Below are positions 1 through 64,000 of a stretch of DNA of 64,000 nt, piece after piece. Numbering within the stretch: the stretch's first letter is position 1; each line of letters starts with the position of its first letter. This DNA comes from a virus. The position numbers and the translations under genes were made by a program. The notes beneath the pieces are model-generated. The model saw only the letters and a program-made list of their open reading frames with translations, made no database searches and was not told the DNA's origin. The stretch covers positions 61,234-125,233 of IMG/VR virus record IMGVR_UViG_3300021185_003522. One strand, written 5' to 3'.

Positions 1-3000
1 CTTTGTTTCCATATGTTATCAACTAAAACAGTTTGATTAGCAGTTGATACTTCTTGTGTATCAATTACTGCAATTGTGCTTGGATTAGATAAAAGTTTGC
101 TTTCATCTGTTCTTAATTCAAAATAACTTCTATTTGCATTGGCACCATAGATACCACGTTGTATCGCCCAGTTTTCTCTGATTTCATATTCGGCTTCTTC
201 TTTGCCAAGATAGGCACTCTTGAATTGCTCTGCGGCACCTAATGTGCCTTTTGTGCCTAGAAACTGTGAATACAATCCTGCTTGTGAAATGTCATCTAAG
301 TTTAGATTCTGCATGTACTGTCTTGGACGGAAACCAATTAGTCCTAATCCTAGTAGTGTTGCATCGCTTTCTAAATTAGCAGTATGTATATCATAGTTCT
401 CACGTAGTGCATTTGCTTTAGTAGCAAGGTTTGGTAACAAGCCAGTTTGTATTTGTGAATAGTCGCTTTTAATCCAATCTGCAAATACAAATGTTCCGCT
501 TGGAGCTAGTAGTGTGGTAGCACTCCAATATGCATTTTTATAAAGAACTATCTGTCCTTTTGTATAAGATTGATTTGGCACCCATTCTCTAATGTTATCT
601 TGGTTAAGTATAAAACCCTGAGCGTCTAAGGTACCATTCCAGTCAAAGACAGTATTGCCATTCACTAAAAGTCTATTTTGCCTTGCTCCTGTGATTGGCT
701 GATATATTAAATCGTTGAATATACTTACATTGTCAAATACAATTATATGTTCATATGCAGTAAATCTTGCTAAAAGCAAACTGAAAGTATTATTATTCAA
801 TCCAATTAGTTTTAATTCGTTGCCCAGTCTTTCAACTGCATAATCTTTAGTTGTCATCGGAAGAAAGTTTTGATTTAGAATAATATCATTGATATTTTCA
901 TTTGTTAAACTTTCAACAACTGTATTTGGTTGTTCTAATTTTAGGATATTAGCGGCTGGATTTAAGTTTATAATACTTCCTTCAGTCCAACTCTGGTTTA
1001 CCCAGTATAGAAACTCTTGCGACATCTGTGTCCAATTTATGATATATTCATTTTCTACAGTGTCAAAAGTTAAGCCTTTCTTAGTCAGTAATGCCCCATA
1101 GCTCACTAAAAAGTCAACTACAGCACTTGCATTTGTAAACACATAACCGTATGGTACTTGTCTCACATTCTCGGTAAAACTTTCGGCTATACGAGTTGTT
1201 TGTCCAGCAACTGTTATTGTGCTAAATGTACCAGCATTGGCGCTTTGTAGTATTTCAAAATAAGGCTTTGCAGTTGAGTACCCTGCTACTGCATAACCAC
1301 CGCTGACTCTTTGAACTGTCACTGCCGAATATTGTATTTCTGCTATACTAGGATTTTTATAGAGAAATAGTTCATAACTTTCATCAGGTAATAAAAGACT
1401 GCTGTTTAGACTGTTAGGCGAAGATTTTTCTGAAAATATTTTTAAATAGTTTTGGTCGCTGAATGCCGCCATTCTGTAACATAATCTGACATCCATGTTG
1501 GACAAAGTATCACTTAACAATGTTGTACTATCTAAACCTGTTACTCTATTATAATCAATTATAAAATTTATGTAACTTTTCTTAATTGTATTGTTGCCAT
1601 AAATTTCTATAGTATCAGGATCAATACGGAATCTATTGTTATACAAATATTGACTAAAATCATTATTGTACTTGTATAAATCTCTATCAGCGAATAAACT
1701 AAAATATTGTGCAGGTTTTGTTAACGCTAATAATCTTTGTATAGCAAATGGATATGCACTACTTCTGCGCCACGCAGTTTCGGTTGGTCCCATATCGCCT
1801 GCTACCCAGGATTTAACAAAACTATTTCTGTCATAAGATCCAACTATTGAATCCATCGGCGGTAGTAAATTGCCTTGAGAGTCTGTTGGTAGTGCGTCGA
1901 GTAGTTGTGGTCTTACGTATTCTTTTCTTGTTACATTGCCTGTTGGGTATGCTACAATACCGTTGGCCATATCGCTCCATAATACTGTATTGCCTGATGT
2001 ATATGGTGCTGGACCATAAATTGTTTGCCACCAGGAAGGTTCTTCGGTCAACCCAACCATTTCCCATGGGCGAGTGTGCGGCGAATCAGTATCGTAGAGG
2101 TCAAAGTATATGCCTCTCCAAAATCCAAGCAAGGGTTTTTCAGATAATTTGTTTTCACTTTGACTGTAGTTCCATGTAAATTCGTTATCAGCAATATAGG
2201 TTTGATCTTTATATGGAACTCTATTTTCGCCAACCCACGTTAGAAAACTTGTATTGAGTATTGTCGTTACTTCGCCTAATGTATAATCTGTAGTTCGAAA
2301 CTGCCCAGGTATAACATCAACGGCTTGTAATGGTAATGCATATCGATCATCTGCACTTACCTTGATGTTGTTATAAATTCGTTTTTCAAATTCTAAGAGA
2401 ACATCGTTTCGATAATCACCTTGTTCGAAAGCAACAGTTAAACTTCCGTCGTGACCTTGAATCACGTTGGTTGGCGTCACATAGGTGTTATCTAAAAATT
2501 CGTATGGACGATATATTCCATACAGTCCCATCATACTAGGTGTAGCAGGTACATAACTTCCATAGGTAGTTGCGTACTCATTGATTGTGATAATATCACC
2601 ATCAGCTAGTGTTATTCGATTTGTGTTAATTGTAATACGTGGACCATCTGTAGCAACAGTGTACTCATATCCGTCACCGGTGAGTATTGTTTGTACTCCA
2701 GTGCTTATAGGTGTATAATAAACAAGTATACCTTTATAGTTTGCAGTTGTTAAATCGTAACTGAACAGTGTATCAAAAACTTCAGTTGTTATTGGCGAAA
2801 CTGTATAACTGGTCGTTTGGAATGTTGTTCCGTAAGGGATTGCATCTGTCCAATAGAAAGGACTAATGTCATTTTTTCCTGCATTAATAGCAAGAAGTGT
2901 TTCATCAAGTATTTGTGCAGTAGTTTTATTTTCCCAGTCGTTACTGCCAACATAATCAAGAATTTTCTGTTTTGTTTTTGAATATTCAATAGCGTTGAAC

Positions 3001-5951
3001 TCTATTGCACGAAAAAATTCGTAGTCTCTACCATTGATAAAATTTGTCATCATGGTAAATGGTGAACTGTGTTGCAGTACCAAATCACCATAAGGCACAA
3101 CGTTTCCAAGATCTCTTACATTATTATTTCCGTGTATCTTTCCACGAAAGTTTTCTAAATTCTCACAAATGCTTTCGTAATGTGTACGCAAAGTACCAAG
3201 TGTAAAACTTGGACTGTTTGCATTCATTGCGTTAGATTCAAGATTACTCGGGATAGTATAAAAAGCAACACTACTTGCGAAATCACTTAATACTTGTACT
3301 TCAACAGTAGCACCAGTCACTGGTTGTGTTGCAGGTTGGCCAACAATGTTTTCATTAAAAGTTACAACAGTCACATTATCGCTATTTGTTGCATATGTAT
3401 AGCTAGTAGGAAGTATAAACTTTCCTTCTACATACACCTTTACAGGAATTTTTGATGCATCATTGATTACTTCTATATCCAAAACCAAAGCAGTACCTTG
3501 ATAGGTAAAACTAAAACTTTGTCTTTGTACACTAGTCTCAAAAGATGTTTGCCATCCAAGAAGTTTATCAAATGTGTCTATACTATTATACTGCCTAACT
3601 GTGCCTGTGTCAATCTTTTTATTTTCACTAACAGTTCCATTGACATACACAAAGGAATCAGTGTACAGGTTATTATCAAATACAATGTCACCAACATTAT
3701 TAATTGTAAGATATTTTAATGGTTGATCAATTACAGTATCAGTTGTACCAGTACCAATTGCATAACTAAAAAGTTTTGAACCTTGGAAAGTAGTACTTGG
3801 ATATACTGTCGTGTCGCTAAAACTATAGCCACTACTATCAAATATATCAAACAGTGGTGGTTGATTCACACTATTTTTTTGCTGTGCAGATTGCCAGGTG
3901 GTTCCATTAAACCAGTAGACTTTTCCTTGTTGCGTATTTCCTGAAGTAACTACCACTGTGGTATTAGTATCTATGTCAGGTGTTGTTAGACTTGCTGGTT
4001 GCAAATCAATAACCTGTGTCGTGCTATCGCCAAAGTTAATAAAACTTACAGTATAGATTTTATTACGTACTTCACTATCTAAATCGTTAGCAAAAATTAC
4101 TCTTGACCCAGAAATAAAATTATACCCATCAACACTGTAACCAATAGTACCATTAATATTTGAAAATGCATCAGTTTCAGTAAAATCAATTATATCAATT
4201 GGTGCAGTAGCAATGGTTCCATAGTTAAAAAGTTTTAAATTTTTACGGAATTCAAGTATTGGACGTTTTGCTCTGTTATCATTGTTGATTACCAATGGAA
4301 TTTGATTATAATTTGCAGTTTGTTCCAATACACCAATATGGAACCATCTGTTTCCCCTTGTCCAAGCATTCTGATCAATACTTGCACGATTAATTGTCAT
4401 ATAATCCTGTGCAGTTGGCGCATTATTAGTAGCGTCAAAGTTTCCTTCATCAAAAGGTTTACTATCATAAGGCACAGTAGTGGACACGGTAAAAGTTTCT
4501 GGCGTAATAAAGTCTATTACTGGTAATAATTCAATTGCAGTTCCAACGCCCTCAATATAGTATTCATTGTTTTCATAACTAGAAGGAACAACAGTGCCTA
4601 TAAATTGTACTTTTAAGCCGTTTGTGAATACAACACCATTTGGTGAAGTATATGATGCTTTACCAATTACATCTTCAATGTTTAAATCTGCTGAATTTGC
4701 CTGTTCAACGAGACGTATGATGCCAAAGTTAGTTTCATCGTTTCCGTCTTGGTAATATAGAATATCAAGGTTTGCGGTTATCAATGGTTGGAGTTTAAAT
4801 TTTCCAGATGCATCCTTATACCATGTTTTTCCAGCATTGTCTGTACCGTATTCAATCAAAGTTTTGTTTAAATTAGCTATACTCTGTACTTTTGTAAGTT
4901 CCATAAAAGGACGAAGAGGATCTGCATAGTTAAAGTTTATTATCCATTGTACTAACTGATTCTCATCTCCAGTTATAGGATCAGTATCACTAAAGACACT
5001 ATCATCAAATCCTTGACTGTCAAAAGGTTCTTCGTTAGCCCAACCTGTAGATTGTCCTCCAACAAAAATTAATGTGCGATTTTGTAAATCAGTGATACCG
5101 TCAATTCCATCAGGATTATCCTCAAGAAATACATCAACGTACTGGTTATTAATTTGATTAAAGTTAAGTGTATTCTCAACTAAATCAGTAGATCCAATAT
5201 CTGCTAGTGTAAAGAAAAAGTTTTGATCAGTTTTACTTGGCACTGTAAATTGAACAGTACCTACATCGTCGCCATTATTAGTTACGCCAAGAACATCTCG
5301 GGAACTCTGATTTGGTTGTTGTGGTAGCGTACCCGATGTGCCAGGCACACTTTGTATAAAATATGGATGCCCGCTTGCGTTTACATTAAATGTATACCCT
5401 CCTTGCCTTACAAGAGTAAGAGTTGGTAATGCACCTGCTTCTCCTGAAAACGTGTATCCATTTTGCGTATAAGCAACATCAAAAATATCTGTTAAGGGAA
5501 CTGCATTAGAAAACACATCAACGCTGTTAGGTCCTTCAGGCACCCAATAATATTGGCTGAAATTTATATATTTGTCGTAATCTACAAAAGGATCAAAACT
5601 ATAATGTTCGCTATCAAATAACCTGTTATCTTTTATTGTGTTTGCACCTTGTAGGTTCAAACTATCAATAATTCCAGGATAGGTTATTGCATCTACGACT
5701 TTACCTGTATCAGGAGATACTTGAACTACACCAGGTTCTAATTGATAATTAGCACGAGTAGCAGTTGGTTCTAAGATATAATTGTCAGTGGCTGTTACGC
5801 CAGGACCAATCTTTCGACCAATATATCCTTCTGTTGGTTTCAATTTAGGATTTTGTGTAAGTTGGTCTAATGTACTACGTAACAACTGCTTGTTTGCAGG
5901 TGTTTGAAAAACTTCAGGTAAAAAATCTTCTGAGCGTATACGCTTCGCCAT
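1..5951 (-). CDS. Giant baseplate wedge-like virion protein (gp7-like), 3'-truncated by the window edge (>1983 aa)
   Basis: ATG at 5951 (MAKRIRSEDFLPEVFQTPANKQLLRSTLDQL...) directly follows the gp6 stop. The same frame is still open at the left edge (...DTQEVSTANQTVLVDNIWKQ). It is absent from the ORF track, which is consistent with no in-frame stop in the window. Its position after gp6 suggests a wedge subunit. Confidence 0.75.
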   Translation of the reverse strand, partial: MAKRIRSEDFLPEVFQTPANKQLLRSTLDQLTQNPKLKPTEGYIGRKIGPGVTATDNYILEPTATRANYQLEPGVVQVSPDTGKVVDAITYPGIIDSLNLQGANTIKDNRLFDSEHYSFDPFVDYDKYINFSQYYWVPEGPNSVDVFSNAVPLTDIFDVAYTQNGYTFSGEAGALPTLTLVRQGGYTFNVNASGHPYFIQSVPGTSGTLPQQPNQSSRDVLGVTNNGDDVGTVQFTVPSKTDQNFFFTLADIGSTDLVENTLNFNQINNQYVDVFLEDNPDGIDGITDLQNRTLIFVGGQSTGWANEEPFDSQGFDDSVFSDTDPITGDENQLVQWIINFNYADPLRPFMELTKVQSIANLNKTLIEYGTDNAGKTWYKDASGKFKLQPLITANLDILYYQDGNDETNFGIIRLVEQANSADLNIEDVIGKASYTSPNGVVFTNGLKVQFIGTVVPSSYENNEYYIEGVGTAIELLPVIDFITPETFTVSTTVPYDSKPFDEGNFDATNNAPTAQDYMTINRASIDQNAWTRGNRWFHIGVLEQTANYNQIPLVINNDNRAKRPILEFRKNLKLFNYGTIATAPIDIIDFTETDAFSNINGTIGYSVDGYNFISGSRVIFANDLDSEVRNKIYTVSFINFGDSTTQVIDLQPASLTTPDIDTNTTVVVTSGNTQQGKVYWFNGTTWQSAQQKNSVNQPPLFDIFDSSGYSFSDTTVYPSTTFQGSKLFSYAIGTGTTDTVIDQPLKYLTINNVGDIVFDNNLYTDSFVYVNGTVSENKKIDTGTVRQYNSIDTFDKLLGWQTSFETSVQRQSFSFTYQGTALVLDIEVINDASKIPVKVYVEGKFILPTSYTYATNSDNVTVVTFNENIVGQPATQPVTGATVEVQVLSDFASSVAFYTIPSNLESNAMNANSPSFTLGTLRTHYESICENLENFRGKIHGNNNVRDLGNVVPYGDLVLQHSSPFTMMTNFINGRDYEFFRAIEFNAIEYSKTKQKILDYVGSNDWENKTTAQILDETLLAINAGKNDISPFYWTDAIPYGTTFQTTSYTVSPITTEVFDTLFSYDLTTANYKGILVYYTPISTGVQTILTGDGYEYTVATDGPRITINTNRITLADGDIITINEYATTYGSYVPATPSMMGLYGIYRPYEFLDNTYVTPTNVIQGHDGSLTVAFEQGDYRNDVLLEFEKRIYNNIKVSADDRYALPLQAVDVIPGQFRTTDYTLGEVTTILNTSFLTWVGENRVPYKDQTYIADNEFTWNYSQSENKLSEKPLLGFWRGIYFDLYDTDSPHTRPWEMVGLTEEPSWWQTIYGPAPYTSGNTVLWSDMANGIVAYPTGNVTRKEYVRPQLLDALPTDSQGNLLPPMDSIVGSYDRNSFVKSWVAGDMGPTETAWRRSSAYPFAIQRLLALTKPAQYFSLFADRDLYKYNNDFSQYLYNNRFRIDPDTIEIYGNNTIKKSYINFIIDYNRVTGLDSTTLLSDTLSNMDVRLCYRMAAFSDQNYLKIFSEKSSPNSLNSSLLLPDESYELFLYKNPSIAEIQYSAVTVQRVSGGYAVAGYSTAKPYFEILQSANAGTFSTITVAGQTTRIAESFTENVRQVPYGYVFTNASAVVDFLVSYGALLTKKGLTFDTVENEYIINWTQMSQEFLYWVNQSWTEGSIINLNPAANILKLEQPNTVVESLTNENINDIILNQNFLPMTTKDYAVERLGNELKLIGLNNNTFSLLLARFTAYEHIIVFDNVSIFNDLIYQPITGARQNRLLVNGNTVFDWNGTLDAQGFILNQDNIREWVPNQSYTKGQIVLYKNAYWSATTLLAPSGTFVFADWIKSDYSQIQTGLLPNLATKANALRENYDIHTANLESDATLLGLGLIGFRPRQYMQNLNLDDISQAGLYSQFLGTKGTLGAAEQFKSAYLGKEEAEYEIRENWAIQRGIYGANANRSYFELRTDESKLLSNPSTIAVIDTQEVSTANQTVLVDNIWKQ

Positions 5952-5952
5952 A

Positions 5953-8900
5953 CTAGATCACTCCGCTATTTGATGCGGTACGTAGTTGACTACTTGTTAA
6001 TGCATCTATAACTTCTATATCATTAACTGTGGCCGCATTTACAAAAATTTCATTTGATTGTGAACGTATTTCGTACAGATCACCAAACGATTTAAGAGGA
6101 TCAGTTGGTACAAGTACCACTGTGCTTATAATGCTTCCTAGCTGATCATGTAAATATGCACTAAGTTCAGAGAAAAAGAAAGTATCTCCAAAATCCCAAT
6201 TTTCAATTGTAAAGTAGGAATTCATTGCAGACACGACCTGGCTTTTTATCTCGCTTATACTTGCCGTGCTCTGAGGATTCTTCACACATTTTATTGTTGC
6301 TCTTAACTCTTCAGATGCTTTTGTACCAAATAATGGTTTGAATGTCACACTATTAAGAATAATATTATCACTTATCATTTTGTACTTGTTAAGTGTACTA
6401 TATGCAGTAGTAAGTTCGTCAATTGTAGGTTGTGCAGGCTGGACTACAGTTCCGGTACTATCTCTTGCATAGTTTTGATAAGCAATATAGTAGGATTGGG
6501 TTACAAGAAAAATATCAATAATATTTGTTGTTCCTGGATCTATACGTCTGCTTAACGGTGCGTTATGTCGATACTGAAAATATAGTCCTTGTCTGCCAAC
6601 ATATGTTTGGTATCCTACAACTTCAGTAATAGTTCGTACTCCATCATATGCAACTGTTAATTGATAAAATTTCTTATCAGTGTATGCATAAAATACTTGT
6701 TTGTCTGGATATTCACTTTTTACTAATTCAATTGAGTCTTTAGTAGCAAGTGAACCAATTACTACTCCAGCCGCAAGTGGCAAATATCTTTCCAAGTTGT
6801 CAAAGTCAATTGTTTGTTGTAAGTATATTCTTTTTGTATTTGGGTTTACTGTTGGAGCAACCAATGTTTGAAAATAATCTGGATTGTCAGGTATGCCATC
6901 ATTGTCAGAATCTTTATAACTTATTCTTACTTTGAAGTCGTCAATAAAACCATCAGTTTCAACAGGTTGATCAATGATATCTAACACTTCATCGCTGTTA
7001 AGCGTAGAACTTGTATCTGGTTTATTATTAGTTTTAAGTACATTTATAAAATCGTTTATCACTGTGCCTGTTTTTGGATCATATACTTTCTGTGTGCCGT
7101 CATAAAAGAAACGTGTCTCAAGCACACTAGCCCAAAACCGTTGTAAACTACGAGAACTAACTGTGTATGTTACACCATCAGTTTCAAATGCAACCAACCA
7201 TGAATTATCTAAGCCTGTTCCTGTGGTATTCTGTGCATATGCAAGACTAAATGTAGTGGCAGAATTTAAATTAGTTGACGTAATCACATACCACGATCCT
7301 GTTAAATTATCATATCCAATTCCAAAGTTTCTGTATAGCTCAATGTTTTCACGAATTGTTGTTTCAATTGAAGTTGGCAAATTAGTAACGAAGTTTGGAA
7401 TAACCTCAGTTGGAATTGCATTTGTAGGAATAAAATTGTTTAGTGTAACTGGTCCAGTACCGTCAGCGTTGTTTCCAGTTCCAAAGTTTGTACCGTCAAG
7501 TTCTAATGCAGTTACAGTTGCCCATAGTACTGTTTTATCTCCAGGCAACGTTGGTGATCCAACTGCTAGTCTATTTGTGGCAGTAAAATATTGTCCTGCA
7601 GGCGGTGTAAATTTAACTAGTCCACCATTTGCAATATATTGTTTATTATCACTTGCTTGAGGCCCAACCGGTGCTGGCGCATTACTAGCTACAAATCTAA
7701 AAAATCCAGTTGTTTCATTGTTACTGGTTGTGCTCTGACTCCAATTCAAATTCAGTATTGCTAGGTCCGGACGAGTAAAGTTTTCATAATAAAACTCTTG
7801 CATACCTCTACTTGCAAGGACGGGCTCAACTTGATTTACAATCACGTCTGTAATATCATTTTGATCAATATAGGTAAATGTAAAACTTGGCACTGCGGTA
7901 TTTTCATAAATCATACCATCTGATGCAAAAACATTTGTACTTGAATATTTTCCAGTAATATCTACAAGATCCAAGTATCTACTAGTACCAATTGAGCTGC
8001 GATTCAGAGCCTTGGACTTGATTATAGTTGAATAAAGTGTATATGGAAAATTGTTGTAGTCTTCACCGTTGACCATTCTGTCTTGTGTGTAATATCTTGC
8101 AGGAGCACGTTGCTTTATGTCATTGATATTTTCTCTATTGGTGGCATTGCTTATTGGTGTAGTTAATGCACATGTAAGACTAAGTGTTTCGTTTCGTCCT
8201 GATCTACTTACATAACCGATACTAATGGTTACGTTTTGCATTTCGTCTGGGTTGATTATATATGCTAACCCGTTTGATGAACGAACATATGTTCTAAAAT
8301 TACCAACTGGAATAGAACTGAAAACTCCATCTCCAAAGTTTAAGTTAATTTGATCATTGGTTCGTGAACTAATACTATAATACCTACGTTGTTCTGGCGT
8401 TAATTCTTCTACTGCACCAGTATAGATGTTATCAACTTTTGACCATTCGTTTTGTATATTGCCGTCGGCATCTAGTTGATATAACCATGTATCTGTATTA
8501 TTGACTCCTTCAATATTAACATTTACTACTCTGTTAGAAATTCTCTCGCCTAAATTAAAATCTAAGTCTTGCAAACTTCCTTGCTTGAACAAGAAAAAGT
8601 ATCCAGTATTTGCACTAGCATACCCTTGATAGTCGTTACGATAAAGAATATTTAAAGGACCATTTGGTTGTGGTGACGGTTCGTATATAAAATCTTCGTT
8701 TTGAGAGGTTCCACTTACGGCTTCAAACGCCATGCTAGTACCATTTACTGTATTAGTAAACGGTATTACTGGTAAAAACCCTTGTATTAAATTAATTGTG
8801 TATTCATCTGTTTTTACACCAAGAAGTGTTTGTGTATTGCCCGGTACTCCAAACCGTTGACTATTTGTAAGTGTACTGTTGACGATAACTGTAAATTGTT

Positions 8901-9360
8901 CTAACCAGTTTGCGTTTGTTGTATCATTCCAGTTAACTGTAATATTTGAAAGGTTTGCACCAGTAAAATCTACCACACCTTCAGTTGTACTAATACTTTG
9001 TACTTTTAAAAATCCTTCTGCGGCGGTATTTCGTTTTGGTGTGTAACTTACTAGTTCCGCTAATCTGTTGACACTATCTCGTCTTTCAGCAGTGTCTATA
9101 AAATTTTCTCTAGTGTTTAAATCATTTCTGAAACTACCTGCTTGGCCCATAAATGCCATAACATCAAGCAGTGCTATGAATTCACTTGACTCTATATAGT
9201 CGTTGAAACTTTCTGGGTAGTACAAACGAATATAATCAATAAAAGTTTTACGCAGTGTTTCAAAATCGTAACTTTGAAAGTCTGCTTCACGATAGGTTTG
9301 ATAGATTCTTTTCCAATCTTCAACACCAAATATACTAGTTTGTCGTGTAGTTTTAGCCAT
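5953..9360 (-). CDS. gp6: Baseplate wedge subunit (T4 gp6-like), 1135 aa
   Basis: N-terminal YDFETLRK...PESFNDYIESSEFIALLDVMAF...ENFIDTAERRDSV, plus LNFGDGVF and RYYTQDRMVNGEDY motifs typical of gp6/baseplate J-like proteins; follows gp25. Confidence 0.85.
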   Translation of the reverse strand: MAKTTRQTSIFGVEDWKRIYQTYREADFQSYDFETLRKTFIDYIRLYYPESFNDYIESSEFIALLDVMAFMGQAGSFRNDLNTRENFIDTAERRDSVNRLAELVSYTPKRNTAAEGFLKVQSISTTEGVVDFTGANLSNITVNWNDTTNANWLEQFTVIVNSTLTNSQRFGVPGNTQTLLGVKTDEYTINLIQGFLPVIPFTNTVNGTSMAFEAVSGTSQNEDFIYEPSPQPNGPLNILYRNDYQGYASANTGYFFLFKQGSLQDLDFNLGERISNRVVNVNIEGVNNTDTWLYQLDADGNIQNEWSKVDNIYTGAVEELTPEQRRYYSISSRTNDQINLNFGDGVFSSIPVGNFRTYVRSSNGLAYIINPDEMQNVTISIGYVSRSGRNETLSLTCALTTPISNATNRENINDIKQRAPARYYTQDRMVNGEDYNNFPYTLYSTIIKSKALNRSSIGTSRYLDLVDITGKYSSTNVFASDGMIYENTAVPSFTFTYIDQNDITDVIVNQVEPVLASRGMQEFYYENFTRPDLAILNLNWSQSTTSNNETTGFFRFVASNAPAPVGPQASDNKQYIANGGLVKFTPPAGQYFTATNRLAVGSPTLPGDKTVLWATVTALELDGTNFGTGNNADGTGPVTLNNFIPTNAIPTEVIPNFVTNLPTSIETTIRENIELYRNFGIGYDNLTGSWYVITSTNLNSATTFSLAYAQNTTGTGLDNSWLVAFETDGVTYTVSSRSLQRFWASVLETRFFYDGTQKVYDPKTGTVINDFINVLKTNNKPDTSSTLNSDEVLDIIDQPVETDGFIDDFKVRISYKDSDNDGIPDNPDYFQTLVAPTVNPNTKRIYLQQTIDFDNLERYLPLAAGVVIGSLATKDSIELVKSEYPDKQVFYAYTDKKFYQLTVAYDGVRTITEVVGYQTYVGRQGLYFQYRHNAPLSRRIDPGTTNIIDIFLVTQSYYIAYQNYARDSTGTVVQPAQPTIDELTTAYSTLNKYKMISDNIILNSVTFKPLFGTKASEELRATIKCVKNPQSTASISEIKSQVVSAMNSYFTIENWDFGDTFFFSELSAYLHDQLGSIISTVVLVPTDPLKSFGDLYEIRSQSNEIFVNAATVNDIEVIDALTSSQLRTASNSGVI

Positions 9361-9378
9361 AGTATTTTCCTTACCATG

Positions 9379-9386
9379 TATTTATG
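9379..9386 (-). promoter_or_regulatory. T4-type late promoter CATAAATA for gp6
   Basis: Matches the TATAAATA late consensus at 7/8 positions, 18 nt upstream of the ATG, with SD AAGGA in between. Confidence 0.75.
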
Positions 9387-9411
9387 AAAAGAATTAACTG
9401 GGTAGTTTATA

Positions 9412-9792
9412 CTAAACGTCTGAAAACGCTGCTCTTTGTTTTTGTTGATCAAAAAAGACCCGTAGTAGTTCAGAATCTTGTCCTTGAACAGTTTGTAATT
9501 CGAGCTCAAGAAGTATGCCATTTTCTTGTGGAAATACATTAAGTTCGACTATTTCAACTCTTGGATCTTGTGCAATAATTCTTTGAATTTCTTCTGTGAT
9601 TGCTCGAGTTGTTGTAGCACTTTGTGGTTCGTATATAAGACTCCACATGCTTGTGCCTACATTAGGACGGCCTGGCATTTCACCTTGACGTATGTTTAAC
9701 GCATTAAGAGTGTCACGTTTAATTAGATCAAAATCAGTTACTGTGTAACTTTTATATTTGTCTATGGTACTGTATCCGATAAATGTTGCCAT
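9412..9792 (-). CDS. gp25: Baseplate wedge/sheath initiator (gp25-like)
   Basis: TDFDLIKRDTLNALNIRQGEMPGRPNVGTSMWSLIYEP...IIAQDPRV is the gp25/GPW signature; lies between gp5 and gp6. Confidence 0.9.
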   Translation of the reverse strand: MATFIGYSTIDKYKSYTVTDFDLIKRDTLNALNIRQGEMPGRPNVGTSMWSLIYEPQSATTTRAITEEIQRIIAQDPRVEIVELNVFPQENGILLELELQTVQGQDSELLRVFFDQQKQRAAFSDV

Positions 9793-9796
9793 ACTG

Positions 9797-9804
9797 TATT
9801 TATG
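9797..9804 (-). promoter_or_regulatory. Late promoter CATAAATA overlapping the gp5 stop; near-leaderless gp25 transcript
   Basis: Minus strand reads ACA-TAA-ATA-CAGT-ATG; no SD. Confidence 0.7.
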
Positions 9805-12031
9805 TACTTATTCCAGTGACTTTTTGGCTGGCTATTCCAGACTGAACTGCACTATCAATTGAGTTTCTGATTGTAGTGTTTACCACACCGCCAGTGCCAG
9901 TTGAAAATCCTTGTACGGCATTGCTAAGTTTATCAGAGGCTAAATCAATTGCATATTGTCCACCTCTTACTACTGAATTCATATCTGCACTTGTAATCTT
10001 TGTGCTAAAAGATCCTGCTAGAGTCTGACCAATATCCTCTGCGCCTTGTGTCCACTTTTTCACTGCATCCACACCAAATTTACTAGCACCACTTACCAAT
10101 CCAGCCAACGAAGACTCATTCTCTAAACCAGTTACTATTCCTGCATTTTGTAATTTGCTAAGTCCTTTGTTAAAAAGATCTGTTTTTGTTATATCTTGTA
10201 TAGACTCATTGTTTAAAAAATCACTTACGCCGTTAATACCTTGTGCTCCACTCCACACACTTGAACTGCTTAGAACAGTATTCAAATCAGCAGTTGAATC
10301 CTTAAGAAAAAATTCACTGGTACCTGGCTTTAAAAATCCAGCATCTTCAAGTTCAGGCGCACTAAAACCAAATTTTCCAACGCCTAATGTATTAGATATT
10401 TCATTTGTTCCTTGTGTAACTAATTTACTTGATTGTGCTACCATACCTGTCACTTTTTCAGGTGGTATCTTGCCAACTGAAGTGGTTGAATTTGATTGTG
10501 CTTCGTAGTCACCTGAGTTAATTTTCTTAATGTCTGTAGTCTCTGCCTTTGTTACTGCTTCTTGTGTTTTTTCATCAAGTGGTACATCAGTCGAACTAGT
10601 AGTTAAATTAGTTGTTGTATTAACTCCAGTGCCGCGTTCTGCAAACGGTTCATGTGTTGGTGCCCGTGTTACAATAGTTTCGATACTTGCTGGTTCTGGA
10701 ACCCACCCTACGTTGTTTTCAAATTTTGTATCTGCTAAACGTTTCTTTGGAATTGTTTGAGCTTTTGGCACGTCACTAGCTGACCCACTGTTTAGTTTAA
10801 TACAACCTGCTTCGAGTGTAAGGTTACTGCCAGCACCCCAACTGCCAGTCGTACTTTTAAGCATTAGAGATCCGTCACTTTTGAGTCCAATCATGCTTTT
10901 ACTATATGCCAATAAACTGTTTGTGCCTATCAGTGAAAGGCTTGCACTTTCAAGGGTCATTGCCGCTTTGGAATTCATGTTAATAGTGCCGTTTTCAGCA
11001 TTCATGTTTATACTTCTATCAGCATGCATATTAATCTCTCCAGCACTCCTTATGTTCAGACTGTTTGAAGCGTAAACATCTATTGTACCTTCTTTACCAA
11101 GTTCTACCCAACTTTGTCCATTAGCATGCATTATGTGTATTGTTGATTCTGCAACAGTATCGTTCATCATAATTTGATGTCCAGAACTGGTTCTGATTCT
11201 CACTAGGTTGTCTTCGCCGGCTTGGTTACCGTCATCCATGACAACACTGTGCCCACCTTTACGCCCAATTACTGTCGTTTCGTTTGCTTGTAAAGTACTA
11301 CTAGCAAGTTTTGCCTGTAACTGTGCATCTGTAAGTCCGCCGGAGTATATAGGACGACCTGGTGTGCTGATGCCGAAGCAAGAGCTAGGTGATTCTCTTT
11401 GACTATTAGAACTTATTGGTCCTAAGAGAGGATCTGCTATTACCCCTTGCGAAAGTAGTTGTCCTGCAAGGACACTATGTACTGGTTTCGCTTCTTCAAA
11501 AAATCGAGGATTATCTGTTATAGCAGGATTAGCATTGTTAATTTCTACAACTGGTAACTTAGGTTTGCCTGTATAGTAGGGTGACCCTGAATCATCTACA
11601 TATTTTTTACTACTACCAATAGCAGGAATCATGTGATTTATTCCTGGTTCAATTGGCATACCTATATAGTAACCTTGACTAGGGTCACCATTTGCAAAGA
11701 AACAGATTACCTTAGTACCAACATCAGGTGGAGTACCCCAAAATCCATAACTTTGATTGTTACCAGTAAAGGTGCCAGGTCCAGTTTGGTTTGGTGCACT
11801 CTGTTGTGTGTAGCCGTAAAATGGAGTGATATAACTTACAGTGCGCCAAAGACTACTAACATTTTTGTCTGGACCTGCTAAATCTTCTATGAATACCTCA
11901 AGACGTCCAGCCCGTATTGGATCAATGTTATTCATTACTTCACCAATAAACGGTCCAGTTTCAGCTGGCATACCGCCTTTGTCTAATTTATAATTTCTTG
12001 GTTGTCCTGTGGTTCTTTGAATATTTTGCAT
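9800..12031 (-). CDS. gp5: Baseplate central spike / hub (gp5-like, OB-fold plus beta-helix, extra C-terminal domain)
   Basis: GPFIGEVMNNIDPIRAGRLEVFI and PPDVGTKVICFFANGDPSQGYYIG (Gp5 OB-fold); RTSSGHQIMMND...HANGQSWVELGKEGTIDVYA beta-helix repeats. Confidence 0.85.
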   Translation of the reverse strand: MQNIQRTTGQPRNYKLDKGGMPAETGPFIGEVMNNIDPIRAGRLEVFIEDLAGPDKNVSSLWRTVSYITPFYGYTQQSAPNQTGPGTFTGNNQSYGFWGTPPDVGTKVICFFANGDPSQGYYIGMPIEPGINHMIPAIGSSKKYVDDSGSPYYTGKPKLPVVEINNANPAITDNPRFFEEAKPVHSVLAGQLLSQGVIADPLLGPISSNSQRESPSSCFGISTPGRPIYSGGLTDAQLQAKLASSTLQANETTVIGRKGGHSVVMDDGNQAGEDNLVRIRTSSGHQIMMNDTVAESTIHIMHANGQSWVELGKEGTIDVYASNSLNIRSAGEINMHADRSINMNAENGTINMNSKAAMTLESASLSLIGTNSLLAYSKSMIGLKSDGSLMLKSTTGSWGAGSNLTLEAGCIKLNSGSASDVPKAQTIPKKRLADTKFENNVGWVPEPASIETIVTRAPTHEPFAERGTGVNTTTNLTTSSTDVPLDEKTQEAVTKAETTDIKKINSGDYEAQSNSTTSVGKIPPEKVTGMVAQSSKLVTQGTNEISNTLGVGKFGFSAPELEDAGFLKPGTSEFFLKDSTADLNTVLSSSSVWSGAQGINGVSDFLNNESIQDITKTDLFNKGLSKLQNAGIVTGLENESSLAGLVSGASKFGVDAVKKWTQGAEDIGQTLAGSFSTKITSADMNSVVRGGQYAIDLASDKLSNAVQGFSTGTGGVVNTTIRNSIDSAVQSGIASQKVTGIST

Positions 12032-12041
12032 CTATTCTCCT

Positions 12042-15000
12042 CTATCGAAAAGCTGATGAGTTTGTGCCGCCGCCTTGTCCACCAACTACTTTGGCTCCAT
12101 TTGCTACTGCACGTCGAGACTTTTCGGCTCTTAATCTATTCCTTTTGGCTAACAATGATTCACTAAATTTCAAATCCTTGCCTGCATCATCGCTTACTGT
12201 ATTGCTACCTGGTTTTGGTACTACAGTAGGCAAATGGTTTGCTTTGTTAATTATAGGGTCTACATAGTTAGTACTATTGTTCTGCAAGGTTGCAATTCTT
12301 TTGTTCCGCATAATCGAATCATCGTAATTTTGCGGTGGCACAATTGCACTCTTTTTCGTATTACTTGTATTTGGTTTTGCGCCACTGCTCAACGGAACTC
12401 CTCCAGTAATCACATCTGGTCCTGGTCGCCTGTTGATTCCTTTATTATCTGGTGTTCCCCGCTTGTCTAAGAACTGTCCACTTCCTCTGCTTCCTACAGG
12501 AACATTGCTTTTTCTTACTGCTGATGGAGTTGTTTTTTTAATTGGTGGACTTGCGTGTCCAAATGCTTCTAAGCCAGGGTCTGAAATTTGATTCTTTTTC
12601 TCAGCAAGCTGCTTTGGTGAATTAACAGCGGCATCAAAGGTACGCACAGTACCTTCTAGCTTTTGTGTAAACTTTCCTTCTTTAAAGTAACTTGTTACTT
12701 CTAAACATGTGAACACAATAGCTTCTTGTGCTAGGTTCTTTTCACCGGTTATTCTACTAATCTCGAGGTTATTTTCAAACACTGGAGTAAGTCCTGTGGC
12801 TAGATCGTAATCAGTGACTCTGTTAAATCTTACTTCATAAAGTGTTTCACCAGAATTAGCATTGATACTTCCATCTGGTTCAAATGCTCCAAGATTTGAT
12901 GCATTATAAAAGAGTTCACTTTGTAGTATCCAGTCTGGATCACCAACAATTTCAATTAAACTTTTGGACACATCTGCAGGATCGTACAACCGCGACGCAA
13001 GTTGTGCTGCTGGTCGTGTGCTTTGACCAGCTCCTCCTTGTGTACTAGTACCTACACCGCTTTGAAAAAACTTTTTCTCAACATATCTAGCATCTCCAGT
13101 GGTATCATTGTTCAATCCGTCATTACCAATCGAAGTAATATAATTTGAATTATTTTCAATTTCAAAATTGATAACTTCAGTATTTTGTCCTGTAAACCAA
13201 TATTCGTATAATTTGTGGGCGCCACGATACATTGCCTCTGGAAAGTATGGTGACCTTGGTGTGTTTATTTGGTATCTGCTTATTCTGTAGGTGATACGGT
13301 AAGCTATGTCTTGACGTTTCTCGTCAAACTGTATAGGCTCTGAACGTTGTGTTATGCGATACCATTGCACAGTTTTCACTGGTGGATTTTGAATCTTTGC
13401 GCCAGTGATTTCGTCAAAAGCCACTGTTTGCTGAGCAGTAATATATGTGCTATTTTTCATTACTTGATCAATCAGTTGAACAATTTGTGTACCTGCACTG
13501 ATACTAAAACTTTTTGTTTCAACATCTAGTGCTTGTTTGTCCTGATTAAGTTTCTCGTTTGGATTGGTGGATTTCTGTAGAGGCGCACGTGCTTTATTTA
13601 CTGTGCCTTGTTTTTTCATCTTGGCATCACTAAGACCTGCTACTTCTTCAACTTCAATAATATATTCATCAGGTATACTATATGCACCAGCATCAACGAG
13701 TTGTTTCTGGTGCTGATTTAGAGCCTGGGCTAAACCAGCAGTTACAGTTCTTCCTGCAAGTCCTTGTACCTTCTTACCTGCAGGCGGTGGTGTTCCGTTT
13801 GAAGCTGCAGTAGCTTCTTGCAACTGTGTATCACCGTTTAATAAAGTTTTAATATCTGGAGCATTCAGTTGAAAGTTAAAGGGTATACTGCCTCTCGCAG
13901 TTGAATAACCAATCTGTGTTTGTGGTACAACACCAGACACACTGTAAGTTACTGCTTTATCTGTAAGTTTATAAGTGATATCATTGAACTGAAACGGAAT
14001 AAACTTCTCAACTAAAGCACGCGGATCGCTTGTGGTTTCTCCGTCATTAGCAGAGGCATTGCTAACAAGATTGCCAAATTCATCATATCCATAAAAACGT
14101 ATAACCATTAGAAAGTTTTGTGCGTTAACTTGCGTTTCTTGTCCAGAATGAGCTTTTACTGCGGCAGTTAATCTTGGTAATAAAGTTATGCCTTGAGGCT
14201 CTATGATTTCAAATTTTAAGTCAACTACATTGTGCGGTCCGCCAGTGCCTTGTGAACCAATAACACTATCAAGTTCTAAGTTTTCAATGTAAAAATCAAG
14301 ATCAAAAAATTCATTGCGTTCACCAAATGGAGCTCCGCCGCTTTGCATAATTAGTTGATTGGTTGGCAAGACCTTTTGATCAGATGCTATGAGACTTTTA
14401 TATTCGTCAATATTCATTAAATAGATTGACAAACTATAGGTTTGACTTGCTAGACCGCCTAATCGATTAGGCGTAGCAATAATCGGTTTACTAAACTCGT
14501 CAGCAACAGAAACACGTCCTTCAACATCTTGGCTTGCAGTTCCTTTACTATTTGAAGCTGATATGCCGCTTTGATCGTCGTCTGCAGAAACTATAGTTGA
14601 TGCATTCGCTGCACTATTGATAGACTGATTTTTCCTAACAGGCACAGCTCCGCCGACTGTAGACTGTACACCACTGCCTTTATTATTTCCGACAGATTCA
14701 GAACTACGTAATGTTGTTGTTATAGCATTAGTTGGCTTATCACGACTAACAACTACAGGAACTACTTCGCCGTTTTCAAAAATTTCATTGCCTTGTACCG
14801 GAGATTGTGTTCGTGAAAATTCATTTGCAGATATTTGAGCAATTGCTACTTCTGAACCAGTGGAGATTTTGCCAACGTTTTCTGCGACACTTTGACTATT
14901 TAGACTAGCATAGGCTTGTGTTTGTATAGTTTTTAAATTCCCTGCCATTACAGTAGTTTCTGTAATATTCGACGTAAGTTTAACTTTTGTACTTACATAC

Positions 15001-15221
15001 CCAGGTTTGTTTTTAAAACCTTCGTTCTGCCCATTTAAATTTTGTAAAATACTTCGTGTGGAAGTTACTCTGTTGTTTAAACTATCCCAGGTGTTGTTTA
15101 TCTGATTCCAGTTAGCACCATTTGCTACTGAACTTCCAAGGTCACGAACTAATGGTTTAAGTTTGTTTATTTCAAGTTGTTGACTTAGTCTTGCTGTATT
15201 AAGTAGCTCTGGTGAAGACAT
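12042..15221 (-). CDS. Putative baseplate hub protein (gp27-like) with disordered termini, 1059 aa
   Basis: Lies between gp53 and gp5; globular core about aa 250-850 (IEIVGDPDWI, FTQKLEG); low-complexity ends. Family assignment rests mainly on synteny. Confidence 0.55.
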   Translation of the reverse strand: MSSPELLNTARLSQQLEINKLKPLVRDLGSSVANGANWNQINNTWDSLNNRVTSTRSILQNLNGQNEGFKNKPGYVSTKVKLTSNITETTVMAGNLKTIQTQAYASLNSQSVAENVGKISTGSEVAIAQISANEFSRTQSPVQGNEIFENGEVVPVVVSRDKPTNAITTTLRSSESVGNNKGSGVQSTVGGAVPVRKNQSINSAANASTIVSADDDQSGISASNSKGTASQDVEGRVSVADEFSKPIIATPNRLGGLASQTYSLSIYLMNIDEYKSLIASDQKVLPTNQLIMQSGGAPFGERNEFFDLDFYIENLELDSVIGSQGTGGPHNVVDLKFEIIEPQGITLLPRLTAAVKAHSGQETQVNAQNFLMVIRFYGYDEFGNLVSNASANDGETTSDPRALVEKFIPFQFNDITYKLTDKAVTYSVSGVVPQTQIGYSTARGSIPFNFQLNAPDIKTLLNGDTQLQEATAASNGTPPPAGKKVQGLAGRTVTAGLAQALNQHQKQLVDAGAYSIPDEYIIEVEEVAGLSDAKMKKQGTVNKARAPLQKSTNPNEKLNQDKQALDVETKSFSISAGTQIVQLIDQVMKNSTYITAQQTVAFDEITGAKIQNPPVKTVQWYRITQRSEPIQFDEKRQDIAYRITYRISRYQINTPRSPYFPEAMYRGAHKLYEYWFTGQNTEVINFEIENNSNYITSIGNDGLNNDTTGDARYVEKKFFQSGVGTSTQGGAGQSTRPAAQLASRLYDPADVSKSLIEIVGDPDWILQSELFYNASNLGAFEPDGSINANSGETLYEVRFNRVTDYDLATGLTPVFENNLEISRITGEKNLAQEAIVFTCLEVTSYFKEGKFTQKLEGTVRTFDAAVNSPKQLAEKKNQISDPGLEAFGHASPPIKKTTPSAVRKSNVPVGSRGSGQFLDKRGTPDNKGINRRPGPDVITGGVPLSSGAKPNTSNTKKSAIVPPQNYDDSIMRNKRIATLQNNSTNYVDPIINKANHLPTVVPKPGSNTVSDDAGKDLKFSESLLAKRNRLRAEKSRRAVANGAKVVGGQGGGTNSSAFR

Positions 15222-15222
15222 A

Positions 15223-15519
15223 TTAGATACCTAAGACTGTTTTCAATGTTGGTAGCTGCGGCAGATAGATTGTTGTTCCTGTTTGAAAATCAAACAGAGG
15301 ATCCTGAAGTTGATTTGGATTACGTTGTGCAAACACCCACCAAAGATTTGGATCTTCATATAGGTCAAATGCCAATAGGTCTGGACGTAAGTGATAAGTT
15401 TCATTAATCGTCATTGACAGATCATCAATTAGTTTAGGAATTGGCCTGTCAACCATAACACCAAGATACTGCGAATTTATAACCGGCGTATCAAATAGAA
15501 AACTTGACGGAGTATACAT
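15223..15519 (-). CDS. gp53: Baseplate wedge protein (gp53-like, LysM-like)
   Basis: YHLRPDLLAFDLYEDPNLWWVFAQRN...GTTIYLP. Start placed at the ATG overlapping the upstream stop (TAATG) rather than the GTG at 15525. Confidence 0.85.
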   Translation of the reverse strand: MYTPSSFLFDTPVINSQYLGVMVDRPIPKLIDDLSMTINETYHLRPDLLAFDLYEDPNLWWVFAQRNPNQLQDPLFDFQTGTTIYLPQLPTLKTVLGI

Positions 15520-17735
15520 TACCACATTCCTTTCTTAATTAAGCTACCATTAGCGTAGTCTTTAAGACTAAACTGTTGACTAGCTTGTTGTCTGCTGATT
15601 ACTGGTAACATATTAATAGTCATTGCCATCTTCGTCGGCACATAGGTTGCACCTTTTGATCCTAACTTACCAGGTGTAATCTTTGTTGGTTTTGCTCCAG
15701 GAGCTAGAGTTGGCCCTGGTCCGCCACTTACCGCATTTGTTACTGCGGTTTGCAATCTATTTAATGCACTAAAGTTTCCATTGGATACTGTTGATGCTAA
15801 GGGTTTTGTAAATTGCAATTGGTCGTCTCTGTTGATATGTCTACTTCTTGCACGTATATAGTTTACATCATTGGGTAGGTTGTAGTTAAATTCTGTTACA
15901 ACACAAGGCGCCTCGTTAAATTGATATTCACCTAATCCAGTAAGATATAACAATGGTGGAGGCGACCCTCTTTCTGCATCTTGCCCATAAAACATTTTAC
16001 TTGCACTTTTTAAAAAATGTATAACTGCTAGTAGATATTCTGCTTCAATTGTGTCTTGAGCGGTGAATTCTGCTTGTAGTTGCACAGTCTGTACACTTGA
16101 ATTTTTATAAAAATAATGTTGATAGTTACTGTGTGTTGGCGAATAATTTTGGTATTCAGCTCTGTATTGTACATCAATAGTTGGCGTATATGGAAATATT
16201 ATTCCGTCAGTCACTGCCAGAGGTGCTAGTATACCCGGCTCAGGTGCTTTGTATAGATACGTAGCCTGCGGAGCTAATCGGAGCTTAACACGCCAATCAC
16301 CATCTGCATTTTTAACACCTGATGCTTCACGCATCTCACTAACAGTTTGTTGTTGTTGTGCCTTTTGTTTCAGTGCTTGTGCTTGTATAGCCGCTTGTTG
16401 TGCTTCGGTTATTGCCGCTTGTTCTACTCCGTCAATGCCATCACCTTCTGCGCCGTCGCCAATGTCGGCAACTGGATCGTCTCCAACTAGACTTTCACCA
16501 TCATTGTCTATACGATCTTCTGGTGCTAGTATTGGATCGCCAAATTCATCAAACTGAGCTGCTTCAGGATCTCCAAAGTCATCAACTCCAAAAGGGTTAA
16601 CATCTGCAGGTGCTGTAAGTGGATCTCCAAATTCATCAAATTGTGCCGCTTCTGGATCACCAAAATCATCTACGCCAAATGTGTTTACTTGATTTGGAGT
16701 TGCAAAGTCACTAAAGTCCTGTTCATCTGCAATACCAAAGTCATTGTCACTATATTCATCAAAACTATCAACTTGTGGTTGTGGTTCTACTACATCACCA
16801 AAGGCATCAAACTGTTGGTACTCTTGTACGTTAGCAGGAGGAGGTGGTGTTGGCCCTGGGCCAAATGCATCTAAGCCAGGATCTTCTGTACCAAAGTTGT
16901 TGTTACTGTATGCACTGAAATCGTCTACCTGTGCTGGTGCTGGTATATCACCAAAATCATCTACTGGTGTGACCGGAGGAGAATATTCACTAAAATTATC
17001 TACTTGTGTGATATTTCGACTAGGTCCACTAAAGTCATCTACTTGTGTAACTGGATATCCACTAAAATCGTCAACTGGTGCATCAAAACTTTCAACTGGT
17101 CTTGCTGGCGGTGCTGCCGGAAATGGATCTGGTTGCTCTGCTGGTGCTCTGCCTCTATCATCTAAAAATTCGCCACTGCCTCTACTTCCTACAGGTACGG
17201 TAGCTTGTTCAACACCAGGACGTCTTGTACTAGGTGGAATTGGTGTAACTTCTGTGTAACTGTCACCATAAGCATCAGTAAAATCTACATCATCATCTTG
17301 TGGTTGAACAACTGGTGTTGGTATTGGAGTTGCCTGTCGATAATCCTCACCATATGCGTCTGTAAAATCAACATCTGAATCTTGTGCTTGCACTGGTCTT
17401 GCTGGTGGCGGTGCTGGAAAAGGATTTGGTGCTGGTGCTGGATCACTTCCTCCATTTCCGAATGCTTGACTTGCTATAGTACCACCACCTTGAAATGCAG
17501 TTCCTGAACCAGGAGTGTTACGTGGTGTATCAGTTGATTGTGTGTTTTCTGATGCTCTACTAGTTACTGTACCAAAAGCGGCATTCTTGGCTGGAGTTGC
17601 AGTGGTGTTAATCACATAGTTTGGTACATCTTCAGCAGGTATACCTGCTAGTGCGGCCAACTTATTAAGATCAGCACCAGGAAACTGTCTCTGATATGCT
17701 GACATCAAGGCGGCATCTTTAATGTTATAACCCAT
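15519..17735 (-). CDS. Baseplate-tail tube junction protein (gp48/gp54-like C-terminal domain) with a long acidic, Pro-rich N-terminal region
   Basis: C-terminal DWRVKL...GIIFPYTPTI...PTHSNY...FYG...GSPPPLLYL.GLGEYQF...PCVVTEFNYNLPNDVNY tube-like fold. Start revised to the ATG at 17735 (SD AGGAGA, late promoter upstream). Confidence 0.7.
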   Translation of the reverse strand: MGYNIKDAALMSAYQRQFPGADLNKLAALAGIPAEDVPNYVINTTATPAKNAAFGTVTSRASENTQSTDTPRNTPGSGTAFQGGGTIASQAFGNGGSDPAPAPNPFPAPPPARPVQAQDSDVDFTDAYGEDYRQATPIPTPVVQPQDDDVDFTDAYGDSYTEVTPIPPSTRRPGVEQATVPVGSRGSGEFLDDRGRAPAEQPDPFPAAPPARPVESFDAPVDDFSGYPVTQVDDFSGPSRNITQVDNFSEYSPPVTPVDDFGDIPAPAQVDDFSAYSNNNFGTEDPGLDAFGPGPTPPPPANVQEYQQFDAFGDVVEPQPQVDSFDEYSDNDFGIADEQDFSDFATPNQVNTFGVDDFGDPEAAQFDEFGDPLTAPADVNPFGVDDFGDPEAAQFDEFGDPILAPEDRIDNDGESLVGDDPVADIGDGAEGDGIDGVEQAAITEAQQAAIQAQALKQKAQQQQTVSEMREASGVKNADGDWRVKLRLAPQATYLYKAPEPGILAPLAVTDGIIFPYTPTIDVQYRAEYQNYSPTHSNYQHYFYKNSSVQTVQLQAEFTAQDTIEAEYLLAVIHFLKSASKMFYGQDAERGSPPPLLYLTGLGEYQFNEAPCVVTEFNYNLPNDVNYIRARSRHINRDDQLQFTKPLASTVSNGNFSALNRLQTAVTNAVSGGPGPTLAPGAKPTKITPGKLGSKGATYVPTKMAMTINMLPVISRQQASQQFSLKDYANGSLIKKGMW
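16528..16690 (-). repeat. Tandem coding repeat N(T/P)FGVDDFGDPEAAQFDEFGDP (two copies)
   Basis: Visible in the translation and as a degenerate DNA duplication; boundaries approximate. Confidence 0.8.
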
Positions 17736-17752
17736 CTTTTCTCCTACAGTCT

Positions 17753-17760
17753 TATTTATG
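17753..17760 (-). promoter_or_regulatory. Late promoter CATAAATA for the baseplate operon
   Basis: Consensus match 17 nt upstream of the revised ATG. Confidence 0.75.
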
Positions 17761-17786
17761 CTTACCAAAAACTGCGTAGTTAATGA

Positions 17787-17815
17787 TTGACTTTTGATAA
17801 GTAATGTTGTATAAT
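17787..17815 (+). promoter_or_regulatory. Sigma70-type promoter TTGACT-17-TATAAT
   Basis: Near-perfect -35/-10 with a 17-nt spacer upstream of gp55. Confidence 0.85.
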
Positions 17816-17845
17816 ACATAATGTATTAAGGCAAAGGAGAATCGT

Positions 17846-18736
17846 ATGCCACCGGTGAAAGCACCTAGAAAAGTAAACTATCTAAACAACAGAGATATAC
17901 TCAAGGAAATACACAAAAGCAAGAGTACTTACTGTTCTTATTTAGAAAGAGAATATGCACAGTTTGATATTATTTTGCCAAGCGTAGATAAAATTAACCA
18001 GCGTAGTGTTGCAGAAGCAAGACGAAACAAAGCAGATAGAATCAAAAGAGAAACTGGCGAGATAGTTGATCCTGTTAAACTAAACAATCAAGAACTGGTA
18101 TTCCGTATTATTTGTTGGGATCATATTCCAATGGTACCAAAGAAACTTACCAAAGCACAAGAAAAGAAAAAGTCCAAACTAGAAGAACTGCTAGAGATGG
18201 ATGATGTTGACGTTGAAGATGATGGATTGCAAGAACTGATGAGTGATGTTGAACAGGATCTCAACTATGTAAAACTTAACTTTCCTCCATTCTGGCACTA
18301 TATGATTGATGAAGATAAAGTTCCTTATGTTGTTGGTAAATCGCATTGGATTGGTGGCATGGAAAACGGATACTTTTCCAAAGAACATGGCAAGATGACT
18401 GACAAACTTGCACACATGTTTATTAAACTGTGTGAACGTTATGCTACACGTAGTAACTGGCGTGGTTATACATACAACGAAGAGATGCGTGGACAAGCAT
18501 TGCTACAACTGAGCCAAATTGGACTACAGTTTGACGAAAGCAAGAGTCAAAATCCATTTGCATACTACACTGCTGCTATCACTAATAGTTTTACAAGAGT
18601 ATTGAACATTGAGAAAAAGAATCAAAACATACGTGATGATATACTTGAACAAAACGGATTGAATCCAAGTTGGACAAGACAGTTTAATAACTCACCAGAA
18701 GCAAAAGTATTACAACCAGACGTCGCTAAAAAATAG
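17846..18736 (+). CDS. gp55: Late-transcription sigma factor (gp55-like)
   Basis: NYLNNRDIL N-terminus and YATRSNWRGYTYNEEMRGQALLQLSQIGLQFDESKSQNPFAYYT core; canonical 55-47-46 synteny; cognate late promoters throughout the window. Confidence 0.9.
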   Translation: MPPVKAPRKVNYLNNRDILKEIHKSKSTYCSYLEREYAQFDIILPSVDKINQRSVAEARRNKADRIKRETGEIVDPVKLNNQELVFRIICWDHIPMVPKKLTKAQEKKKSKLEELLEMDDVDVEDDGLQELMSDVEQDLNYVKLNFPPFWHYMIDEDKVPYVVGKSHWIGGMENGYFSKEHGKMTDKLAHMFIKLCERYATRSNWRGYTYNEEMRGQALLQLSQIGLQFDESKSQNPFAYYTAAITNSFTRVLNIEKKNQNIRDDILEQNGLNPSWTRQFNNSPEAKVLQPDVAKK

Positions 18737-18746
18737 GAATACACAC

Positions 18747-19760
18747 ATGGGTTTGTTTAAGAAAGCTCTAGTGTTCACAGACATCCACTTTGGCATGAAA
18801 AGCAATAGCATCATGCACAATCAAGACTGTGAAAACTTTGTAGAGTGGGCAGTACAACAGGGCAAGATACACAACTGTGAAACTGCTATATTCATGGGTG
18901 ACTGGCATCATCATAGAGCAAGTTTAAGTTTGCAAACTATGAGTCACAGTTTACGTGCATTAGAAAACCTTTCACGTAGTTTTGATATTACATATTTTAT
19001 AACTGGCAATCATGACTTGTACTACAGAGACAAACGTGACATATACAGTTTTGAATGGGCAAAGCATATACCAAATCTAAAGATATGCAATGACTGGTTT
19101 CAACAAGATGATGTTATACTATGCCCTTGGCTAGTAGGTGACGATCACAAGAAGATTAAAACTGCAAGTGCCCAGTACATGTTTGGCCACTTTGAACTTC
19201 CGCATTTTAAAATGAATGCAATGGTTGAGATGCCTGATCACGGTGAGATCAAATCAGAACACTTCCAACAGTATGGCACAGTGTTTAGTGGACACTTTCA
19301 TTTGCGTCAACAGAAAAACAACATCAACTACATTGGCAATGCATTTCCGCACAACTTTTCAGATGCAGGCGATGATCAACGTGGTTGTATGATACTTGAA
19401 TGGGGCAAAGAGCCAGAGTACATTGCTTGGCCAGATCAACCGTTGTACAAAGTGTTGGACCTTTCGCAGGTAATTGACTATGCAGACACAATACTTAAAC
19501 CAAACATGCATGTTAGAGTAAACTTGGACATAGAAATATCCTACGAAGAGGCAAACTACATCAAAGAACAGTTTGCAACCAAATACAAACTGCGTGAGAT
19601 GGCACTTATACCTAACAAACGCAGTGCATTAGAAGAAGAAATGCAACCAGGCGATATCAAATTTGAAAGTGTTGATCAAATTGTTACAGAACAAATCATA
19701 AACATTGATTCCGAATTCTATGACAACAAACTGTTGTTGGAAATTTACCGGAGTTTATAA
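18747..19760 (+). CDS. gp47: Recombination endonuclease subunit (gp47, Mre11/SbcD-like)
   Basis: Metallophosphoesterase motifs DIHFG, GDWHH, GNHD, GHFE and SGHFH. Confidence 0.92.
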   Translation: MGLFKKALVFTDIHFGMKSNSIMHNQDCENFVEWAVQQGKIHNCETAIFMGDWHHHRASLSLQTMSHSLRALENLSRSFDITYFITGNHDLYYRDKRDIYSFEWAKHIPNLKICNDWFQQDDVILCPWLVGDDHKKIKTASAQYMFGHFELPHFKMNAMVEMPDHGEIKSEHFQQYGTVFSGHFHLRQQKNNINYIGNAFPHNFSDAGDDQRGCMILEWGKEPEYIAWPDQPLYKVLDLSQVIDYADTILKPNMHVRVNLDIEISYEEANYIKEQFATKYKLREMALIPNKRSALEEEMQPGDIKFESVDQIVTEQIINIDSEFYDNKLLLEIYRSL

Positions 19761-21310
19761 TGGATCTGTTATCTCATGTTGACAAGAACATAAACGTAGT
19801 TGGTACCGTTGAATTTGATTCTGATCCACAACAACTTAAACAACAATTGCTTGCACTACGAAAAGACATGTTTGAACCTAACGAACGAATTATAATTATA
19901 CAACGTTCTGTTGATAATTATCCTTTTATTGATGCATATGGATCAAAACTAATTGAATTACAAAAAATAGTTAACCAAGTTGATATTGGAAATTGTTTTA
20001 TTCTGATACTCACACACAATCCTAATATACAAACCGAAATAGCAGAAGTGAACACAGTATACAGTTCTGATACAACATTATTTGAAAGTTGTGTTTATCC
20101 TGGAAAATATATTGTCACAGTGCCTCAGTACAAAAATACTGCGTGTAAAAAACTATGGAATCACCTATACATTGGAACTGACAGTAATGTCCTTCCATGT
20201 TGTGTAGCAGACCATAGATATCCTTTAGGAAATATCAACAATCAATCTATTGATAGCATACTTGATTCAGATCATGCTCAAAAAATACGACAATGGATGA
20301 TGGAAGGCTATCGTACAAAATCTTGTAGTTCTTGCTATAAGAATGAAGACAACAATATAAAAAGTTTAAGAACTGTGTTTACACCTACTTCGGCTAGACG
20401 CAACCAAATAACATATTTAGATGTTAGACTCAATAATATTTGCAACTTCAAGTGTAGGATGTGTAGTGAATACTTTAGTAGTAGTATTCAACAAGAAACT
20501 GTTGACATATTTGGCAAAAATGCAGTACTAGGTTATGAAAAAATAAGTCTTGATTCGGATAATCGTCAAACTAGACAAAGCAACTTGATAAAATTGCTAC
20601 CGTATGTCACTGCTGATCTTGAAAAAATATATTTTGCTGGTGGAGAACCATTGATTACAGAAGAACACTATGGTATACTTGATCGATTGATTGAGGTCAA
20701 TAACTTTGATATAAAAATGTCATACAATACTAATTTAAGTAGACTTAACTATAAAACAAATAATATATTTGACTACTGGAAACAGTTTTCTAATATATCT
20801 GTTGGCGCAAGTATTGATGCAAGCGATCAAGTAGCAGAATACATGCGTCACGGAACAGTATGGCAAGATATAATCAATAACATCAATGCTATTAAGATTA
20901 ATACTCCACATGTTAATCTGTTTATTTCTTCGACAGTAAGTTGGCCTACACTTGAAAATCTAATTGAATTACAAACAGATTGGATACGCACTGGATTGTT
21001 TACACGTGATCAGTTGACAATGCATGCTCTGGTTGAACCTGGTTATCTAAGTCTAACAACCTTACCAGATTCCTACAAACAATCTATGACCATAAAAATT
21101 AACAAGCATATTGACCACATAGGACAATGTGAACTTGCACAAAGCTGGGAAGAACTGCGAAATTTTATGAATGCAACTAACACAAAGTACGAGTTGGCTG
21201 AGTTTACAAAACGTACTCTAACACTCGATAAACATAGAAAAGAATCCTTTGCCAGTGTCTTTCCGCAGTTTACGGATTTATTTTTGGTTGCAAATAGCTC
21301 ACAAACGTAG
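19760..21310 (+). CDS. Radical SAM protein with an N-terminal SPASM/twitch-like Cys cluster
   Basis: CNFKCRMC (CxxxCxxC), FAGGEPL, YNTN and SIDA motifs; upstream CKKLW...PCC...CSSC cluster. Confidence 0.88.
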   Translation: MDLLSHVDKNINVVGTVEFDSDPQQLKQQLLALRKDMFEPNERIIIIQRSVDNYPFIDAYGSKLIELQKIVNQVDIGNCFILILTHNPNIQTEIAEVNTVYSSDTTLFESCVYPGKYIVTVPQYKNTACKKLWNHLYIGTDSNVLPCCVADHRYPLGNINNQSIDSILDSDHAQKIRQWMMEGYRTKSCSSCYKNEDNNIKSLRTVFTPTSARRNQITYLDVRLNNICNFKCRMCSEYFSSSIQQETVDIFGKNAVLGYEKISLDSDNRQTRQSNLIKLLPYVTADLEKIYFAGGEPLITEEHYGILDRLIEVNNFDIKMSYNTNLSRLNYKTNNIFDYWKQFSNISVGASIDASDQVAEYMRHGTVWQDIINNINAIKINTPHVNLFISSTVSWPTLENLIELQTDWIRTGLFTRDQLTMHALVEPGYLSLTTLPDSYKQSMTIKINKHIDHIGQCELAQSWEELRNFMNATNTKYELAEFTKRTLTLDKHRKESFASVFPQFTDLFLVANSSQT

Positions 21311-21316
21311 TATAAT
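21288..21316 (+). promoter_or_regulatory. Sigma70-type promoter TTGCAA-17-TATAAT for gp46 (near-leaderless)
   Basis: Consensus -10 with a 17-nt spacer; the ATG lies 5 nt after the -10 box; no SD. Confidence 0.7.
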
Positions 21317-21321
21317 AACAC

Positions 21322-23079
21322 ATGATTCAAATTAAAGACCTTACGGTTAAAAACTTCATGAGTGTAGGTAATGCTACACAAGCAATTAACTTTGATCGAC
21401 AAGACCTCACGCTGGTACTTGGTGAGAACATTGACTTAGGTGGTGATGGTTCGCGTAACGGAACTGGTAAGACCACAATCATTAATGCACTAAGTTATGC
21501 ACTCTATGGCGAAGCACTTACAAACATACGTCGTGACAACCTCATAAACAAAACTAATTCAAAAGGCATGATGGTTAGTTTAGATTTTTGTGTTGGTGAA
21601 CAATGCTATCGTATTGAACGTGGACGCAAGCCTAATGTGCTAAAGTTTTATATCAATGACAGTGAACAAGAAGCAGATGATTATGCACAAGGTGATAGTA
21701 GAGAAACACAAGGTGCTATACTAAAACTGTTGAGCATGAGTCATACTATGTTCAAACACTTGGTAGCATTGAACACATATACCGAACCGTTTTTGAGTCT
21801 TAAACAAAACGATCAAAGAGAGATAATCGAGCAACTGCTGGGTATCACACAACTCAGTGAACGTGCTGACAAGATCAAAGAACTTAGCAAACGCACACGT
21901 GATGATATTAAGCAAGAAGAAATGACAATCAAAGCGTTGCAAACTGCTAACGACAAAATTGGCGAACAAATACAAGCATTAAAACGTCGACAAACACTGT
22001 GGATGAACAAGAAAGCAGAAGACGTAAAAAAGTTTGAAACTGCTATTGAAGATCTTGCACATGTTGATATTGATGCGGAATTAGCCTCTCAGGATGACCT
22101 CCTAACGTGGACTGAACTTAACAATACACAAACACAATTACAAAAAGACATTGCCGCACTAACTGCACAGGTTGGTAGAGCAGAAAAAGACGTTACTAGA
22201 ACTAAAAAAGCAGTAGACAGTTTAGAATCAGGCACTTGTGGCAGTTGCGGACAGAGTGTTGATCATATGGAAACACATCAACAACATGTGGCTAAAGCAC
22301 AGGAGGAATACAATGGGGCAAGTGATTTCCTTAGCGAAATACAGGAAGGAATCTCTGCACTCAAGGCAGATAAAACGGAAGTTCCAGCGAGACCAAGAGT
22401 TTTTTATGATAGCGTGTCTGATGCACACAATCATAGATCAACTTTATCCTCACTTGAAACACAGCTACAAAGCAAGCGTGCAGAAGCCGATCCTTACGTT
22501 GATCAAATAGTAGAAATGCAGACAACTGCCGCTACTGAAATAAGTTATGACAAACTAAATGACCTAACAAGACTATACGATCATCAAGACTTCTTGTTAA
22601 AACTGTTAACAAACAAAGATAGTTTTGTGCGTAAACGTATTATCGATCAAAATCTAAGTTATTTGAATTCAAGACTCACACACTATTTAGATAGGATTGG
22701 GTTACCGCACACAGTGATATTTCAAAACGATTTGACTGTTGAAATACAGGAACTTGGCAGAGACCTAGACTTTGACAATCTAAGTAGAGGCGAGAGAAAC
22801 AGGCTTATTATCAGTATGAGCTGGGCTTTCCGTGATGTATGGGAAAGTCTGTATGGTGCTATTAACTTACTGTTTATTGATGAGATGATTGATTCGGGTA
22901 TGGACACATCAGGAGTTGAAGCCGCACTTGCACTACTTAAGAAGATGGCAAGAGAACGTAGCAAAAGCATTTGGCTTGTATCACACAAAGACGAACTTGC
23001 AGGCCGAGTAAATAACTTGCTTAAAGTTGTAAAAGAAAATGGCTTCACTAGTTATAGTACGGATATAGACATAGCATGA
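21322..23079 (+). CDS. gp46: Recombination ATPase subunit (gp46, Rad50/SbcC-like)
   Basis: Walker A GSRNGTGKTT, coiled coil with Zn-hook CGSC, signature LSRGE, Walker B LLFIDE, and SH motif. Confidence 0.93.
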   Translation: MIQIKDLTVKNFMSVGNATQAINFDRQDLTLVLGENIDLGGDGSRNGTGKTTIINALSYALYGEALTNIRRDNLINKTNSKGMMVSLDFCVGEQCYRIERGRKPNVLKFYINDSEQEADDYAQGDSRETQGAILKLLSMSHTMFKHLVALNTYTEPFLSLKQNDQREIIEQLLGITQLSERADKIKELSKRTRDDIKQEEMTIKALQTANDKIGEQIQALKRRQTLWMNKKAEDVKKFETAIEDLAHVDIDAELASQDDLLTWTELNNTQTQLQKDIAALTAQVGRAEKDVTRTKKAVDSLESGTCGSCGQSVDHMETHQQHVAKAQEEYNGASDFLSEIQEGISALKADKTEVPARPRVFYDSVSDAHNHRSTLSSLETQLQSKRAEADPYVDQIVEMQTTAATEISYDKLNDLTRLYDHQDFLLKLLTNKDSFVRKRIIDQNLSYLNSRLTHYLDRIGLPHTVIFQNDLTVEIQELGRDLDFDNLSRGERNRLIISMSWAFRDVWESLYGAINLLFIDEMIDSGMDTSGVEAALALLKKMARERSKSIWLVSHKDELAGRVNNLLKVVKENGFTSYSTDIDIA

Positions 23080-24053
23080 ATGTAGGCAAACAATTTGCAT
23101 TCCTATATGGAGCAAACGAATCGCACGATCTTATTGAGATAAGAGATATTGCATATAATCTATATCAAGGATCACGTAGTGTACGTAATCAAACAGTAAT
23201 TAAATTTTTAAACACACTTCACGATTCAAATCACAATGACAAATGGAATATGCAAAAAATTTTTGTAAACGAATTTGCATCTTGGATTGGTACAGATATG
23301 TCTGCGTATGACGTAGATTACAGTGCAGGAACTACACAAAGTTTTGATAGCTTTTACCTACGACATAGGAACAAAAAGTTTCGTTGTTACACTGGTGAAT
23401 ATTTTTATCACTTGAAAACTTGGACAAGCAATGATATATTATGGAGTTTTGTAACTGATATTGACCAACTTCAATCTGGCGACGCACTAGTACTAAGTTT
23501 TCCTTTTTGTGATACAGGAAATTTTTATGATATTGATAAAATTTTGAACATATGCGAAAGTTTAGACATACCAGTTTTGATAGACATGGCATACTATCCT
23601 CTAACTGATGCACCGACTTTTAGGTTCTTTCACACATGCATCGATACTATCGCATTCAGCCTTAGCAAGATTTTTCCAATAGCCAACTATCGCATTGGCG
23701 TAAGATACACTAAGAAAGATATATACGACGGTCAGAAACTGCATGATGATATTAATTACAATAATTTTGCAAGTTGTTACTTAGGGTATGAGCTTATAAA
23801 AAAGTACAATGTAAATTATATTGCTTCAACGTACAGGCAAAAACAATCACAGGTAAGTAAAGTTTTTGATATCATACCTAGTGATAGTGTAATTTTTGCT
23901 TTAGGCAACAAAGACTGGAATACGTACAGTAGAAGAACACTATTAGATGCTTACAAACTACAGTTTGCACCAGAAAATTTTGAAAACAGAATTTGTCTAA
24001 ACACAGTTTATGAAAATTGGAGACTGTTCAATGAACTTGAAGTTACACTTTAA
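23076..24053 (+). CDS. PLP-dependent (fold type I) aminotransferase-like protein
   Basis: GTTQSF phosphate-binding turn, DMAY (PLP Asp) and FSLSKIFP.ANYRIG (Schiff-base Lys). Confidence 0.7.
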   Translation: MNVGKQFAFLYGANESHDLIEIRDIAYNLYQGSRSVRNQTVIKFLNTLHDSNHNDKWNMQKIFVNEFASWIGTDMSAYDVDYSAGTTQSFDSFYLRHRNKKFRCYTGEYFYHLKTWTSNDILWSFVTDIDQLQSGDALVLSFPFCDTGNFYDIDKILNICESLDIPVLIDMAYYPLTDAPTFRFFHTCIDTIAFSLSKIFPIANYRIGVRYTKKDIYDGQKLHDDINYNNFASCYLGYELIKKYNVNYIASTYRQKQSQVSKVFDIIPSDSVIFALGNKDWNTYSRRTLLDAYKLQFAPENFENRICLNTVYENWRLFNELEVTL

Positions 24054-24495
24054 AAACATCAGGCACAATCCTTGTTGTAAGATTCTAGTAAACAACCTAG
24101 AACTTTATAGCGGACAAGTAAAACCTTATTATGACTTTGATATTGATGTTAATAATACAGTAAGTCTAGAAATAGTACACTTTAATAAAAAGCCAGAAGA
24201 TACCATAATAGATAATGATGGCAAGATTATAGATGATCGTAGTTTTGAACTAGAAAAAATCTATGCTGAGCAACATGACTTTAAGGAACTAATTTGGAAA
24301 AGTAATTTTACTGACACCGCAGGTAAGATATACAATAGCTGTTTATTTTTTGGACCAAATGGAAGTTTTACAATTAAATTTACAATACCAGTCCTAAGAT
24401 GGATATTACAAAATTCAGAGCATATAGAAGACTGGGAAGAAGATTATCCTTATTACGAAAAAGCATTTACTATACTAGAAAGCATCAATGACTAA
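24031..24495 (+). CDS. Hypothetical protein
   Basis: Overlaps both neighbours; start revised to the ATG at 24031 (SD GGAG at 24019-24022). Confidence 0.65.
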   Translation: MNLKLHFKNIRHNPCCKILVNNLELYSGQVKPYYDFDIDVNNTVSLEIVHFNKKPEDTIIDNDGKIIDDRSFELEKIYAEQHDFKELIWKSNFTDTAGKIYNSCLFFGPNGSFTIKFTIPVLRWILQNSEHIEDWEEDYPYYEKAFTILESIND

Positions 24496-25528
24496 CATAG
24501 AACTTATAAAAGAAATAAGTTGGGTATTAAGCCTTGCTAGTGCAAAAAATAAACTAGACGTGCCAGGCGAGTATGTTTGGGCATACCCTAAGAATGAAAA
24601 CTTCAGTGAATTGCAAGCACGCAGCCGAAGTATTTTTAGCAGTGGAAATGCAATCAAAGATCCTACGGTAATTGAATATGTTCAAACATGCGATATCAAT
24701 AAGTATCTACTTGATCCGTGGATAGTAAATGCGTTTGAAGGAAATTTTGTTTCTTGGTTAACTGCGAATACTAAACATAACTTACAGAATATTGAGCTCT
24801 ACAAATACGTAGCCTTCAGTGCCGGTACTCAAGAAAGTTTTGCAAACTTTTATCTTAAAAATCGCAATAAGAGATTTAGAGTATTACGCGGTGAATACTG
24901 GTGGCATATGGATGTTTGGTCTGCACTTGGAATCAACTGGGCATATATTGAAGATGATGATATTAAAACAAATGATATAACTATTTGTAGTATTCCTTTT
25001 GCTCTTACTGGTAAAAAACACAAACATCTTGATAATATACTTGAACAGTCTCTTAAACACAATTGTGACGTTATGCTTGATTTTATCTATCTGCCAAATT
25101 GTAATCGCCCAATAGAAATAGACTTAGCACACGATGCAATCAGCGAAATAACTTTCAGTTTCAGTAAAACATTTCCAGTGCAGTGTGCAAAAATTGCAGT
25201 TCGCCTAACAAAACACAAACCGAATGACCCAATGCAAATAAGCAATGACGAAAATATTTGTAACAGACTAAGTGCAGGTTTAGCATATGATATTATACAA
25301 AAATTTCCTGTAGATTACATGCCAAGAAAATATCACAACAAACAAAAATTTTGGTGTAAGAAATTAGGTTTGGATACTTCACCGGTTGTACACTTTGCCA
25401 CAGGCGAAGATTATATAAAAGGACAACCAGCATGGTTTAGTAAATTTAATAACCAACAAGGAAGATATAATCTTGGAATGCTTTTTGAAAATGACAAGTT
25501 ATTAAAAAGTCTTGGATACCTATCATGA
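24488..25528 (+). CDS. Second PLP-dependent aminotransferase-like protein (paralog of 23076..24053)
   Basis: SAGTQESF, RFRVLRGEYWWH, SIPFALTG, DFIY and FSFSKTFPV motifs parallel those of the first copy. Confidence 0.7.
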   Translation: MTNIELIKEISWVLSLASAKNKLDVPGEYVWAYPKNENFSELQARSRSIFSSGNAIKDPTVIEYVQTCDINKYLLDPWIVNAFEGNFVSWLTANTKHNLQNIELYKYVAFSAGTQESFANFYLKNRNKRFRVLRGEYWWHMDVWSALGINWAYIEDDDIKTNDITICSIPFALTGKKHKHLDNILEQSLKHNCDVMLDFIYLPNCNRPIEIDLAHDAISEITFSFSKTFPVQCAKIAVRLTKHKPNDPMQISNDENICNRLSAGLAYDIIQKFPVDYMPRKYHNKQKFWCKKLGLDTSPVVHFATGEDYIKGQPAWFSKFNNQQGRYNLGMLFENDKLLKSLGYLS

Positions 25529-25932
25529 CCTGGACATATAAAAACAAAACAATTACAGATATCCCCGAGGGCATTATTGGGTTTGTATACTTGATTACTA
25601 ACATTACAAACAACAGAAAGTACATTGGTAAGAAACTTACTCAGTTTAAACGCAGTAAAAAGCCACTAAAAGGCAGAACAAACAAACGTAGGTATACAGT
25701 CGAAAGCGATTGGAAAGACTATTACGGAAGCAGTGATGAACTGACTGCGGATGTGGAACTATTAGGAAAAGACAAGTTTAAACGTGAAATAATGTTTTGG
25801 TGTAGCAGTAAAAGTGAACTCAGTTACATTGAAGCAAGAGAACAATTCACACACAAAGTACTAGAATCAAAACAATGGTATAACGGGCACATACGGGTCC
25901 GTGTACACCAAAAAGGCATATTGAAAGACTAA
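25525..25932 (+). CDS. Small GIY-YIG endonuclease (catalytic domain only)
   Basis: GFVYLITNITNNRKYIGKK (GIY-YIG), YYGSS, conserved Glu in SYIEARE and WYNGHI Asn motif; 135 aa with no C-terminal DNA-binding repeats. Confidence 0.85.
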   Translation: MTWTYKNKTITDIPEGIIGFVYLITNITNNRKYIGKKLTQFKRSKKPLKGRTNKRRYTVESDWKDYYGSSDELTADVELLGKDKFKREIMFWCSSKSELSYIEAREQFTHKVLESKQWYNGHIRVRVHQKGILKD

Positions 25933-25968
25933 ATTAACTACCCATATATTAACGTCATAAACACAATG

Positions 25969-26436
25969 ACACAGGCACTACTAGAGCAATGCTCAGAGCA
26001 ACTTTTTAAATTTCCCAAGCTAATATGACATCGTTTGATCGAGGTTCCTCGATCCACCTTGAAGTCTGCCAACGCAAGTTGTAGCCGACAGAACTGGTGC
26101 GTCAAAGGATAAGGCTAACTTAAGGCTAGAATGACATGGGCTCTGTGAAACAGATACAACCCATACGTTTGTATACTTTGTTTGAAGGGGTATACCAAAC
26201 GCTCCGTTGTGAGACAAGGCTAGAGTAAGGGGTACAGCACAACCGCCCCTGATACAGTAATGTAAATCTCTTTATTCAAATGACTGGATAACTCAGATGA
26301 TGACATCTTTTCAGTTCACTTGCCCGTAGTAGGGCAAGTATGACTAAACTATCTAGATGATAACTGATTACTTCGTTACACTCGTAATAAAATATTGCTG
26401 AAGCAAAGCGAAGCAATAGATGTCTTTAGACATCTA
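25969..26436 (+). ncRNA. Candidate large structured non-coding RNA (unassigned family); boundaries approximate
   Basis: Lies in a 517-nt gap in an otherwise tightly packed genome. About 10 hairpins, including GATCGAGG/CCTCGATC (26037-26054), ATGGG/CCCAT enclosing TCTG-TGAAA-CAGA, CGTTTG/CAAACG, AGGGG/CCCCT, TACA-GTAA-TGTA, ACTTGCCC/GGGCAAGT and TAGATGTC/GACATCTA. G-U pairs and the GNRA loop favour the + strand. Confidence 0.6.
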
Positions 26437-26444
26437 ATTAAATA
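26437..26444 (+). promoter_or_regulatory. Late promoter variant ATTAAATA; leaderless sulfotransferase transcript
   Basis: 5-nt spacer to the ATG at 26450; no SD. Confidence 0.6.
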
Positions 26445-26449
26445 AACAT

Positions 26450-27058
26450 ATGGGATTGATAAAGTTTAAACACAATAATAGAACTATTGCAATAGTGCGT
26501 AATCATAAATGTAGTACTACGACTATGTTGAGTTATGTAGCACAAGCATTATGGAATGCTGATCCTAAAGAAGAACAGTTCTATCAAAACTTTCAAAACG
26601 AAGCACCTGGTGTTTACAACAAGGCTAGATCATTTGAGCAGTTCGAGTCAGAGCTACTAGCCGCAGACATACGCATAGCATTGTGGCGTGATCCTGTTGA
26701 TAAGTTTGTGAGTGGTTTCTATCATACCATGACCAATCCGGCAAATAAAAATTTATGGATTAAGTCTCCTAGTCTAACCAACTTTCTCAAAGACATCGAA
26801 GTGTATAGGCAAAATCCAAACGTAGCAGATCACTGCGAAACAAACACTGCACGTCTTGGTCCTGACAGATCCATCTACACACACATCTACAACTACAAAC
26901 ACGTGCATAAGATAGCAGGAATACTCGGTGTGCCTTCATTGGACACACATCATCGCCGTGACAGTACTATGCGAGCAGGGCCTACTGAACTGCAACGACT
27001 GCGTATACGTCAGGTTATGTTAGAAGATTATGCTAATGGCTGGTGCGAGTCTGGATAG
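26450..27058 (+). CDS. Sulfotransferase-family protein
   Basis: NHKCSTTTM (5'-PSB loop-like) and WRDPVDKFVSGFYH (3'-PB motif RDPxxRxxSxY). Confidence 0.7.
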   Translation: MGLIKFKHNNRTIAIVRNHKCSTTTMLSYVAQALWNADPKEEQFYQNFQNEAPGVYNKARSFEQFESELLAADIRIALWRDPVDKFVSGFYHTMTNPANKNLWIKSPSLTNFLKDIEVYRQNPNVADHCETNTARLGPDRSIYTHIYNYKHVHKIAGILGVPSLDTHHRRDSTMRAGPTELQRLRIRQVMLEDYANGWCESG

Positions 27059-27363
27059 TCTCTGTATAGAAAGTGTTGAATAGTTTCAACATCAACCCAC
27101 TGATTGAAGCCTACGTGTTCTGTTTCAATATCATCTACGTTTGCTACAACATGACTCATAGCGTCATCTAGTGCTTGCATTGATTCAAACTCCATGTCAA
27201 TTCTAAACTCTGGCAAGTCCATTGAACGGAATCCTAGTTTCATTCTTGTGATTCTATACGCATGCATCTGTGGTAATTTATCTAGGAAAAGCTTCATGTT
27301 AGCCACAAATGTTCGTGCATCTATACCTTCTTTTACATCGGCGTAAACTGTATAAACGTTCAT
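27028..27363 (-). CDS. Hypothetical protein, dimeric alpha-beta-barrel-like (resembles DUF6614)
   Basis: YRITRMKLGFRSMDLPEFRIDMEFESMQALDDA...LYRDYPD; translationally coupled to the upstream gene. Confidence 0.6.
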   Translation of the reverse strand: MNVYTVYADVKEGIDARTFVANMKLFLDKLPQMHAYRITRMKLGFRSMDLPEFRIDMEFESMQALDDAMSHVVANVDDIETEHVGFNQWVDVETIQHFLYRDYPDSHQPLA

Positions 27364-27794
27364 TAAAATCTTCCTCCTAGTATTTCAAATCCGTCGATCT
27401 TTGTTTTGTAATCGTCTGCTTGTCCAAGATACAGATAATCAAAACCGCGTTTTTTATATATTGCACACTCGTTTTTCAAACTGCGTATGCCTAACCGCAT
27501 TCCTGGGTTTGCATAGTCCCAAGCAAATTGAACTGCTTCAACGTTCTTGTTATTATAACATCTAAGTAGACTGAATGCAACCATTTTATTTTCTTTATCA
27601 TAGTAAGCATATACATCATTCTTGTCGTCGTAGTATTCTTCAGCAAAAATTGGCATTACACTTTTAAATTTTTTATGTTTGCAGTATGCATCGTAGATTG
27701 CTTCTAGTGGTTTTTGGAACGGTGATTTCAGTTTTTTGCAGTTGTCCATCAGCGAATAGTCAGTTTCGCTTAGATTAATTCTTGCGTATATCAT
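27363..27794 (-). CDS. Aminoacyl-tRNA-protein transferase-like GNAT protein (ATE1/Bpt C-terminal-like)
   Basis: MVAFSLL...AWDYANPGMRLGIRSLKNECAIYKKRGFDYLYLGQ...YKTKIDGFEIL resembles the ATE_C pattern YDP..SLG..S...EI.......YYLGY...YK. Confidence 0.6.
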   Translation of the reverse strand: MIYARINLSETDYSLMDNCKKLKSPFQKPLEAIYDAYCKHKKFKSVMPIFAEEYYDDKNDVYAYYDKENKMVAFSLLRCYNNKNVEAVQFAWDYANPGMRLGIRSLKNECAIYKKRGFDYLYLGQADDYKTKIDGFEILGGRF

Positions 27795-28300
27795 TTTCTT
27801 GGGTCTTTTCTGTGAGCAAATACTTCTTGTAGGTATTCTTCATCCCATCCATCATAGTATCCTCTGTGTGCTAACATTTTTGCATGGTCCTGAAGTTTTG
27901 TTTTATCTTGTATGAGTACAAGTGCATATTTACCCATGTTAAAGCACACACCATTTTGTTCTTCAACTGTGTCTGGGTGATCGCCTAGTGCTAGTAAGTT
28001 ACGTTTGGTAAATCCTTTTGAAGTGTTTATAACATCAACAACAAAATTAAAATATGCATCATCATATTGCTTGGGAGGATAAGCATATATGACCACATCA
28101 TTTTTGCCTAAATATTTTTTCTTAGCAAACAGAAACAAATCACGTTCAAGATCGTCACCAAGTCTAACATCATATTTGTTGCGTAGTCTTGCCTGTCGAG
28201 CAAAAGGACAAGGCGGAAAGTTGCCTAGTGCAGGGTGCGGAACCTCAACAAAGTTAACCAACCACTGTTCAATGTCTGCTTTTACTTGATCTATTACCAA
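27791..28300 (-). CDS. Hypothetical protein (resembles DUF1415)
   Basis: WLVNFVE...PPCPFARQAR and DHPD motifs; TTG start overlapping the gp51-like stop. Confidence 0.55.
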   Translation of the reverse strand: MVIDQVKADIEQWLVNFVEVPHPALGNFPPCPFARQARLRNKYDVRLGDDLERDLFLFAKKKYLGKNDVVIYAYPPKQYDDAYFNFVVDVINTSKGFTKRNLLALGDHPDTVEEQNGVCFNMGKYALVLIQDKTKLQDHAKMLAHRGYYDGWDEEYLQEVFAHRKDPRK

Positions 28301-28470
28301 AACGGTTGTCCAGTTTTTTTAGCAGTTTCGAGATTCTCTTTGATAAGATTGTTTACGTAATTGCGTTCAGGCCCGCTCATGTTGACAATCTCGCTATAGG
28401 TCAAACCACCTCGCATGAACCAGACCATTTTGAGCATGTCTTCTTTTAGGCCCTTAACTTCTTTGTCCAT
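28294..28470 (-). CDS. gp51-like baseplate/tail assembly chaperone (58 aa; possibly expressed as a -1 frameshift fusion to gp26)
   Basis: Hand translation gives MDKEVKGLKEDMLKMVWFMRGGLTYSEIVNMSGPERNYVNNLIKENLETAKKTGQPFW; below the ORF-track cutoff; the frame stays open back to the gp26 slippery site. Confidence 0.75.
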   Translation of the reverse strand: MDKEVKGLKEDMLKMVWFMRGGLTYSEIVNMSGPERNYVNNLIKENLETAKKTGQPFW

Positions 28471-28517
28471 GTCTGAGATTATTTTTTCAATTTCTTCAGG
28501 TCCGGACGTTAAGAGCC

Positions 28518-29357
28518 TTATCCGAAAAAATTTGCAACATTCATTGTAAACGGAGTTTCGTATTCATGTTTGCAATCATTACAAGTAATGTTCATTGGTT
28601 TAATTTCACTTGCTTCTTTTATAGTTTCAATTTTCTTACGAATTTTTTCAAACGTTGCAGTATCACAGTTTTGTATATATTCTTCTATGTGGTTTTTGTC
28701 AACTACAATTTGGTCGCCACTTTTAACCATGCTTATGCTATCAGCAATTGCAGTAAGAGTCAAAAAACTGATGTTTTCAAATGCTTTTTGTAAAAGTTTC
28801 AGTTTCTCATCTTCAGGCATTTCTGTTGCTGGAAGTGTTTCCATCATCTTCTGATCTTCAAACTGTGCAGTATTATTTTCGTTTTGTTCTTTGTATGAAA
28901 GTGGTTTGAAATGAATCTCTACATCGCCTAGTACTACCGGCTTAGAATAATCTGCAAATTTTATACCATCCATTACTTGCCTTAGATCAATAGCAAATTC
29001 GTTTTCTTCTTCACATTGTGGACATTTGCTTAAAAACTCCATGTCATGACCGTAACTTGCAATTCTAATAGCGATCAGTATGGTGTCAAGATCAGCAGTG
29101 CTTATTTTCCATGCATCTTTGAATGCTGGTACACAACTCTTTATTACGTTAGCTACTGCTGCCCCGTTAAACAATGCATCAGCAGTTCTATATGCAATTT
29201 CATCAAGTGCAGTCATTGGATATACTGGTAATTCTCTATTGTGTGGGAATTCTATCACTGACTCGTCGTAAAAAGCTCCGTCGCTTGGCAATTTTATATA
29301 GATACTAGGTTGTCTAAAGTGTTTAGCCAAAGGATTTGGAGTGATGTTTTCTGTCAT
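28518..29357 (-). CDS. gp26: Baseplate hub assembly protein (gp26-like)
   Basis: NPLAKHFRQP.IYIKLPS.G, VYPMTALDE, DLDTILIAIRIASYG, two CxxC pairs and a ...NFFG end. Start revised to the ATG at 29357 (SD TAGGA). Confidence 0.85.
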   Translation of the reverse strand: MTENITPNPLAKHFRQPSIYIKLPSDGAFYDESVIEFPHNRELPVYPMTALDEIAYRTADALFNGAAVANVIKSCVPAFKDAWKISTADLDTILIAIRIASYGHDMEFLSKCPQCEEENEFAIDLRQVMDGIKFADYSKPVVLGDVEIHFKPLSYKEQNENNTAQFEDQKMMETLPATEMPEDEKLKLLQKAFENISFLTLTAIADSISMVKSGDQIVVDKNHIEEYIQNCDTATFEKIRKKIETIKEASEIKPMNITCNDCKHEYETPFTMNVANFFG

Positions 29358-29369
29358 GTTTTTTCCTAC

Positions 29370-29377
29370 CATAAATA
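29370..29377 (+). promoter_or_regulatory. Late promoter CATAAATA for the tape measure gene
   Basis: Consensus match in the divergent gap. Confidence 0.7.
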
Positions 29378-29388
29378 TAGTTGTATAT

Positions 29389-29396
29389 TACTTATA
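29389..29396 (-). promoter_or_regulatory. Late promoter variant TATAAGTA for the gp26 operon
   Basis: 7/8 match to TATAAATA, upstream of gp26. Confidence 0.6.
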
Positions 29397-29423
29397 CGGC
29401 TCAAAAACAGGTGAAAATTAAGT

Positions 29424-31481
29424 ATGGCCGAAGATCAAGAACAAACCAGACTACTGCAACAGATGCTAGAAGCCTTACAAAGATCTAGCGGCAATACAAA
29501 TGCCAAGGAAGTCAAAGAAGCCAAAAAGAATCTTGCTGATTACAATCTAGCAGTAACTCGTGGTACCAGGGCAGAAGAAGATAAAACAAATGTCATGGGC
29601 AAATCTGCCGCAATGCTTAACAAGGCTACCGTGGGTACATCCAAGTTTGTTGCAGCCACTGCGGCGGCTGCAGGTGCAATACGTGAAAACAGAGAAGACT
29701 TTAACAGTCTTAATCCTGCTATCCAGTTAGTCGGCAACGGTATGCAAATGGCTAGTAAAACAGTCGGAGCACTTGGTGATGCGGCTGGTGATGCACTAAA
29801 AGGAATTCCTCTTCTTGGTGGAGTCATTGGTGGAGCAGTAAGTGCGGCCTCAAAGTTAACTGCAGCCTTAGGGCAAGCGGCTGGTGAGATTGTTAAAACA
29901 ATTGGTCCGATGCTTACTGCAGAACTGCAAAGAGCTTCAGTTGCATACAGAAATGCAGGTAGTGTTGCGGCTCTTGGCGCAGACGGGCTTACTGGCTTAG
30001 CAAATCAGGCAATTGATGCAGGGTTAAGTTTTACAACTTTTAGCAATGTTGTAAAACAAAATGCAGAAACAATGGCATTTGCTACACGTAATAGCGCCGA
30101 CTCAGCAAAAGTTTTAGCAGATACAAGTAAAGCAATGCAACCATTTAGACGTGGTATGCTGGCTTTAGGTATAAGTGTTGAACAACAAAATGAACTGACT
30201 GCTGGCTACATTGGATTACAACAAAGATTAGGCAGAGATGAGTCAAGAAATAGTCGAGCATTAGCACAAGGTTCTCGCAACTACATACAGAATTTAACAG
30301 AACTATCCAAGCTCACAGGTAAGAGTGTATCAGAACAACAAAAAGAACTTGACGCACAATCAAGACATGTTAGACAGGCAGCCACACAACGTGAAGTAGA
30401 GAGAAGACTTGGTGGAGAGGCTGGTAAAAAAGCCTCTGAAGCTATTTCAGGAGTTGCAACAGTCTTAAAGTCAGCGGCTCCGGTGTTAGCTGGCGGATTC
30501 CAAGATGCACTAGGTGGTAACTTTAAAACTGACGCGGCTAAAAACTTTTATAGAGCAACCGGTGAAGCTGGTAAGGACATTATTAACCAGTTGAAAGCAG
30601 GTACAATAACACGTGAGAAAGCTCTTGCAGGCATACAAGACGCTGCTGCAAACAGATACCAGTCATTGGGCGGTGATAAGTTTGCTATGGCTGCTGGTAA
30701 TACCGGCACTGCACTGGACGCAGTAATGATGGATTTACAGAGCTTGACTTTTGGCGCAAAGTTTGGTGATCAGATTGGCAAAATAGAAACTGCTACTAAA
30801 AAGAATATGAAAACCACAGACGCAACCACAAACGCAATGATTGATGCACAAGAATCAATGATACGTTCAGCAAAAGCTCTTGATGAACTAGCACTACAGA
30901 CGTCGTTACCATTGGCAGCCACTGCTATTCAAAAATTCACTGACTATTCTGTTACGGCATCTAAAAAAATGTTAGCATATGCAGATGCATTTGCTAAAGG
31001 CGGAGTAGGGGCAGTTACTGAAAAACTAAAAGAAGATACAATAAACAAGTCTGTTGGCGATGCAGGTAGTGCTCTAGATAAACAAGATGCAACTAACTTT
31101 AATGCTGGCGGAATGTTAATGAAAGCAGACATCACAGTTGCAAAAGGTATCGAAGGGCTAGTAGGATTTTTTAGTGAAGGTGCAAAAGATTTTCTCAAAG
31201 AAATGAGAGTAGAAAACCAAACTAACTATCTAGAAAACCAAGGTATAAAAGTAAAACGTGATGACTATGCCGCATCACTTGCCGGACCAAAGTCTAATAT
31301 GCAAAAGTCTGATATCAATCAATCTAGTGTTATAGATGCTACAACTGCTAGAAAACAAATAGACGATGAATACAATAAACTTCAAACTACTCCGATTGCT
31401 GGTAATGATAATAGTAACGTGGTTAGTGAGCAACAAATGACTAACAAGTTGCTAAAACGTTTAGTGCAACAGAATCAATAA
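29424..31481 (+). CDS. Tail tape measure protein (gp29-like)
   Basis: 685 aa, Ala/Gly-rich and helical; adjacent to the chaperone genes; YIQNLTELSKLTGKSVSEQQ motif typical of tape measure proteins. Confidence 0.75.
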   Translation: MAEDQEQTRLLQQMLEALQRSSGNTNAKEVKEAKKNLADYNLAVTRGTRAEEDKTNVMGKSAAMLNKATVGTSKFVAATAAAAGAIRENREDFNSLNPAIQLVGNGMQMASKTVGALGDAAGDALKGIPLLGGVIGGAVSAASKLTAALGQAAGEIVKTIGPMLTAELQRASVAYRNAGSVAALGADGLTGLANQAIDAGLSFTTFSNVVKQNAETMAFATRNSADSAKVLADTSKAMQPFRRGMLALGISVEQQNELTAGYIGLQQRLGRDESRNSRALAQGSRNYIQNLTELSKLTGKSVSEQQKELDAQSRHVRQAATQREVERRLGGEAGKKASEAISGVATVLKSAAPVLAGGFQDALGGNFKTDAAKNFYRATGEAGKDIINQLKAGTITREKALAGIQDAAANRYQSLGGDKFAMAAGNTGTALDAVMMDLQSLTFGAKFGDQIGKIETATKKNMKTTDATTNAMIDAQESMIRSAKALDELALQTSLPLAATAIQKFTDYSVTASKKMLAYADAFAKGGVGAVTEKLKEDTINKSVGDAGSALDKQDATNFNAGGMLMKADITVAKGIEGLVGFFSEGAKDFLKEMRVENQTNYLENQGIKVKRDDYAASLAGPKSNMQKSDINQSSVIDATTARKQIDDEYNKLQTTPIAGNDNSNVVSEQQMTNKLLKRLVQQNQ

Positions 31482-31504
31482 TTAATACAACCCACACGGC
31501 AGGT

Positions 31505-31512
31505 GATAAATA
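31505..31512 (+). promoter_or_regulatory. Late promoter GATAAATA for the portal gene
   Basis: Consensus match upstream of the portal ATG. Confidence 0.75.
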
Positions 31513-31542
31513 CTCCATAACAAAGAGTACACTGGAACACAT

Positions 31543-33303
31543 ATGTCTTGGAAAAAATACTTTAAAGCAGTTGACAACTATGGTGGTCAACTAAGTCCAA
31601 TAAGTGGACAAAATAGTAGAGGACCTAGTTACGGTAGCGGCGGGTCAGGCGGACAGTTTGGTTTTAAAAACTACCAAAGTCATTTACCAGAAGTATATTC
31701 TGGACATCCAAATAGAATTGAGCGATATAACCAATATGAAAATATGGACAATGACAGCGAAATTAATGCTTGTCTTGATATAATTGCTGAATTTGCAACT
31801 CAAACTAACGATAGTAATAAAACACCTTTTGAAGTTTCATATACAGATACTCCCACAAACAATGAAATAGAAATTATCCGCACACAACTTCAACAATGGA
31901 CTAAACTTAACAAACTTAGTCAACGAATGTTTCGTATTTTCCGTAATACAATAAAATACGGCGATCAGGTGTTTGTGCGTGATCCAGAAACATTTGAATT
32001 ATACTGGGTTGACATGACCAAAGTAGTGCGTGTAATTGTAAACGAAAACGAAGGCAAACGTCCTGAACAATATGTAATACGTGATATCAATCCAAACTTT
32101 CAAAATTTAAGCATAGCACCGAAGCAAACCACAGACTATGGTACTGGAACTAATTCAGGACAAATTATTGGAACTGGTGGCAGCAATATGGGCGGTTCTA
32201 ATTATACCATACCAAACGCACCTAGTGGACAGAGTAGATTTGAACACACAGTAAACGAAACTGTAATTGATGCAAAAAATGTTGTGCATTTGGCACTTAG
32301 CGAAGGTTTAGATTTCTTCTGGCCCTTTAGTCAAAGCATATTAGAAATGATATTCAAGGTATTCAAGCAGAAGGAATTGCTCGAAGATGCTATACTAATA
32401 TACAGAGTACAACGTGCTCCAGAGCGTAGAGTGTTCTACATTGATGTTGGAAACATGCCATCACATCTTGCTATGCAGTTTGTTGAGCGTGTTAAAAATG
32501 AAGTACATCAAAGGCGTATACCTAGTGCAAGTGGCGGACAACAACAAACCACAATGGATACAACATACAATCCTCTGTCAATTAACGAAGATTACTTTTT
32601 CCCTCAAACAGCAGAAGGTAGAGGATCAAAAGTTGAAACACTACCAGGCGGAGAGAACTTAGGACAGATTGACGATTTAAAATACTTTAACAACAAGATG
32701 TGTAGAGGACTTCGTGTGCCAAGTTCATACTTGCCTACTGGTCCAGATGATTCTGATCGACCAATGAACGACGGACGTGTTGGTACTGCACTTATACAAG
32801 AATATAGGTTTAATCAGTATTGTGAAAGATTACAAAAGCAGATTATTGAAAAACTTGATGATGAGTTCAAAATGTTCATGCGTTGGAGAGGCTTTAACAT
32901 TGACAGTGGATTGTTTAATATTACATTTGCACCGCCACAAAACTTTGCAAGTTATAGACAAGCAGAACTAGATACAACAAGAATACAAGCCTTTAGTGCA
33001 TTAGAGCAATTGCCTTATATGAGTAAACGTTTTATTATGAAACGTTATCTGGGTTTAACAGATGATGAATTGCAAGAAAATACAGAACAATGGGAACAAG
33101 AAACTGGACAACCAGTTGAAACAGAACCAACTGGCAGTGATTTACGTACAGTCGGTATAAGTCCTGCAGACTTCGAAGGTGATGTAAGTATGGGTGATGC
33201 AGTTGCTGGCGAAGAAGCAATGGATCCGGCACTCGGCGGTGAACAAATTGACGTTAATATTGATGCAGCAGCACCAGCTGCTCCAGAAGCGCCTCCTGTA
33301 TAA
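31543..33303 (+). CDS. gp20: Portal vertex protein (gp20)
   Basis: EDAILIYRVQRAPERRVFYIDVGNMP, EDYFFPQ.AEGRGSKVETLPGGENLGQIDDLKYF and GLRVPSSYL. Confidence 0.96.
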   Translation: MSWKKYFKAVDNYGGQLSPISGQNSRGPSYGSGGSGGQFGFKNYQSHLPEVYSGHPNRIERYNQYENMDNDSEINACLDIIAEFATQTNDSNKTPFEVSYTDTPTNNEIEIIRTQLQQWTKLNKLSQRMFRIFRNTIKYGDQVFVRDPETFELYWVDMTKVVRVIVNENEGKRPEQYVIRDINPNFQNLSIAPKQTTDYGTGTNSGQIIGTGGSNMGGSNYTIPNAPSGQSRFEHTVNETVIDAKNVVHLALSEGLDFFWPFSQSILEMIFKVFKQKELLEDAILIYRVQRAPERRVFYIDVGNMPSHLAMQFVERVKNEVHQRRIPSASGGQQQTTMDTTYNPLSINEDYFFPQTAEGRGSKVETLPGGENLGQIDDLKYFNNKMCRGLRVPSSYLPTGPDDSDRPMNDGRVGTALIQEYRFNQYCERLQKQIIEKLDDEFKMFMRWRGFNIDSGLFNITFAPPQNFASYRQAELDTTRIQAFSALEQLPYMSKRFIMKRYLGLTDDELQENTEQWEQETGQPVETEPTGSDLRTVGISPADFEGDVSMGDAVAGEEAMDPALGGEQIDVNIDAAAPAAPEAPPV

Positions 33304-33306
33304 ATA
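33299..33306 (+). promoter_or_regulatory. Perfect late promoter TATAAATA containing the portal stop; leaderless downstream gene
   Basis: GTA-TAA-ATA-CTATT-ATG. Confidence 0.8.
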
Positions 33307-33311
33307 CTATT

Positions 33312-33527
33312 ATGAAACTATTTGAATTTTATGACGCACCTGCTGAAGGTTATCAAGATCAAGAAGCTGACAACAGTGTTCCTGAGCTTGGAGAGCTACG
33401 CAAGACAAAACTTACACTAAAGCAAATATCCAAATTGCGTAAGATGTATGACATGCGTAACTATGAAAAAACTGAAGAACTTAAAAAGATACAAGCACAA
33501 TTTGCACCTCCACCTGCTCCGATGTAG
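33312..33527 (+). CDS. Small head-associated protein
   Basis: 71 aa between portal and core genes; MKLFEF start resembles capsid-targeting N-termini; RKTKLTLKQISKLRK. Confidence 0.7.
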   Translation: MKLFEFYDAPAEGYQDQEADNSVPELGELRKTKLTLKQISKLRKMYDMRNYEKTEELKKIQAQFAPPPAPM

Positions 33528-33636
33528 GCTATTGTAGAAAATTATTCATTTTCTACCACTTTTACCCCTATAAACTACTAGTTTTTTAATTTTCTTGTAA
33601 GTACTATACTGAGACATACTTAGAAGGAATATTTTT

Positions 33637-34554
33637 ATGAACAAATTTGAGCAATTAATTGAATTCGTTATCAATGATGACGAAAAGAATGCAAAGGCGC
33701 TTTTCCACGATATAGTGGTTGAGAAGTCAAGAGACATATATGAAGAGATTATGTCCGAAGAAGAAATTACAGAAAAGAAACAAGGATATAAGGACCGTGA
33801 AGACGAGCATTTAGGTGCTAAAGACGGTGCTGAAGATACTAAAAAACAATCCATGAAAGATCGTAGAGACGACGAAATGGGAAAGCGTGGCAAGCGTGAC
33901 GCAGAACATGACAACGATCAAAAGATTGATGAAACTGATTTAGGTGGATCACAGGTTGACGAACTCATTGACGAAGTCGAAGCTGAAGAGCAAGGCGTTA
34001 GAATGGAAGATGAAGAAGAAGAAATCGAAATGATCGACATCGACGTTGATGATGACAACGGCGAAGAAGAATTAGAAGACCGTATAGTAAACGTTGAAGA
34101 CAAATTAGACGAACTAATGGGTGAATTCGAAGAGCTAATGGGTCAAGTTGATGACAACACAGACGACATCGAAGGCGAGCAGGATGAAATTTCAGACATT
34201 GATAGCGATACTGACATGGAGCAGGACGAGATTGATGGCATGCAGGACAAAATGGACGAGCCAATTGATGTTAACGTAGAAGTTGAAGGTTTTAATGAGA
34301 ATGTAGAATTAGTTGCAGCTCCAAAGCCAGTAACAACATCACCAGCTAGCAAAAGTCCGGTAGCTGCAAACTCAGGTCAAAAAGGAATGGATGCACATCC
34401 AGTAAACTTTGATGATGGTAACAAAGGCAAAGAAGGCCGCCCAACACCAAAATATGGTGACATGGATGGAACTACAAAGCCAGACGTTAAGCCAGCTCCA
34501 AAGCCTGAATTAGCACAAGCTTCTGGTGTTAACACCAAAAGTGTTATAGACTAA
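33637..34554 (+). CDS. Acidic prohead core/scaffold-like protein
   Basis: Very Asp/Glu-rich; sits before gp21; SD AAGGA; late promoter variant TGTAAGTA at 33596-33603. Confidence 0.7.
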   Translation: MNKFEQLIEFVINDDEKNAKALFHDIVVEKSRDIYEEIMSEEEITEKKQGYKDREDEHLGAKDGAEDTKKQSMKDRRDDEMGKRGKRDAEHDNDQKIDETDLGGSQVDELIDEVEAEEQGVRMEDEEEEIEMIDIDVDDDNGEEELEDRIVNVEDKLDELMGEFEELMGQVDDNTDDIEGEQDEISDIDSDTDMEQDEIDGMQDKMDEPIDVNVEVEGFNENVELVAAPKPVTTSPASKSPVAANSGQKGMDAHPVNFDDGNKGKEGRPTPKYGDMDGTTKPDVKPAPKPELAQASGVNTKSVID

Positions 34555-34574
34555 TCTAGCAAGGAACCAAGTAT

Positions 34575-35201
34575 ATGGGACAGCTATACCTAAGAGAAGA
34601 TCTTACTTTCGAAGCCGCAAAGATGCAAATCGTTGAGGGCAAAGATGGTAAGAACCTCTATATGGAGGGCATCTGCATACAAGGTGACGTGAAAAATGCC
34701 AATGAACGTGTTTATCCAGTAAGTCAAATTGCAGAAGCAGTTGATACACTGAACGAACAAATCAAAACAACAAGCGTTCTCGGCGAAGTAGATCATCCAG
34801 ATGACCTTAAGATTAACTTAGACCGTGTATGTCATATGATTGAAAGCATGTGGATGGACGGACCTAATGGTTATGGAAAACTAAAAATTCTCCCAACTCC
34901 AATGGGCGAGCTAGTGAAAACTATGCTTCAGTCTGGTGTGAGATTGGGCGTTTCGAGTCGTGGATCGGGTAACGTTGATCCACATAACGGACGTGTCAGT
35001 GATTTTGAAATAGTCACTGTAGACGTGGTCGCACAACCCAGTGCTCCAAATGCTTATCCAAAAGCAATTTATGAAGGACTGATGAACATGAAACATGGAC
35101 ATCACATTTTAGAAATGGCTCGTGAGTCTGGGAAAGACGGCAAAATACAAAAGTACCTGAAAGACGAAGTTTCTCGTCTTATCAGAGACCTAAAAATTTA
35201 G
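34575..35201 (+). CDS. gp21: Prohead core protease (gp21)
   Basis: NANERVYP, LGEVDHP, KILPTPMG, GVSSRGSG and DVVAQPSAPNAY. Confidence 0.96.
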   Translation: MGQLYLREDLTFEAAKMQIVEGKDGKNLYMEGICIQGDVKNANERVYPVSQIAEAVDTLNEQIKTTSVLGEVDHPDDLKINLDRVCHMIESMWMDGPNGYGKLKILPTPMGELVKTMLQSGVRLGVSSRGSGNVDPHNGRVSDFEIVTVDVVAQPSAPNAYPKAIYEGLMNMKHGHHILEMARESGKDGKIQKYLKDEVSRLIRDLKI

Positions 35202-35210
35202 GAGAATCGC

Positions 35211-36293
35211 ATGTTAGATGCTATTAAACCACTATTAGATAGCGATCTCGTCAATGAGGACACTCGTACTGCTATTGCTGAACAATGGGAAGCAAAAATG
35301 GTAGAGGCCAAAGAGACAGTACGTAGTGAACTTCGTGAGGAGTTTGCACAACGCTATGAGCATGATAAGACTGTGATGGTAGACGCCCTAGATAAAATGG
35401 TTACAGAAGGCTTAGCAAGTGAAATCGCTGCTCTTAACGAGGAGAAGAAAGCACTTGCTGGTGATCGTGTTAAGTTTCATAACAAGATGAAAGAAAACGC
35501 TGATAAGTTTAACGGCTTTTTAGTAAAACAACTTTCAGAAGAGTTAAAAGAACTACGCACAGATCGTAAGGTATCAAAAACAGGTTTTGAGAAATTAGAA
35601 TCATTTGTTGTTGGTGCTTTGGCTGAAGAGATCAAGGAATTTGCTGCAGACAAGAAAGACTTAGTAGAAACTAAGGTTAGACTTGTATCAAATGCACGTA
35701 ATAAACTTGATAATCTAAAGAGCAAGTTTGTAAAAGAATCTGCTAAGAAGATGGCTTCAACTGTATCTACGCATCTTAAGGCTGAAATGGGTCAACTAAA
35801 AGAAGACATTCAAATTGCTCGTGAGAACAATTTTGGTCGTCGTATCTTTGAAGCATATGCAACAGAGTTTGGTGCTACACATTTAAATGAAAATGAAGAA
35901 GTACGTAAACTTAATGTTAAAATTGCTAAACAAGATAAACAGTTGGCAGAAGCCATCAAAACTCAAGACAAAGCGAAAGCACTTGTTGAGAGCAAAAATA
36001 ACGAAATCAAAGTTATAAAAGAAGCCAATGAGCGTGATGCTACATTGGATGAGCTTCTATCTCCTCTTAATGATGAGAAGAGAGAAATTATGACTAACTT
36101 ACTTGAAAACGTTCAGACATCTAGATTGAAGAACGCTTTTGAAAAATACTTGCCAGCAGTAATCAGCGAAACAAAAGGTGCTAAGAAAGCATCTCAGTTA
36201 ACTGAACAAACTGGTAACAAAACTGCAAAGGTCGCCAAGAAAGAAGATAACAATTCAAACGTTATCGACATAAAGCGCCTAGCAGGGCTTTAA
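35211..36293 (+). CDS. gp22: Prohead core scaffold protein (gp22)
   Basis: Coiled coil between protease and major capsid protein; RENNFGRRIFEA motif; ends IKRLAGL. Confidence 0.88.
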   Translation: MLDAIKPLLDSDLVNEDTRTAIAEQWEAKMVEAKETVRSELREEFAQRYEHDKTVMVDALDKMVTEGLASEIAALNEEKKALAGDRVKFHNKMKENADKFNGFLVKQLSEELKELRTDRKVSKTGFEKLESFVVGALAEEIKEFAADKKDLVETKVRLVSNARNKLDNLKSKFVKESAKKMASTVSTHLKAEMGQLKEDIQIARENNFGRRIFEAYATEFGATHLNENEEVRKLNVKIAKQDKQLAEAIKTQDKAKALVESKNNEIKVIKEANERDATLDELLSPLNDEKREIMTNLLENVQTSRLKNAFEKYLPAVISETKGAKKASQLTEQTGNKTAKVAKKEDNNSNVIDIKRLAGL

Positions 36294-36314
36294 ACTAAAA
36301 AAGGAGACATATAA

Positions 36315-37505
36315 ATGTCACAAGAACTACTAGAAAACAGATGGAGCGAGACCAAAGAAGCCCTCCTAGAAGGCTTACAAGGAACTCGTAGATCTACAAT
36401 GGGTGTGATTTTAGAAAACACACGCAAACATTTAGCTGAGAACGCAACAGCGGGTTCAACTAGTTCAGGTAACGTAGCAACACTTAATAGAGTAATACTA
36501 CCAGTTATCCGACGTGTGATGCCAACTGTTATTGCTAACGAGTTAGTTGGTGTTCAGCCAATGACTGGTCCAGTTGGACAAATACACACATTGAGAGTAC
36601 GTTATGCTAACGCAATGACAGACAACTCAATTGCCGCTACATCAACAGCCGCTGGTGATGAAGCATTATCACCATTCAAAATTGCTCAGGCATATTCCGG
36701 TTCTACTGGAGCAACTGCTGCATCATATGCAGGTGGAAACACAGCAGCCATGGAAGGTGTTGGTGGTAGACAAATTTCCGTTCAAATCTTAAAGCAAACA
36801 GTCGAAGCAAAGACTCGTAAGCTACAAGCAAGATGGACTTTTGAAGCAGCTCAAGATGCACAAGCAATGCACGGTATCGACGTAGAAGCAGAAATCATGG
36901 CAGCATTAGCTCAAGAGATTACTGCTGAAATCGATCAAGAGATTCTATTATCTCTACGTACATTAGCCGCAACTGAATTCACATACAACCAGGCTGCAGT
37001 ATCAGGTACTGCTACTTTCGTTGGTGATGAGCATGCCGCTTTAGCAGTGTTAATAAACAGAACAGCTAACCTAATTGCTCAGCGTACAAGACGTGGCGCT
37101 GGTAACTATGCAGTTGTTTCTCCAGCTTCATTAACAGTATTACAATCAGCTACAACTTCAGCATTTGCTAGAACAACAGAAGGTACTTTTGAAGCACCAA
37201 CAAACACTAAGTTTGTAGGTACACTTAACGGTACAATGAGAATCTTCTGTGATTCATATGCAACAGACGCTACAGCAGTATTAGTAGGATACAAAGGTGC
37301 ATCAGAAACTGACGCTCCAGCATTCTACTGTCCTTACGTACCGTTGATGAGTTCAGGCGTTGTATTAGATCCGTCAACATTTGAGCCAGTAGTTAGCTTT
37401 ATGACCAGATATGGTTACATTGAGTTAACAAATACTGCGTCATCATTTGGTAACGCCGGTGATTACTTAGGTGAGATTGCAGTAAGCAACTTATCATTCT
37501 CATAA
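36315..37505 (+). CDS. gp23: Major capsid protein (gp23)
   Basis: PVIRRVMPTVIANELVGVQPMTGPVGQI, VEAKTRKLQARWTFEAAQD, FYCPYVPL and FEPVVSFMTRYG. Confidence 0.97.
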   Translation: MSQELLENRWSETKEALLEGLQGTRRSTMGVILENTRKHLAENATAGSTSSGNVATLNRVILPVIRRVMPTVIANELVGVQPMTGPVGQIHTLRVRYANAMTDNSIAATSTAAGDEALSPFKIAQAYSGSTGATAASYAGGNTAAMEGVGGRQISVQILKQTVEAKTRKLQARWTFEAAQDAQAMHGIDVEAEIMAALAQEITAEIDQEILLSLRTLAATEFTYNQAAVSGTATFVGDEHAALAVLINRTANLIAQRTRRGAGNYAVVSPASLTVLQSATTSAFARTTEGTFEAPTNTKFVGTLNGTMRIFCDSYATDATAVLVGYKGASETDAPAFYCPYVPLMSSGVVLDPSTFEPVVSFMTRYGYIELTNTASSFGNAGDYLGEIAVSNLSFS

Positions 37506-37523
37506 TATACGCTAAACTTTATG

Positions 37524-37553
37524 AAAAATAGCACCTTCGGGTGCTATTTTTTT
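37524..37553 (+). terminator. Rho-independent terminator with a cUUCGg tetraloop
   Basis: AAAAATAGCACC-TTCG-GGTGCTATTTTTTT directly after gp23. Confidence 0.92.
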
Positions 37554-37566
37554 GACCTTTATTCCA

Positions 37567-37574
37567 CATAAATA
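37567..37574 (+). promoter_or_regulatory. Late promoter CATAAATA
   Basis: Lies directly after the terminator. Confidence 0.75.
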
Positions 37575-37648
37575 CTGTTGCACAATAATGTGTTTATGCA
37601 GACAAAACTGCGTACCCGCTAGAACGGGACTTTATAAGGAGAAAACAA

Positions 37649-38338
37649 ATGGGAAGACCGTTAAAAATTGCAAAAAGTCTTACAAAAGACATTGCGTATA
37701 ATAATCCAGGCGATGATGTTGCAAACAGAACACCATCAGGTGAATTATATTATGGTGTAGTAGGCGGAGACGTTTCGCTTAGTAGCATAACAAATCCAAT
37801 TACATCTACTAGAGTACGACCAACAGGCGGAAGTATAACTGCTGAAGGCGAAGGTTTTATTATCAAACAAAAAGGAGCTTCAAAGTTCCTAGTATCAAGA
37901 CTAGATGCAAGTGCAATTGACCCTGCAAACGCAGTGGTTGGATCCACAGTAAGAGTTGTCGCAGTAGGCGATACTGACTGGGCTTCAATGGGTGCTGGTA
38001 AAGGTACTATTGCAGTAGGAATGATTTTTACTGTAGAAGCAGCCTCAGCCGCTGGTTCTTCAGGAACAGTTGCTGAATGTGGAATATGTACATTAGCAAA
38101 CGAAGCAGATTCTGGTTTATCAACAGGAAGTATGACAGTTACTTACACTGATGTAGGATCATCATTGGTACGTCTAAAGCGTTTTAGCAACAGACATGGA
38201 ATATCTTTTGCAGATGCTCCAGTATTGTTAAACTTTTTCAACATATTAGATGACACAGTGAAAATTGGTGGATCAGGTTCGTCTGCATCACCAGCAACAC
38301 GTGATTTAGTACAAGTTGAGAATCCTGACTTAGGTTAA
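37649..38338 (+). CDS. Putative virion (head decoration-like) protein
   Basis: Follows the major capsid gene; strong SD AAGGAG; MGRPLK start; Gly/Ser/Thr-rich. Confidence 0.6.
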   Translation: MGRPLKIAKSLTKDIAYNNPGDDVANRTPSGELYYGVVGGDVSLSSITNPITSTRVRPTGGSITAEGEGFIIKQKGASKFLVSRLDASAIDPANAVVGSTVRVVAVGDTDWASMGAGKGTIAVGMIFTVEAASAAGSSGTVAECGICTLANEADSGLSTGSMTVTYTDVGSSLVRLKRFSNRHGISFADAPVLLNFFNILDDTVKIGGSGSSASPATRDLVQVENPDLG

Positions 38339-38359
38339 TAGGTAAGTTTTTAACTAACC

Positions 38360-38396
38360 AAACCCTTACTGTATTAAGTACAGTGAGGGTTTTTTT
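38360..38396 (+). terminator. 14-bp terminator hairpin whose loop contains a late-promoter variant (ATTAAGTA, 38373-38380)
   Basis: AAACCCTTACTGTA-TTAAG-TACAGTGAGGGTTT followed by a T run immediately before the ATG at 38397. Confidence 0.75.
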
Positions 38397-38984
38397 ATGA
38401 GTACAGCTTTTATTTTAGGCAATGGCAAAAGTAGACTGTCGGTTGACTTAACTAAATTATCCCCATTGGGTGCAACATATGGATGCAATTGGTTGTGTAA
38501 AACTTTTACTCCAGATTGTTTGGTTGCAACAGATAGGCCAATTGCTGATTCTATTCAACAGAGTGGCTATGCACAAAAGCATAGATTTCACACACGCAAA
38601 CCTATAGTTGATTTAGGTGGTAAAGATTTAAGTAACCAATACAAAGGATTTAGTAGTGGACCTAATGCGGCTGCTCTTGCATGTATTGATGGACACAGTG
38701 ACATCTATTTGATTGGCATGGACTTAGGCACAACAAACGGAATGTTTAATAATGTTTACGTTGATACACAGTTTTATAAAAAAGAACTTGATCCGCCCAC
38801 ATATGCTGGCAACTGGATTAATCAACTTGTAAAACTCACAGAGGACTATCCAAACAGACAGTTTTATAGAGTAGAGGGCGTGGAAAGTGCTTTTGTAAAG
38901 CAGTTTAATAAAATTGCTAACATGAGAATTTTATCAATGGACAAGTTTCTTGAGATGGTAAATACTGCTAGAGGTCCATTATGA
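38397..38984 (+). CDS. Maf/Cst-II (DUF115-like) fold putative glycosyltransferase
   Basis: AFILGNGKSR, TYGCN, PDCLVATD and SSGPNAAALACIDGHSDIYLIGMD match the GNGPS...CN...SG....A...G...IYL.G.D pattern. Confidence 0.6.
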   Translation: MSTAFILGNGKSRLSVDLTKLSPLGATYGCNWLCKTFTPDCLVATDRPIADSIQQSGYAQKHRFHTRKPIVDLGGKDLSNQYKGFSSGPNAAALACIDGHSDIYLIGMDLGTTNGMFNNVYVDTQFYKKELDPPTYAGNWINQLVKLTEDYPNRQFYRVEGVESAFVKQFNKIANMRILSMDKFLEMVNTARGPL

Positions 38985-39619
38985 ACACAAAGAAAAGAAT
39001 TGACGGCGACTATTATATTGAAACCATAAATGCGACAGATATGGTGCATATTGCTAGTAATACTGCAATAGATGGAAACTTAACAGTCAATGGTAATGTT
39101 ACATATATCAACACAGAACAACTGGATGTAAAAGATCCCTTTGTCATGGTGAACATGAGCAACACTTCAACTTATGCAAGTAATGCTGGATTGTTAACAC
39201 ATAAGACTGCAACAACATTTGCTGGCATTCGTTATAATACTAGGGACAATAAATGGGAATTAAGCACAAGCACAGGTAGCACCGGTGAAACTGGTACGTG
39301 GACAGAAATTGGAACTGCATCCGCTGGTGCAGTAGCAGGAGCAAATACACAAGTACAGTTTAACAACTCGGGTGCATTTGGTGCTAGTGCAAACATGACA
39401 TTTACAGATACTAGTCAGTTAAATCTCACTGGAAATGTAAATATCAGCACAGGATTACAACTCAAAGACAGTGCCGCTCCGGGTGCAGTAACAAACACCA
39501 CAGTGTTACATGGTGGCATAGCAGGTAGTGGCGGAACAGGCGTTTACTTTGTAGACGATACAACAACAGATGAACTAGTAAGCAAAAGCAAGGCTATTGT
39601 TTTTGGAATTATATTTTAA
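38981..39619 (+). CDS. Fibre/appendage-type virion protein
   Basis: GNLTVNGNVT, VKDPFV and GANTQVQFNNSGAFGAS fibre motifs; late promoter variant GGTAAATA at 38957-38964. Confidence 0.65.
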   Translation: MNTKKRIDGDYYIETINATDMVHIASNTAIDGNLTVNGNVTYINTEQLDVKDPFVMVNMSNTSTYASNAGLLTHKTATTFAGIRYNTRDNKWELSTSTGSTGETGTWTEIGTASAGAVAGANTQVQFNNSGAFGASANMTFTDTSQLNLTGNVNISTGLQLKDSAAPGAVTNTTVLHGGIAGSGGTGVYFVDDTTTDELVSKSKAIVFGIIF

Positions 39620-39628
39620 GGAAAACAA

Positions 39629-39943
39629 ATGACAATACAAACAACTGCCGTATCAAACAGTGCAACCACAGTATACTCTAGCACCAACAACACTGCGGTC
39701 ACTTATATGCAATTAACCAACTCAAGTGCTGGTGCATTAACTGTTGACATTCATGTTATACCAAACGGCGACAGCTTGGGCACAACTAACTTAGTTGCAA
39801 AAACACTCAGCATTTCTGCAACTGACAGTTATCAATTATACACCGGAGGTGAAAAACTACTGCTTGCAAACGGAGATACTGTTCAAGTAACTGCAAGTGC
39901 AGCCACAGGAATAAATGCAGTAGTATCATTTACGGCTATCTAA
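39629..39943 (+). CDS. Small beta-rich virion protein
   Basis: 104 aa with SD AAGGA; EKLLLANGDTV motif; lies in the structural cluster. Confidence 0.65.
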   Translation: MTIQTTAVSNSATTVYSSTNNTAVTYMQLTNSSAGALTVDIHVIPNGDSLGTTNLVAKTLSISATDSYQLYTGGEKLLLANGDTVQVTASAATGINAVVSFTAI

Positions 39944-39944
39944 A

Positions 39945-40358
39945 ATGGCAGGTACATTTCTAAAAAATAGAATAATCACTAGTGGAGAAAGTGCAGTTGT
40001 TGTCCCTGGCGGTACTACTGCTGAACGCCCTGGAAATCCAGTGTTTGGTGTATTTAGATACAACACCAGCAACAACAATTTAGAATTTTTTAATGGTACA
40101 CAATATACTGCAATAGCAAACTCAGGTGAAGCAAACATCACAGTTGACAGTTTCACTGGAGACAATTCAACACTTACATTCACACTTAGCACTACCGCAA
40201 GTGCAGCCGATCAAGTGATTGTTTTTGTTTCAAACATCTATCAACAACCAACTGGTGTATACACTATTACAGGCAGTGGCGCAGATATTACTTTTACAGC
40301 CGCACCTTTAGCAGCGGAACCTATTAACGTGATACACGGTGTTGGCAACACGCCTTAA
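39945..40358 (+). CDS. Small fibre-module protein
   Basis: VPGGTTAERP...GVFRYNT and FTGDNSTLTFTL modules shared with the larger fibre genes. Confidence 0.65.
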   Translation: MAGTFLKNRIITSGESAVVVPGGTTAERPGNPVFGVFRYNTSNNNLEFFNGTQYTAIANSGEANITVDSFTGDNSTLTFTLSTTASAADQVIVFVSNIYQQPTGVYTITGSGADITFTAAPLAAEPINVIHGVGNTP

Positions 40359-40398
40359 CAACTGCGATAAATACTGCAAAGTTTAAGGATAGTAATTA

Positions 40399-43300
40399 AT
40401 GGCCATTGCAAGAGTCACCGGTAAAGCACTCGCAAGTAATCTTGAAAGAACAACCAACCTAGCTGTTGATACAAGCACATTGTTTATTGATGTGACTAAC
40501 AATCGAGTTGGTATCGGAACTGCTACACCTTCGCAACCTTTACATGCTCCGGGTACGGCTAAAATTGCAAATCTGACACTTGCTGGAAACGCAATCACAT
40601 CAGAAAGCACACTTAATTTAGCAGGTAGTCCGGTAAATCTTGGAGCAAACACTGCCGTAACAATCACTGGCGGAACAACAGGACAAGTCCTCACAACAAA
40701 CGGTAGCGGAGCACTAAGTTGGACAACTGGTGCAAATATAGCCAGTGTACTTGGTAATACAATTGACCTTGGTACACCAGCTGATGGCAATATATCTGGA
40801 CCAGACGTTGCATATGACGGTTGGACAACCACAACAAAGGTAACAACTGGCATCGACGATCTCAACCAAGTTGCCTTAAACATTGCAAATAACAAATATG
40901 TTGGACAAGCAAGTTTTGTAGGTACACCAACCAGCGGACCTTCGCCAACAACTGTAAACTTCACTGGTACATTTATTGGAAATGCAAATGGTTTTGAATG
41001 GAACTTTGGCGATGGTAACACTTCTACGCAACAAAATCCATCTCACACCTATAATAATGCCGCAGGTGGACAATTTACAGTAAGTTTTACTGCTAAAAAT
41101 ACAAACGGAACACATGGAGGCGTCATTGCCGACGGTGCTAAAGGAAGTGCTGATAATTTTACAAGAACAAATTACATTACATTGTTTACACCAACTCCGA
41201 TTCCGGCTTTCACACTTACTGATAGCACAATAGACACAGGTACTGCCGCAACAATTACCAACACAAGTCAATTTGTAACAACAAGTTTTGATCTAAGTTG
41301 GGGACAAGGTGCAAACGTACAACCAGCAACAGATTTTACAACAGTGCAAAACACTTACAACAACACAGGTGGAGATACACAGTACAATATTCTGCTTACC
41401 GGTACATCAGCTACTGCTGGTGCTAGTCCTGTATCAGTAACAACTGCTCCGACTGTTATAAGTGTGTTTACACCTCAAACAACAACGTTTAGTGCGAGCG
41501 CTGTGCGTGTTGTTAACGAAGAAGCAACTTCAGGCGGTGTTGTACAGTTTACCAATACTACTGCTACTGCTCCAGGAACCACGGCACTATTTGGTACTGG
41601 ACAAAAATATATCTACACTTGGGGAGATACCAGTGTTAGTAGTATAAACATACAGAATGGTGTAACCGGAAACCCAGGAAGTCCTATAAATCATGTATAT
41701 ACGTTAAGCGGCGGGCAACAAGCCGCTGGAACTACAGTAACATACCAAACAAATTTACGTACTCAAACTGGACATTCAAGTAGTCCGTTTCTTGCCGCTA
41801 ACATTGCAATAGCAGTTGAACCAGACATACGCAGTATCTTTTCAGGTACGATGGTAACAGTCAGTGATAGAACAGGCGATGATGCACAGGACGGCTATTT
41901 GTTTACAGACTATAGATCAGGAGTAGAAACTAATCGAGGATTAGTTACATTTCAAAACACAAGTCAAAACGTTACAACAACAAATTTTACGTTTGGAGAT
42001 GGCAACACAACTGGTGATATCACAACCGGAGCAGGTACTCCTGGTGCCGCAAACATAACAAACAACTATGGTAGTGTTGCAAGTTTTACAGTAGCATTGG
42101 TATCTTCAGGTACACCAGATACGATTGCACAAACTGACACAGAAACAAAAACAAATTTTATTACTATAAAGGCAAACCCAGCGGCTCCGGGTGCATTAAG
42201 CACAAAAACACTTAGCATGTCAACAGGCAGTCAAGGCACAAGTCCAAAGTTAGCAGCGAGTGCAACAGACCGCAGTGGCGGTAACATACCAGCCGCAGGT
42301 AGTAGTGTAACAAGATACACAACTGCTGATCCAATTGTTACAAGCACAGTAACTGATGCAAACACTGCAATTTCAGGAACTCTTACTGCTACATTTAACA
42401 ACAGTGCTTCTGGTGCAGTCACATTTGCTAACAATACCGATAAAGCAGGCACATACACTGACTTGGTGGTTGTAAACGACGGTGATGCACATGATGAGAT
42501 AAGTGCTAGTACCTACCCAACTGGATTTGCAAAAGTATTTGATGCACGAGTTTCAAAAGCAACCAGTGGAATAAGTGTAGGATATAACGATACCAGACTA
42601 AGTCATTCAAGTGCAGGAAATACAAACACAGTAGGCTTTGTTAAAGATGATATGACATCAGTACCTACAGTAAACCAAGGTGCCGCAGTGATTACACAAG
42701 CCACTGCTGGAGCATTTAGATACATTTCGGGTGTGCCATATTATAACACAGGTTCACCAGCAGTTAACATAACTGGATTAACAGTAACAAATTTTGTTGG
42801 ACAAACATATCGAAACACAACTGCACCTTATACCACCACAACAGGTACACTAGCAGAAAGTACTAGTGGTTCTCTCATTTCTAGTCAGAACAAAACATAT
42901 GCTCAGATCGACGGTGCACCAACTTTTCTTACAGGCGGAATACCAAATGCAACAACAGGTGTTGGCAGTGCATATACTTTGGGCACTATTAACATTCTCA
43001 TTAACGGCAGTGCAAGAGCAGTAGGATACCTTGATGCACAAATGATAAATGTAAATGGCTCAAGTAGTGTTGTTAACCTTACCGACAAATACATACAGGT
43101 TTATAGTGCAAGTTTAACTGGCTTTGACGAAGAAAACATTCCAGTTTCTGATTCATTAGGAACTACTTTTGATGATGACGGAAAGCGTGTCACAGGTTTT
43201 GGCAGCTTTGCTGACACTCCAAGTTTCGCAGGCGGAACAAATTACTATACTGCAAATGCTTTTACAGGAGCAGCCACTGTGGCAGGCACTTCAGAGGCAA

Positions 43301-43785
43301 TAGTGCGTTTTGGTACACTGAAACATTTTGTTACTAACCTAAGCAGTGGATATCTACCTGCAGGTCCAAACTTAGCTACAAGTAGAACAGGTAATCAGTA
43401 TATAACCTTTGCATTTAGAAGAGCAACGGTTGCAAACTTTGATATAGCAATAAACAGTGCTACCGGCATTAAAGGAGTGTTCATAGGAGCACCTGGTACT
43501 GCAATAGATACTGCCAGTGGATTAAATGGATGGGTCAATGGTAGTATACAATACGGAGGTGCAGGAGTACCAGGCAGTGATACCGGTAACGGTGGTAACG
43601 GTAGTAACGGATGTGCTTTAACTGGTGCTGACATTATCCCAGTTAACACAGGCATTAATGCTTCTTATACCATGACACTAGGAAGCGAAAACAGTTCAAA
43701 CTCTACAGGAAACAATGTGCTAGTGCGTATTGCACTAGGATCAGGTCAAACTCTAACCAGTGTTAGTGTAGGAGTACAGACTTAA
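40399..43785 (+). CDS. Large Thr/Gly-rich virion protein with PKD/Ig-like domains (1128 aa)
   Basis: WNFGDGNTSTQQNPSHTY (PKD motif) and FTFGDG; RVGIGTATP; late promoter GATAAATA at 40366-40373. Confidence 0.75.
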   Translation: MAIARVTGKALASNLERTTNLAVDTSTLFIDVTNNRVGIGTATPSQPLHAPGTAKIANLTLAGNAITSESTLNLAGSPVNLGANTAVTITGGTTGQVLTTNGSGALSWTTGANIASVLGNTIDLGTPADGNISGPDVAYDGWTTTTKVTTGIDDLNQVALNIANNKYVGQASFVGTPTSGPSPTTVNFTGTFIGNANGFEWNFGDGNTSTQQNPSHTYNNAAGGQFTVSFTAKNTNGTHGGVIADGAKGSADNFTRTNYITLFTPTPIPAFTLTDSTIDTGTAATITNTSQFVTTSFDLSWGQGANVQPATDFTTVQNTYNNTGGDTQYNILLTGTSATAGASPVSVTTAPTVISVFTPQTTTFSASAVRVVNEEATSGGVVQFTNTTATAPGTTALFGTGQKYIYTWGDTSVSSINIQNGVTGNPGSPINHVYTLSGGQQAAGTTVTYQTNLRTQTGHSSSPFLAANIAIAVEPDIRSIFSGTMVTVSDRTGDDAQDGYLFTDYRSGVETNRGLVTFQNTSQNVTTTNFTFGDGNTTGDITTGAGTPGAANITNNYGSVASFTVALVSSGTPDTIAQTDTETKTNFITIKANPAAPGALSTKTLSMSTGSQGTSPKLAASATDRSGGNIPAAGSSVTRYTTADPIVTSTVTDANTAISGTLTATFNNSASGAVTFANNTDKAGTYTDLVVVNDGDAHDEISASTYPTGFAKVFDARVSKATSGISVGYNDTRLSHSSAGNTNTVGFVKDDMTSVPTVNQGAAVITQATAGAFRYISGVPYYNTGSPAVNITGLTVTNFVGQTYRNTTAPYTTTTGTLAESTSGSLISSQNKTYAQIDGAPTFLTGGIPNATTGVGSAYTLGTINILINGSARAVGYLDAQMINVNGSSSVVNLTDKYIQVYSASLTGFDEENIPVSDSLGTTFDDDGKRVTGFGSFADTPSFAGGTNYYTANAFTGAATVAGTSEAIVRFGTLKHFVTNLSSGYLPAGPNLATSRTGNQYITFAFRRATVANFDIAINSATGIKGVFIGAPGTAIDTASGLNGWVNGSIQYGGAGVPGSDTGNGGNGSNGCALTGADIIPVNTGINASYTMTLGSENSSNSTGNNVLVRIALGSGQTLTSVSVGVQT

Positions 43786-45053
43786 TGGCATTAGCTGATA
43801 GCACCAAAGTAGATTTTTTATGGAAGAAGCTGGGATTTGGAGTAACTAAAACTGCTCCAAATGCAAACAAGCAGGCTTTCAACGAAAGTATTCCATCACC
43901 TCTGTTGATGCGAGGCGATAAAGTATGGCAAAGTTCTGGCAGTATTCCAGGAGTAAAGCCAGCGGCTGCCAGTGCAATTGTAAACATTTACCAGGATGCG
44001 GCTGGTGGAAGTGATACAGTTGAAACCACAGAAGATCTAAGTGCTCCTGACAACAGGACATGGAAAACAAATCTTACTGATTGGATACCAACTGAATTTG
44101 GTTCAACTTATCTTGTAAAAGTTTATGTTGACAACGCTGGTGCAGCCAATCCACAAAGCACAGGCACACAACTGTTCCAAGCAGGTTCAGGAAACAATGA
44201 CGAATGGTTTTTTGATTACTCTTCTGGTGTGCTTAACTTTAACGGTACAAATATTCCAACAGTAATTGGCACAGGTGTTACTGGCAAATCTGTTTATATT
44301 GTTGGTGCAAGATATATCGGACCTTTTGGTGTTGGCGGCGGAACTGGAATTGGAAACCTTACTGTTACTGACACAACTTTCAGTACTAATAATGCCGGAA
44401 GTGATATAGGATTTACCACAACAGGTCAAGGAACAGTTGAAATTAATAATACAACTGCACTTAATATTTCAGTAGGCACCACTGCACAAAGACCAACAAC
44501 TCCAACTGCTGGAGATTTAAGATTCAATACCACAACCACTGGTGTAGAAGTGTATAATGGTTCTGCATGGTCAACAGTTGGTTCAAATGACAGTATCACA
44601 AGTCAAAGTTTCTCAGGTGATAATTCAACAGTTGCATTTACGCTTACCGCCGCGGCTACTACTGCAAGTGTTATTGTTAGTATCAATGGTACAGTGCAAA
44701 CCCCAACAACTGCCTATGCAGTATCAAGCACAACATTAACTTTTACAGAAGCACCATCTGCTGGAGATGCCATTGAAGTACGTAGTATAAGCACATTAAC
44801 TACTATAACAAGCATCACAAACGGCACGGGTGACTTTATTGCAGTTGATAACAATGGAGTTGCACAATTTGCAACAGTACACAGTTTACAATTACCAACA
44901 TATACTGTAACACAAGCAAACGCCCTGTCAAATAAAGCCGCAGGGCAGTTAATATATGTGAGCAACGGCAACGGAGGGGCACCTTGTTTAGCCGTATATA
45001 ATGGTTCAAACTGGCAACAAGTTCGCTTCGATGGAACAATCTCCGCGGCCTAA
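43785..45053 (+). CDS. Virion fibre/appendage protein (422 aa)
   Basis: WFFDYSSGVLNF, VGTTAQRP...GDLRFNT and FSGDNSTVAFTL modules. Confidence 0.7.
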   Translation: MALADSTKVDFLWKKLGFGVTKTAPNANKQAFNESIPSPLLMRGDKVWQSSGSIPGVKPAAASAIVNIYQDAAGGSDTVETTEDLSAPDNRTWKTNLTDWIPTEFGSTYLVKVYVDNAGAANPQSTGTQLFQAGSGNNDEWFFDYSSGVLNFNGTNIPTVIGTGVTGKSVYIVGARYIGPFGVGGGTGIGNLTVTDTTFSTNNAGSDIGFTTTGQGTVEINNTTALNISVGTTAQRPTTPTAGDLRFNTTTTGVEVYNGSAWSTVGSNDSITSQSFSGDNSTVAFTLTAAATTASVIVSINGTVQTPTTAYAVSSTTLTFTEAPSAGDAIEVRSISTLTTITSITNGTGDFIAVDNNGVAQFATVHSLQLPTYTVTQANALSNKAAGQLIYVSNGNGGAPCLAVYNGSNWQQVRFDGTISAA

Positions 45054-45238
45054 GATCTAGTCTATTATACCATTAAACCTTCATTTTCACCATAGATTAA
45101 AAATCTCACCCACTGGTAAATATTATCATAAGAGTAGCAGCCAGAAGAAGCCTACGGAGATACTCACCGGGTGATGTTTCAAGACGCATATCTTTTATAA
45201 AAAATCTTTTTTATATAAGCTAAACGGAGACATATTAA

Positions 45239-48200
45239 ATGCCTATAACAAGAATTAAGAATAACCAGATTACCAATGCGACAATTGACGCTGGCACAAA
45301 GCTAGTTGACGCATCGATTACCGCAGGTAAACTGGCAGCAAACTTGACGTACGGTTCAAACCTTACTGTCACAGGAAACTTAACAGTTAACGGAGCAACC
45401 ACTGCGTTGGATACTGTTAACACAATTATTGAAGATCCGGTAATTCTTCTTGCTAAAAACGAAACTGGTGCACCATCAAAGGACATTGGTTTTATTGGAG
45501 AGCGTGGAGATTCAAACAACGTTGCATGGATTTTTGACGAAACAGACGACACATTTAAAGCAGGTCTAACAACAGACGATGGCACAGGTACTGCAATTAC
45601 ATTAGCAAGTAAAGTCAACGGAGACTTCAAAGACTTGTCAATGGTTAACCTTGCTCCAACAGGTAACGTAACAACTGCATTAAATGCTTCAAGCACAATT
45701 GCAGCTGGAAGTTCTATTACGGCAGTAACAACAATTACAGCAACTGGAAACGTTGCAGGTGGTAACTTAACCACTGGTGCAAAAGTAACTGCAACTGGTG
45801 AAGTAAAAGGTGGATCATTAACAGATGGTACTGCTACAATTACTTCAGGTGCAGCTTCAGGATTAACAACTGTAAATGCAAGTGGTGCAATTACTGGTGG
45901 TACACTTACAGATGGAACTGCAAGTATTACTTCAGGTGCTGGTACAGGATTTACAAACATAACTGCTTCTGGTACAGTTACAGGAACTACAAAAGTTAGT
46001 ACACCAGATGTAGAAGGTGCAGCAATAACAATTACTGCAACAGGAACAAACGATACAGTAACACTTGTTCCAACAGGAACAGGAACTGTTGCAATGTCAA
46101 GTAAAAGAGTTAGTGGAGTTGCTACTCCAACTGCTACTACTGATGCAGCCAACAAAGCATATGTTGACTCAGTTGCAGAAGGCTTAGACATTAAAGAATC
46201 AGTTGTTGCCGCAACTACTGCCGCCTTAGCCGCAGTGACATACAACAACGGTACAGCTGGTGTTGGTGCTACATTAACAGCCAACGCAAACGGTGTATTA
46301 GCCGCAATTGACGGTGTTACCATGGTAGCCGGTGAAAGAGTTCTTATTCAAGATCAGGCAGCCGCTTTACAAAACGGTATCTACGTTTGTACATCAATTG
46401 GTGCAGTAGGTGCTCCTTTCGTACTAACAAGAGCAGGCGACATGGATGGTTCACCAGCTAGTGAAATTCCAGGTGCGTTCGTATTTGTTGAAGAAGGTAC
46501 TACTAACGCTGATAACGGTTTTGTTTGTACAACAAACGCTCCGGTAACAATGGGTACAACTGCAATTAACTTTACACAGTTCTCAGGTGCTGGACAAATT
46601 ACTGCAGGTGCTGGTTTAAGTAAAACAGGTGATACACTAAACGTTGAAGTTGACGATGTAACTACTGCTATCGTAGGCGATGAAGTTGTTGTTAAAACAA
46701 GTGCTAACCTAACAACTCCAAATATTGGTGTTGCTAACGGTACAAGTTTTGTTGCTAGTGGTTCAGTACAAGGTGCTACAATCACAGATGGTACAGCAAC
46801 TATCACTTCAGGTGCTATTGCAAGTGTTACAACAATCGTTACAAGTGGTAACATTACAACTGGTGCTGGAAACGTAATAGCAGGTAACGTAACTGGTGCT
46901 ATTGGTGACTTCTCTGGTGCAGTTAGTGGTGCTACATTAACATCAGACAGTGGTATCACTATTAGTGCTAACGACATTGACTCATCAGGTGCAGCAATTA
47001 CTGTTAACCAAGCATCAGCAGATTTAGACTTTGTTGTTGAAGGTAACGGCGATGCTAACTTGTTTAGAACAGACGCTGGTTCAGACACTGTATTGATTGG
47101 AACTGCAACTGCAACAACAGGTGCAACACTTAAAGTTGATAGTACAGATTCAATATTGATACCTGTAGGAACAACTGCACAAAGACCAAGTGCCGCAACT
47201 GGTATGATACGTTTTAACACATCTATTGATGCTTTTGAATTCTATGATTCATCAGCTTGGACAACAGCTGGTAGTGACTTTACAGTTATTGCTACACAAA
47301 ATTTTAGTGGTGATAATTCAACTGTTGCATTTACGCTTAGTAATGCACAAACAACTGCAAGTTGTATAGTATCCATAAACGGTGTGGTACAGTTACCAAC
47401 CACTGCTTATGCTGTATCCGGTACAACATTAACATTTACTGAAGCTCCGCTATCAGGCGATGTGATTGAAGTTAGAAAAATTACTACTACAACAACAATA
47501 ACATCTCTTGCAAACGGCGATAGTACTGCTATTGTAGAATGTGTGGATAGTTCGGCAGTAGTAAGAATAACTGGTGATCTACTTCCAGCAGCTGACGGTA
47601 CGCAGGACTTAGGTAGTGCCGCACTGCATTGGTTAGATGCACACTTAGGAAAAGCTATTTTTTATGATGCTGATGATTCAAACACAATATCTTTAGCAGC
47701 TCCATCGACTGTAGCTTCAAACTTAGCATTTACACTTCCAGGAGCAGATGGATCAAGTGGACAAGCACTTATTACTGACGGTTCAGGCGCACTTAGTTTT
47801 GGTGCAGCTGGTGCAACAGTATCACAAGATAACAGTTCTAATACTGCATTTAACTTATACTTTGCATCAACCACTTCAGGTGCGTTGACAGGTGTTAAGT
47901 ATGATGGTGGTACATTAACTTTTAATCCTAGTTCAGAAACATTAGCAGTGACTAACACAACTACTCTTGCTTCTACAGCAAAATACGCTGACTTGGCTGA
48001 GATGTATGCTTCAGATGCAGAAATTGAAGCAGGTACAGTAGTACATTTTGCAGGTGATGGAAAAGTTGCAGTTTGTGACGAAGCAAATCATCATGCAGTA
48101 GCAGGTATTGTTTCTACAAATCCTGGTTACTTGATGAACGGTGATCAAGAAGGTACTGCATTAGCAATAGCAGGACGTGTACCAACTAAAGTAACAGGCG

Positions 48201-48349
48201 CAGTAAACGCAGGTGACTTAATGGTTAGTGCAGGTAATGGTATGGCAATGGCTAATAACAGTCCAGCAATTGGTACAGTAATTGGTAAAGCAATCGAATC
48301 CAACGAAGGTGGAGATGCTGTTATTGAGGTACTAGCATTAATGATGTAA
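45239..48349 (+). CDS. Long tail-fibre-like protein (1036 aa) with a C-terminal chaperone/peptidase G2-like domain
   Basis: DAANKAYVD fibre motif, Thr/Ala/Gly repeats and a C-terminal ADLAEMY...AGRVPTKV...IGKA domain; late promoter GGTAAATA at 45115-45122. Confidence 0.75.
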   Translation: MPITRIKNNQITNATIDAGTKLVDASITAGKLAANLTYGSNLTVTGNLTVNGATTALDTVNTIIEDPVILLAKNETGAPSKDIGFIGERGDSNNVAWIFDETDDTFKAGLTTDDGTGTAITLASKVNGDFKDLSMVNLAPTGNVTTALNASSTIAAGSSITAVTTITATGNVAGGNLTTGAKVTATGEVKGGSLTDGTATITSGAASGLTTVNASGAITGGTLTDGTASITSGAGTGFTNITASGTVTGTTKVSTPDVEGAAITITATGTNDTVTLVPTGTGTVAMSSKRVSGVATPTATTDAANKAYVDSVAEGLDIKESVVAATTAALAAVTYNNGTAGVGATLTANANGVLAAIDGVTMVAGERVLIQDQAAALQNGIYVCTSIGAVGAPFVLTRAGDMDGSPASEIPGAFVFVEEGTTNADNGFVCTTNAPVTMGTTAINFTQFSGAGQITAGAGLSKTGDTLNVEVDDVTTAIVGDEVVVKTSANLTTPNIGVANGTSFVASGSVQGATITDGTATITSGAIASVTTIVTSGNITTGAGNVIAGNVTGAIGDFSGAVSGATLTSDSGITISANDIDSSGAAITVNQASADLDFVVEGNGDANLFRTDAGSDTVLIGTATATTGATLKVDSTDSILIPVGTTAQRPSAATGMIRFNTSIDAFEFYDSSAWTTAGSDFTVIATQNFSGDNSTVAFTLSNAQTTASCIVSINGVVQLPTTAYAVSGTTLTFTEAPLSGDVIEVRKITTTTTITSLANGDSTAIVECVDSSAVVRITGDLLPAADGTQDLGSAALHWLDAHLGKAIFYDADDSNTISLAAPSTVASNLAFTLPGADGSSGQALITDGSGALSFGAAGATVSQDNSSNTAFNLYFASTTSGALTGVKYDGGTLTFNPSSETLAVTNTTTLASTAKYADLAEMYASDAEIEAGTVVHFAGDGKVAVCDEANHHAVAGIVSTNPGYLMNGDQEGTALAIAGRVPTKVTGAVNAGDLMVSAGNGMAMANNSPAIGTVIGKAIESNEGGDAVIEVLALMM

Positions 48350-48366
48350 ATCATAACAAATTTAAG

Positions 48367-48393
48367 AATAGCACCTTCGGGTGCTATTTTTTT
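48367..48393 (+). terminator. Rho-independent terminator identical to the gp23 terminator
   Basis: AATAGCACC-TTCG-GGTGCTATTTTTTT, followed by late promoter GATAAATA at 48407-48414. Confidence 0.92.
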
Positions 48394-48434
48394 GACTGTA
48401 TTTTCTGATAAATACGTTTATATAAGGATACACA

Positions 48435-50000
48435 ATGGGATTAACTAGGCCTCGTGCCCACCAACTACAAGATATAGATTACAAGCAAACTGCCAGAGCA
48501 GTTACAGTTGCTAACGTTACGCTAAGTGGTGGTGCTCCTGCAGTTGTTGATGGAGTAAGCCTTGCACTAAGAGATAGAGTGCTAGTAACTGCACAAACCA
48601 CAGGCAGTGAAAACGGAATATATTATGTAACCACAGTAGGTGCAGGTTCAAACGGAACTTGGGCAAGAAGTTTAGATGCAGATGCAACTGGCGAGATAAA
48701 AGCCGGTACAATAATAATGATCACCGAAGGTACAACCTACGCTGATACACAGTGGAAGTTAACCACAGACGATCCGATTACAGTTGGTTCAACCACAATG
48801 ACATTTGTTCGAGCTGGCAATGCCGCATATGGTACGTTTGCAGTCTCAGGTCAAAACAGTATTGTAGCAGATCAAATTGGTGATACACTCACAATGGTTG
48901 CTGGTACTAATATTGCACTGACAACCAATGATAGCACTGATACACTAACAATTACACCAAGTTTAACTCCGGCACTTACAAGTTTGACTACTACAGGCAA
49001 TATAAGTGCTGGCAATATTTTATTATCTGATAGTAGTGAAATACAACTTGGATCAGACACTGATGCAAACATTAAACATACCGGAAGTGATCTAGTTATA
49101 AACGAAACAACTGGTGATATTGTTATTAGAACCTACGCAGACAACAAAGATGTATCAATTATGTCTGATGATGGTAGTGGAGGTGTTACAAATTATGTTG
49201 TTGCAGATGGTTCAACTGGTGCAGTGAAACTAAAGCATTACGGTACAAACGTTTTTGAGACAACAAGTACTGGTGCTTTAATTGAAAACACATCAACAAG
49301 CGATGCTCTACTGCTAACAACCACAGAAGATTCAAGCAGTGCTGGTCCAGTTATTACAATGAAACGTAATAGTGCATCACCTGCCGATGCAGATTACTTA
49401 GGACAATTAAAGTTTCAAGGTGAAAACGACGCTGACCAAGAAGTTGTGTATGCAAAAATTACAGGAAAAATACAAGACGCAAGTGATGGCTCAGAAGACG
49501 GACTAATAGAATTTGCTAACAGGAAAGCAGGTTCAAACAACATCAACATGCGACTAAGGTCTGATAGTTTACAACTGCTGAATGGTACTAACCTACAAAT
49601 AAGAGAACAACAAGACGCAAGATTTTATGATAGTGACAGTAGTAATTATATTGGATTCAAGGCTCCGTCAACAGTTACTAGTGATGTAGACTTTATTTTA
49701 CCAGTTGATGGATCAAGTGGACAGGTATTACAAACAAACGGAAGTGGAACATTATCATTTGTTGATCAATCTGGAGGTGGCGAAGGAGGATCATCATTTC
49801 CAAATTGTACTGTCACACCATTACCAAGTAGTGAAGGTAACTTTGATTTAGCAAAACAATTTGATCAAACAGGAAGTGCTGAAACACCGTTTGAATCTGG
49901 TGCAACGGATGCATTTGGAGTAAGCCTTGGACAAATATATACTATGATGGATCCTGTGGGATCAACATTATCGCCAACAGATTTAGGTGTATTAAGTTAA
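48435..50000 (+). CDS. Tail-fibre-like protein (521 aa)
   Basis: VDGVSLALRDRVLVTAQTTGSENGIY domain shared with 45239..48349; DGSSGQVLQTNGSGTLSF motif. Confidence 0.7.
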   Translation: MGLTRPRAHQLQDIDYKQTARAVTVANVTLSGGAPAVVDGVSLALRDRVLVTAQTTGSENGIYYVTTVGAGSNGTWARSLDADATGEIKAGTIIMITEGTTYADTQWKLTTDDPITVGSTTMTFVRAGNAAYGTFAVSGQNSIVADQIGDTLTMVAGTNIALTTNDSTDTLTITPSLTPALTSLTTTGNISAGNILLSDSSEIQLGSDTDANIKHTGSDLVINETTGDIVIRTYADNKDVSIMSDDGSGGVTNYVVADGSTGAVKLKHYGTNVFETTSTGALIENTSTSDALLLTTTEDSSSAGPVITMKRNSASPADADYLGQLKFQGENDADQEVVYAKITGKIQDASDGSEDGLIEFANRKAGSNNINMRLRSDSLQLLNGTNLQIREQQDARFYDSDSSNYIGFKAPSTVTSDVDFILPVDGSSGQVLQTNGSGTLSFVDQSGGGEGGSSFPNCTVTPLPSSEGNFDLAKQFDQTGSAETPFESGATDAFGVSLGQIYTMMDPVGSTLSPTDLGVLS

Positions 50001-50024
50001 TAAATACACTGCTAGGAGAATAAG

Positions 50025-50927
50025 ATGCCAACCGTACTACAATTTAGACGTGGAACAACCACACAGAACAACAGCTTCACTGGTACTGCTGGTGAGCTTA
50101 GTGTTGACACCACACTAGACACACTCAGAATACATGATGGTAGTACTGCTGGCGGCTTTGCATTGCTTAAAGAAACTGGTATAAGCAACCTTACACTTAA
50201 CGCACAAGCAGAAATAAGACTTGGAGACTCAGATAGTTCTAACTATGTAGGATTCAAGTCTCCAGGTACAGTTGCTTCAAATTTAATTTTTACATTGCCT
50301 AGTGCTGACGGTTCAAGCGGGCAGGCATTAGTAACAGACGCAAGTGGTAACTTGTCGTTTGCGGCAGCAGGTGCAACTGTGTCACAAGATAACAGTTCTA
50401 ATACTGCTTTCAATTTGTATTATGCCGCTACAACAAGTGGTGCTTTGACTGCTGTAAAATATGATGGTGGTACCCTTACCTTTAATCCAAGTAGTGAAAC
50501 CTTAGCATGTACAAATATTACAGGTTTGTCAAGCAGTGCAAAATATGCTGACTTGGCTGAACGTTACACTGCCGATGCAGATTATGAAGCAGGTACAGTA
50601 GTTGAGCTTGGCGGAACTGAAGAAGTTACACAAACCAAAAGACATCGAAGTGTAGCAATTGCTGGCGTAGTATCAACTGATCCGGCCTATTTAATGAACA
50701 GTGGTCTGGAAAATGGTGTAAGTATTGCACTACTAGGAAGAGTACCTTGTAAAGTTGTAGGAATTATCAACAAAGGCGATATATTAGTAAGCAGTTCAAC
50801 ACCAGGACATGCAGAAGCACATAGAGATCTACACAATCCACCTTCTGGAAGTGCAATCGGCAAAGCAATAGAAAACAAAACTGACCAAGGTCCGGGAATT
50901 ATAGAAATACTTGTAGGACGTATGTAA
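50025..50927 (+). CDS. Fibre protein with an Mtd-N-like N-terminus and an ADLAE...GRVP C-terminal domain
   Basis: LQFRRGTTTQN..FTG..GELSVDT....LRIHDGST.GG; late promoter AATAAATA at 49999-50006. Confidence 0.7.
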   Translation: MPTVLQFRRGTTTQNNSFTGTAGELSVDTTLDTLRIHDGSTAGGFALLKETGISNLTLNAQAEIRLGDSDSSNYVGFKSPGTVASNLIFTLPSADGSSGQALVTDASGNLSFAAAGATVSQDNSSNTAFNLYYAATTSGALTAVKYDGGTLTFNPSSETLACTNITGLSSSAKYADLAERYTADADYEAGTVVELGGTEEVTQTKRHRSVAIAGVVSTDPAYLMNSGLENGVSIALLGRVPCKVVGIINKGDILVSSSTPGHAEAHRDLHNPPSGSAIGKAIENKTDQGPGIIEILVGRM

Positions 50928-51616
50928 TGTCCGAAAGATATCGTACAGAATACGATGGCGAATTTGTAATTGTTTCAAATATTGTTAAAGAGGGTAAGAA
51001 ACTACAAGAGCGTGAATGGATAGAAAATCCAATTAAAAACCAACATATCAGTGGTCGAGCAGCAGTGATTGGCCACGGGCAAAGTAGATACAATACAAAA
51101 TTTAATGGAAAACTAGATTTAGAAACAAAAATTGAACAACATTCTGGATGGCATCTTGGACGCAAACGATTACAGAGTTATGGTGCCGAAGGATGTTGGA
51201 GAGAGATGCAGTGTGATTTCTACGTAGAGTTTGATCCAGAAAAATTATTAGAAATTAAAGAAGCCGACTACAGTCGTAAATCATCAGTCTATACAAATGC
51301 AAGAAATTGTATTGATACTCCTGGCGAATTTTATTTGGTTCCTTATGGACAACGTGGAGCAAGTATAGAGATAGCGGCCTGGCTAGCATGTTTTGATGGC
51401 CATAGGGAAGTATTTTTACTCGGAGTAGACGCAACAAACCAAGACCAGTCAATAAACGAAAAACGCATCAAAGGACTAAATGCAATAATAACAATGTACA
51501 AAAATGTACAATTTATTCATGTAACTGATAATTCATCACCACCTGATGTTTGGCAAGATAATCCAAATTTTGTAACTTGGAAATATGCTCAGTTTATTTC
51601 GTATTGTGATATCTGA
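50927..51616 (+). CDS. Second Maf/Cst-II-like putative glycosyltransferase
   Basis: [14 protein letters not shown] and [19 protein letters not shown]; paralog of 38397..38984. Confidence 0.55.
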
Positions 51617-52026
51617 AACTTTTTTATTGTTTCTATTTTTTTCAAAATTTCTTGAAAGTTGATTGTTGTCCATAAGCCCGGGTGTAACGGCTTTGGCCAC
51701 ACGCCAGATTTTATCCAGCTATAACCATAGTGTTCGTTGTTGAGAATTGGTACAAATTCATTATTAACTAAACAAAAAAAAGTATGATAACTAAAATGAT
51801 TATCAATGCTTGTAAATTTTTCAATAGGCACTAATTTAATTACTTCTGGCCATAGTCCAATTTCTTCATGACATTCTCTTTGCAGAGCTTCATTTAAATT
51901 TTCCCCAAAGTCGACCTTACCACCCGGTAAGCCCCAACATCCTGGATTTTTTGAATCATTTCTCAGTAGATACAAATAACGATCTGTGGTGATACTGTAG
52001 AACCAAACTCCAACTGCAGATATCAA
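51589..52026 (-). CDS. Nudix hydrolase
   Basis: Nudix box [23 protein letters not shown]; NNEHYGYSW. Confidence 0.9.
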
Positions 52027-53426
52027 AGTACTAGACTCCAGTTACCTTCTGTGTATAAACCTTCATAGCTCTTTAACCATTCACCTGCTGCCCATCTGTA
52101 TTGAACACTAGTAGTAAGATTGCTAACATATTGTACATTGCTTTCATTGCTAGAATCAAATGCAATGTTCCACCTTGTACCATCATATTCTACTATATCG
52201 TTTGTATTTGCTACAAGTGCTGAACCGTCAGTGCCTCTCCATGCTTGTGCAAATCCTGGATCTTCTGTACTAGCACTACCTGTATCGTTAATAAACAAAT
52301 ATCTTTGTCCAGCGGCAGAGGCGGGTAAGCCGTTTATAGTGCCAGGGCCTTTTGCTTGTGGATCAACAATCGCATTGACTGCATCAAGTGTGTTAGCAGG
52401 AATAGTATCAGCATCCACTGTAAAAAGTAGAAATCTATCATCAGTTGGATCATATGAGACTGTTCCAACTATTATGCTTGTATCATATGGATTGTCTAGT
52501 CTAATTTGACTGATACCGTTGCGTAGGGCTCCGTATAAATCTACTACAGTGTGCCATAATAAGTTACTAGGAGGTGCAGTTGGAACCTGTACACCTGAAT
52601 TGTTTGTAACCACAGCTTTGGTTTCTAAAACTTGTAGTTTGTTGCCAATTAGTAAGGTTTGATAATTGAAAGGAGTAAACAATTGCCTAGTGCCTAATAG
52701 TAAATCACTATCAAAAATAGCTTCTGCCATATCACCGTTTCCGTCAAATACACTTGCAACTATTTTTTCTACCACACCAAGTTTTTTAACCTTTGCTGGC
52801 GGCGAAATATATATTGGCATTACAAATCTTAGTGTAGCAATGTCAATAGGATCGTCTGTTCCCTGAGGTATAGAACGTGAACTCCATGTAACCTGTTCTA
52901 AGTACATAACACTTAAACTGGTCCAGTCTATAAAGTTTTCTGTGCTTTGTATTTCTAAACTTGGGTTGAACAATGTTAATAGTTGCTCAAGTAATTGTAA
53001 TTTTTGATTGGTATTTGATGTCCATATGTCTAAGTTAACTTCTAAATCAAATGGAACAGGCATCATTTTTTCAATTGTAAATGCATTGCCTTGTGTGGTT
53101 TCGTAGGATTCGCTTTCGGTATCCCAATAACGTTGTCTAACATTTTGCTTTTGTACAAAATAAGGTTCTTGTATTCTATCACGTGCATAATTTAAATTTG
53201 TTACATGAAATGTCATCAGTGGTGTTGCTGGCAAACTGTTTGCACTGTTTTGTTGTATAATTGTTTGTGCTTGTCTTGTGGCGTCACCATAACGTACTGG
53301 CACTCTATACAATGCTTTTTGTGAATTGTCTTCTGTTCTGCCGTATTCTACTTGAAAATTTGAGAATACTCTAGTAAACTGCAACAAGAATCTGCGTATC
53401 TGTTCATCATAAAAAAATTGTTGCAT
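52023..53426 (-). CDS. gp15: Tail terminator / sheath stabiliser (gp15-like) with a C-terminal extension
   Basis: [34 protein letters not shown] and [13 protein letters not shown]. Confidence 0.85.
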
Positions 53427-54784
53427 TAATTATCAGCCTGCGGTTTAAGTATCTTACTAAGCGGCTGTCTCTCATCGATCTGGCCACGATCTTCTGTGTT
53501 GGTTTTATTAGTATTGTTTACAAAACTACTACGTTGTGTCTGTGAATCAACGTTACCATAATTTGCAACTGCTTTTTCTTTATCACCTGGTGTCAAATTA
53601 GTCCTCACATCGTCTTCGTACTTAACCCATCGCGAGCCGCTGTAGCGAAAAAGTCTATTTGGGTAATAGTCTAATCTCAGTGCAAAGTCACCTTCTTGTG
53701 CGCCTTGTGGGAAACTTGTGCCTGGTGTAACCGGCAAACCGTTTGGGGCGATGCCATCGCCAGTTAGATATCCTAGTGTGTAACCATTTGCTCTTGGACT
53801 TTGTGGTTGCCCATCAACATCAACGTTAGTTGTGTCGACTGTTATTCCTGTGTTGTCAACGGTATAACTGTTTGGATCTGCCGGTTTTCCATCTTCGTTG
53901 GTTGGTACAATGTAAAATTTTACACTATCATAACCACTATAAGGTACTTCATATTCTGCTTGTGTAAGAATAGCATCGTTTATTTCTCTATCCTTAACCA
54001 CAGTAGCAAAGGTTTCTTGTTCCGTTAGAGGTGTAAATTCTTCCCACTTGGTGGTATCAGTAATTTCAACACCAGGGTCTACATCATCTATAGCCTTGTA
54101 GTATGTGTCTCCACTTAATACTATACTGCCTTTTGGATAGTAGTTTCCATTGTCCCAAATGTTTTTCTCTTCAAACGGCTTTTTAAGTATGTCATAATAC
54201 TCTTGAGCACTTACAAGTGGTGTTGCTTTTACACGCCACAAGTGCGGTAACCAAGTTTGTGAAAATCCTTCACTGGCAAAAGCCGCATCTTGTATTACGT
54301 AGTATTTTGGTATAGCACGTGCAATGCCACTGTCCAATGGATTGTAATCTTTTAGGTTTGGAAGCTCTAATACATCACCACTCATAAGTTTACGACCAAG
54401 TGTGTCAATCATAAAGTTATAGTGAAACGTAATAAAAAGTGTATCGTTGTTTAGGAACAAACCAAATTGGCTTAGGTCAAAATCTATGTCTTGTGCATTG
54501 TATACACCACGCATTTGGTATACATCATCGTCATACTTGCGATCTCTGTTTTCTAATAGAAATAAATCTTCAATAAACAGTGGAGACTCGCTGGAATAAG
54601 CAGGCTGTGTGGCATCTTGTGTACCGCCGCTTACACTTGAGCTATCATCACCATGTGGTGTTGGTCCGAGATATTTGTGAATAAACATATCAACACCGCC
54701 AACCTGGTACATTTCCATAACAGTGCGGTCAATAAATTTGTAATCGTTTTGTCGATTAGGGCGATATAAACTAAGTCTAGGCAT
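53426..54784 (-). CDS. gp14: Neck protein (gp14-like)
   Basis: DLFLLENRDRKY, DLSQFGLFL and GRKLMSGDVLELP; adjacent to gp15. Confidence 0.8.
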   Translation of the reverse strand: MPRLSLYRPNRQNDYKFIDRTVMEMYQVGGVDMFIHKYLGPTPHGDDSSSVSGGTQDATQPAYSSESPLFIEDLFLLENRDRKYDDDVYQMRGVYNAQDIDFDLSQFGLFLNNDTLFITFHYNFMIDTLGRKLMSGDVLELPNLKDYNPLDSGIARAIPKYYVIQDAAFASEGFSQTWLPHLWRVKATPLVSAQEYYDILKKPFEEKNIWDNGNYYPKGSIVLSGDTYYKAIDDVDPGVEITDTTKWEEFTPLTEQETFATVVKDREINDAILTQAEYEVPYSGYDSVKFYIVPTNEDGKPADPNSYTVDNTGITVDTTNVDVDGQPQSPRANGYTLGYLTGDGIAPNGLPVTPGTSFPQGAQEGDFALRLDYYPNRLFRYSGSRWVKYEDDVRTNLTPGDKEKAVANYGNVDSQTQRSSFVNNTNKTNTEDRGQIDERQPLSKILKPQADN

Positions 54785-54803
54785 ACAGTATTCCTTCTTA
54801 CTG

Positions 54804-54811
54804 TATTTATG
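54804..54811 (-). promoter_or_regulatory. Late promoter CATAAATA for gp14-gp15-Nudix
   Basis: Consensus match with SD AAGGA downstream. Confidence 0.75.
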
Positions 54812-54814
54812 GAC

Positions 54815-55114
54815 TTAGATAGCGACCTTAACTGGATCGTTGCCAGTGATAACTGTCATCTTCTTACAAATACCACTTACATCTTCTAGTGTTAAAAAGC
54901 CTTTTACAGTATCGCCCTGTGCGGTTATTCCTGGAAGTTCGACACCGTGACCACTATTATCACTTACCATGATTTCAAACAAGCCTTGCTTACCACCATA
55001 ACTTCCTTCGTGCTTTACAATGCTCAGATTGTACTTTTTATAATCAAGTACAAGTTGGATGCCTTTATGGTATTTGCTTACATCAAACTGCAAACCTAAT
55101 AATGATTCATTCAT
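54815..55114 (-). CDS. Small early hypothetical protein
   Basis: LSIVKHEGSYGGKQGLFEIMV...VKGFLT pattern typical of phage early proteins; overlaps the upstream gene. Confidence 0.7.
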   Translation of the reverse strand: MNESLLGLQFDVSKYHKGIQLVLDYKKYNLSIVKHEGSYGGKQGLFEIMVSDNSGHGVELPGITAQGDTVKGFLTLEDVSGICKKMTVITGNDPVKVAI

Positions 55115-55323
55115 TGTTTTGCCTTCATGGTTTCTAATTTGGTAATAAATTGCATCATGTTTGCAATCATTTTATCACTTGCAGTTTGTTGTTCGATGCC
55201 AGCAGGTATACACACTGCTTCTATATCGACACTTTTAAGTGCATCTACTGCGGTAAGACATGTTGTCTTATCTGCATAAGTCATTGGATTGGCCAACACC
55301 ATTGTGACTAACATAAATTTCAT
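55111..55323 (-). CDS. Small hypothetical protein (hydrophobic N-terminus, two Cys)
   Basis: SD GGAGG; ATGA overlaps with its neighbours. Confidence 0.65.
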   Translation of the reverse strand: MKFMLVTMVLANPMTYADKTTCLTAVDALKSVDIEAVCIPAGIEQQTASDKMIANMMQFITKLETMKAKQ

Positions 55324-55484
55324 TTTTCAGTTCCTCCGTTTAAAAAACAGTTCATTCTACGTAGCAGATACATTGCATTCTGAGTCCAATATTCTCTACC
55401 CCATGTGCCATCAGCACAAAATTCTGCGGCTTGCCAGCAGTTGTCTATACGACGTTCGTATAGTTCTATTTTTTTATGATCCAT
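55320..55484 (-). CDS. Small early hypothetical protein (54 aa, not in the ORF track)
   Basis: Hand translation gives MDHKKIELYERRIDNCWQAAEFCADGTWGREYWTQNAMYLLRRMNCFLNGGTEK; SD GGAG; fills the gap exactly. Confidence 0.65.
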   Translation of the reverse strand: MDHKKIELYERRIDNCWQAAEFCADGTWGREYWTQNAMYLLRRMNCFLNGGTEK

Positions 55485-55698
55485 ATTTTAACTCCATTTC
55501 ATCCTTGTAACACTCAACAAAGTTGTAGATAGTTTTTACTAGTTTGATATTATTAACTGAAGCACTTGCTTGAGTATAGTCCATCATAGTAAGTAACTCT
55601 GCTTCTGCACTACTAACACTATCGTGCTTGCCAGTTTCATATTCTACATTAACACTATCTTCTTTTACTATTCCAGTAATTTGTATTTTCTTCTTCAT
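55474..55698 (-). CDS. Small early hypothetical protein (74 aa)
   Basis: Start revised to the ATG at 55698 (SD AAGGA), downstream of a sigma70 promoter. Confidence 0.65.
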   Translation of the reverse strand: MKKKIQITGIVKEDSVNVEYETGKHDSVSSAEAELLTMMDYTQASASVNNIKLVKTIYNFVECYKDEMELKYGS

Positions 55699-55729
55699 AT
55701 ACTGTTCCTTTTTTTCTAACTGTATATAC

Positions 55730-55757
55730 ATAATAACACAGTTAGAGTATAAGTCAA
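55730..55757 (-). promoter_or_regulatory. Early sigma70-type promoter TTGACT-16-(TG)TATTAT
   Basis: Extended -10; divergent partner of the promoter at 55802. Confidence 0.65.
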
Positions 55758-55801
55758 CCTTTTTATTTGAAAAGAATAACAAAAGTCTTGCAACTTTTTG
55801 G

Positions 55802-55829
55802 TTGACACACACTATATACATGTTATACT
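55802..55829 (+). promoter_or_regulatory. Early sigma70-type promoter TTGACA-16-(TG)TATACT
   Basis: Perfect -35 and extended -10. Confidence 0.75.
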
Positions 55830-55859
55830 CTTTGTAACAGTTAGATATAGGAGCGGAAT

Positions 55860-57122
55860 ATGGCAAAAGGCAAAAACTTATTAAAGCCAGGCACTCGTAA
55901 GAAAAAGCCAGTAATTAGAAAGCAACGCAGTAAAGCACAAGACCCTGATTGGTCAACGGCATTGCAAATGAGCGGACAAGCCTATCATAAACACAAGATG
56001 GTTTCAGTTGATTGGTATTACCAAGAACGTAAACCTATAGAACTGTTTCCTGATTTACTTGCATGGATGAAAGAAAATCAGTATAGCAAAGACGATATTG
56101 CTACTATGAAACGTCATGGACACAACGGAATGGTGTATGCAAGTATCTATGCAAGGTGTTTGAGACAAGGAATGCCGGATATACATCCTGAACACAATGC
56201 ACACTGGCAAACACTAGCAGGCACTGTTGGCGATGTACAACCAACCACAGATTATGTGAAGAAGAGTGTCAAAGAAGCAATGGCAAGAACTATGCCAGCA
56301 CCAAAGTTAGTAGTGGATAACACAAAGCCAGCAGTTGCACGTAAGACTATACAGGAAAACATGCGTGATAAGACCATGGATATCGAAGGTGCAGTGCATG
56401 AACTAGTTGATCAGTTTATGGCAAACGACTGTAAGGACCCTGACAAGTACAGTCTTATGAAATTGCTACGTGATGAAGGATGTCCTCCACAAACAATAGA
56501 TATTATTGCTGATCCACTTAAGGCACAACTAAGTGAGATAAATGAGTTGATGAATCCGCCTAGTAAAAAAGAACAGGCTAAAATGTCAGAACAAGAACTT
56601 GATATGATAGCACAACTTGAAGAAGGATATAGCTACTTAGGCAAACTACAGATACGTGCAATGCAAAAGTTTCTTGAACGTGCAGTTGCTGAGTGTGCAA
56701 GTTATGTCCAGGTTAAGAAAGCAGACAGGGCGCCACGTGTAGCAAAACAAAAGACACCTGCACAGTTAGTTCGTAAGTTTAAGTATCTAAAGAAGTTTGA
56801 AGAACTGGGACTTGTGAGTGTTAGTGCAGAGAAGATGGTGCATGGTACAGAAGCCTGGCTTTATAATACAAAAACACGTAAGTTGATCTATATAGTTGCT
56901 GATGAAACTATAAAAACATACAGCATAAAGAGTAACAGTGTAATTGGTTTTGATCCAAACAAAAGTGTACAAAAAACACTGCGTAAACCTGTAGAACAAA
57001 TTAAAGAACTAATGAAAGGCGGCAAGCCTAACAATAGAAAACAGTTCGCCGGGATTAAAGCAACTGAAATAAAGTATAACGGTCGCGGCAATGAACACGT
57101 AGTAATACTCAAGGCTTGGTAA
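55860..57122 (+). CDS. Early hypothetical protein (420 aa, basic termini)
   Basis: Long ORF with SD AGGAG; no motif recognised with confidence. Confidence 0.8.
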   Translation: MAKGKNLLKPGTRKKKPVIRKQRSKAQDPDWSTALQMSGQAYHKHKMVSVDWYYQERKPIELFPDLLAWMKENQYSKDDIATMKRHGHNGMVYASIYARCLRQGMPDIHPEHNAHWQTLAGTVGDVQPTTDYVKKSVKEAMARTMPAPKLVVDNTKPAVARKTIQENMRDKTMDIEGAVHELVDQFMANDCKDPDKYSLMKLLRDEGCPPQTIDIIADPLKAQLSEINELMNPPSKKEQAKMSEQELDMIAQLEEGYSYLGKLQIRAMQKFLERAVAECASYVQVKKADRAPRVAKQKTPAQLVRKFKYLKKFEELGLVSVSAEKMVHGTEAWLYNTKTRKLIYIVADETIKTYSIKSNSVIGFDPNKSVQKTLRKPVEQIKELMKGGKPNNRKQFAGIKATEIKYNGRGNEHVVILKAW

Positions 57123-57126
57123 TTTA

Positions 57127-57134
57127 CATAAATA
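57127..57134 (+). promoter_or_regulatory. Late promoter CATAAATA for gp13
   Basis: Consensus match with SD AGGA downstream. Confidence 0.75.
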
Positions 57135-57152
57135 CTGTCATAGGATGGTATT

Positions 57153-57932
57153 ATGGCAGAAGCACAACAAACACTTGATCAAACATTAGAAACTAAGAAG
57201 CAAGAAACATTTGACTACGTTAAGTTGCAGTTAGGCGAAGGCATAATTGACACTGAACTTGATGCTAGTCATTATGAGGCAGCTTACCAAAGAACAATTG
57301 GTACTTATAGACAACGTGCAGAAAATGCTTTTGAAGAAAGCTATAACTTTCTAACTCTTGGCGATGGCAATAACATCTATACCTTGCCCAGAGAGATTAA
57401 AACTGTAAGACAAGTTTTTCGACGTACAATTGGCTTTAGCAACGGCGGAGAAGGACAAGCATTTGAACCTTTTAGTGCTGCCGCCTTAAACACATATCTT
57501 CTAAACGGAAATCAAATGGGCGGACTTGCGACATACGATTTCTATTCACAGTATGTAGAACTTACTGCTAAGATGTTTGGCGGATTTTTAAATTATAATT
57601 ACAATAGTGCAACCAATCAATTGACATTGATGCGTGATATTAAAGGCGAAGGGGAGACTGTCCTACTTTGGTGCTACAACTTACGTCCAGAAGTACAACT
57701 ACTCACAGACTTTTCTACAATGCAATGGATAAGAGATTATATGGTTGGTAACTGTAAACTGATTATTGGAGAAGCTAGAGAAAAGTTCGCAACAATTGCT
57801 GGACCACAAGGCGGAACTGCACTTAACGGTGCACAGATGAAAGCAGAAGGTAATGCTATCATGGATGCCAAAATTGAAGAACTTAAACTCTATGTTGACG
57901 GATCTCAACCATTAATGTGGGTAATTGGCTAA
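57153..57932 (+). CDS. gp13: Neck protein (gp13-like)
   Basis: YVKLQLGEGIIDTEL and WIRDY....K.IIGEAREKF.TIAGPQGGTALNG..MKAEG. Confidence 0.88.
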   Translation: MAEAQQTLDQTLETKKQETFDYVKLQLGEGIIDTELDASHYEAAYQRTIGTYRQRAENAFEESYNFLTLGDGNNIYTLPREIKTVRQVFRRTIGFSNGGEGQAFEPFSAAALNTYLLNGNQMGGLATYDFYSQYVELTAKMFGGFLNYNYNSATNQLTLMRDIKGEGETVLLWCYNLRPEVQLLTDFSTMQWIRDYMVGNCKLIIGEAREKFATIAGPQGGTALNGAQMKAEGNAIMDAKIEELKLYVDGSQPLMWVIG

Positions 57933-58327
57933 TGCGTGTCGAAGAGTTTGTTACTAAACCTGAGATTGTCAACGAGCACGAAATGGTGTTCAGTAGATCG
58001 GGAAATAAATTAAAAACAAAATGGCGTTGTACTAGCGGTACAAGAAGAGGTCGTGTTGTTGGTAATGCCAAAGACTGTGATGCACCTATCGATCAACGTA
58101 AGCGAGCACAAATGAAAGTGACTCGCAAAACAAAAAGCAAAGTTGCCGCAAGAAAAGCAAAGAAGACCAAAAGAGTCAATCCAGCAAGTAGATTGCTTGG
58201 CATGCTGAACAAACTGCGTAAAGGCAGTGTTAGTTCAGGAGGCAAAGTTCAAAAAGCATACAAGCCACCAAAGACAAGCCTTAAAGGCACAGTTGGCACA
58301 AAGAAAACAGTCAAGACAAGAAAATAG
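57932..58327 (+). CDS. Highly basic (Lys/Arg-rich) putative internal head protein
   Basis: Start revised to the ATG at 57932 (TAATG overlap); acidic MRVEEF...IVNE leader followed by a K/R-rich body. Confidence 0.6.
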   Translation: MRVEEFVTKPEIVNEHEMVFSRSGNKLKTKWRCTSGTRRGRVVGNAKDCDAPIDQRKRAQMKVTRKTKSKVAARKAKKTKRVNPASRLLGMLNKLRKGSVSSGGKVQKAYKPPKTSLKGTVGTKKTVKTRK

Positions 58328-58328
58328 G

Positions 58329-58356
58329 TTGACATAGTTTCATTTAGTGCTATAAT
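58329..58356 (+). promoter_or_regulatory. Consensus sigma70 promoter TTGACA-16-(TG)TATAAT; leaderless exonuclease transcript
   Basis: Perfect hexamers; the ATG lies 6 nt after the -10 box; no SD. Confidence 0.85.
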
Positions 58357-58362
58357 GATACT

Positions 58363-58884
58363 ATGGATATTATGATAGATATAGAAACTGTAGGTACTGG
58401 CCCTGACGCTTGTATTCTTACAATAGCGGCCCAAACCTTTGATCCACTTAGTATTGGTTACCAAAAACAAGATTACTATGCAAGAGTTGATGTAGACAGT
58501 CAACCTGACAGAGAAGTAGATGACTCAACTGTAGAATGGTGGGCAACACAACCACAAGAAGCACAGGATGAAGCATTTGGTGAAGAAGGTAGAATACCAC
58601 TAAAGCAAGCACTTGAGGAACTGAGCAAGTTGTGTTTCCATTGCAAACTAACTTGGGCTAATGGTACAACATTTGACATGGTTATACTTGAGAATGCATT
58701 CAAACAACTTGGATTACCTATACCGTGGCAATTTTGGAATGTAAGAGATGCACGTACGGTATATAGTTTGTATCCAGACTTGCCTAAGCCACGTGCAAGT
58801 CACCATGCACTAGAAGATTGTAGAAGACAAATTGATTTACTACAACAAACACTTAAACACCTAAGGGTAGCAGGACTTAAATGA
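58363..58884 (+). CDS. DEDDh 3'-5' exonuclease (DexA/Rv2179c-like)
   Basis: IMIDIETVG, WANG..FD, RDART and HHALED. Confidence 0.88.
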   Translation: MDIMIDIETVGTGPDACILTIAAQTFDPLSIGYQKQDYYARVDVDSQPDREVDDSTVEWWATQPQEAQDEAFGEEGRIPLKQALEELSKLCFHCKLTWANGTTFDMVILENAFKQLGLPIPWQFWNVRDARTVYSLYPDLPKPRASHHALEDCRRQIDLLQQTLKHLRVAGLK

Positions 58885-59504
58885 TAGTTGGTATTTGCGG
58901 ACTTATAGGCAGCGGCAAAGGAACTGTTGCTGACATATTAGTAGAACAAGGGTTTACTAAAGTGAGTTTTGCTGACAAACTCAAAGATGGTGTTGCAACT
59001 ATTTTTGGTTGGGATAGATCATTGCTAGAAGGTGATACCGACGAAAGCAGATCATGGCGTGAACAATCAGATGATTTTTGGACACAAGAGACTGGTAGGA
59101 CTATAACACCAAGAATAGTATTGCAAGAATTTGGCACAGAGTGTATGCGTGATGGGTTTGACAACGGTGTATGGGTAAGTCTTCTAAAGAAACAAATGAT
59201 AGACAATCCTGGAAACTACGTTGTACCTGATGTGCGTTTTCGCAACGAACAAAACATGATACGTGACCTTGGCGGGAAAGTTTGGCAAGTAAAAAGAGGT
59301 AAGGACCCTGAATGGTTTCAGCGAGCAATATTAGATAATGCAAACTCAGATACAAGTAACTTAATGAGTGGCTTTGATGTTCACGAAAGCGAATACAAGT
59401 GGATAGATGTAAACAGTCGATTTGATTGTATTCTTTATAATAACAGTAGCCTCAATGATTTACAATCATTGGTCCTCAACAAGATCGCCGACCTTCCAAG
59501 GTAA
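58881..59504 (+). CDS. gp1: Deoxynucleoside monophosphate kinase (gp1-like)
   Basis: GLIGSGKGT, SFADKLKD, TPRIVLQEFGTE, DVRFRNE and HESE. Confidence 0.92.
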   Translation: MIVGICGLIGSGKGTVADILVEQGFTKVSFADKLKDGVATIFGWDRSLLEGDTDESRSWREQSDDFWTQETGRTITPRIVLQEFGTECMRDGFDNGVWVSLLKKQMIDNPGNYVVPDVRFRNEQNMIRDLGGKVWQVKRGKDPEWFQRAILDNANSDTSNLMSGFDVHESEYKWIDVNSRFDCILYNNSSLNDLQSLVLNKIADLPR

Positions 59505-59813
59505 GTCAAGCCTTACTATTTCCACACTGCAATTTAAACAGATACTTCTAAGATTCGCAAGATTGCTATTCTTTAAATTTCCATCAACATGATATACTAA
59601 TATTTGTGCTCCGCTTTTAGCAACAAATCCACAACGATCGCATAGTTTCTTTTTTTGATAACCTTCTAGTTGCCAACGCGGAACTGGAGCTTTGATTTGT
59701 CTATTTTTGCGTGTACAACTGTCACATCTACTTCGATAGTGTAATTTATCATTTTTAATATAATTTATTGCTACCAGACGGCGGTTACAAGCACTGCAAA
59801 TAGGTCTATCCAT
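59466..59813 (-). CDS. Zn-binding HNH-like protein
   Basis: Four CxxC pairs and YHVDGNLKNSNLANLRSICLNC; late promoter GATAAATA at 59819-59826 (leaderless). Confidence 0.7.
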   Translation of the reverse strand: MDRPICSACNRRLVAINYIKNDKLHYRSRCDSCTRKNRQIKAPVPRWQLEGYQKKKLCDRCGFVAKSGAQILVYHVDGNLKNSNLANLRSICLNCSVEIVRLDLPWKVGDLVEDQ

Positions 59814-59877
59814 ACGGATATTTATCTACACAAACCTTTGCAAAGGGCAGTCTACATCGCAATATTTGGAAGATTCT

Positions 59878-59885
59878 TATAAATA
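59878..59885 (+). promoter_or_regulatory. Perfect late promoter TATAAATA for the tail sheath gene
   Basis: Exact T4 late consensus. Confidence 0.85.
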
Positions 59886-59920
59886 TCATTAAGAGATTAT
59901 ATTTTAAAGGAAGTGAAAAA

Positions 59921-62900
59921 ATGGCACTAACATCACCAGGCGTAGAAGTTACAATAATAGACGAAAGTAATTATCTTCCGGCCGCAACAAATTCAGTACC
60001 TTACATTTTGATAGCAACTGCTCAAAATAAAGTAAGCGGTACAGGAGTCGGAGTAGCCGCAGGAACAACGGCAGCAAATGCAAATAAATGTTACTTAATA
60101 ACATCACAAAGAGATTTAGCAAACACATTTGGAACACCGTTCTTCTATAGTACATCTGCAGGAACAAGCATTAACGGATACGAACTTAATGAATATGGAT
60201 TACTTGCAGCCTACAGTACATTGGGCGTAAGCAACAGAGCATACGTACAAAGAGCAGATGTTGATCTAAGCCAACTTACTGCAACACTAGTAAGACCAAC
60301 AGGTGATCCTGCAGATGGTGTATACTGGTTCGACACAGGTGTATCAGCATTTGGTGCATTTGAATGGAGTGCAACTACAGAAACATTTACTAACAAAGTG
60401 CCTACAGTTATTACAAATGTGTCTGACTTAGTTGGTGGCGTTTCAAGTGGAATACCACTAGCAAGTATAGGTAGTATTGGCGACTATGCAGTGAATACAA
60501 CAAATACAAACAATCCTGTGTATTATAAGTCACCAGGTAATGTTTCGAGTGATCCAGCAGTGACAGCAAATAGTTGGGTGCTTGTTGGAAGCGATGCATG
60601 GAAGAACTCATGGCCAACAATTATTGGAACTGCTACTAATCCAACTCTTACTGTTGGAAATACAATGATATTAAACGATGTCACTGTTGCAATGACTGGT
60701 ACAACAATTACAACTGCCGCTTCAGATATCAATAGTGCATCAATATCTGGTATAAGTGCAACAGTAGCAAATGGAAAACTGCAGATATTTGTTGATTCAA
60801 ATGGAACTAATGACGGATCAACTGATAGTGGTAATGGTATATTAATGGTAGACGCAGGAACTGGAACAGTACTTGCTGATTTAGGTATTACTGTAAGCGG
60901 CGACAAGCCTTACTATGCACCTGTTATACACTTTGGATTTAACTATAATAATCCAAGTTGGGCCGCTACTGGAACAGAGCCTCATCCAACAGGAAGTGTT
61001 TGGTATAAATTAAACAATGTGAACACAGGTGTAAATCTTGTTGTGAAGCAGTATTCAGCCGCAACTGATACTTTTACGACATTAAGTACACCAGTTCATT
61101 TTAGCGATCAAGCTGCGAATAAAACATATGACCCTGCAGGTGGTGGAACAAACATTCCGGTTGGATCATTGTATGTTGAATACAATTGTTTGCGTGCTGA
61201 TACATATGTCTCTAAATTTTATCAAAGATATGTAACTGGTGCAACTTTAGTAACTGGTACCTTAACAACACCAACTTTTGTCGCTGAAGAAACTTTTACA
61301 ATACAGGCTAGTGCAAAAAATACTACTACACTTACTGCCGCAGTAACTGCAACTGTAAAAGGAACAACAGCAACTGATTTTGTTACTGCATTTACTGCGG
61401 CCAACGTAGCAAATACAACTGCAAGAGTTTTATCAACTGGTGCAGTACAAATTGAACATACAGAGGGTGGCGTAATTTTACTAGTAGATACAAGTGGAAC
61501 GCCAGTTGCTGATGCAGGAATAACAATAGGAGTTACTACAGGACAAGTGAGAACTAACCCAGCTGGTGGAATCATCCTTAGTAACTGGATACCATTAGGT
61601 TTTGGTAACACACCTGCATATACTGCTAGTTCAACTGCTCCAAGTATTGATCCAGCAGATGGAACAAATTGGTATTATAGTGCAACAGACGAATGTGATA
61701 TTATGATTCAAAGTGGTGGCACATGGAAAGGCTATCAAAATGTTACCTCAGACATAAGAGGATTTGATCTTTCTACTACTAGTCCAAATGGACCAATAGT
61801 AGCCGCGAGTGCTCCAACAAAGCAAAGCGACGACAGTGCATTAGTATATGGTGATATATGGATTTCAACCTCAAACTTAGACGAATATCCTGACATATAT
61901 AGATGGGAAAGTGTAAGTTCGGTTGATCAATGGGTAGAAATAGATAACTCAGATCAAACAACACAGAATGGAATACTATTTGCTGATATGCGTTGGGCAG
62001 GTAACGGAACAACAGATCCTATTACTGGTGATATTCCTACTATAAAAAGTTTATTAACAAGCGACTATGTTGATTTAGACAAAGCAGATCCTTCACTTTA
62101 TCCTGAAGGAATGCTAGTGTGGAATATGAGACGTAGTGGATTTAACGTAAAGAGTTTCCAAGCTGATTACTTTAATGCAGCTGACTTTCCGTTTGCAACA
62201 TATGGAGCCTTACCTACTGTAAAAGATGCATGGGTTACTTCAAGTGGATTACAATCAAATGGAGCAATGTTTGCTGGAAGAAAAGCAGTAAGAAATATAG
62301 TAGTAAAAGCGTTAAAAGCAGCAGTAGATGGTTCACAAGAATTGCGTGAAGAGCAAAAAATATTTAACTTGCTTTCTTGTCCTAACTATGAAGAATTAGC
62401 AAGTAACTTAGTTGCACTTAACAATGAGCGTAACAATACAGGATTCATTTTAAGTGATGCTCCAATGCGTTTAGCAGACACAGGTACAGACATTACAAAT
62501 TGGGCAACCAATGCTAATGGCGATGGCTTAACAACTGCTGATCCATACTTTGGTGTGTTTTATCCAAGTTGTCAAACAACTGACTTATCAGGAACAACAG
62601 TAGTTGCACCATCAACACACATGATGCTTAGAACAGTTGTGCGTTCAGATGATGTAGCGTTTCCTTGGTTAGCACCAGCAGGTACTAGACGTGGTACTGT
62701 TGACAATGCAAGTCAATTAGGCTATGTAAATGCACAAACAGGAGAGTTTACGCAAACTGCTGTGAGACAAGGTTTAAGAGATACACTTTATTCTAATAGC
62801 ATAAACCCAATTACGTTTATTCCTGGGTCAGGTATCTTAAACTATGGAAACAAAACTACATTTAGTGGAACATCTTTAGATAGAATAAACGTTTCAAGAC

Positions 62901-63232
62901 TTGTAGCATTTATTAGAGGAAGACTAGAAACGATTGGTAAGAACTTTGTATTTGAGCCAAATGATACTACAACACGCGATGAGATTAAGAATGCTATCGA
63001 GAGCTTGATGATTGATCTAGTAGCAAAGCGTGGTATATATGACTACCTGGTGGTATGTGACGAATCAAACAACACACCAACAAGAATTGATGCCAACGAA
63101 CTATATGTTGATGTTGCAATTGAGCCGGTAAAAGCAATTGAATTCATCTACATACCGGTTAGAATTAAAAACACAGGTGAAATAAGTGCTGGTAACGTAG
63201 CAAGTTCAGGAACCATTTCATACGGTAGTTAA
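59921..63232 (+). CDS. gp18: Contractile tail sheath protein (gp18), 1103 aa
   Basis: LTSPGVEVTIIDES, PWLAPAGTRRG, RDTLYSNSINPI, LDRINVSRL, FEPND and PVKAIEFIYIP. Confidence 0.96.
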   Translation: MALTSPGVEVTIIDESNYLPAATNSVPYILIATAQNKVSGTGVGVAAGTTAANANKCYLITSQRDLANTFGTPFFYSTSAGTSINGYELNEYGLLAAYSTLGVSNRAYVQRADVDLSQLTATLVRPTGDPADGVYWFDTGVSAFGAFEWSATTETFTNKVPTVITNVSDLVGGVSSGIPLASIGSIGDYAVNTTNTNNPVYYKSPGNVSSDPAVTANSWVLVGSDAWKNSWPTIIGTATNPTLTVGNTMILNDVTVAMTGTTITTAASDINSASISGISATVANGKLQIFVDSNGTNDGSTDSGNGILMVDAGTGTVLADLGITVSGDKPYYAPVIHFGFNYNNPSWAATGTEPHPTGSVWYKLNNVNTGVNLVVKQYSAATDTFTTLSTPVHFSDQAANKTYDPAGGGTNIPVGSLYVEYNCLRADTYVSKFYQRYVTGATLVTGTLTTPTFVAEETFTIQASAKNTTTLTAAVTATVKGTTATDFVTAFTAANVANTTARVLSTGAVQIEHTEGGVILLVDTSGTPVADAGITIGVTTGQVRTNPAGGIILSNWIPLGFGNTPAYTASSTAPSIDPADGTNWYYSATDECDIMIQSGGTWKGYQNVTSDIRGFDLSTTSPNGPIVAASAPTKQSDDSALVYGDIWISTSNLDEYPDIYRWESVSSVDQWVEIDNSDQTTQNGILFADMRWAGNGTTDPITGDIPTIKSLLTSDYVDLDKADPSLYPEGMLVWNMRRSGFNVKSFQADYFNAADFPFATYGALPTVKDAWVTSSGLQSNGAMFAGRKAVRNIVVKALKAAVDGSQELREEQKIFNLLSCPNYEELASNLVALNNERNNTGFILSDAPMRLADTGTDITNWATNANGDGLTTADPYFGVFYPSCQTTDLSGTTVVAPSTHMMLRTVVRSDDVAFPWLAPAGTRRGTVDNASQLGYVNAQTGEFTQTAVRQGLRDTLYSNSINPITFIPGSGILNYGNKTTFSGTSLDRINVSRLVAFIRGRLETIGKNFVFEPNDTTTRDEIKNAIESLMIDLVAKRGIYDYLVVCDESNNTPTRIDANELYVDVAIEPVKAIEFIYIPVRIKNTGEISAGNVASSGTISYGS

Positions 63233-63250
63233 AACCTACAAAACAAATTT

Positions 63251-63277
63251 AAAATGAGGTTTAGGCCTCATTTTTTT
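63251..63277 (+). terminator. Rho-independent terminator after the sheath gene
   Basis: AAAATGAGGT-TTAG-GCCTCATTTTTTT, followed by late promoter GATAAATA at 63291-63298. Confidence 0.85.
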
Positions 63278-63324
63278 GTGGCGAAATTTAGATAAATAAT
63301 ATTTGTAATAAGGAGAATTAGAAA

Positions 63325-63942
63325 ATGGCCGTATCATCGCTAACAAGAATGACAGTTCCTTTGGCATCAGACCAATCAAGTCCAACTCAAGGACTGTTAA
63401 TGCCAAAACTAAAATATCGCTACCGGGTGGTATTTGAAAATCTTGGCGTGTCTACACCTAGAACAGAACTTACCAAACAGGTAATGACTTTTACTAGACC
63501 TACTATAAACTTTGAAGAAATTGAAGTACCAATCTACAACAGTAGAATTTATCTTGCTGGACGTCAAACATGGGACGCTGTATCAGCAACATTTAGAGAT
63601 GACGCTGGCGGAAACGTAAGTAGACTAATTGGTGAGCAAATACAAAAGCAAATGGATACACTAGAACAAGCAAGTGCAAGTTCAGGTATTGATTACAAAT
63701 TTACTACACGTTGTGAAGTATTAGATGGTGGTAACGGAACAAGCACACCAAACGTACTTGAAACTTGGGAATTATATGGTTGCTTTTTAGTAAATGCTAA
63801 CTATGGTGATTTAGATTACGGTTCAAACGATCCTGTAACTATTGAAACATCAATACGTTATGACAACGCAGTACAGACACCACTTGGAACAGGAATCGGA
63901 GCAACAGTAGGAAGAACACTGGGTGACGTCGTAACTGGCTAA
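63325..63942 (+). CDS. gp19: Tail tube protein (gp19-like)
   Basis: Follows the sheath gene; PKLKYRYRV, YLAGRQTW and ETWELYGCF...YGDLDY...IRYDNA. Confidence 0.9.
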   Translation: MAVSSLTRMTVPLASDQSSPTQGLLMPKLKYRYRVVFENLGVSTPRTELTKQVMTFTRPTINFEEIEVPIYNSRIYLAGRQTWDAVSATFRDDAGGNVSRLIGEQIQKQMDTLEQASASSGIDYKFTTRCEVLDGGNGTSTPNVLETWELYGCFLVNANYGDLDYGSNDPVTIETSIRYDNAVQTPLGTGIGATVGRTLGDVVTG

Positions 63943-63962
63943 TTAAGTTTAAGGAGTAACTT

Positions 63963-64000
63963 ATGGCTTTCGGTGAAGACTTTCTCAAAGGATTCTTTGG
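63963..64000 (+). CDS. 5' end of a downstream late gene (truncated)
   Basis: SD AAGGAG followed by ATG GCT TTC GGT GAA GAC TTT..., open to the window end. Confidence 0.6.
   Translation, partial: MAFGEDFLKGFF

What the first reader, a model, noticed from the sequence alone, without database searches (positions are those of the whole stretch)
25933..26436. Candidate large ornate ncRNA in the only long non-coding gap
Seen: genes here overlap or abut almost everywhere, yet 517 nt separate the GIY-YIG stop from the next ATG. The gap is packed with helices: GATCGAGG/CCTCGATC (26037-54); ATGGG/CCCAT (26136-64) enclosing TCTG-TGAAA-CAGA; CGTTTG..TATAC/GTATA..CAAACG (26166-201); TTG-TGAGA-CAA (26207-17); AGGGG/CCCCT (26228-50); TACA-GTAA-TGTA (GNRA); AGATG/CATCT; TCAGTT/AACTGA enclosing ACTTGCCC/GGGCAAGT; TATTGCT/AGCAATA; and TAGATGTC/GACATCTA. 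Loop TTTGAA (26181-86) is complementary to TTCAAA (26275-80), a possible pseudoknot. AAGGCTA occurs three times (26111, 26122, 26216) with one TAGCC partner (26082). A late-like CATAAACA lies at 25956. Established: UGAAA/UGAGA pentaloops are T-loop motifs used for tertiary packing in RNase P, T-boxes and riboswitches. Inference: this is a folded RNA of 400-470 nt. I cannot match it to tmRNA, RNase P or group I/II introns. A replication origin is the main alternative.
Basis: partly seen in the sequence, partly recalled or inferred. Interest (0 to 1): 0.85.

Follow-up and report, generated by a model that had tools for sequence, protein, structure and literature searches.

The report
Large pseudoknotted phage RNA, twin boxes
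The gene-free stretch behind a small nuclease gene of this uncultured marine T4-like phage encodes a real, roughly 410-480-base, knotted non-coding RNA from a widespread family that is almost entirely uncatalogued and whose job is still unknown.

Summary
The 517-nt gap (25933-26449) is real. It holds a + strand structured RNA, about 25953/26026 to 26435.

- **Family size.** A covariance model of the core hits 57 of 57 diverse loci.
- **Structure.** Helices covary: 92% of cells paired against 72% in shuffles.
- **Twin boxes.** A 3' arm carries the same lineage-specific word twice: 173 of 197 RNAs, 22 different words. I found no complementary partner for it.
- **Catalogues.** No Rfam family matches the window. 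In a sister subfamily (3 of 20 loci tested) the 5' domain is Rfam's orphan Polynucleobacter-1 motif (RF01718). That motif is therefore a fragment of this larger RNA class.
- **Rejected readings.** An intron, tmRNA, a replication origin and a dedicated guide for the nuclease all lack support. The slot upstream holds either of two unrelated nuclease folds or neither. The next gene downstream is mostly convergent.
- **Function.** Unknown. My best guess is a stable, trans-acting scaffold or ribozyme-like RNA read at the twin boxes.

Earlier reports of this scan found the same family on other DNA.

The parts
25525..25932 (+). Neighbour gene, not part of the RNA: a 135-aa catalytic-domain-only GIY-YIG protein
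   Evidence: Pfam SegE_GIY-YIG E 1.8e-36; phrog_447 E 2e-39. The same slot holds PDDEXK_15 in other lineages.
25953..26025 (+). Clade-specific 5' leader or promoter region, with hairpin GTCAT-AAACACA-ATGAC (25954-25970) that holds the conserved CATAAACA
   Evidence: Conserved in 9 of 10 rows of alignment A1, including two loci without the GIY-YIG gene. Absent from other subfamilies. A sigma-70-like TTGAAA-18-TATATT lies at 25921-25950, but such sites are not enriched here (3 found, 4.4 expected). RNA-library contigs identical to the window begin at 25960 and 25981.
26026..26104 (+). 5' domain. P1 is TGAC 26026-29 with GTCA 26101-04. P2 is the hairpin 26037-54. P3 is CACC 26055-58 with GGTG 26096-99.
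   Evidence: P1 78.5% paired vs 62% in shuffles; P3 83% vs 60%; P2 61% vs 53.5%. Mutual-information pairs (137,209) and (135,211).
26113..26127 (+). Hairpin Ha with the conserved loop UAACUUAAG
   Evidence: Helix 1: 94.7% paired, 3 of 3 pairs with compensatory changes.
26136..26164 (+). Hairpin Hb. A covarying 4-5 bp stem closes an invariant 21-nt loop, GCUCUGUGAAA(C/A)AGAUACAAC (26140-26160).
   Evidence: 20-mer found in at least 119 viral and at least 119 metagenome contigs. Stem pairs: GC 21, AU 15, CG 14, UA 7 of 57 at one position; 100% paired overall.
26166..26201 (+). Variable hairpin Hc. Its loop, 26181-26186, pairs with 26275-26280 (pseudoknot PK1).
   Evidence: Helices 4-6 (82-95% paired, 12 of 12 pairs compensatory). 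PK1 72% vs 50% in shuffles, for example TA 24, AT 8, CG 6 at one pair.
26206..26250 (+). Core pseudoknot. Hd is GUUGUG 26206-11 with CACAAC 26238-43, and that 3' strand lies in the loop of Hg, AGGGG 26228-32 with CCCCU 26246-50.
   Evidence: Hd 93.3% paired vs 67.6% in shuffles and at most 55% when slid, on an alignment whose model did not contain Hd. 98.3% vs 67.6% on the MAFFT alignment. Hg 98.5% vs 88%.
26222..26271 (+). Helix Hf: AGAG 26222-25 with CUCU 26268-71. It encloses Hg and the small variable hairpin 26253-64.
   Evidence: 95% paired vs 77% in shuffles; GC 26, AT 11, TA 7 at the outer pair.
26280..26302 (+). Module M1, ending in CUC + word AGAUGAU (26295-26301)
   Evidence: Identity with M2 at the variable positions: 50 of 53, 48 of 53, 47 of 53 and 43 of 53, against shuffle means of 27, 20, 29 and 28.
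26318..26339 (+). Hairpin Hm between the two modules; capped by a GNRA-type tetraloop in many relatives
   Evidence: All 34 single-sequence folds show it, with at least 8 different stem sequences. Helix 1: 5 of 7 pairs compensatory.
26340..26362 (+). Module M2, ending in UCU + the same word AGAUGAU (26355-26361)
   Evidence: 173 of 197 unique RNAs carry CTC+6-mer and TCT+the same 6-mer 40-100 nt apart; 22 different words.
26368..26388 (+). Clade-specific small hairpin (UUAC...GUAA)
   Evidence: Present only in the window's closest relatives (alignment A1).
26393..26418 (+). Hairpin Ht2 with a conserved loop of the GAGCGNNAGCGA type (here GAAGCAAAGCGA)
   Evidence: Loop motif found in 29 of 34 representatives. 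Helix 2: 67% paired, 5 of 6 pairs compensatory.
26418..26435 (+). Terminal hairpin Ht3: AGAUGUC-UUUA-GACAUCU
   Evidence: 91% paired, 5 of 6 pairs compensatory. 79% vs 58% in shuffles. No U-tract follows it.

Best explanation
The gap encodes a stand-alone structured non-coding RNA on the + strand, from about 25953/26026 to 26435. It is a conserved gene of a large clade of uncultured aquatic T4-like, often jumbo, phages. It usually sits at the end of the gp47-gp46 recombination operon, facing the baseplate-hub genes.

Shown:
- A 5' three-helix domain.
- A hairpin that presents an invariant 21-nt loop.
- A compact core tied by two pseudoknots.
- A 3' arm in which two 23-nt modules flank a hairpin. 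Each module ends in the same lineage-specific 7-nt word.
- Two closing hairpins.

Inferred:
- The RNA acts in trans as a stable folded particle (my odds about 0.7 against a cis element).
- The knotted core holds the invariant loop for a conserved partner or a catalytic task.
- The twin boxes are read by a two-site or dimeric partner whose specificity drifts with the word. I favour a protein or RNP (about 0.4) over base pairing to a nucleic acid.
- The small nuclease gene upstream is a neighbour in the recombination module, or a selfish insertion. It is not the RNA's dedicated partner.

That the stretch is a real RNA gene of this family: about 0.95. The mechanism as a whole: about 0.35-0.4.
For: - **Conservation.** 81-98% identity across the gap in 9 relatives whose flanking protein is 77-93% identical.
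- **Family size.** The 20-mer occurs in at least 119 viral and at least 119 metagenome contigs. There are 54 clusters below 85% identity.
- **Model.** R1 hits 57 of 57 loci, gives one hit in the whole 64-kb window, and that hit is on the + strand only.
- **Covariation.** 92.0% of cells paired vs 72.0% in shuffles and 43-52% when slid. 354 cells are changed on both sides against 93 in shuffles, with 0 of 500 shuffles as high.
- **Pseudoknots.** Hd was not in the model and gives 93.3% vs 67.6%. PK1 gives 72% vs 50%.
- **Strand.** G-U-rich pairs fix the strand.
- **3' helices.** 76.3% vs 60.6% in shuffles.
- **Twin boxes.**
- **Not a 5' leader.** The nearest downstream ORF of 100 aa or more lies on the opposite strand in 35 of 49 loci; it is a T4_baseplate protein in 16 of 49.
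- **Independent of the nuclease.** Of 47 upstream ORFs, 25 are SegE_GIY-YIG, 11 are PDDEXK_15 and 11 are neither. 7 of 54 clusters have no same-strand ORF within 350 nt.
- **Nuclease without the RNA.** The GIY-YIG family occurs without the RNA in phages Melnitz and P-SSM2.
- **Expression hint.** In two RNA libraries from two studies, the only contigs identical to the window lie at 25960-26235. Neither flanking gene has one.
Against: - No experiment shows a discrete transcript.
- The RNA-library data are contigs, which show neither ends, strand nor level, and DNA may be present in such libraries.
- No partner for the twin boxes or the invariant loop was found.
- 36 of 47 upstream ORFs are small nuclease-only proteins. 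This is more than neutral synteny would obviously predict, so a functional link is not excluded.
- No terminator follows the RNA and no significant promoter precedes it. It may therefore be processed from a longer transcript or act as a 3' UTR.
- Part of the covariation count comes from an alignment fitted to the model. The MAFFT-only counts and the unmodelled pseudoknot answer this.
Confidence: 0.55

Rival explanations
1. Ribozyme or self-processing RNA. The doubly pseudoknotted core with its invariant 21-nt loop is a catalytic centre. The two identical boxes are equivalent cleavage or ligation sites that release or join the roughly 60-nt segment carrying hairpin Hm.
For: An invariant loop inside fast-covarying stems and two nested pseudoknots are typical of ribozyme cores. 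Identical words at both borders of a hairpin-bearing segment would suit one active site acting twice. No protein partner is evident.
Against: No Rfam ribozyme family matches. RNA-library contigs bridge neither box, so nothing is known about cuts. The strand order Hd5'-Hf5'-Hg5'-Hd3'-Hg3'-Hf3' matches no ribozyme fold that I can recall; this is from recall, not tested.
Confidence: 0.15
2. Nuclease-RNA system. The RNA guides, scaffolds or regulates the domain-only nuclease encoded just upstream, and the twin words act as guide segments.
For: 36 of 47 upstream ORFs are 135-180-aa nuclease domains with no evident DNA-binding domain, ending about 95-210 nt before hairpin Hb. The words vary like guides, with 22 different words.
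Against: - Two unrelated folds (GIY-YIG, PD-(D/E)xK) share the slot, and 11 of 47 ORFs are neither.
- Words are shared across both nuclease types.
- Close relatives L005 and L007 keep the RNA without the GIY-YIG gene.
- The GIY-YIG family is common in cyanophages and in phage Melnitz without the RNA.
- A distant variant in a Terasakiella pusilla scaffold lies near a serine recombinase and a lytic transglycosylase instead.
- The own word and its complement are not enriched in 1.24 Mb of flanking DNA: 2.60 and 1.87 per locus, against 2.98 and 1.99 for foreign words. They are not enriched in the window either: 5 matches, 4.6 expected.
Confidence: 0.1
3. Cis-acting untranslated element. It would be a 3' UTR that stabilises or regulates the upstream operon, or a 5' leader of the downstream gene, as was assumed for the Polynucleobacter-1 motif.
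For: In the window the RNA ends 14 nt before the next + strand ORF. No terminator or strong promoter of its own was found. Weinberg et al. 2010 rate Polynucleobacter-1 as 'probably' cis-regulatory (Table 1, read).
Against: The downstream ORF is convergent in 35 of 49 loci. The upstream genes differ or are missing. In the RF01718-bearing loci, what lies downstream of that motif is the rest of this RNA, not a gene. About 400 nt with two pseudoknots is far more than known bacterial UTR elements need; this last point is inference.
Confidence: 0.1
4. DNA element. The hairpins and direct repeats would be a replication origin, iterons or a recombination site read as DNA.
For: Two direct repeats that change in concert resemble protein-binding iterons. 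The locus lies between convergent transcription units.
Against: G-U pairs on one strand only and compensatory changes in long-range pseudoknots. G+C above the flanks rather than an AT-rich unwinding element. No skew inflection beyond the change of gene strand.
Confidence: 0.03
5. Self-splicing group I or II intron carrying a homing-endonuclease ORF, as in the T4 td, nrdB and nrdD introns.
For: It is a T4-like phage with a GIY-YIG ORF next to about 450 nt of pseudoknotted RNA.
Against: No Rfam intron model matches at E up to 10. The ORF overlaps the preceding gene's stop (ATGA), as in an operon. There is no downstream exon: the next gene is convergent in 35 of 49 loci. The RNA persists without the ORF.
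Confidence: 0.02

Closest known systems
Polynucleobacter-1 RNA motif (Rfam RF01718; Weinberg et al. 2010, Genome Biol 11:R31, PMC2864571; I read Table 1 and its legend only, and the supplements were not available)
   Same: In 3 of 20 metagenome loci that carry the family's 20-mer, RF01718 matches at 91.5-95 bits on the same strand and ends 36 nt 5' of the 20-mer. The same loci match my core model at about 102 bits. One of them, read by eye, has the pseudoknot core, the twin boxes and both closing hairpins, behind a GIY-YIG-like ORF end. RF01718 is thus the 5' domain of a sister subfamily.
   Different: The window's own 5' domain does not match RF01718. There was no match at E up to 10 in the window's genome, 0 of 5 divergent members matched, and none of 12 viral loci matched at E up to 1. 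RF01718 covers 141 nt and was rated probably cis-regulatory. The RNA described here is about three times longer, and the 'downstream' of RF01718 is more RNA.
GOLLD (RF01998) and ROOL (RF03087): large ornate RNAs of phages and prophages (accession numbers recalled; abstract of bioRxiv 10.1101/2024.12.08.627333 seen in a search listing)
   Same: Several hundred nucleotides, multi-domain and pseudoknotted, phage-borne, function unknown, found by comparative genomics.
   Different: No sequence or structure match in Rfam. Smaller. Has the twin-box arm. Whether it multimerises as GOLLD and ROOL do was not tested.
HEARO / omega RNAs of IscB and TnpB (nuclease-associated guide RNAs)
   Same: A large structured RNA next to a small nuclease gene, with a short variable segment.
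   Different: Here the neighbouring nuclease is of two unrelated folds or absent. The variable word is 7 nt, internal and duplicated. No target was found. No Rfam match.
Box C/D RNAs
   Same: AUGAUGA- and CUGA-like strings occur twice in direct repeat. The only Rfam matches in the arm are two C/D snoRNA models.
   Different: Those matches score 17.8 and 17.5 bits against gathering scores of 44 and 45 (E 1.6 and 5.2). The words vary (AUCA, AUAA, GUAA, GAAA), so the G-A pairs of a kink-turn are not conserved.
Phage group I introns with GIY-YIG endonuclease ORFs (T4 td / I-TevI type)
   Same: T4-like phage, GIY-YIG ORF, adjacent pseudoknotted RNA.
   Different: No exons, no intron-model match, and a different helix order.

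Membership tests
Polynucleobacter-1 (RF01718) | Match to the Rfam covariance model at or above its gathering score (37 bits) | tested here: not met
   No match at E up to 10 in the window's 125-kb genome. Nothing in the Rfam scan of 25800-26600. The model does work on sister loci, at 91.5-95 bits.
Polynucleobacter-1 (RF01718) | Shares the rest of the RNA with RF01718-bearing loci (superfamily relationship) | tested here: met
   RF01718-positive loci L201, L165 and L218 match core model R1 at about 102 bits, E about 5e-32. L218 shows the same core, twin boxes and closing hairpins.
The uncatalogued phage RNA family defined here (core model R1) | Invariant loop GCUCUGUGAAA(C/A)AGAUACAAC closed by a covarying stem | tested here: met
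   26140-26160. Stem 100% paired in 57 of 57 sequences, with 4 pair types.
The uncatalogued phage RNA family defined here (core model R1) | Pseudoknot of the strand after UCCG with the loop of the GGGGG/CCUCC hairpin | tested here: met
   26206-11 with 26238-43; 93.3% paired across 57 sequences.
The uncatalogued phage RNA family defined here (core model R1) | The same word twice, after CUC and after UCU, on either side of a hairpin | tested here: met
   AGAUGAU at 26295-301 and 26355-361. 173 of 197 family RNAs have such a pair.
Group I intron | Match to Rfam Intron_gpI, and coding exons on both sides that join into one frame | tested here: not met
   No intron family at E up to 10. The downstream ORF is convergent in 35 of 49 loci.
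Group II intron | Domain V/VI match (Rfam) and a reverse-transcriptase ORF | tested here: not met
   No Rfam match. Neighbouring ORFs carry no RT domain.
tRNA / tmRNA | tRNA-like domain found by ARAGORN | tested here: not met
   0 genes in the whole window.
GOLLD, ROOL, HEARO, OLE, RNase P and other large Rfam RNAs | Covariance-model match | tested here: not met
   The only match in the window at gathering score is freshwater-2 at 37579-37651. Only chance-level matches lie in the gap.
Box C/D RNA | Conserved C (RUGAUGA) and D (CUGA) boxes able to form kink-turns | tested here: not met
   17.8 and 17.5 bits against gathering scores of 44 and 45. The box-like words vary among relatives.
RNA-guided nuclease system | One dedicated effector family always linked to the RNA, and a guide with findable targets | tested here: not met
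   25 GIY-YIG, 11 PDDEXK_15 and 11 other of 47 upstream ORFs. No enrichment of the word or its complement in the flanks. Binding and cleavage are not testable with these tools.

The most novel reading that the evidence does not exclude
The twin boxes are programmable recognition words. The knotted core would be a new kind of phage ribonucleoprotein or ribozyme that reads, by base pairing, two copies of a short nucleic-acid site. Candidates are two anticodon-type loops (the words are mostly NNAUGAN, NNAUAAN or NNAUCAN, that is, a codon-like triplet followed by A) or a repeated RNA or DNA site in the host. The word would then re-target the RNA from lineage to lineage.
Probability: 0.12. Interest if true: 0.9.

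Novelty: new variant of a known kind. Interest (0 to 1): 0.7.

Why it matters
- **A new large RNA class.** Large RNAs with several pseudoknots are rare. Nearly every one studied has turned out to be a ribozyme, a riboswitch or an unusual assembly. It has no assigned function.
- **A catalogue correction.** The orphan Rfam family Polynucleobacter-1, held since 2010 to be a probable cis-regulator, is the 5' third of a longer RNA of this class.
- **A direct experimental handle.** Two identical words that change together invite word swaps and pull-downs.
- **A possible culturable entry point.** A distant variant lies in a scaffold of the isolate Terasakiella pusilla DSM 6293.
- **An ordinary outcome remains possible.** If the RNA is only a stable decoy or a UTR, the finding is a well-supported new phage ncRNA family.

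Tried and rejected
**Searches that found nothing**
- Rfam at gathering score over the window, and at E up to 10 over the gap: nothing relevant.
- ARAGORN: none.
- blastn of the gap, and of a second family member, against 50,697 phage records: no match.
- PDB sequence search with the GIY-YIG protein: none.
- Isolates. The 21-mer with up to 2 mismatches is absent from Melnitz and P-SSM2. Model R1 with filters off finds nothing better than E 1.5 in the gp46 neighbourhoods of PA5oct, Phosso and Atu_ph07.

**Bacterial genomes**
- The 20-mer matched 8 stretches. My own arithmetic gives about 4 chance matches for 19 fixed bases in 596 Gb on both strands.
- Only L152, L153 (short MAG contigs) and L157 match the core model over its length.
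- L156 matches the hairpin plus its stem only.
- L151, L154, L155 and L158 match only the 20-mer, and I treat them as chance.

**Partner of the twin words**
- No consistently placed complement, G-U allowed, within -400 to +700 in 34 representatives; 5 have none at all.
- No mutual-information partner among the top 70 column pairs.
- Own word not enriched in the flanks or in the window.
- The 'longest direct repeat' statistic was too blunt (7-8 nt observed, 6-7 nt in shuffles), so I replaced it with column identity.

**Structure attempts**
- RNAalifold with default settings recovered only two helices from MAFFT alignments. Ribosum scoring and hand curation were needed.
- I did not build a second covariance model for the 3' half. 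I counted pairs on the MAFFT alignment instead.

**RNA libraries**
- Parts of the stretch without contigs in the RNA libraries are not evidence of anything.
- The joint 25935 to 26080 in one contig of X15 probably comes from a relative with another leader. I did not follow it up.

**Literature**
- Searches found no description of this RNA. 'Polynucleobacter-1' occurs in one held paper only.
- The supplements of Weinberg et al. 2010, which hold the motif's alignment and commentary, were not available and may bear on how much of the longer RNA was seen then.
Full report
**Observation.** The GIY-YIG ORF ends at 25932 and the next long + strand ORF starts at 26450, which leaves 517 nt. The + strand folds to -129.2 kcal/mol against -111.2 +/- 5.7 for shuffles (z -3.15, 0 of 100 as good). 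The - strand gives z -2.44. The claim that this is the only long non-coding gap is too strong: 4756-5952 has no ORF of 45 aa or more, and the first 6 kb are poor in long ORFs.

**Not a catalogued RNA.** Rfam 15 at gathering score finds only freshwater-2 at 37579-37651 in the whole window. At E up to 10 the gap gives five chance-level matches; the best are two box C/D snoRNA models at 17.8 and 17.5 bits against cut-offs of 44 and 45. ARAGORN finds nothing. blastn against 50,697 phage records finds nothing.

**Conservation.**
- Nine viral contigs that encode the downstream 202-aa protein at 77-93% identity carry the gap at 81-98% nucleotide identity.
- Two of them (L005, L007) have other sequence where the window has the GIY-YIG gene.
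- In L012, whose 346-aa upstream protein is only 62% identical, blocks of the gap are still nearly invariant while helices have changed on both sides.
- One invariant 20-mer, CTCTGTGAAANAGATACAAC (window 26141-26160), occurs in at least 119 viral contigs and at least 119 metagenome contigs.
- The viral matches give 120 distinct contexts. The 109 full-length contexts among them fall into 54 clusters below 85% identity.

**Structure.**
- I built covariance model R1 (174 positions, 32 pairs) from 24 sequences of the central part. It gives one hit in the window, 26089-26262 on the + strand, at 151.5 bits. It hits 57 of 57 loci offered.
- On that alignment 92.0% of cells pair, against 72.0% in shuffles and 43-52% when the partner is slid. 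22 of 32 pairs have changes on both sides. 354 cells are so changed against 93 in shuffles.
- That alignment is fitted to the model, so I counted again on sequence-only MAFFT alignments. The main helices hold there. Figures are given under the observation check and under parts.
- Many pairs are G-U in most sequences, so the folding strand is the + strand.
- Two pseudoknots are supported. GUUGUG 26206-11 pairs with CACAAC 26238-43 inside the loop of the AGGGG/CCCCU hairpin. It gives 93.3% paired against 67.6% in shuffles, on an alignment whose model held a competing helix, and 98.3% on MAFFT.
- AGAG 26222-25 with CUCU 26268-71 encloses the core (95% against 77%).

**Twin boxes.**
- Mutual information also picked out column pairs that change to the same letter rather than to the complement.
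- They belong to two 23-nt modules, 26280-26302 and 26340-26362, on either side of hairpin 26318-39. Each module ends in AGAUGAU, after CUC in the first and after UCU in the second.
- At the variable positions the two copies are identical in 50, 48, 47 and 43 of 53 representatives, against shuffle means of 27, 20, 29 and 28.
- Over all loci held, 173 of 197 distinct RNAs have CTC+6-mer followed 40-100 nt later by TCT+the same 6-mer. There are 22 different words.
- I found no complementary partner inside or near the RNA. The word and its complement are not enriched in 1.24 Mb of flanking DNA or in the window.
- I saw the repeat before I looked at earlier notes of this scan. Those notes describe it as well, and I have taken the term 'twin box' from them.

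**Context.**
- In 47 of 54 clusters a same-strand ORF ends within 350 nt upstream. Of those 47 ORFs (with the window's own ORF standing in for its near-identical relative L001), 25 are SegE_GIY-YIG, 11 are PDDEXK_15 and 11 are neither.
- PHROGs files the first family under a family mislabelled 'NAD synthetase' and the second under 'RusA-like Holliday junction resolvase'.
- A gp46-sized ORF (585-593 aa) lies further upstream in at least 9 loci. The window's own is AAA_23/SMC_N.
- The nearest downstream ORF of 100 aa or more is on the opposite strand in 35 of 49 loci, and it is a T4_baseplate protein in 16 of 49.
- The RNA is thus a fixed feature at the junction of the recombination operon and the baseplate-hub operon. 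The nuclease slot in front of it is filled variably.
- The GIY-YIG family is present in 501 phage records, mostly cyanophages. In Melnitz and P-SSM2 it stands in other places with no RNA behind it.
- These facts fit a neighbour better than a dedicated partner. It could be a recombination nuclease displaced by a non-homologous one, or a selfish endonuclease next to a conserved target.

**Relation to Polynucleobacter-1.**
- The model finds nothing in the window's genome at E up to 10, nothing in five divergent members, and nothing at E up to 1 in 12 viral loci.
- In 3 of 20 metagenome loci with the 20-mer it matches at 91.5-95 bits, on the RNA strand, ending 36 nt 5' of the 20-mer. The same loci match R1 at about 102 bits.
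- L218 shows the GIY-YIG-like ORF end, then RF01718, then the invariant hairpin, the pseudoknot core, twin boxes (CUC/UCU + GGAUGAAG) and both closing hairpins.
- RF01718 is therefore an alternative 5' domain in a sister subfamily.
- The 2010 rating of that motif as probably cis-regulatory (Table 1 of PMC2864571) rests on what is in fact more RNA downstream.
- 'Polynucleobacter-1' occurs in only that one paper of the held library.

**Distribution.**
- The closest isolates by gp46 are PA5oct, Phosso and Atu_ph07, at 41-48% identity. R1 finds nothing at their gp46 loci.
- Among bacterial genome contigs, two short MAG contigs carry the full core.
- A 7-kb scaffold of Terasakiella pusilla DSM 6293 carries a distant variant (40.7 bits, E 1.3e-11). 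It has its own twin boxes (CUC/UCU + GGUUGAUG) and lies near a serine recombinase and a lytic transglycosylase.

**Expression.**
- Six RNA libraries hold parts of the stretch.
- I laid four of them. In two, from two different studies, the only contigs identical to the window lie at 25960-26235, with none on either flanking gene.
- The other two, from one study, have contigs of relatives over the RNA and the neighbours alike.
- Contigs cannot show ends, strand or level, so this is a hint of an abundant RNA and no more.

**What it most likely is.** It is a stand-alone, stable, trans-acting folded RNA of these phages. The knotted core presents an invariant loop, and the 3' arm presents two copies of a drifting word to a two-site reader. 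Only the structure and the context are shown; the mode of action is inference. Ribozyme, nuclease partner, UTR element, DNA element and intron are ranked as rivals with their tests.

**Novelty.** This is a new variant of a known kind: a large phage-borne structured RNA of unknown function. It is uncatalogued except that one subfamily's 5' third is RF01718. Earlier reports of this scan reached similar conclusions on other genomes.

Noticed in passing
window 37579-37651 (+): Match to Rfam freshwater-2 RNA (RF02980): 55.8 bits against a gathering score of 49.9, over the full model length. This is a second structured-RNA candidate in the same phage.
   Followed up: no
window 4756-5952, and 1-5952 in general: About 1.2 kb with no ORF of 45 aa or more on either strand. 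The first 6 kb have no ORF of 100 aa or more. No Rfam or tRNA match there. This could be a block of very small early genes or further non-coding elements.
   Followed up: partly
L157 2780-3100 (Terasakiella pusilla DSM 6293 scaffold): A distant variant of the RNA core (R1 40.7 bits) with its own twin boxes. It lies in a cultured bacterium's scaffold beside a serine recombinase and an SLT transglycosylase rather than T4-like genes. This is a possible culturable system.
   Followed up: partly
L156 2300-2400 (- strand; 468-kb Alphaproteobacteria MAG contig): A G+C-rich copy of the invariant hairpin with a matching GCGGG/CCCGC stem, followed by a hairpin and UCCCG. Only 31 model positions match. 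It may be a remote, shorter relative.
   Followed up: no
L279 7410-8425 (Sinorhizobium phage Phosso) and L278 7867-8531 (Pseudomonas phage PA5oct): Unannotated gaps of about 1.0 kb and 0.66 kb near the gp46 and resolvase genes of the nearest cultured relatives. Model R1 finds nothing significant there. Some other element may occupy the equivalent place.
   Followed up: partly
L005 2599-4011: In one close relative a 471-aa ORF is inserted between the RNA and the homologue of the window's 202-aa gene.
   Followed up: no
window 25525-25932 and phage records: This roughly 140-aa GIY-YIG family (phrog_447) is annotated 'NAD synthetase' in many cyanophage records. Given the SegE_GIY-YIG match, this looks like a propagated mis-annotation.
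   Followed up: no
window 25935-26080: One RNA-library contig (run X15, depth 67.9) joins 25935 to 26080 and skips 144 nt. It probably comes from a relative with a different 5' leader.
   Followed up: no
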